A stretch of 33,415 bases of DNA from the NCBI GenBank assembly GCA_043722085.1, contig JAYSPL010000054.1, positions 1-33,415 on the forward strand. Direction: 5' to 3'. Positions 1 to 33,415 of this stretch are shown one piece after another. Within the stretch, counting starts at the first letter, position 1, and every line of letters begins with the position of its first letter. Position numbers and translations under genes: made by a program. Source of the stretch: Candidatus Altimarinota bacterium (GTDB lineage Bacteria; Patescibacteriota; Gracilibacteria; BD1-5; UBA2023). The notes under the pieces were generated by a model, which worked only from the letters and a program-made list of their open reading frames with translations, was not told the origin of the DNA and did not search any database.

Positions 1-2384
1 TGAGCGGCTTGGATGAATTTATCCCGTTGTTCCATCAGAAGTTCGAGTTTCTTTTTACCGATCGCTCGACGTAGGATATCAGCTTCACCCAGAGAAAAAC
101 CCGCAAATGCTTGTACGAGTTGCATAATTTGTTCTTGATAGACCGCAATTCCATAGGTGGGTTTCAAAATCGCTTCGAGAGAGAGATGAGGATATTCGAC
201 GATTTTACGTCCAAATTTACGATCGATAAATTCTGGGATATAGGCAAGTGGACCGGGACGATAGAGGGATACCATCGCGATAAGATCCTCAAAACTAGAG
301 GGCTTCAATTCCTTAAGATAGCGCCTCATCCCATCTGATTCAAACTGAAATACTCAGGTCATATCTCCTTCACCAAACAGAGCAAGTACCTTTTGGTCTT
401 CAAAATCGATTTTGAGAAGGTCTATCTTGATCGCGTGTTCTTCCTCCACAATCCGTACAGCACGGTCCAGGATCGCGAGATTCCTGAGACCGAGAAAATC
501 CATCTTGAGGAGTCCGAGTGCTTCCAATGGTCCTGCTGAAAACTGCGTCACGGTAGCCGTGAGATCCTTGGGAGGTGGCTGGAGTGGACAAAAATTGGTC
601 ATGGGCTCTGGTGCAATGATGACCGCACAGGCATGGACTCCGAGCTGACGAACGGTTCCCTCGAGTCGGATTGCGGCATCGATCACCTTCGTATATATTC
701 CCCCTTCATCGTATACTTTTTTGAATTCATTGGACTCCTCGAGGGCTTGTTTGAGAGTGATTCCTGGACGAGCTGGTATGAGCTTCGCAAAGATATTCAT
801 ATCCTCAAATGGGATCCCAAGGGCACGCCCGGCATCTTTGACCGCGGCACGAGCCGCAAGCGTACCAAATGTACACACTTGCGTAACTCGATCTGCTCCA
901 TATTTTTGTCTGACGTAGACCAGCACCTTATCGCGACCTTCATCAGAAAAATCCACATCAATATCGGGCATCGATACACGAGCCGGATTGAGAAATCGCT
1001 CAAAAAGAAGTCCGTATCGAAGTGGATCAATATCGGTTATTCCCGAAAGGTATGCAAGGATCGCTCATGCAGCTGACCCACGACCAGGTCATACTGGAAC
1101 TCCATTGGTTTTACCATATCGGATAAAATCCGCTACAATACAAAAGTATCCATTGAACCCCATAAGTTCTACTACCGCGAGCTCATATTCGAGTCGACGA
1201 ATAATATTTTTCTTTTCCTCTGACCAACTCTGAATGAGCTCTATTTTATCGACTGAATAATAAGACTCGGCAAGTGTATAGAGCTCCTCTACCGATCTAT
1301 CTGATATTTTTTTCTCTGATTTTATTATTGCAATTTTATGCAATAATATGTCTTGTTCATATGCAGAGATAGCAAACTCATAACGCGTATTGAGTCATTC
1401 GATACAGAGAGTTCTCAATAGCCACTCCTCAGATGGAAGTGTTTGAAACTGTATCACTCAGGTATTTTGATTTGCTGTATAGGCAACATAGGTTCTGTAT
1501 TGTTCTGACTCAGTATCTGAAAGAGGGAAAGTAGGAATCTTATACCCGCCATGCTCGATACGCAGATCGATCATCTTCGTTATCTTGAGTGCATTTTCAT
1601 AAGCCTTTGGGGCGTGCACGAATAACTCTTCCATTTCTCGATCTGACCTCACGCTATAGTCCCCATTCATGAGAGTCGATCGGTCTGGATCATCGAGCGC
1701 CCGTCCTGAGGCTACCGCCGACATCATATCCTGAACTCCAGCATCATCGGAAGTGAGATAATAGCTATTATTGGTTGCCACGTATTCATAGGAATGGATT
1801 TTCGAGAGACGCAGCATCGTCTCATTGATACTCGCTTGCATAGGACGATCCGGGTGCTCCTGGAGTTCGAGGTAGTAGCGATCGCGCCCAAAGAGTGTCT
1901 GATAGTATTCGATACGTTCACAGATATAGGCGTCTCATTTTCCAGTGATGATATGCTGAGATATCTCTCCATACATCGATCCAGAGAGCGCGATGATATC
2001 AGACTTATATTCCTCAAGAAGTTCAAAATCGATACGAGGCCGACCGTTGTAGTAGCCTTCCATTTGGGATCTTGTTACGAGATTGATGAGGTTTTTGTAT
2101 CAGTCATAATTCGAAGCAAGGAGCACTATCTCATAGAGTTCATTATCTTTATCGCGGTTGGCGCGTCATTTTTTAGAAATCTGAAATTCTACTCCAATAA
2201 TTGGCTGAATCCCCTCTGCCATACAGGCTTCATAAAATTCAAATGCCCCATACATATTTCACGCATCGGTAATCGCTATAGCCGATTGGCCAAGTAACTT
2301 TGCGCGCTTGGCAAGACCTTCTGGATCACCAAGCGCCTGTTGAAATGTATAGTGTGTATGGGTATGGAGATGGACGAAGGACAT
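1..2384 (-). CDS. dnaE: DNA polymerase III alpha subunit (3' end runs off the window)
   Basis: ATG at 2384 gives [12 protein letters not shown]. One frame with TGA=Gly contains [34 protein letters not shown] and YQEQIMQ. It joins track ORFs 1458-1841, 1089-1343 and 354-971. Confidence 0.97.
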
Positions 2385-2432
2385 GGCCGAAGTATATGAA
2401 AAATGGATAGAATTTCAAAAGATAGTCAAAAT

Positions 2433-2461
2433 TTGCTTTTTTACGCTCGTCCTGCTATCAT
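2433..2461 (+). promoter_or_regulatory. Putative sigma70 promoter
   Basis: TTGCTT-17 nt-TATCAT with an extended TG, 27 nt upstream of ATG 2489. Confidence 0.5.
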
Positions 2462-2488
2462 AGTTTCATATTCTTAATTTCTTCTCAT

Positions 2489-3271
2489 ATGTCAATGTTT
2501 GATAATCTCCTCACAAGAGTGCAACCTCCCCCAGTAGTATCCAGTCCTGTCAGTTCTACTGCTGCAGTTGGGGGAACTGGATATGTACCACAACAAGATC
2601 CACTCATGAGTACTGACTATGATAATTCTATAACGATGAGTAGTTCAACTCCTATTATCACGAGTCGTGATATAGTAGAGTCACCAGTACCAATACAAAC
2701 TGAGGCCCAAATATGAGCGCCGACACCGGTTCCAAAAATAGTAATCACCGATTCCTCATCTCTTGCGCCAATAGAAATGGCGAATGAAGTTGTGATCACG
2801 AGTATCGATACTCTACCTCTTATACCAGAGGTAACGCCAACAGATACTATTTCGAATGACATCGTCGCTTCTGAATCAGATATATCTTTTCCATTGTTTG
2901 ATATGATAGCCGACCCTACTCCAGCAGCTATAGTCATGAATGAGATTACTATAAATGAACCAAAATCAATACCAGAAAATACCCATTGACCAATATTTCG
3001 AGATACTGCAGAGTATATCGATCATGCTATTATCGAAGTTGGTAGACTTATGGTCGCACTTGATGCCGCGAATGATGCTAAACTCGTAGAACGAGATGAG
3101 TACAAAACACAGAAAGAACAGTTTGCAGAACTCGAGCAAAGCGCAGAATCAGAACACCAGAAGATGCTCATTGAACGAGCTCATGCGAAAAAGATGGAAA
3201 CCTATCTCAAGCATGAAAGAGAAAAGACAACATGAGCCGAAAATGATGATAGATTCGCCATTGCCGCATAA
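2489..3271 (+). CDS. Hypothetical protein (260 aa) with Pro/Ser/Thr-rich low-complexity N-terminus, helical C-terminus and ssrA-like tail
   Basis: Three same-frame track ORFs (2489, 2777, 3050) join through TGA. The protein ends ...GAENDDRFAIAA-TAA. Confidence 0.75.
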
Positions 3272-3306
3272 TAAAAAATTCCCGAAATTTCGGGAATTTT
3301 TTATTA
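3269..3306. terminator. Bidirectional intrinsic terminator (perfect 38-bp palindrome)
   Basis: TAATAAAAAATTCCCGAAATTTCGGGAATTTTTTATTA is its own reverse complement and spans both stop codons of the convergent genes. Confidence 0.85.
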
Positions 3307-4761
3307 ATGAAAGAATCTAATACGATCAGCACTTGGATGCGTACGGAGCTTCTCAAGTGTTTTTGCCTCAATCTGGCGAACTCGTTCACGAGTCACACCA
3401 AATTCACGACCTACCTCTTCGAGCGTATGCATATCACCCCCATCGAGACCAAATCGCATCACCACAATTTTCTTTTCACGAGGAGTGAGAAAGTCAAGCA
3501 TCTCATATAGGTTCTCTTTGAGAATAGCGAGATTGGTGGCTTTTTCGGGCGTTAGATACTTATCATCTTCCACAAAGTCACCGAGTGTCGTATCTTCTTC
3601 TCCACCTACTGGAGAATCCAGAGACAGGATATCTTGTGAGATTCGCATGATCTGACGGACCTTGCGTACGTCCATGCCTAGTTCGAGTGAGAGCTCTTCC
3701 ATAAGTGGCTCACGAGCAAGTTCCTGAGTCAGACGACGGTACGTATGATTGAATTTATTGATCGTCTCCACCATATGAACCGGAACACGGATAGTACGAG
3801 CCTGATCAGCAATGGCGCGAGTGACTCACTGACGAATCCACCAGGTGGCATAGGTCGAGAACTTGAATCCTCGATCAGGATCAAACTTATCCACCGCACG
3901 AAAAAGTCCCACATTTCCTTCTTGTACAAGATCCAAGAGACCAAGTCCGCGACCCATATACTTCTTGGCAATAGAGACTACCAGACGAAGATTGGCTTCA
4001 GCAAGTCGTTTGCGAGCCTCCTGATCACCTTGCTGGATAAGATGCCCGAGTCTGACCTCTTCATGCGCATCAATGAGAGAAAATCGACCAATCTCATTGA
4101 GATACATTCGAATGGAATCGTCTGAAATCTCTGAGAGATCAATCTCATCTTTTTTCTTTCAAGCATCCTTAAATACATCTTCTTGATCAAGCGAATCCAC
4201 GAGTTCAATTTTGAGTTTGGCAAGACGAGAGAATACCTCATCCATGACTTCAATATCATCTCCTGGTGGAAGCGCCGAGATGACTTCATCATAGACGAGT
4301 TTTCCTTCTGCTTTCCCTTTTTTTATAAGGAGCTGGAGATCATCACTGAGTCCATCCAAAAACTCTTGAGGAACCGTGACGTCGATAAATTTTTTGAGTG
4401 TTTTTTGGCGACGTTTATCCGTAAAAAAGTCCTTCGGTGTCTTGTAGGAGTCCTTCTTTTTTGTGTCGTCGTCACCGGAATCGTCGTCATCATCACCGGA
4501 ATCGTCGTCACCGGAATCGTCATCATCATCAAAGTCATCGTCAAAATCACGAGTAGTAATAGAATCCTCAAAGTCATCATCGTCATCATTCGACTTTTCT
4601 CGTTTTTGAGAAAAATCTTTTATTTTTTCTTCTTTTACTGAGGATAGTACCTTCGTATCCCGTGAAGTAAGACTATCGAGGCTAATAGAAGTAAGATCTA
4701 TCAAGGAGAGATCTATCTCTTCGATCTGTGATTCATCATTTGTTTTTTTTACTTTGGTCAT
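3304..4761 (-). CDS. rpoD: Primary RNA polymerase sigma factor RpoD (485 aa) with a long acidic N-terminus
   Basis: [49 protein letters not shown]. Three same-frame ORFs are joined by TGA. Confidence 0.97.
4472..4521. repeat. Coding tandem repeat (DDSGD units) in the rpoD acidic region
   Basis: TCACCGGAATCGTC occurs at 4472, 4493 and 4508. Confidence 0.8.
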
Positions 4762-4776
4762 GGGAAAATGTTAGGA

Positions 4777-6483
4777 TTATCTTCTCAGTCCGAGTTGTTT
4801 CTCTTTCTGACTGAGGGTCGTATAGATCTGGAGATACTCAGAACTATTTGGGTCAATATGTTCGAGTTTCTTTTGTTTTTCCAGAGAAAAAAGCTGGGAG
4901 TGCAATCAACGTAAGAGATCCCGAAACCCTCGTTCAATGAGTTCAGGATTGGCGTCAATGTGGTCTGATTCAAGATGGAGATCAATGATACGGAGCATCT
5001 CAATATCATCACTCTCGAGTGTAGCGAGGAGAGTACGCGAGAGGAGTGCAGTATCTGTCTCATTCGTCAAATCGCCTACAGTATACAGAAAATTATCAGA
5101 AAACAAGTCTAAAAATTGATACCGGTAAATATAGCCCGCTATCGTATCCGCGAGGGACGGTGCATATTTTTTGAGAGTTGTACTATCTGTTGATTCATTT
5201 TCTTTTTTTACCTCAATTCGCTGCTTTTTGCTGACTTCTTGGCGAATTTTTTTGTATTCGATATAGAGTGCCTCCATGCCCACAAAGAGTTGTTTGGATA
5301 TTTCCTGAAGATAAAAATCCACCTCAAGCTGGCTCCCAAGGCGAATAATAATCTCAAGACACTTTTCGATTAATTTTTTTTTGCCGATCATCGTCGTCAT
5401 ATCATATTCTCGACCTCACTCCTGCAGATAAAAATCAATGACAGAGAGTGAGCTCGAGCGAAGTGCAAGAAAATCACCTCCTCACTTAATATAATCATCT
5501 GGATCTTTCCCACTGGGAATATGGATGATACGAATCTCAATGTCCTCATTGAGAAGATTCTCAATAGAGGAGAAGGTAGCCTTCATCCCAGCATTATCAC
5601 TATCGAGCGCAAGGTATATCGTAGTTGAGAACCGTTTGAGTATTCGAATATGTTCTTTGGTGAGAGCAGTTCCACTGATCCCAACCGCATTATCGATACC
5701 CGCTTGATGGAGAGCAATCGTATCCATCTGTCATTCCACGATGAACGCTGCTCCTGTTTTTGATATCGATTGTTTTGCGAGGTGGAGTCCATAGAGAATC
5801 GAGCTCTTATCAAAAATATGGGAAGCCGGTGAATTGAGATACTTCGGGAGTGCATCCGTGAGAACCCGACCCGTGAATGCAACGGTGTGTCACATGGTAT
5901 TGGCTATCGGGAATGTTATCCGACCAAAAAACTTATCACGAGTTTCGGAAACAAAGAGTCAAGATTCGATAATAAAAGCCGTATCAAATCCAGAATTTTT
6001 CAGTGAAAATAAGAGATCACGAGGGGATGGAGAATATCCAAGCTGGAATTTTCGAATGGTCTCCAGAGAAATCTTTCGATCAGTCAGATAGGCCAGGGCA
6101 GATGCATTTTCTGGAAGAAAAATGGCCTGATGATACCACTCTGTTGCTTCCTTATAGAGTTTGTAGAGATCCTTACCTCGTTCACTCTGTGCCACGGAAA
6201 ACTGTGTTTTCATCTCGATCCCTGCCTCTTTGGCCAGGATCGTAATCGCTTCACGAAAGTCAATTTTCTCAATTTCCATCAGAAAATTGATAGGCCCACC
6301 ACCCTTACCGCAAGAGAAACAATGGGCAATATTTTTGGTAGGAGATATGACGAATGATGGGCTTTTTTCGTTATGAAATGGACAGAGTCACTTATAGTTG
6401 ACTCCTGCTTTTTTGGTAGATACATACCGGTTTACAATATCAAGTATCTGGATGCGAGATTCGATATCTTGTGCGAGTGCCAT
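4777..6483 (-). CDS. dnaG: DNA primase (568 aa)
   Basis: Zn-finger GLCPFHNEKSPSF...HCFSCG, KYLNSP, TOPRIM VEGQMD, LDSDNAG and KDPDD; continuous with TGA=Gly. Confidence 0.96.
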
Positions 6484-6484
6484 A

Positions 6485-8125
6485 TTATTTTTTGATCACA
6501 AATTCAATATTATCGATATTTCCAGAAACGGATCGATTCCAGAATGGATACGAACTGATCGTTACCTCCTTGACGTGACCCGTATTGAGGAGTCTCGTGA
6601 TGGCTTCTGATTTGAGCAGTCCTGCAATGGTCACCTTCAGGTAATGGGTCAACTGATTTTTTGGATCTTCAAAGTCATGCGCAATACTCGTATTCATCTC
6701 CATCGTCGCCTTAATCGTAGAATCATCAGGAGATCTTGATATAATCGAACTAATGCGAAGTGTATCCGTAAGTATGGCGACTTCGCGATCCGTTCCACTG
6801 AGAAGTCCGTCATGAAATATATCCGTAAGGTAGGCGACAGTCGCCTTTTTATCATAGGCAAGTGCTGTCACGGTGACCAATCCTTTCATTTCGATCTCTT
6901 CCGCAAAATCACCATACTTTTGTCCAGATACTATCTCGAATGTTTCACCCGTGAACGCGACCGCATCGCCGGAAAAGAGAACAAAGTCATCACTTGAGGT
7001 TTCTTTTGTATCATCAAGATTCTTTTGGAGTGCATTACGAGCGATTCGATGCAACTGCTCCTTGAGGATTCAAGTAATTTTTTTTATCTCTTCATCAGCA
7101 ACGATATGGATACGGGGATGCTCTCCTCCCACAAAATCGTTCTTTGATTTTGCGTAGATTTTATCTCGATTGAATTTGAGTCCTGGGATCGTAAAATCAA
7201 CTCCCGATGCAATATTTCATTTTTCTCAAATAGTTCTACCAGCATCATCTCGAACCGAGGCAATCACATTCGCATCAATCGATCCCATTTCTGTGATTCC
7301 ATTGATCGAACGAGACGGTGGCACATTGATCCAGTTTACGGAGCGAAACACAATTCCATCAAGGGTAATAAACCTTGTCTGTGGCTTGAGTGCCTGGGCA
7401 GTTGGGAGCTCATTAAAGATAGTGATCGTTCCCCTCGCGTTCGTCGTAGAATTGGGATCCACCGTCTCCAATTGAAACTTCATAGAATGCGTTATGGGAA
7501 TTCTTATTTTTTTGAGAGAGAGTGTATTTTTGGAAGAGAGAAGTGATCCTGATGTGGTAGTATAGACGATATTCGTACTGATCGGGCGAATTGATATCTG
7601 TGGAGTGATAGTGATGATCGTTTTTGATACTGCAAAATGAAAAATAAACAGAAGGAGCGTCATGGACATAATGAGTCCGACAATAATAAGTGCAAAATGA
7701 GATCCGCTTTTTTTGATATGAATAATTCTCTTATTCGCCTTTGTTTTTTCAAATATAAGAAACCACAGGTACTGGATTCCTCGTTTGATCTCATAACGAA
7801 GGTATTCAAGCATCGACATATTATGGGTTGTCAGATTCTTATCACCATACTGACGATCAAATTCTGCCTGTGTTCCAGTCATTTCCATCTGAATTCAGAG
7901 TGACCTAGCGATCACTGCGGAGGCCTTATCTGAGAGAATCACACGGTATGTATCACTCGGCAAACGACGAGTGAGTACCAAGAAAAAATCCCGAGAAAGC
8001 GGAAAATTGGCGGCCGATAAATCAATAATCATACACTCATGATTGTCCTTATATTCTCGGGCAATTTCCTTGAGCGCCATCATCTGAGTCATATCACGAG
8101 TAATGTAGAGTACTTTCTTATTCAT
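6485..8125 (-). CDS. Single-pass membrane protein with a baseplate-J/gp47-like extracellular region (546 aa)
   Basis: One TM segment (FALIIVGLIMSMTLLLFIFHF), then ARGTITIFN...QALKPQTRFITLDGIVFR, a pattern recalled from CPR proteins encoded after ftsA-like genes. The start overlaps the upstream stop. Confidence 0.6.
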
Positions 8126-9317
8126 ATTGATAGAGAACATAACGAAGTATTCGAACGAGTGGATCTTTTTTAACGAGAAGGAGCTCCTTTGCCATCAGGG
8201 AGAGACCATACACTACACACTGATCATGTTCTATTTTCGGATGAAGTGCTTCATACAGGTGTTTTTTTTTGATCTCATACCCAAATTCTTCCTCAAGAGA
8301 ATGAGCAAATTCCCGATAGATAACACTGTTTTCAAAAATATTTCCATGAAGAAAAAGGTACTTAAATTGTAGACTCATCCCTTCACTTTGAAGGTATCCG
8401 AAGATAGCATCACGAATATAGGAGAGAAACTCGTCCAAACACTCACGATACATTCCAGATTGAAACTCAGAGTGAGCGCAGATGATATTTTCAATCTGAA
8501 GGAGGGAATACTCGGGATGATGCAGAGCAATCAATTCCATAAGCATCTCTGTACCATAGGAGAAGGTTTCAAATCCCAATATTTCATTCTTACGGAGCAC
8601 GGTCACCGTCGTATGTCCGTAGCCAATATCAACGAGAAGGGTATTGTCAGCAATGACTTCCAGGGCTTCGATCAGTTTTGGAAGGATGAGTGGCTCTGGA
8701 ATAAGCGATATAATACGTTTATTCAAGCGCGAAGCAATGGACCTCATAATATTGAATTCACTTGATGGAACGAATACATTGAGTACCGTGAGCCGGATAC
8801 GTCAGCCAGAAAAACCAATCGGACTCGATACACTACGCCCATCAATTTGAATTGAGATAATAGTAGATGAGATTAATTTGAGATCATCACTGATGACCCC
8901 AAATTGTGTTTGACTTTTTATTCGAGCCCGTTCATACGAAGTTTTCTCAATACGTTTGATCATCGTATCAATTTCCTGCATCGTGAGAACGCTCTCTCGA
9001 TCATCCCTATTATACTGTGTAGTAACGAGATCTGATATAAACGCATGAGATGGAAAACTCATGATGATATCCTCAGGAATATCATCATGAAGATCTCATG
9101 CCTGCAGTATCGCTTGTTCGATAATAGAAGCAATACCACTGATATCAAGTACGACTCCTTGCGCGAAATTCTTACGACTCTGTCGTACACTAGAAAATCC
9201 TGTACACGATAAGGCTCATTCGGAAACGTTGTAGATTCCGACTCTCGCGCGGTAGAGACCAAGATCAATAGCGATAAAACGATGATAATCGTGGATATGA
9301 GTCAGACGAAACGACAT
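8118..9317 (-). CDS. FtsA-like actin-fold protein (399 aa)
   Basis: N-terminal FIAIDLG, IQIDG..VSSPIGFSG and LLVDIGYGHTTV phosphate-loop motifs; divergent from canonical FtsA. Confidence 0.75.
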
Positions 9318-9503
9318 GAAAAGAAAGAGGGTGGGAATATACGAGGTAATCATATGGAAATCTCGGAAAAATCAACTAAAAATAACACCGAGAAAAAGAA
9401 TGATACAATATAAAACGCTCAGTAGAAACTCCCACGAATACCAATTGATTTCGAGACGTAGAAAAAACTCAATACATATTTGCATAAATACAAAATATAT
9501 GGC

Positions 9504-10451
9504 ATGATAACTGCATATATGAAGACATCCGGCCTTATGACATCGCGAAAAAATAGTTTCATTAGTATTGTTACTTGGATACTGATGAGTATCTCCACGA
9601 CGATCTTGTACCGCTATATTCAAAATACGGCACACTGGAGCCCATCGGATCTCAACTTTATTGATACTATTTATAGATTTACCCAGATACTGATCCTCAT
9701 AATTTTTGCAGTACACACGATTAGTGCGCTCTTTCGTGAGATCGAACACTCATTTTTGGTTGATGGAACAATTATCAGACGATTTCTTCCGTTGATCAAG
9801 GTTATTACGATATCCGTGATATGGATTACTGGTAGTTTTTATATACTCGATAGTCTCCACGTCAATACGAGCAGTATCCTTACCGGTGCGGGAATCGGAT
9901 GAGTACTCCTCGCTATCGCGAGTCGTGATATTATCACCAATTTATTCGGTAGCCTTTCGATCCTTCTCTCTCGAACCTTTGAGATCGGTGAGATTATTCG
10001 TGTCCAACTCAAGTCAAGCGTTGCCTATGAGTGACTCGTTGAGGAGATTACCCTCAATTATACGAAGATGACCCGATTAACGGGAGAAGTAGTATTTATC
10101 CCAAACCGATTGATCTATACCGAAACTCTCGAAAATATATCCAGGCGCCGTTTTTTTGACTATACATATCGTATCCCATTTCGCAAGCAATCAAATACTG
10201 ATGATATCAGAACTCGTATGCGTATCATTGAAGGGAAGATTGCGAGTTATGATCCTATTGAAGTTCTCTATGAGACGGAGATCCCAAATGCGGTTGATTT
10301 GGTCTACAAGATTACCATTATGCTTCCAGAAGCAAACGAAACATTCGATGCTGAGATGAGGCACTTCCTTATGGGACATATATTTATAGAGCCAGAAAAG
10401 GAGCATATAGAGACAGCAAGGATCTGAACAATCTCTGATTTGCAAAAATAA
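9504..10451 (+). CDS. mscS: Small-conductance mechanosensitive channel, MscS family (about 315 aa)
   Basis: SSILTGAGIGGVLLAIASRDIITNLFGSLSILLSRTFEIGEII...GLVEEITLNYT...VFIPN. The start is uncertain (9504 or 9519). Confidence 0.9.
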
Positions 10452-10480
10452 AAATCCTCCTATAATCACTAGGATTTTTT
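10440..10480 (+). promoter_or_regulatory. Terminator-like hairpin overlapping a putative mraY promoter
   Basis: AAAAATCCT...AGGATTTTT arms with TATAAT in the loop; TTGCAA lies 15 nt upstream of TATAAT. Confidence 0.45.
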
Positions 10481-10500
10481 GTAACGTATTCCCACTTTTC

Positions 10501-11562
10501 ATGTCCAATCTTATCTTTATTCTCACAAGTTTGATTATTACGGCAATTATTACGATACTGCTTATGCCATCGGGGATACGACTTTTTACAAGACTCTGAC
10601 TGGGGAAAAATATACGAAGCGAATGACTCATTGGAAAAGCACTTGAATTTTCAGAACTCCATGCGAAAAAAAAAGGAACGCCAACCATGTGAGGTGTGAT
10701 AATAATTGCGATCATTCTATGAGTCGTGCTTGTTTCGGTGCTGATACAGTACTATGGACATGGGCTCTCGGAAATATTTGGGGTCAGTTTTCGATACAGT
10801 CTCTGGAACAGACGAGAAACCTATATTGTGATATTTACGCTCGTCAGCGTTGGAATAATTGGTATGGTAGATGATTACCTCAATATCAGAGAGATTGGAA
10901 GAACCAAGTGACTCTCCGTAAAAGTAAAAATGTGACTCCTCATCCTATTTGCATTTGTATGAGCCTATTGGTTTTATGATAAACTCAGCTACAGTGGTAT
11001 GAATCTTCCATTCTACGGGCACGTTGAGCTTGGGATTCTCTATATACCACTCTTTATCCTTATCCTTATCGCAACTGCTAATAGTGTCAATATCACTGAT
11101 GGTCTGGATGGACTCGCTGGTGGACTGTTACTGTTTCAGTTTCTCGCCTATGGAGCCATTACATATCTCCAGGGAATGTTTATCTTATCGGCTTTTTGTA
11201 TGATTATCGTGGGAGTCCTTATGTGATTTTTATGGTACAACATTCATCCGGCTAAGATATTTATGGGTGATACCGGTTCACTTGCCCTCGGGGCCACACT
11301 GGCTGTCATCGCCATGATGACTGATACACTCCTCGCATTTGTTGTGATGAGTAGTATATTTATAGGAGAGACCCTCTCTGTGATTATCCAAATAGCAAGT
11401 AAAAAGTTCCGTAATGGAAAAAAAATATTTCGAATTGCTCCGTTCCACCATCATCTTGAGGCTATTGGGTGGGAAGAAGAGACGATCGTGATGCGTCTTT
11501 GGCTTATAGGAATGGTGTTGACCATAGCGGGTACCATTATCGCACTTATTGGTAAGATATAA
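10501..11562 (+). CDS. mraY: Phospho-N-acetylmuramoyl-pentapeptide transferase (353 aa)
   Basis: KKGTPTMGG (first G is TGA), [34 protein letters not shown]. Confidence 0.97.
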
Positions 11563-11593
11563 GTTTTACCGTTGATATAGAAGCGTTGCCTTA

Positions 11594-11725
11594 TATACAG
11601 GCCTTTTCTCTAGGAAGAGAGATCTCATTACGACTTTCTATCTTGTATCATTTTTGTATTCAGTCGTATATCTATTTTTCCGCATCCCAGAGCCATTTCC
11701 GCATCTAGAAGGGAAGAGGCGTATA
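11594..11725. ncRNA. Candidate structured RNA (long imperfect hairpin)
   Basis: Nested pairings TATACaggccttttctcta/tagaagggaagaggcGTATA, GGAAGAGAGAT/ATCTATTTTTCC and TACGACT/AGTCGTA in a 300-bp intergenic gap. Confidence 0.3.
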
Positions 11726-11799
11726 CCATCGATATCCCTTTGTTAGACAGGAAAAAAAACTCTTGACAAGTGAAATCGCCCATAAAAAAAATAAAAAAA

Positions 11800-11827
11800 T
11801 TGCATTTCTATTGCCTCTGCCTATAAT
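11800..11827 (+). promoter_or_regulatory. Putative promoter of the HU gene
   Basis: TTGCAT-16 nt-TATAAT, 36 nt upstream of ATG 11864. Confidence 0.5.
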
Positions 11828-11863
11828 CGTATCTGTCCTTTATTTCTTAATTTTTTATTACTC

Positions 11864-12136
11864 ATGAAAAAGCAGGACTTTATCAAAGCAGTTGCAGCTA
11901 AGGCTGGTCTCAGTCAAGATGCTGTTACAAAGGCGCTCACGGCTCAGATCGAAGTAATCACAAAATCACTCAAAAAAGGTGAAGAAGTGAATGTCACTGG
12001 TTTCGGTGCATGGAAGATCTCGAATCGTGCGGCTCGTAATGGTGTCAACCCTAAAACAGGTGCAAAAATTCAGATCGCCGCTATGAAGACTCCGGTCTTT
12101 CGAGCTGGTAAAACTCTGAAGGAAGCAGTTCGCTAG
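11864..12136 (+). CDS. hup: DNA-binding protein HU (90 aa)
   Basis: MKKQDFIKAVA...VTGFGAW...RAARNGVNPKTG...PVFRAGKTLKEAV. Confidence 0.97.
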   Translation: MKKQDFIKAVAAKAGLSQDAVTKALTAQIEVITKSLKKGEEVNVTGFGAWKISNRAARNGVNPKTGAKIQIAAMKTPVFRAGKTLKEAVR

Positions 12137-12163
12137 TCGACATTCTTATTCATATAGATTCAT

Positions 12164-12190
12164 AAATACCTCTTATTTGAGGTATTTTTT
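12164..12190 (+). terminator. Intrinsic terminator after hup
   Basis: AAATACCTC-ttattt-GAGGTATTT followed by a T run. Confidence 0.8.
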
Positions 12191-12257
12191 GATAATTTTT
12201 GCTTTTTAAAAGAAATCGATATATACTATCTCTATATTCGATAATTACATTCGACCC

Positions 12258-12803
12258 ATGTTGTTTTATGATATTAGTCATCTGAGCTATACAGATGCAA
12301 TACATCGTCTTTCAGGGGCTATAAGTGGCAATGACCATATCTCTTGTCAGATAGATTTTGACGCAGATCATAGTAGATCCAAAATTATTCGTGACTTCAT
12401 AGGTATCATATTTGATGCATACTCTATTCATTATCCGTGGAAAGGTCGATTTATTCTTATTACTGATGAGCTCATTAATAATGCCATCGAGCATGGCAGT
12501 ACCCACGGTGATATTGATAGTTGTATCATCGAAGCTGGTACTGATGAAAAAAACGAATTTTTCATTACCCTAGAAGTACACGATACTGGATATGGGAAAG
12601 ATTCCAAAGACGCCACGCATATGAACGATATACGAAGGGATCGACTCAAGCATACGGGTAACGAGATTTATCTGAATAAACGAGGAAGAGGGCTCTTCCA
12701 TATAATTGAAAAACTCGTTGACAGTCTCACTTTTTCAGTCAGTCCAAAGTGAGGACTGGCCGTAAAGATCGAAAAAAGGATACCAAAAATACTTAGCACA
12801 TAG
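12258..12803 (+). CDS. RsbW-like HATPase_c (anti-sigma kinase-like) protein (181 aa)
   Basis: N-box ELINNAIEHG, G1 VHDTGYG and G2 RGRGLFHII; extends through TGA at 12750. Confidence 0.8.
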
Positions 12804-12823
12804 TGGATCGGTATTTTTGGTAT
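12780..12823. terminator. 13-bp inverted repeat spanning the stop codon
   Basis: ATACCAAAAATAC ...18 nt... GTATTTTTGGTAT. Confidence 0.4.
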
Positions 12824-12855
12824 TGATTATCTCTAAAAATAGATATCATATACGT

Positions 12856-13815
12856 ATGATTCCATTTCACAAACTCTATAGCTGGCTATTTAAATCATTC
12901 AATATTTCCTGAGAAACAATCATCATTGATCGTCTTATTAGCGAATGATATACAGAATTTATGATTATAAAAAGATCATGGATTTTTGCAGTATTTATGC
13001 TCTGGATACCGGTTTCTATACTAGTCCTTGCAGGACTGAGTATATATATCGCCTATAGTAGTATCGAAGTTATCAATATTAGATATACTTTCATCGGAGG
13101 TAATATACTGATGGCAAGCATACTCATCATATCAACTATTAACTATATTAGACACTTTAGATCCATTCACCATGAGCCTCAGATAACAAACGATATTGCT
13201 ACATTAAAAAATGAACTCACAGAATGAGATATTTATTTTCAATCATTTTTCAACTGGTCTATCACCAATCAGTGGTTTCTTGTCTGAATATTCTGTATGG
13301 AAATAGCTCTCGTACTCAACTATTGAAAACAAATTGGAGACAATTTTTGGATATTGACACTAGATACGCTTGTTATCTTGATAGAGATATGACTGCTGCG
13401 ACAATATCGAAAACGCATGATGGATCTGGAGATGGATTATAATATCCTGGTACAAGGGAAGATATTTTTTGTGAACCAATCATGACTGTTATCAGTTATT
13501 CAAACAATAGATTGAGAGAAGATAAAAACAGTACAGTCTATATTTCCCAGTAAAATTGCCAGTTTTTTTAATTATGGAACTGTCCATATCCTCACGGAAT
13601 GAGATAATGCAATGATCGGTACAATGAGTATGTACTACGTGACCAACCCTGATAAAACAGTCGCGCATATCCAAGATTTTATCGATGAAGATACTGCTGC
13701 AAAGGTGGATACTATAGTAAAACACAGCGAGCGAATTCCAGATATTAAGACAACTAATAATAGTAAAACTCATACTCTTGATACGAGAGAAAAAATACGA
13801 GATGTCCTCAGATAG
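12856..13815 (+). CDS. Membrane protein (about 4 TM) with a C-terminal bacterial PH-like domain (319 aa)
   Basis: Open with TGA=Gly. The C-terminus IKTVQS...SFFNYGTVHILTEG...YVTNP resembles the bPH pattern. Confidence 0.65.
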
Positions 13816-13825
13816 AAAACGGATA

Positions 13826-14995
13826 TTAAACAGTCCATTTTCCATTTTCAAATATTCGACGTTCACCGATATATACCGCTTCTAGTGCAATAAAGACGTC
13901 AATATGAAATCGTTGTATTTCATTTTTTGGCAGTTTTTTCCCATAGATTCCATGTTTTTTTCAGAGTGAGAGATGTACGCCGGTCTTTCTCTCATAAAAG
14001 TTGATATCCGAAAGGGAAGTATCTCGGGTAATTGCAGGATTGATACCCATCCCGAGCTCACGTACCATAACTTCTCATTCGAATTGGACAATCCAATCAT
14101 AGAGCTTGGCAAAGGCGGGAGGGAAGTCGTTACTCGGAAGTACTCGTCCACTTTCGATAATAAGCTCAAACGGGGTACAGTGTTCCACTGAAAAATCTTC
14201 GCGTGGATATGATTCGATCAGGCATTTTCCATGAACACCCGAGAGGTCGATTGCTTCAGTAAATACTTCTCCTATAGGGAATGTTCCTCACTTATTGGTA
14301 CTACTCGTATAGTCTCCCGTGTTACCGCGAATCTTCTCAAGAGGTCAATACTGCAAAAATTCGCCGTTCACAGATTGTATTCGAGTACAATCAGCTCATA
14401 GAATAAGTCATTCTATGACATTTTGTAGCCTAACGTATTCGGGAGTATGGTATATGAGCGAGCTCGAGAAAGTATCAAATTCTCACTCCAAAATATAGGC
14501 AAGATGGTTAAATTCGACAACATGAATACCAAGATGAAACAATTCGAGTCTAATGCGAAAAGTTGAAAGACGGAAATTGGTAGACTGAACCAGGATTACA
14601 ATGGATCAAGCCGGAAGGGAAGTGAGTTCATTCTTGAGAATCTCAATCTGTGGATCAATCGCGACCTCATTGGGTGTGGTCTTGCAAGTAATATGATGGT
14701 CCAGTCCAACTCGCTTATTTTCATCAATATTATGTGCAGTAATAATGCGGTTTTGCTCTGTAAGGTGAGGATTGTCGGGATTGATAAGTCCACCACGATA
14801 GAGTGGCTGTGGTGGGTTTTTGAACTCACGAACCACTGATGTATCGATATCTGAGAGTACCCGTATCCAGGCATCTGATACTATTTGAGCCAATGGGGAC
14901 TCCGTATCATATAAGAGATATACCGATTGATCTCGGTATTCTAGATTTTTCTTGAGGATATCAGAGCAAGATTGATCAAGCATTTGGGTATTCAT
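13826..14995 (-). CDS. M29/aminopeptidase T-like metallopeptidase (389 aa)
   Basis: GGTFPIGEVFTE, VRELGMGIN, ERKTGVHLSLG and RFHID motifs. Confidence 0.75.
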
Positions 14996-15042
14996 GGAAG
15001 TATATTAGATAGTCGCAGTGTATAGAGAATTTTAAAAAGGCA

Positions 15043-15079
15043 AGAACATATAATGAGAATTATTCTCATTATATGTTCT
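15043..15079. promoter_or_regulatory. Perfect 18-1-18 palindrome; Fur-box-like operator
   Basis: AGAACATATAATGAGAAT-T-ATTCTCATTATATGTTCT. Positions 15049-15067 match GATAATGATAATCATTATC at 15/19. Confidence 0.5.
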
Positions 15080-15395
15080 ATTACAATACCATATTATGAA
15101 AACTGGCTCGTAGGCGTGTTTTTATTGGTTTTCCGACTAAACGGGATCATCTTGTGTGATAAAAAACAAAGGAGATGCCCATATATCACTATGATTCGTC
15201 ATCACTCCTGAGACTTTTTGGGAAAAATAGAGATTTGATACTTTTTATCTTATCCCTATTTTTTCTTTTTTCCGTCTTTTCTCATTCCATATCTTTCGTA
15301 TCTGGTGCATGAGATATTTCTATCTCTACACAAAGTGTATTCTAGCAGCTACGTAAATACTCGATATGTACTTGCATTATAGTAAAATTCACTAT

Positions 15396-15431
15396 AATCA
15401 CTTCACATAAGTTACATTATGTGAAGTGATT
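15396..15431. other. dif-like Xer recombination site with symmetric arms
   Basis: ACTTCACATAA-GTTACA-TTATGTGAAGT (11-6-11, extendable to 15-bp arms). The TTATGT arm matches the XerD arm of E. coli/B. subtilis dif. It lies 50 nt upstream of the xer ATG. Confidence 0.75.
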
Positions 15432-15481
15432 CGTTTAGGGTATTATTTCGCCAATTCTATTTTCATAATCATACTATGTGT

Positions 15482-16495
15482 ATGAACATCATTACAGCAT
15501 TCGATAATTTTCTCATATATCTCCGTCTGCACAAGGGTCGTTCGCCGAAGACACTCGAGCAATATGCGTTCCACATCTGGAGACTGATTCGCTGGCTGGA
15601 GCCACGCTGAGCAAAGATTTTACCACAATGATTGAATCATTTTTTCTTCTTACCGAACAACTCTGGATACAGTACCGAGAAGCGTCAGGTCATACGAGAT
15701 CTCATTGTCCTCTTCCCTGCCCTAATAGAATCAGTCAAAAAAGAAGATATAGACGCCTGGCGACTGGAGCTCTCTGACTCATGACTGACAGCAAAAACCG
15801 TGAACGCTCATATAATCACGATCAGGTCTTGGCTCAAATATATGAAGAAGGAACAGATTGATTGTCTCGATCCAACCACACTTGACCTCATGCGGGTACA
15901 GGATCGAGAGGTGACATTCCTCACGGGAGAAGAGATCGAAAGGTACTTCGTGGCGATCCCGAGAGAATCCATCCAGTGAAAACGAGACTACGCCATATCT
16001 GAGTGCATCTACTCGACTGGATTGCGTATATCCGAGCTCACAGCACTGAATCGTCAGGATGTGAACTTCGAGACGCTCGAATTCGCTGTACGAGGAAAAT
16101 GAGGCAAGCTCCGGGTCGTCTATCTCACTCCTACGGCCCGAGACGCCATACAGGCCTATCTCGAGGCTCGTAGTGACCACTTTGCCTCCCTCTTCATCCG
16201 ACATAACTACAGTGAATCCGACATCAACTCTTCCCTCCTCTCCGATGACGTGATTCGCCTCTCTCGGTTCCATATCACCAACATGGTAAAGGCATACGGA
16301 CTCCAGGCAGGCATACTCAAAAATATGCACGCACACACGCTCAGGCATTCTTTTGCTACAACACTATTGACAAATGGTGCTGATATCCGTATAATCCAAG
16401 AGCTTCTGGGTCATGCCTCCATCACGACGACCCAAGTCTATACGCATGTGACCAATCCAAAACTCAAAGAAGCTCACCAGAAATATCATAAATAA
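15482..16495 (+). CDS. XerC/XerD-family tyrosine recombinase (337 aa)
   Basis: [18 protein letters not shown] (TGA=G), [25 protein letters not shown]; the catalytic R-K-H-R-H-Y set is intact. Confidence 0.95.
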
Positions 16496-16496
16496 A
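16467..16496 (+). repeat. 30-bp direct repeat, copy 1 (3' end of xer)
   Basis: AAGAAGCTCACCAGAAATATCATAAATAAA, identical to 17014-17043. Confidence 0.95.
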
Positions 16497-16501
16497 AAAA
16501 T

Positions 16502-17005
16502 ATGGCTCAACAAACCTTTGAAGAATTACTAAGAGCGTGAGGTCTATCAAATTATGATGGGCGTTATGGTAAATGACTAATTTCTTATCATAACTATAAG
16601 GGTTTTGATGTATTCGAATTATTACAAGTATATAAAAAGATTAAAAAAAATGCAAATTTAGATTTTAAAAATCTTGATGCCCAATCTGTTCCTTTATTAT
16701 TTGAAAAAAGAATATATTGATCATGAAAGGCTTGAAGACTCCAAAAAAGAATATTACAAGATGCCGTTACAGTTCTTACGGGGTTAAAGAAACCCCCGAT
16801 ACAATCATGAGAAGAATTGACCACTAGAAATATATATAATCTTATTGCTCATTTTTTGGGAGATGAAGATGTATATTGAGACCTCAGACCCGAACAAGCA
16901 AAAAGACTCCTTTCAACAATTGAAATATGGCAAGAATGGGTAAATATGACTCTTCCATTTAAGGAAAGATTCGAGTGAGTAATGCTACAAGAAAATAAGA
17001 AATAA
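16502..17005 (+). CDS. Orphan hypothetical protein (167 aa), AT-rich
   Basis: MAQQTFEELLRAGG...MLQENKK; open only with TGA=Gly; fills the space between the two repeats. Confidence 0.7.
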
Positions 17006-17013
17006 AGTGTACT

Positions 17014-17043
17014 AAGAAGCTCACCAGAAATATCATAAATAAA
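17014..17043 (+). repeat. 30-bp direct repeat, copy 2
   Basis: Exact copy of 16467-16496, 547 bp downstream. Confidence 0.95.
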
Positions 17044-17053
17044 CACCTACCAT

Positions 17054-17393
17054 ATGCCAATCCAAACTTATGGTTTAACTTGATCGTCTTCGTCAACAGA
17101 CGATACTCTTAAACTCCAGCGCATCGACATAAGTATAAAAATTTTGGGAAAACATGACGAAAGATGAGAAAAAAGCATTATAAATAATGGTAACTTTTCA
17201 GATTATCATGGAATGACATCCCGCATCAATCATGCAAATATTGGCTAGTTCTATACAAATTAATAAACCCACCGTATCGGAAGAGTATTCGTGTATACTA
17301 GGTCTATACTGATCACTACTAGCACATTTACAAATAGAAATTCGAGAAAAAATTACCCAATATTTTATCGCAAGAAATGGTAGATCTAGGTAA
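17054..17393 (+). pseudogene. Possible frameshifted orphan gene, or two small ORFs
   Basis: Overlapping ORFs 17054-17248 (64 aa) and 17187-17393 (68 aa) in different frames; no recognisable motif. Confidence 0.3.
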
Positions 17394-17404
17394 ATAACTC
17401 CATT

Positions 17405-17701
17405 ATGACTCGTACTCGCTGCCCCTCTTGCATCTGTGGATTTGATGGTAGTACTGAACGTGAATGAGTACCATCAACACAAACTATCCAAAATATGTTA
17501 TTAGTACGTTTTCTAGATTGTTTGGACAATCTGTGAATCACTCATAGTTCTCTTGACGGTACTCAGGCAATAATTCTATGAGGTAATCTTCGTGATATTT
17601 GTCAGCAAAAAAGAGCAGCCTGTATAGGGAAACTTGCTAAACATAGGATAGCTATTGCCCGTATTCTGAGTGAGCAACTAACCGAAGAAATCGGTTGTTA
17701 A
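17405..17701 (+). CDS. Small Cys-rich hypothetical protein (98 aa)
   Basis: MTRTRCPSCICGFDG...EEIGC; its stop abuts the stop of the convergent gene. Confidence 0.5.
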
Positions 17702-18481
17702 TTATCTCTCTTCCGTCCCAACCCTCTCAAGGACTCCACTTTTTTCACTCTCGGTAAATCTTCTCCACTGCCCTTCCACGAGATCTCCGAGCATCACATT
17801 TTCTACGCGGATACGCTTTAGTTTTTTCACGTCATACTCGACCGCCGTGACCATTCGACGAATTTGTCTATTCTTTCATTCTCGAAGGGTAATCGAAAAC
17901 TTCGAGGAAGAAAGGCGAGTGATATCACAAGGCTTGGTAGTATATTTTCTTGTGATAACAGTATCTTTTCCTTCGACACGCCTCACTATCCGAGTACGCG
18001 ATCCATTGTCCTTGAGCTCGATACGAACTCATTTTCTCATTCTCTCAAGTGCCTCATCATCGATCTTACCGTATACTTCTACGACGTACTCCTTCTCATG
18101 TTCGTAGCGAGGATGCATGAGATAATTCGAGAGTCGCCCATCATTGGTGAGGATGATGAGTCCAGTAGTTTCCTTATCAAGTCTTCCAATTGGAAATACT
18201 CGCTCGGGTATATTGACGATGTCCATAATTCCCTGTTCATCATCCTTTCCAGACAGACAAGTAGTGACAATATCACGGGGCTTGTTAAATACATAGTACA
18301 CCAGATTCTCTTGATCACGGATAATCTGATCTGAGAACTTGACCTCATCACTACTCGGATCAATCACTTGACCAATATGAGAGACGATTCCATTCACCGT
18401 GATCAATCCTAGTTCGATATATTCTTCTGCTTTTCGACGAGAACAGATACCGGCATGGGCAAGATATTTTTGGAGTTTCAT
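17702..18481 (-). CDS. RsuA/RluB/RluF-family rRNA pseudouridine synthase (259 aa)
   Basis: S4 domain LQKYLAHAGICSRRKAE, catalytic GRLDKETTGL, and EGKNRQIRRM (G is TGA). Confidence 0.93.
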
Positions 18482-18703
18482 AGTTCAAATGGAGTGAGGA
18501 AAGTAAAAAGAAATTTTAGCTTTTCGAGCGGAATGCAGAACTAAGAGGCGAAGCCTCATAATCTTTACACTTTCTAATAAAATATGGATGATTGTTTTAT
18601 GAGTCCGCATCATAGGCAAAAAAGCAAAAAAAGCAAAAAAACTTTTGACAGAATCAGAAGTTTTTTTACACTTATTTTTTATCTGCGATTATTTCACATA
18701 AGA

Positions 18704-19024
18704 ATGAATACAATTGAACCAGAATGATGGAGTAGACCAAAAGAAGTTATAACGAATATAAGGGTACAGGATAATGCAGGAAATCCTTGGCCAGTTGAGC
18801 TAATACATAATGGAAAAAAATACAATATCCCTAAAAAATGAATAAGTCTCCATATCAATGGATGAGCAGTTCGTATACAGTGAATTGATATTACAAGTCA
18901 GGTACAAAAATGAGTAGAAAATATATTCCAACATGATTCATGGAAATGAAGTCTAAGAAGAATTGAGATTATAGATTCAGGTAACACCCCCCTCCCTCAT
19001 CCCGAATGATCTCCAGAGTCATAG
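18704..19024 (+). CDS. Hypothetical protein (up to 106 aa), AT-rich
   Basis: Open with TGA=Gly; its 3' end overlaps the convergent gene by 56 nt. Confidence 0.4.
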
Positions 19025-19742
19025 CATAGAGACTCGTATATCCCAGGTCACGGGCGAGTACACGGAGACGGTTCAATGGGCGGATATACCGTAGACGAGT
19101 GAGATTCCCGAGAACATCACGATGTAGTTGTGGAGCAAAAGAACGCAAAAAACGAACAATATTTGCTTCTTCGATGCCCATATCATGCCTACGTAGCGAA
19201 AGTGATTCGAGGAGTGCGAGTTCATATCCACATACTTGTATTTTTTCTGGAGTATCGAGCGTGATCGCATGATCCACAATCGTTCGCCAGAGATTTTTTT
19301 TGCTTGTTTTTGGTCCTGATACCAGCGTTCGAAAGTGTACTTCCCTACCATCAGTCAACTTGATTCGGAGTGACGTATCACGAGTATAGAGGATGAGAAC
19401 TTCTGGGATAGAGTAGTTCTGCAGGTGGAGTTCAATCGCCTTTTCACCTCCAACTACCCCTCAGCCAGGAGCATGTACAGCAATGATTTTTTTTATAAGT
19501 GACCAGTATATCTTTCAGGCGTCAATACTTTCAGTTGGACCCTTCACGATGTAGATTCCACTCGATATCTTTACGACAATTCCCCTGCCCAACAGGATAC
19601 TCATCGCATAGGAAATACGATTTTTGGATCATCCAGACCGCAACCAATATTCGATAACCTCATCCTTGGAGAGGATTTTTCACATTGAACTAGCCATCTT
19701 ATTTACGAAAATGTTAGAAACTGTATTCTCAATTTTACTCAT
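18969..19742 (-). CDS. Winged-helix protein resembling AbiEi-type antitoxins/regulators (257 aa)
   Basis: N-terminal LLGRGIVVKISSGIY wing motif, then GVVGGEKAIELHL...PEVLILYT. The family call is from resemblance only. Confidence 0.5.
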
Positions 19743-19823
19743 TGATACAGTATATTCAAGTTATATATTTTTGCAATATCTTACTATACATTTTTGATAT
19801 AAATATTTTTATAGCTGCAATTG

Positions 19824-19931
19824 ACTGAAGGCGTGGACCTTCAGAACTCATGAAACCATTGTCCATACTGTAGGCTCGTATTGTGTAGGATGGACGTCTT
19901 GATATATATGCCCATATCGAGCTACTTCAGT
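19824..19931. ncRNA. Candidate multi-stem structured element
   Basis: ACTGAAG/CTTCAGT closes the ends. Internal stems are GTCCAT/ATGGAC and CTTGATAT/ATATCGAG, with an alternative local hairpin CTGAAGG/CCTTCAG. Confidence 0.3.
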
Positions 19932-19950
19932 AAATAGAGGTACAAATTAT

Positions 19951-19979
19951 TTGCAAAAATAGCTACATTACAATACAAT
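19951..19979 (+). promoter_or_regulatory. Putative telA promoter
   Basis: TTGCAA-17 nt-TACAAT, 29 nt upstream of ATG 20009. Confidence 0.55.
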
Positions 19980-20008
19980 AGGCCTACTATTTACTAATAT
20001 TCCACACT

Positions 20009-21124
20009 ATGGCCGACGCGCAAGTACAGACACAGGATCCAAAAGATCAAGCTATTGAGATCATCGCTGATATCAAATCACGTCCCTTATCCGTGATAGA
20101 AACGGCAGAAGTTGAAAAAACGTTTTCTGAAGCAAAGGACTTCCGTTCGCTCGGTGAAAAGATAACGGCACCAATCGACTCGATAATATCTGAAACCGCC
20201 GCAATCATCGACTCAGATCCAATCATGAATGTATCAGATACACTCTCGCAGATGAACAACAATGTCCAGTCAGTCTATAAGGAGATTATCAACAATGACG
20301 GCGCCGTTATGAGAATTGCAAAATCTATTCCAATTCTTGGAGGACTCATGAAGTCTCTAGATGCAAAATGGGATGAGGCGGCCTTTAATGTAAAATCACT
20401 CGAAGGAAAAATTCAGATGATATTCTCTTGATTTGATCAGGCGTATAACTCTCTCAATACAAGTGTCGATATGCAAAAAAAGTTTCTTGATGGAATAGAC
20501 GCAAATCTCGGAAAGGTGGTCGCATACAAAGAATTCCTCGCTATCAAAATAGAAGAATTTCGGCAAAAGTGAATTGATAGCAAGGATGAAACCGAGAAAA
20601 TGAAATATGATATGTTCGTTCGTCATGTAGAATACTTCCAATCCAATCTTGTGGTGCTGATTGGCAATCTCGATATGGCTCGAAAACGTCTTCTGATGCG
20701 TCTTGATTCTGCATCGAAGCTATCGCTCGCCATGAGTTCATCTCGACCGATTTTCAAGACGCTCCTCTCAACAGCGCTTATCGAAACGAGTAGTCAGAAG
20801 GCGATCGATGCCTCTATGGCAGCCATCAATGTCATGGGATCAACTATCGATAAAATGTCATCGGAACTCACGGATAAGGCGATTGAATCTTCACGCCGTA
20901 GTGAAGAACTCGCGTCCAAGCCAGTACTCTCTGCCTCAGTATTCGTCGAGAATGTAACCAAGCTCAAGAATCACTTCGATACTATCGAGTCATACCGAGC
21001 TCAGATCAAGATCGAGGCGGATGCACAGAAAAAGTCATTCGAAGAGGCGAGTGCACAGCTCAAGGCGATCAAAGTACTAGGCGCCAGGGATCAAGAACAA
21101 TTCGCAGAAGAGCTCAACAAGTAA
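20009..21124 (+). CDS. Toxic anion resistance protein, TelA/KlaA-like coiled-coil (371 aa)
   Basis: All-helical; ...KSIPILGGLM...SLEGKIQMI and a C-terminal QKAIDA...TIDKM...SEEL...PVLS layout resembling TelA. Track ORFs 20009 and 20600 are joined by TGA. Confidence 0.7.
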
Positions 21125-21177
21125 TATATTTGCAAAGAAATCACTTAAAGGCTATGATAAAAGTATCGTAGCTTTTT
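21125..21177 (+). promoter_or_regulatory. Terminator/promoter element, copy 1
   Basis: TATATTTGCAAAGAA...GCTATGATA-aaag-TATCGTAGCTTTTT; contains TTGCAA-17-TATGAT. Confidence 0.7.
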
Positions 21178-21184
21178 GTACAAT

Positions 21185-22216
21185 ATGGAAAATATAGGAC
21201 TCACAATTGTAGAAAGAAAAATTCTTGAAAAAAGGGGTTTTTATATAAAAGATGGTTTCTGAATAGAAAATCTAATAGATATATTCGTACATTTTCTATG
21301 ACTATCTATGTTGTACATGGCATGATGCTGATTATTCTTTATGTCTATTGCATTTTCATTTAATCTTCTATGGATTTTATATTTTATCCTTACACCAATT
21401 TTATTTACCTGATTCACTTTTTTTAGATCCGTAGTGTACTATATTGGTATGTGAAAATTTTTTTACTCTACTGATACTGAGATCATATTTTGAAAGGCGG
21501 AAAAAGATAACTTTAATAGAGAAAAATTAGATAAATTATATAAATCATATGCGAAAGTCGCTTCGATAAAAAATATAAACTGAAACGATACGATAACAAA
21601 AATATTGAAAAATATCCTAATCGTGCTAATTTTTATAATCTGATTGATTGCTATACTGAAACTCAAGTGGTTAGTTCTTATACTGATAGTACCAATATTT
21701 GGCATCCCACTAATCATCGCAACACTCGCAAAAATATATCAATACTTCAATCCCCTCTATGCCTTCGGAAATCTCGGTGAGAAGATACAAAAACTCACAC
21801 CACAGATAGCTACTCAGAGCAAGGCGATAGAGGAAAACTTTGCATCAGATATAAGCTATAGTGTACTCAGTGATGGATTCGATGGACTTGCTTCGACCTT
21901 TGCTCAGATCGTATCTCTCGTGATCCGACTGGAGAAAGTAGAAGCTCGGGCAAATAAGGGAAATCTATTTGATTCGGCTAAGTATATCGGTTCACTCAGA
22001 TCAGATATCGTATGACCGCTTCGTTCTCTTCGAGGATTTTTGGAAACCAAGAGGACCGAGCTCATGTCTACACAACAAGAACTCTCACGAATACGGATTC
22101 AGGTGGGTGGGACGAGTGAGAACAGAGATCTCGCATCAGCGAGAACTGAGCCACTCATGATAGAGCTCACGGAGAATATAGAGAAATTAGATATCATGAT
22201 CGAGAAGATGGGGTAG
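21185..22216 (+). CDS. Membrane protein (about 4 TM) with a helical C-terminal domain (343 aa); paralog of 25819-27081
   Basis: Open with TGA=Gly; contains KRGFY and NLFDSAKYIGSLRSDIVGPLRSL. Confidence 0.75.
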
Positions 22217-22257
22217 ATTTTTTGTACTTTTCTTATTTTTTGTATATAATCTGGCTC

Positions 22258-23061
22258 ATGCAATCTCCTCCTCTCTCGATTCTCATGCCAAAGATAGATG
22301 CTCTCATCGAGCAGATACAGTCTATGCGACCACTAACACAATGAGAACTCAGAGAACTCCAGAAGAGTCTCAGAGTGATGGAGGTCTACAACTCCAATGC
22401 TATCGAAGGGAATACTCTCACTCTTGGTGAAACCAAACTCATCATCGAGGATGGAATCACCATCGGTGGCAAGACGACACGTGAGATGCACGAGGCTGAG
22501 GGTCTCGCTCGTGCGATCGATGCACTCCTCGTAGGGGATCTCGAGATATCTGAGGATACGATCCTCATGTTCCATAGGCTCATCATGCAGAGCATCGATG
22601 ATGAGAACGCAGGGAAATATAGGAAGATACAGGTCTATATATCAGGGGATGATCATCGTCCACCGAAGGCGAGTGAAGTCGCAGAACTCATGAAAGAACT
22701 GATAGTATGGTATCATTCCTCCCTTGATAAGGTTTCGAGTTCGCCACTTTTAGGCGACGAGTTATACCGAAGGAGGAGACTAGGAGGAGGTTTGCATCCA
22801 GTTTTCCTCTCCAGCGAGTTCCACTATCGATTTGTAAGAATTCATCCATTTGTCGATGGCAATGGGCGGACAGCGAGACTCCTGTCGAATCTGATCCTCA
22901 TGAGTCATGGATATCCGATGATCATCGTACCGATCGTGAGACGGGCTGACTATATCAGCGCACTTCATTCAATTACAGGGGGTCTCGATAGATTTCAGGC
23001 ATTTTATGCTGATATCGTTCATGAAAATCTGAGAGACTATATCCGGATGGTGAGCGAATAG
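22258..23061 (+). CDS. Fic-domain protein, class II (267 aa)
   Basis: Catalytic HPFVDGNGRTAR and N-terminal inhibitory SNAIEGN. Confidence 0.93.
22717..22794 (+). repeat. In-frame palindromic repeat-like insertion in the Fic gene
   Basis: TCCTCCCTTGATAAGG...AGGAGACTAGGAGGAGGTTTG encodes SSLDKV...RRRLGGGL just before the conserved HP. Confidence 0.55.
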
Positions 23062-23116
23062 TATATTTGCAAAGAACTGAAATAAAAGCTATGATAGAAA
23101 TATCATAGCTTTTATT
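23062..23116 (+). promoter_or_regulatory. Terminator/promoter element, copy 2
   Basis: TATATTTGCAAAGAA...AATAAAAGCTATGATA-gaaa-TATCATAGCTTTTATT (16-bp perfect stem); contains TTGCAA-17-TATGAT. Confidence 0.75.
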
Positions 23117-23174
23117 ATCTATTCTTTCTGATCATACTGCTTTTAATATGTTGAAATACTCTTTATTCTTTCCC

Positions 23175-25730
23175 ATGCGATCATTCTTGTTCTCTATCCT
23201 TCTCATTGTTTCCTTGTATCAGAGTGATCTAGTATCGGCGAAGATATTGAAACCAAAGCCCCCCTGTCCTACTGGGCATAACTATATCATACTCACCTCT
23301 GCGCCTCTCGGATTCGTGTGTCTATGAGATTCCTATTACTATAATATCGAATATTCTCTCATAGACTACAAGAATCGTCTAAAAAATGGGGAAGACGTTG
23401 TGATAATTCTCAGTGAGATCAGACAGAGTATGCGAGATTCTGGGACGTATACTCCAGCTGAGGGGATTGCTTTTTATCCGATTATCCTCGATCGTATCAA
23501 GGACTATGCGAGCACACTCTGCCGAACAAATAATAATAATCCAATAGTTACTATCCCAGCAACTGGAATCTACGAGGGTGATACTCTCACGCCAACTTGT
23601 TCGCTCTCTGGTAGAGAGAGGCCATCGCAGACAGGATCGATGAGCATGAGTCTCTCGTTCATAGGCATTGGTGGTCAATCGATCAGGTATACTCAGACAG
23701 GCGCATCATTCATTGGTCTCCAGATAGATAAAAAATGAACTGGGAAACACACTATCACCTGTACTTACACACCCAATACTTGTATTGCTCCTCGTATCAA
23801 CAAGCGAGTGATTGATGTTGGCTGAACTGTTATCCCTGATAGCAAACCAATAAAAACACACTCTATAGCTCGAATTTGGAATGAGGTGATGCTATGAGCC
23901 ATACGCAAAGACCGTGTCCGACCTCCAGTGCAGGCCCGAAACCTATTCCATTTTGGAGCGATGAGCTATGATATCTGGGCACTCTACCATCCTGGGAATC
24001 AGACATACCTTTTTGATAATACCGTCATGTGAGTATGTCTCCGTCATCATGCTCAGATTCCCCTAGGCAACCGAGATGCTGACATAGAATGAGCGATGAG
24101 CTATGCGAGCTATCGTCTCATTGTTCACCGATACCGAGAATCTCCAGGATATAGCGATACAATTGCAGCAGCTGACAATCTGATGAATCAACTCGGCTAT
24201 GATACCAAGTATACTAAATCAGATATTTCAAAAACGATAACCCCAGCTGCACTCGGGAATTCTGTTGCTAACTGCTATATCCGGTATGGACTCAAAGATG
24301 GGGCAAATGAAGGTGGAAAAACAGGTATAACATGAGAAAATTGATCATATTCCAACCAGTATTATACACCAATTAATCCACCTCTTGATATGACTGGTAC
24401 GGGATGAGGTAATACTAATATCGTGGATTGGAATAGATGGCAACCGATTTCGCTCGAGACATTTATCGATCAGTGAGGAACTCCAATAGCTGGTGGAGCG
24501 GCGACATTTATCGGAGCAGAATGGGGAAATGTGAAGCCATTTTCACTTCAAAAATACCAACAAACCATACACGAACGAGGTGGAAATAGATATATCACCT
24601 ACCTCGATCCAGGACTTCCTCCTCAGGCAACAGGATCGACCCTAGCACTCTGGCAATGGAACTATGCCCTGGTTGGTCTGTGGTCAGCACACCTAGATCC
24701 AAGTGATATAGCTCGTATCGATATATCACCCTCTCATCTGGGAAATACATCTCCTCTACCTGTCACTTTTTCAGGAATGATTGACTTTTACGATATGAAA
24801 AACGGTGGTACAGAGACGCTCGGAAGAAGCATAAATCCAAAAACTGGAATACCGTATAAGAACAATATAGTATTGCGAGGCGACTATACTCGTGCCATAT
24901 CCGAGTTCTGGGCAGATGGACCCAAGTCAGAAACTCCACCAGGACACTGGTTCACTATTTTCAATAGTGTATCCGATAAGATAGATCAGAAGCGGTGGCA
25001 ATGAACTGGTCCAATCATAGACAATCTCGAATGGGATGTGAAGGGATATTACGCGCTCGGTGGTGCTATGCATGATGCGGCAATAGCTGCCTGGGGGATC
25101 AAGTGAGCCTATGATGGTGTCAGGCCAATATCAGCAATCAGAGCCATGGCAACTCATGGTCAATCATCAGATCCGACGGCATCCTCATACGATATCATGG
25201 GACTCCCCCTGATCCCTGGATATATTGAGCTCATCGGTACCGGCGAGACACTCGCTGGAAAAAGTGGACAAAATATCGGAAAAGTAAAAATCAGGGCCTG
25301 GAAGTGACCAAAATATATCAATGATCCATCGATAGATAGAGCATGAGTCGATTGGATTCTCGCTATCAATTGGTGGCCATATCAGCGACCAAGCTTCGTG
25401 ACTCCGCCATTTGCCGGATATGTATCGGGACATTCGACATTTTCTCGGGCAGCCGCTGAGACACTCATAACAATCACTGGAGATGAATACTTTCCATGAT
25501 GAATCATGGAAACTCGACTTCCGAGAATGAGTTATCTCATATTCGAGCAGTGACCGAATACAGATATCACACTCCAGTGGGCAACCTATCGTGATGCAGC
25601 GGATGAATCAGCGCTCTCTCGTATCTGGTGAGGAATTCATCCACCCATGGATGACATTCCAGGGCGCATGCTATGAGAACAGATTGGTAAGCAAGCAGTA
25701 GGCTACGCGAATAAATATTTCAAAAAGTAG
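23175..25730 (+). CDS. Secreted vanadium-dependent haloperoxidase-like (PAP2 superfamily) protein (851 aa)
   Basis: Signal-peptide-like start MRSFLFSILLIVSL; SIARIWNE...RPPVQARNL; FWADGP.SETPPGHW; K..YDGVRPISAIR; TPPFAGYVSGHSTFS; SRIWGGIHP. Confidence 0.88.
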
Positions 25731-25734
25731 AACA

Positions 25735-25770
25735 AAAACATCTCTCTCGATTACCTAAAAGAGATGTTTT
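25735..25770 (+). terminator. Intrinsic terminator
   Basis: AAAACATCTCT...AGAGATGTTTT immediately after the stop at 25730. Confidence 0.6.
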
Positions 25771-25818
25771 GTGTTTTTCCACTTTTTCTCTATACTTCCT
25801 GTATTCATAATTGACTCT

Positions 25819-27081
25819 ATGCTTACTCGTACACTCCCCTCTCCTGAAAACCAATCCCCCCAGCCCCATTGATCAAGAGGGAGTGAAACCGAAAACACAG
25901 AATCTCCAGAATTCATCGAGCAACAAGTCGATGAGCGGGGATTTTATCTCTATGAGTGGATCTCTCCTGCTGAACTCCGCCTCAGTGTCCAGTCAGACTA
26001 TCTCTCTATCATCAGGGCATCGAGTATGCCACTCGCCATCATGACATTGATTGCTGGATTTATCTGACTCTCTGGTGGTATCATATGAGTCACGCTGGCC
26101 ATACTCTGACTTCTCGGTATTTTCTACACGCTCGTGGTCGTCATCCTCATAGTGAAGATGCTCCGAAAATCATATCTCTATACTCGTGGGGGTAATGTTG
26201 TTATAACGGATAATCACTACGTATCAAACGGTGTGGTCGTGGAGAGATCTGACTTCTCTAAGCAAAGAGAAGCGTTCTCAGAATTAGAGAGAACATTCCG
26301 TGAGCCACTCCTCGGTCCGTCAGTACTCGCCGAGCATATCTCCACGGAGAAGGACTGACTCATAGAACAGATGAAAAATATCGCATCAGGATGAGGTAAA
26401 CTTGTGCAGAGCCTCGGACGATCTCGCGATGCTAGTGCTATTGTTATGGTACTCATGATCGCATGAGTACTCTATGGTGCAATGATGGCTTGAGTCTACT
26501 TTGTTGGAATATTCTTTGTATCGCTATTGGCTCGAGTCTTCTCATGGATGGCCCACCGAGCACTCCTCGCACTCAATAACACGGAGCATACGATACAGAG
26601 TCTCTTCTCTGATATCACAAAATCATCTATAGAGCTCAAGAGTGGACAGAAAAAATCAGTTTCTCTCCTGAGTGACGCGGGTCAAGGTGAATGGTCAGAT
26701 AATCTCTCCAAACGTCTAAGTGAATCATTCGAAGTCATTGGAGAGATGGCAGGCATAGCTACAGATAAAACAGTGGAGTTACAGAAAATCCTCGAGAATT
26801 CCAAATACAAAGATATCTTCAATTTCGTGAAATATGGGAACTGGATCAAAAATCAGGTCCTCTCCCCTATCGAAGAGATACTCCTACTCCTCAATAATAA
26901 TCGTACTACACTCACTCGGACGATTACCGAACTCAATACTCAGATCACGGGCACTACCGATGCCTCATTTCAGAAACCACTGATTCTTCAGAGAGACAGA
27001 TTCGAGATGCAGATAGGGAGTTTTGGCAGGGTTATCACAATGCTCGAAGGATATCAATCAAAACTCGTTCTTAAAAAATAA
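25819..27081 (+). CDS. Membrane protein (about 4 TM) with a helical C-terminal domain (420 aa); paralog of 21185-22216
   Basis: Open with TGA=Gly; contains ERGFY and DIFNFVKYGNWIKNQVLSPIEEI. Confidence 0.78.
25855..25883 (-). repeat. Short GC-rich coding repeat related to the Fic insertion
   Basis: The reverse complement CTCCCTCTTGATCAATGGGGCTGGGGGGA resembles CTCCCTTGATAAGG...CTAGGAGGA. Confidence 0.4.
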
Positions 27082-27088
27082 ATTGCTC

Positions 27089-27796
27089 ATGCATAATATT
27101 CTCAAGATTATTACATTCCATACCCCTATAGAATCTATAGATACGACTGAACATAGGGAACTACAGATTCAAGATATGGTATGAGATTTTATCGTAAACT
27201 CTGGTGAAGATTTTCAGGTCAACCATACTGGTAGTAGTATATACCAGACAATACGCTATATTCATAAAAATCTCCATCTATCACTGGATATCAAACAAGA
27301 TATTGAGATGATTAATTATTGGATACCTCACATGATCTTGAGTGTGGATCTCGTAGATTCTCATCTCGAGAGAAGCGTTGTAGATGATTTTCTCAACACG
27401 ATTGTGAGGTTTTTCTCGGGTACACTATCGGATCAATATTTCATAGAATACGACAGCGTCTATCATATCGATGATATGAACCAGGGTAAAAAATATAGCA
27501 TCAAAGATATAGCAACGCTCGACATGGAAAAGCTCCATGATCCTAACAATAAAAATCTTCTTGACTCACTCCTCTATCTTCACTATACTCTGCAGCAACA
27601 ACTACTCGCTATTGGTATAGCTCAGCACGATATCGATACGTTTCTAGACAGTACAACCGCCCGCGATAATCTCATACAGACACTCTCCTTCTCAAGAGAG
27701 AGAGCGAAAACTATCACTGAGAACCTCCTCCAAAATATACATATTCTCCATACACAAATACAGATATTGTTATCGTATTTTACTCATAAAATCTAA
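27089..27796 (+). CDS. Hypothetical protein (235 aa) with a helical C-terminus
   Basis: ATG 7 nt after the upstream stop; open with TGA=Gly. Confidence 0.72.
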
Positions 27797-27799
27797 ATC

Positions 27800-28252
27800 A
27801 TGGACACACTCCTACTTCCTATTTTGGGATGAATCCTCTATCTTATTATTGGAATCTTCCTCTTCATTTTGAATATGATGTTATTCGAATATTGGACACC
27901 TTTTGACGTCCGACATGGAATCATACGAACACAGAACAAGGCACTTGGATTCATCATACGATGACAGTTTATGGCTCAGGGCATCATTATTAGCGCATTG
28001 ATATTTTTCACAGGATATACTCCTGATCATGCATTTTTTCAGATGAATGTATTCCTCCCATCAATACTCATGACCCTCGTATTTGGATTCATCGGAATGA
28101 TAGTATTGCAATGATGTCTTTGGATTATCATGCGGCTCTATACGATAGAGAAAGAGATTATTGTGGACCACAATGAATCTCTTGGGATGATTATCGAGGC
28201 GTTTCTTATAGCAACAGCACTTCTTGTCAGTGTAGCTTTTTATTCTTACTAA
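27800..28252 (+). CDS. DUF350 (YjfL-like) membrane protein (150 aa)
   Basis: Four TM segments in two repeats: FEYWTPFDVRHGII..QNKALG and IEKEIIVDHNESLG. Missed by the ORF track because of three TGA codons. Confidence 0.8.
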
Positions 28253-28255
28253 TAT

Positions 28256-29500
28256 ATGATATCAAATACGAGTAGATTTGCGATAGCTAAGGACGTCAAA
28301 GAGTGGATCACCAGTACTGGTATTCTTCCTTGGGGGGATATTGCCGGGAGCGATGAATCAACATGGAAATATAACTACACCGGTGATGCGAAGCTACTTG
28401 CCTATATGAATATATATTCGAGTGAGATAGAGGCATTTGCAAAATACTATCCCAACATGGATATACTTCTACAAAATATTCACTGGGATTGATTATTTGC
28501 GTCTGCAAAAACCATGATAATCGAGATATTGGCCACTATCAAGGCAGGAAAATCTCTGGTTATCATACACGCGAATCCTCTTGAACTTGTCATTATTTGA
28601 GAGCTTTTTAAGAGCCAAGGTATTGTTGATGTGGTATACAATTTTAATCGTATGCCAGCGATCAATAGTATATCTAAGACGCTTGAAGCAGGATTATTTC
28701 TTGTCTCATGGGAACATCTCCCTTGGCTCAAAGAAAAAATAGCGCAACTCGCGATTGATGTACGACTCACATCCGATACAGATCTCCTGAAAAACAGTAT
28801 CATACTCCTTGATGAGAATGATACTGTTCCAGATTGGGATATATCCAGGGTAGATCCATATGTCAAAAGTGCCATTGGATGGAAAGAGAATATAGTGATC
28901 TATCGGGTAGATGAGCTTCCACAGAAAACAACTCTACTAGAATACGGCATCAAGGATATATATTTTTTTGATACTGATACCTCTACTACAATCGATTCCT
29001 ACTATCAGGCACAGCTTGGAGACATATTCTCATTTCAGAGCCATACTATCACCTCATCTACGTCACACAGTATCTGATACTATGAGGACTACGTCATAGC
29101 TCAGAATCAAGAATACCTTATATACAAAAAAGAAATATTCTCAAAGAATACCGCTCTACGCTCGACAATGCTACAAGGTGGCGGGAATGAGAAATGGACA
29201 CAAAAAAAATCAAGCAACTCAGGCTCCAAAAACTTAGGAACACCCATACCACTCAAAGAGTCACTCGCCTATCTTGGTTGACTCGCGATCATATTGCCAC
29301 TATTTCTCCTTGTAGAAGCTCGTGGCGGGTCAAGTGTATTCGTGAAAAATGGAACCGGTGGATGGAACTACAATGGCGGATCGAGTATTCGCTCGAGTGG
29401 TACCTCATGGGGATGAGCATTTACTCATAGTAGCTCCTCGAGTACGAACTCATCAATTAGCTCATTCGGTGGTGGCGGATTCTCTAAATGAGGTGGCTAA
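28256..29500 (+). CDS. Hypothetical protein (414 aa): globular domain, one TM segment and a Gly/Ser-rich tail ending GGG
   Basis: Ends ...LAYLGGLAIILPLFLLV...SSSSTNSSISSFGGGGFSKGGG-TAA. Confidence 0.78.
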
Positions 29501-29503
29501 TAT

Positions 29504-30691
29504 ATGCAATTATCTCAATTTGACCCTACATTTTCCGAGAAGTATACTCCAAAATATTGGCTCGATTTTTTTGAACAAAAATATAATTTCAAAGAATTTG
29601 CAAAGAATCATTTTGAATATATTGACGCAAAAACCTTTATCGAATTCTCGGTCGAGGAACAAGAACAAAATAATGAAATAGTCAGGCAAGTTAATGCTAT
29701 ATTTCGACATGCATACGATTTCTATTTTGAGAATTTTTCGAACAATCTCCCTGAATTCAGTGGATTCCAGGATTTTTTTCGCAAAGAATTCCCATATGAT
29801 GAGTACTTCATCGGTAGATATGATATCATGATCGACGAGTCCAGGACCCTCAGATTCCTCGAGACCAATGCCAATACGCCTGGTATGATATGTGAGTCAC
29901 ACTATCCAGCACTTATACTAACTCCAGGTGGGTTTGTGAATCAATCAGGGAATCTTATACGATATACAAGGGACTGGTGGGCCACCAAAAAAACCAAACA
30001 CTGACTCAAGAAAATTGCCATCATCACCGCATATACTCACGAGAATGAAGACTATTTTGTCTGTCGTACGTACGCCGATATCCTTGTAGAGATATACTGA
30101 GTAGACAATGTTATCGTTGGAGATATCTATGATATGAACATCATCGATCATAGTATTATCACGGTCAAGTGAGAGCCGGTAGATGCCATACTATCATATT
30201 TTCCATTAGAGTTTTTTCTCACGGACATGGATTTTGCTCAGGATTTTTTTCAGATTATCCAAGACGGAGGGTGTATACTCGCCAATCCGATCGAGAGCAT
30301 GATTCCTCAGGACAAGCTCATATTCGCAGTAGTATGGGAAAATATCGAGAGATATACACCCGAGCAACAAGAGATCATCCGCAAGCATATCCCATTCACT
30401 ACTCGTACTTTCCAAGAAGATGATACGAGATTCATTGCGAAGTGGCGATTCGGACGATACGGACGAGAGATATATACCGAGAGGTTCTATACCAATATAG
30501 ATGATGACAAGAGATACATCTACCAAGAAAAAGTGATTCCTTGGACGGTGGATGCCAGATGAGACTATCTCGTCATATCTGCCTATACAGACTTCCATGA
30601 TTGTATATCCTGGATATCTCGCAAACAAGAGTTTCGAACTACTGACGATACCTATAACGGAGTGACGCTAATCTATACTTCACCTATATAA
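29504..30691 (+). CDS. Glutathionylspermidine synthase-like ATP-grasp ligase (395 aa)
   Basis: GRYD, FLETNANTPG, YFPLEF, QDK..FAVVW, AKWRFGRYG and YIYQE; no amidase domain seen. Confidence 0.88.
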
Positions 30692-30696
30692 TATCT

Positions 30697-31101
30697 ATGA
30701 ATGCATCTATTATATCTACCGTTCTCATAACCCTATTTGGTATAGTTACAGGGCTTTCAGGATCGAGCTGGTTCTGGACTGTTATCATCTTATTTCCGAT
30801 AATTGTGTGTTGGAGACTTAAGGCCATCAGTAGCCTGGGTACGTTTATATGATGATATGTGAATGCATTAATAAATCCTATAGTAGGATGATCTATACTG
30901 TTGATACTAGCACTCATGACTCATTGATTTATTACCTTTGGCGATGTTATCGTCTTTATCTATATATCATTACTATTGTTCATTATTGGAAAAATTCTAT
31001 GAGTAAAAGTGGGTAACACAGAGAATATATCTCCGTATGTACTATTTTCCTTGCTCACAGCAATTCTATGAACTATAACGATTTCATTTATGATGCCCTA
31101 G
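30697..31101 (+). CDS. Small hydrophobic membrane protein (134 aa)
   Basis: Open only with TGA=Gly (six TGA codons); almost entirely hydrophobic. Confidence 0.7.
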
Positions 31102-31138
31102 CCATATTTTATAAACTTCACACTAAACCACATACTAT

Positions 31139-32269
31139 ATGACGTATTCACTCACAGCGGGTCTTCGGGAACTCGGACCATACACGGCTATCCAATATCC
31201 CAATAATGATATCAAATGAGATATCAGCCCCATCCTCTATGATACGGCGTCAATTTCCCTAATGGACGATATGGCGTCATATGCGCTCTGTTACAAGGAA
31301 ACGCAGAATCTATCAGGAAAGAAGATAGCATTCGTGGATGTCGTGAATATGGCAGATGGCACATTTTTCTCACTCCAGGTAAGCAATATCTACTACTGTG
31401 ATGTATTCGATGGGAGGCCACATATCATAGCAAAAATAGGAAAAGAACTCACCTATTTTGAGAATTTTGGTAAGTCCACCCGACCCATAGAACCAGATGG
31501 AGACAAGCATGAGCTCACGCCTCTGGGCGCATTCGATATGTTTCTCAGTTATGATGATGACTACTATTATCCCCTTCTATTCTCTGGGGATCACCAGAAA
31601 CTTGCTAAGATCACCCGATTTTTTGACTACTATGGATGGCGGAGTTATGTTGATCCCAATGGTGGAGAGCACTTTGTGATAATGATAGAAGACGAACGAT
31701 CAACGGAATCAGATCCATATTGGTATTGGGTAGATAACTTTGTTCCTATATCTGGCAAGGTAGTATTTCCCGAGGATCAGTATGTCGAGGAGTGGAATCT
31801 CGATCCCTATGGCACCATCCTATTCACAATAACCAATGGAGATAAGTATCATATCGATCGAAACGTTGGCACCGTAGTCTCTGGTTGGGAATGAGTCACT
31901 CCTTCGAAGAATTTTGTATTTATTCGTGAATATGACGATACTGATGCTGACGTGATCGTAGCCAAAAATGATAATGGCTCCTTCATTATCGACCGTAATC
32001 TCATCAGCATATCAGAATCCGATCAACAGGATATTATCTACTTCAAACAATTTGTCTGGTGCCTCTCTCCGAGTGAAGCAGATCGTGCTACACCATGTTT
32101 CTTGATGACCAAGGATGATGGACAAGTCGTACTGATTGACTCAAGGTCTCGTATTCTCTGCGGAACGGATCTCCAGTATGACTATGATATCGTCACGGCT
32201 ACTATAAAAGATCAGATACTCACGGTCGTACTCTCAGGTAGTAAGACATATACCTATATCATCATCTAA
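31139..32269 (+). CDS. Hypothetical acidic, aromatic-rich and probably beta-rich protein (376 aa)
   Basis: Track ORFs 31262 and 31952 are joined by TGA; ATG at 31139. Confidence 0.72.
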
Positions 32270-32275
32270 AATACT

Positions 32276-33112
32276 ATGGAGCCAACTATTCGCCATATAC
32301 ATACGGAACTGCAAGATATTATCATAGAGAAATCAGATGACGATCTGAGGCTCACACTCGATGCAGAGCTACAATTTAGTTTTTCAGAAGATGCTATCTA
32401 TACCGATGCTATGACCCATATTCCTATGAGACATCTCAGTGGGAGATCAGATATCCGAGTGCTCATCCTCGGTGGAGGAGATGGATTCATCGCCGATCGG
32501 ATCAGTACGTACTCGAGTGTATGTAGCATTGATCTCTGTGAGCTCGATGCTGGCATGATTGCACTCTGTACGAATGATCCAGATATCAGGGAGTTCAATC
32601 ATGATATATTCTTGAATCAGATAATGCATATACATATAGCAGATGCCTATAGCTGGATTACTGAGCAATCGGGTATGTATGATCTCATCATTGCTGATTT
32701 TCCAGATGCTCATAGCCCAGAGCTGTCTCGGTTATTTTCCAGAGAATTTTATCTCAATATAGCGACTATCCTCAGAAAGGATGGAATATTTATTACTCTA
32801 GGATCTGAGATCGAACATACTCCAAAATGTTTTGATTGTATTATCAAGACTCTTAGAGAGATTTTCCCATACACAGTTCCGTTCTCAGTAGATATGCCAA
32901 CAACCTACGGCAATATGTGACTCATCATGGGATCTCGCTCCGATATATCCAGAACCACAGAAAACTTGAACCTATATATACCAGCACACTTAAACAACAT
33001 AGTAGTCAATACCGTCTCGAATAATCAGGCCTATCACTATTTTGATGAACAGACTCAGGCATCTGGATTCATCCCTGGCGTCACCAACCGTACTAATACA
33101 TATGCCACATAA
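32276..33112 (+). CDS. speE: Spermidine synthase / polyamine aminopropyltransferase (278 aa)
   Basis: LTLDAELQFS, VLILGGGDG, CELD, ADA, YDLIIADFPD and LFSREFY. Confidence 0.9.
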
Positions 33113-33353
33113 TACCGGAACACACATTATCCTCGATGGACAAGATTGTAATATAGACTTCACTACTCTCGATATCGCGTCAATAGAGGTGTATATCGCT
33201 TCTCTTCTGAGAGACGCTCGTATGACGGTACTTGGTACTCTATTTCATGATTTTAGGGAACCACCGTGAGCATTTACTGGTATTATTTTACTGGGTGAGT
33301 CTCATTTTTCTATTCATACTAAAATCCCCCCAAAATTTCCTATTTCCTCCTAG
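33102..33353 (+). pseudogene. speD: S-adenosylmethionine decarboxylase proenzyme, interrupted after about codon 73
   Basis: GTHIILD...HDF.EPPGAFTGIILLGESHFSIHT. Homology stops at 33320: the expected xPE...DxxxCG part is absent and a TAG follows at 33351. Confidence 0.8.
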
Positions 33354-33415
33354 AACCCGAGGCTTAGCTGTGCGGAAAGATGAGGTTTTTGAATTACTTT
33401 CTCAAGATTCCAGTG
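33321..33415 (-). mobile_element. Possible end of an insertion sequence (transposase C-terminus)
   Basis: Abrupt junction inside speD. The minus-strand frame 33415-33350 reads HWNLEKVIQKPHLSAQLSLGF*, ending in a QLSLF-like clamp-binding motif. Confidence 0.4.

Follow-up and report, generated by a model that had tools for sequence, protein, structure and literature searches.

The ATP-grasp enzymes GspS, RimK and tubulin-tyrosine ligase all take a terminal carboxylate as their substrate. In GspSA and trypanothione synthetase, whose synthetase part falls in Pfam family PF03738 (GSP_synth), ATP activates a terminal glycine carboxylate, which is then joined to spermidine by an amide. RimK and tubulin-tyrosine ligase set a precedent in that each modifies the C-terminal carboxylate of one particular protein, although both come from other ATP-grasp families and what they attach is an amino acid and not a polyamine. 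Clusters of AdoMetDC, DUF350 and GSP-synthetase-like genes were reportedly described by Li et al. 2019 (Biochem J).

In E. coli, YgiB and YjfM end in RSMGG and GHWGG and are encoded directly before YgiC and YjfC, respectively, which RefSeq labels peptide--spermidine ligases and whose physiological substrate is given as unknown in the part of a review that treats them (PMC11762307). PspA-linked "third group" polyamine operons, with PspA-less variants, are described by Ravi et al. 2024 (PMC11237479), who cite Li et al., and the passages of that paper on these operons mention neither a terminal Gly-Gly candidate substrate nor a CPR or code-25 version.

The cassette analysed here (genes g1 to g9) is of a type already in print. 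It has in common with the operons of Ravi et al., as these are outlined in that paper, a GspS-related ligase, DUF350, a tailed envelope protein and an AdoMet decarboxylase. In contrast to the outlined operons of Ravi et al. and Li et al., it contains no potassium channel, DUF1190, DUF2491 or polyamine oxidase and has unnamed proteins of its own (g2, g4, g7 and a 384-aa membrane protein). The genes yjfL-yjfM-yjfC, which end yjfIJKLMC, show the same order of DUF350, tailed membrane protein and ligase, and in both ygiB-ygiC and yjfM-yjfC a membrane protein whose basic tail is rich in Ser and Gly and finishes in GG is likewise followed, a few bases downstream, by a stand-alone GSP_synth ligase. 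However, no counterpart of PspA, YjfI or YjfK was detected in this cassette, and SpeE, SpeD, g2, g7 and the 384-aa membrane protein are extra here relative to the E. coli clusters.

Layout and recurrence of the cassette

The window, by which we mean the whole stretch of 33,415 nucleotides analysed, is an entire contig (C54). Read with code 25, in which TGA encodes Gly, it carries nine tightly packed + strand genes at 25819-33353, with gaps from g1 to g8 of 7, 3, 3, 3, 5, 37 and 6 nt and an overlap of g8 and g9. Under table 11, g4 is split into pieces and 27800-28252 holds no + strand ORF of at least 50 aa, so the standard code hides both the g4 tail and DUF350, as the sequence-only reading had noted. 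That reading also proposed a nine-gene operon. The packed genes are indeed present; however, g1 is unlinked in relatives, speD is cut and a 384-aa member on another contig is to be added.

A Pfam search of g1, g2, g4, g6 and g7 matched no family. The product of g1 (25771/25819-27081) is a 420-436 aa membrane protein with a coiled-coil-like C-terminal half, and NCBIfam gave no family for it either. It is not beside the operon in seven related loci, and its homologues sit elsewhere in all five operon-bearing relatives; we therefore place g1 outside the conserved set. The first conserved cassette gene is g2 (27089-27796, start fixed from alignment A4), which encodes a 235-aa soluble protein with homologues at the same position in L007-L012, L014, L016, L018 and L019 and no detectable relation to E. 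coli YjfK. Next comes g3 (27800-28252), a 150-aa DUF350 (YjfL-type) membrane protein gene with three in-frame TGA codons, matching PF03994 at E 8.9e-15 and 52-60% identical across all related loci.

Beyond g4 and the ligase gene g5, the small 134-aa membrane protein g6 (30697-31101) is weakly conserved and varies in copy number, with weak tblastn matches in L007-L009 and L013 and several small membrane ORFs in its slot in L010 and L011. The 376-aa all-beta protein g7 (31139-32269) lacks a signal peptide and is, together with the ligase, one of the two best-conserved cassette proteins (41-67% identity; alignment A2 for g7), both being better conserved than g4. Its model (pLDDT 72.5) has strands throughout, and its Foldseek matches are beta-propellers at E ~3e-6 with a TM of only 0.16-0.29. 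A conserved 384-aa multi-pass membrane protein follows speD on another contig, C87, and belongs to the cassette as its ninth conserved member. The operon is carried by a small group of Gracilibacteria, and 13 related loci repeat its gene order. All 13 have both g4 and the ligase. Of 14 loci, 13 have the two genes side by side with g4 first, and one (L011) has an insert between them.

The ligase and the glycine tail encoded before it

The ligase gene g5 (29504-30691) starts 3 nt past the g4 stop, and in the loci compared by codon the g4 stop and ligase start overlap or are 1-3 nt apart. Over residues 27-361 its 395-aa product has its only Pfam match, to PF03738 (58.7 bits; cut-off 29.3), and, unlike GspSA, it has no amidase domain. 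BLASTP found no match between g5 and YgiC or YjfC, from which it is very distant, and hhalign matched 42 columns only, at 21.9% probability; this distance counts against polyamination of the tail. We found that RYD...LETNANTPG of g5 aligns with RMD...LEYNADTPT of YjfC, and the same stretch aligns with YgiC (7uk8, E 0.042); g5 retains the R-x-D and L-E-x-N-A-x-T-P stretches common to both. The best name among 46 relatives of g5 is "glutathionylspermidine synthase family protein". The earlier call of a Gsp-synthase-like ligase was therefore correct by Pfam, the enzyme being of the stand-alone YgiC/YjfC kind. The sequence-only reading had also pointed to gshA (PF04262) and gshB (PF02955) as genes to look for, and neither was found in any of the six operon-bearing genomes searched, a further difference from GspSA.

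Directly upstream, g4 (28256-29500) encodes a 414-aa protein with one hydrophobic helix and a tail that in code-25 translation ends in SISSFGGGGFSKGGG, with TGA encoding Gly412. The C-terminal 12-mer SFGGGGFSKGGG is identical in 14 of 14 loci, six of them further metagenome loci, and the 13 residues SSFGGGGFSKGGG (29459-29497, followed by a TAA stop) are identical in all eight loci compared by codon. Across those eight loci each of the 13 codons appears as two to five synonymous codons, including TGA/GGN exchanges, and the rest of the disordered tail drifts while these 12-13 residues are frozen. The tail is under protein-level selection. A terminal GG is kept in 18 of 20 database homologues of g4, down to 28% identity; the other two lie on contigs of 2718 and 1028 nt that end before the tail, so every complete tail has it, in support of the earlier proposal. 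The lysine at -4 is likewise invariant in the 14 loci read and the 18 complete-tailed homologues. In this genome (G000) the motif occurs once, in g4, and only 20 of 3054 raw ORFs of at least 100 aa end in GG. Because GG ends are this rare and the motif is confined to g4, chance is no serious rival; being single-copy, the tail is not a general sorting signal.

A GG end is found in 87 of 115 DUF1190 representatives and a G end in 89, which bears out the analogy drawn earlier with ygiB-ygiC and yjfM-yjfC as real and general. A third CPR lineage (family f40 and kin) loosely repeats the tail-ligase pattern: a membrane protein with a Ser/Gly tail is encoded upstream of the ligase in six of seven loci, four of the tails ending in G and two in S. 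Non-homologous kinds of protein (g4, DUF1190 and the f40 type) thus share the slot before the ligase and carry similar tails. Since two of those six tails end in S and 28 of the 115 DUF1190 representatives lack the GG end, a terminal glycine is not universal for the ligase family, which also counts against polyamination.

Topology of g4 and the polyamine supply

An alpha/beta domain (about residues 40-300) makes up most of the ~330-aa N-terminal part of g4 and is followed by the helix at residues 337-355 (nt 29264-29320), after which comes a basic tail of 59 aa rich in Ser and Gly. In contrast to YgiB and YjfM, g4 has this large domain before its helix and neither an N-terminal anchor nor a Cys-containing domain. 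Of the families named in the sequence-only reading, GSP_synth and DUF350 matched g5 and g3; however, g4 is not DUF1190. It had no Pfam match, and it nonetheless occupies DUF1190's slot. A database search returned 23 g4 homologues. The AlphaFold2 model (pLDDT 69.5) has a disordered tail; Foldseek returned nothing at E<=1e-3, and the best VIA match (Z 5.3, rmsd 4.5 over 111 residues) is no fold match. Invariant acidic and aromatic residues give the N-terminal domain an enzyme-like look.

Since g4 has one helix and no signal peptide, the usual topology would be N-in/C-out, with the mature tail opposite the ligase. This standard reading counts against polyamination and was named in advance as a finding that would do so. 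Charge counts on the helix flanks are ambiguous, and by composition the tails hold 64-71% Ser/Gly/Thr, with 4-7 Lys/Arg and 0-1 Asp/Glu.

The polyamine genes also bear on the question. The 278-aa SpeE-type aminopropyltransferase g8 (32276-33112) matches PF01564 (Spermine_synth) at E 3.9e-28, and at 24% identity to E. coli SpeE its GGGDG motif and the first Asp of D-x-x-D are aligned. Its best NCBIfam match is PRK03612 at positions 243-469 of 522 (169 bits, under the 472 cut-off), and it is closest to the catalytic half of membrane-fused aminopropyltransferases. L012-type loci have speE and speD in divergent placement, and their SpeE is just 23-25% identical. The last gene, g9 (33102-33318, alternative start 33042), is a 5' fragment of a class-1b AdoMet decarboxylase gene (speD), matching PF02675 (AdoMet_dc) at E 1.9e-9 over profile positions 1-63 of 107 only and TIGR03330 at 40.6 bits, under the 75.65 cut-off.

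We found that speD breaks off right after its ESHFSIH stretch at the end of an insertion element (33319-33415), whose terminal inverted repeat starts CTAAAATCC and which closes the contig; the 3' part of the gene is on contig C87 (5978-6130, minus strand). On C54 and C87 the two ends of the element are bordered by a direct duplication of 7 bp (33312-33318), and one unitig spans the speD/element junction without a difference. The element terminus is found at 35 places in the genome, nearly all within ~175 nt of contig ends, and word depth is 324-884 over the element and 11.4 over speD. In this genome speD is interrupted by a high-copy insertion element, which counts against polyamination. Searches of this genome (89.65% complete) and of its one-contig relative G201 detected no MetK (C-domain), ornithine/arginine decarboxylase or agmatinase family, PF02784 and PF00491 included, which again counts against polyamination; any supply by SpeD and SpeE would thus rest on imported precursors. 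The proposal that these two enzymes supply the polyamine is accordingly weakened. A supply of polyamine and AdoMet is not evident.

Candidate functions of the tail

Judged from sequence, we tentatively read the locus as a Gracilibacteria-specific variant of the known cassette of DUF350, Gly-tailed membrane protein and YgiC/YjfC-type ligase, linked to an AdoMet decarboxylase and an aminopropyltransferase, in which the tail may be polyaminated at its C terminus. The sequence-only reading, which had proposed such a modification, is partly supported. By the chemistry of GspSA and trypanothione synthetase, a cytoplasmic ligase would activate g4, the acyl substrate, with ATP at the free carboxylate of its final glycine, and join this carboxylate by an amide to a probably spermidine-like amine from SpeD and SpeE or from uptake, so that membrane-anchored g4 would carry a C-terminal polyamine. 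With just 59-75 residues between the helix and the C terminus, the finished tail should be exposed to the cytoplasm at the end of translation, and modification may occur then, before or without membrane insertion.

GspS acts on glutathione, and it is possible, though on balance unlikely, that this ligase couples polyamine to a small peptide or metabolite, giving a soluble product that functions like glutathionylspermidine, while g4 serves the pathway as membrane scaffold, sensor or regulator and DUF350, g6 and the 384-aa protein move product or precursors. Every characterised relative has a small molecule or a peptide as its substrate, peptides in the case of YgiC and YjfC by the RefSeq label and the review's treatment of them (PMC11762307). 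Three or four membrane proteins in the cassette, the enzyme-like residues of g4 and its lower conservation than the ligase and g7 are also consistent with such a pathway. However, neither a small-peptide gene nor glutathione synthesis genes were found, and the pathway leaves unexplained both the frozen end of a drifting tail and the presence of such tails on three unrelated upstream proteins.

The default topology and the disordered Ser/Gly/Thr-rich composition would also suit a tail that works outside the cytoplasm as a surface linker, binding motif or DUF350 contact, independent of the ligase chemistry, the adjacency of g4 and ligase reflecting a shared membrane complex or shared regulation. 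[quoted passage not shown] We consider an external role improbable, as the excess of basic residues disfavours export, the motif is exclusive to the protein encoded before the ligase, and stop and start codons there overlap or nearly touch. The invariant lysine at -4 raises the question of whether the tail is instead an amine acceptor, not an acyl donor, bearing a hypusine-like or isopeptide-like modification, with the SpeE-like enzyme aminopropylating the lysine or the ligase acylating it. Membrane-fused aminopropyltransferases, whose catalytic half SpeE resembles, reportedly were proposed by Li et al. 2019 to act on substrates other than putrescine, and genes for diamine synthesis were not found in either genome. 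However, in known GSP_synth enzymes a carboxylate is activated and then receives a free amine, no lysine holds a fixed place near the end of DUF1190 tails, and the L012-type loci have divergently placed speE and speD and a SpeE of low identity; modification of the lysine is therefore very unlikely. C-terminal polyamination of g4 is the reading we tentatively retain, and the invariant Gly-Gly-Gly tail can be tested as a candidate target of this class of ligase.

Gene content, order and borders of the cassette

The cassette lies on one whole contig of a 1.28-Mb genome (G000) that is 89.65% complete. The sequence-only reading held that the Gly tail and the DUF350 gene are hidden by the standard code, and we found that under table 11 the region breaks into fragments and is open only under code 25, with 1–8 in-frame TGA codons in each of the nine genes. 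Intergenic gaps are 3–7 nt, save 37 nt before the seventh gene. The family HMM searches proposed in that reading name four of the nine genes with Pfam, namely DUF350 (third), GSP_synth (fifth), Spermine_synth (eighth) and AdoMet_dc (ninth), and Pfam and NCBIfam searches gave no family match for the first, second, fourth, sixth and seventh. A promoter and terminator scan remained at shuffle level (28 versus 29.2 and 4 versus 3.5). The sole mark in the gap before the first gene is a 14-bp perfect hairpin at 25735–25770, which separates it from an upstream 860-aa gene. The product of that upstream gene (23148–25730, + strand; 19 in-frame TGA codons) has an N-terminal hydrophobic leader and matches DUF6851 and the second helical domain of vanadium chloroperoxidase-like enzymes.

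We searched 185,579 species genomes with a pattern drawn from the alignment of the fourth gene product, the 414-aa Gly-tailed membrane protein g4. This returned seven loci, all from Gracilibacteria or Patescibacteria MAGs, and a metagenome scan with the ligase alignment added six further loci. The common order, kept in four related loci (L007–L010), is the 235-aa soluble protein g2, DUF350, g4, the ligase g5, small membrane ORFs where present, the all-beta protein g7, SpeE, SpeD and a multi-pass membrane protein of 384 aa in G000. In a second type (L012, L014, L016, L019) speD and speE lie upstream and are divergent; the remaining loci are partial. L011 is the sole locus in which g4 and the ligase are separated, by an insert of ~5.6 kb (11562–16775), and this block contains a 491-aa ORF and, on the opposite strand, one of 1080 aa. 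Sampling of 200 further genomes from the class gave no ligase, and across the phylum a GSP_synth protein of any kind turned up in 9 of the 401 genomes sampled, counting G000; the ligase clade amounts to 46 clusters among 5.8 billion sequences. The operon is real, conserved and rare, and it is a variant of a described cassette. Ravi et al. 2024 (PMC11237479), where Li et al. 2019 is cited, report operons in which a GspS-like ATP-grasp ligase is combined with DUF350, DUF1190 and AdoMet decarboxylase. The PspA plus CesT/Tir-like dyad of their third-group, PspA-linked operons was not found here, where g1, g2, g6 and g7 have no Pfam family, but variants lacking that dyad are described there as well.

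The first gene, which encodes a membrane protein, had been counted as part of the cassette. We found it beside the operon in none of seven related genomic loci. Because its homologues sit elsewhere in the genome in five of five operon-bearing relatives, its adjacency is merely local and it is dropped from the cassette. A constant companion is the 362–384 aa multi-pass membrane protein, which follows the remainder of speD on another G000 contig (C87; locus L003, 393–1547, − strand) and in relatives stands directly after speD or after g7, with homologues at L007 10321–11418 and L012 14375–15460. Four stretches that contain His are conserved in it, as is HYILD..Y.W at its C-terminus; neither Pfam nor NCBIfam gave a family match, and it may be a membrane enzyme. 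After it in G000 comes a protein beginning ...GFD.FFQAVT.SPEF... (L003 1–423, − strand). This protein is also encoded two genes upstream of the cassette in L010 (1374–2678, + strand), and it may be loosely associated with the cassette.

The DUF350 product scores 55.4 bits against PF03994 (cut-off 26) over residues 9–146, and the SpeE product 98.7 bits against PF01564. The GGGDG of the latter and the first Asp of its D-x-x-D stretch align with E. coli SpeE, and its best NCBIfam match is to the catalytic half (positions 243–469) of the 522-residue PRK03612 model. It scores below every NCBIfam equivalog cut-off (PRK03612, 169 versus 472; PRK00811, 122 versus 260; TIGR00417, 105 versus 250), and no equivalog match names putrescine as its amine substrate. 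The all-beta protein g7 showed a loose beta-propeller likeness in Foldseek (TM 0.16–0.29) and no Pfam match at E≤10, DUF4178 included. The soluble protein g2 had no PDB match, and a relationship to E. coli YjfK was rejected at an hhalign probability of 0.24%.

The AdoMet_dc match of the ninth gene covers profile positions 1–63 of 107, the N-terminal part. The gene keeps the Glu-Ser self-cleavage site (..GESH..) and is cut six codons downstream by a high-copy insertion element; no complete class 1b AdoMet decarboxylase proenzyme is encoded, the family match ending after the ...SIH stretch. The element is the cause of the break: from 33319 the contig enters its end. Element ends occupy 33319–33415 and the last ~95 bases of C87, with a terminal inverted repeat that begins CTAAAATCC and two different inner ends. 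The missing C-terminal half of speD is on C87, whose reverse complement opens with the other element end, and the two ends are bordered by a direct 7-bp target duplication. In two likely source sequencing runs, word depth was 324–884 for the element versus 11.4 for speD, that is ~28–77x unique sequence. The 16-base terminal word of the element occurs at 35 places in G000, nearly all within ~175 nt of contig ends, and the element is probably responsible for much of the break-up of the assembly into 155 contigs. One unitig spans the speD–element junction with no difference, and among the contigs listed, a kind of sequence that drops rare variants, none bridges an uninterrupted speD. The gene is whole in relatives; in the source organism it is probably inactive.

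The ligase and the frozen tail of its neighbour

The fifth gene had been called a Gsp-synthase-like ligase, and the profile search agrees: it scores 58.7 bits against GSP_synth PF03738 (cut-off 29.3), residues 27–361 falling on profile positions 10–341 of 371, and a whole-genome search for GSP_synth returned the same locus. The R-x-D and L-E-x-N-A-x-T-P stretches that mark an ATP-grasp core are present as RYD...LETNANTPG, without change in 8 of 8 ligases compared, and align with RMD...LEYNADTPT of E. coli YjfC and with the corresponding part of YgiC (7uk8). We take these residues to bind Mg/ATP and substrate. Outside the conserved stretches g5 is very distant from YjfC and YgiC, and BLASTP gave no match to YjfC. 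At 395 aa with a single Pfam match, g5 has no N-terminal CHAP amidase domain. It is a stand-alone GSP_synth of the YgiC/YjfC kind, with a predicted peptide-spermidine ligase activity.

The proposed check on the terminal Gly-Gly of g4 came out in its favour. Of 23 database homologues 20 were aligned, and 18 of these end ...FSK-G/W-GG or, for two of the 18, FSKGSGG and FSKGSSSGG; the other two sequences lack the tail because their contigs, 2718 and 1028 nt long, stop short of it. The W in many database homologues is a TGA read by another code, and is Gly from the DNA under code 25. Public proteins of this family are often called with TGA as Trp though TGA is Gly in the lineage, so that the tail's Gly run is masked in database entries.

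Direct reading of eight loci gave one and the same 13-residue end (SSFGGGGFSKGGG). Every codon of this end occurs there in 2–5 synonymous forms, TGA/GGN exchanges included, and the stop is TAA in seven and TAG in one. Six metagenome loci keep SFGGGGFSKGGG. The loci with the tail are not independent and represent roughly five or six lineages, with g4 proteins 30–60% identical overall. The ~45 tail residues ahead of the frozen motif drift freely. What is selected is the end of the g4 protein and not the DNA. Between the g4 stop and the start of the ligase gene there are 1–3 nt, or the two codons overlap (TAATG). A general sorting signal is ruled out for the tail by the motif occurring once in the genome, where GG ends are found in only 20 of 3054 raw ORFs of at least 100 aa.

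An AlphaFold2 model of g4 (pLDDT 69.5) has a confident alpha/beta domain with five parallel strands at about residues 40–300, a helix at 333–355 and then a disordered tail. Foldseek gave no match for the N-domain at E≤1e-3, and a wide VIA-align comparison with 48,161 chains found at best a generic Rossmann/RecA-like sandwich (Z 5.3, rmsd 4.5, 111 aligned). The modelled domain is assignable to no family, and the absence of a match is no proof of a new fold. A readthrough fusion of DUF350 and g4 was rejected, since the two genes share a frame in the window and do not in L007.

The same slot in E. coli and other CPR bacteria

The analogy drawn earlier with E. coli holds: YgiB and YjfM are DUF1190 proteins with a terminal GG, encoded ahead of YgiC and YjfC, respectively, and a DUF350 protein (YjfL) stands before YjfM. 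RefSeq names YgiC and YjfC peptide--spermidine ligases. A 2025 review (PMC11762307) gives YgiC peptide-spermidine ligase activity and reports the physiological substrate of YgiC/YjfC as unknown. Our literature searches returned no proposal of the DUF1190 tail as that substrate; prior publication elsewhere is possible.

Among DUF1190 representatives (at least 170 aa, 50%-identity clusters) 87 of 115 end in GG and 89 of 115 in G, and several of the 28 non-GG representatives look truncated or frameshifted. A typical end is ...RGGFG, then 10–25 Ser/Gly/Lys/Arg-rich residues, then [WF]GG. The GG end is present in 117 of 120 close relatives of YgiB, a set holding only close enterobacterial relatives. 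We found that g4 is not itself a DUF1190 protein, with no PF06693 match for the whole protein at E≤0.01 or for its last 90 residues at E≤10, versus 187 bits for YgiB and 64 bits for YjfM. It has the Ser/Gly-rich basic tail ending Gly-Gly directly before the ligase gene, and it does not have the N-terminal anchor or lipobox and the Cys-containing envelope domain of the DUF1190 type. An N-terminal hydrophobic stretch or signal peptide was not found in g4, whose single hydrophobic 19-mer is at residues 337–355; the hydrophobic stretch of YgiB is at 21–35 and that of YjfM at 39–53.

A third, standard-code CPR group resembles this arrangement more loosely: of its 7 loci with a GSP_synth ligase, 6 encode a protein with a Ser/Gly-rich tail upstream. 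An N-terminal hydrophobic stretch is present in five of these proteins and absent from the sixth (133 aa, locus L021). These proteins were not recognised as DUF1190, and their tails end GGGGG, KGGG, NG, AG, GTS and SSS. It follows that a tailed protein before the ligase is the rule, and that a terminal Gly is common and not universal. In the CPR family f40 and its kin (L020–L024, L026) the unit consists of a small two-helix membrane protein, not recognised as DUF350, the Ser/Gly-tailed protein and the ligase. The tailed protein in most of these loci has a C...VGD...C motif along with its N-terminal hydrophobic stretch.

C-terminal polyamination as a proposed reading of the operon

According to the sequence-only reading, the ligase amidates the C-terminal Gly of g4 with a polyamine, and C-terminal polyamination of the g4 tail remains the best candidate reading of these sequences, and a testable one. 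The ligase would activate the terminal Gly carboxylate of g4 in an ATP-dependent step, and a polyamine would then amidate the activated Gly. The suggested check for gshA and gshB found PF04262 and PF02955 in none of six operon-bearing genomes; the PF04262 control gave a match in E. coli alone, and other gshA types are possible.

The main objection is the predicted topology. Because g4 lacks a signal peptide and contains a single hydrophobic 19-mer, its default orientation would be N-in, tail-out. Against this, the tails carry 4–7 Lys/Arg and 0–1 Asp/Glu, and the 20-residue flanks of the helix have no clear charge bias. Since the helix is only 59–75 residues from the C-terminus, we infer that insertion must be largely post-translational. 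Supply of polyamine and AdoMet is the second objection. SpeD and SpeE had been proposed to supply the polyamine: their genes are indeed present, but speD is broken here, and searches for the MetK C-domain, PF02784 and PF00491 found none of these in G000 at its 89.65% completeness. MetK was found in two of five relatives, as was PF02784, neither being in the one-contig relative G201, and PF00491 in none of the five; absence in incomplete genomes proves little, and the search was limited to the named families.

A wider form of the polyamination reading is possible, though we lean somewhat against it. In this form YgiC/YjfC-type ligases would be protein C-terminal polyaminating enzymes, their natural substrate being the tail, ending in Gly, of the membrane protein whose gene directly precedes theirs. 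The pairing would have arisen at least three times with unrelated carriers, the frozen SFGGGGFSKGGG end of the Gracilibacteria version would define the recognition motif most cleanly in nature, and the modification would be a new one that tethers polyamine to the membrane. Proposed with the same reserve, the three carriers would be the DUF1190 proteins of Proteobacteria, an unnamed family of other CPR bacteria, and g4.

The operon provides independent comparative evidence on the open question of the YgiC/YjfC substrate, in that a non-DUF1190 protein occupies the same slot with the same kind of tail. The operon is of special value because its carrier protein is non-homologous and ends in a frozen Gly-Gly-Gly. 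With the last 12–13 residues of g4 under strict protein-level selection, the substrate question becomes assayable with a C-terminal peptide. If the polyamination reading is false, the frozen tail is a still unexplained recognition element. If it is true, this would be a new protein modification at the cell membrane, and some very reduced symbiotic bacteria would retain a nine-gene system for polyamination.
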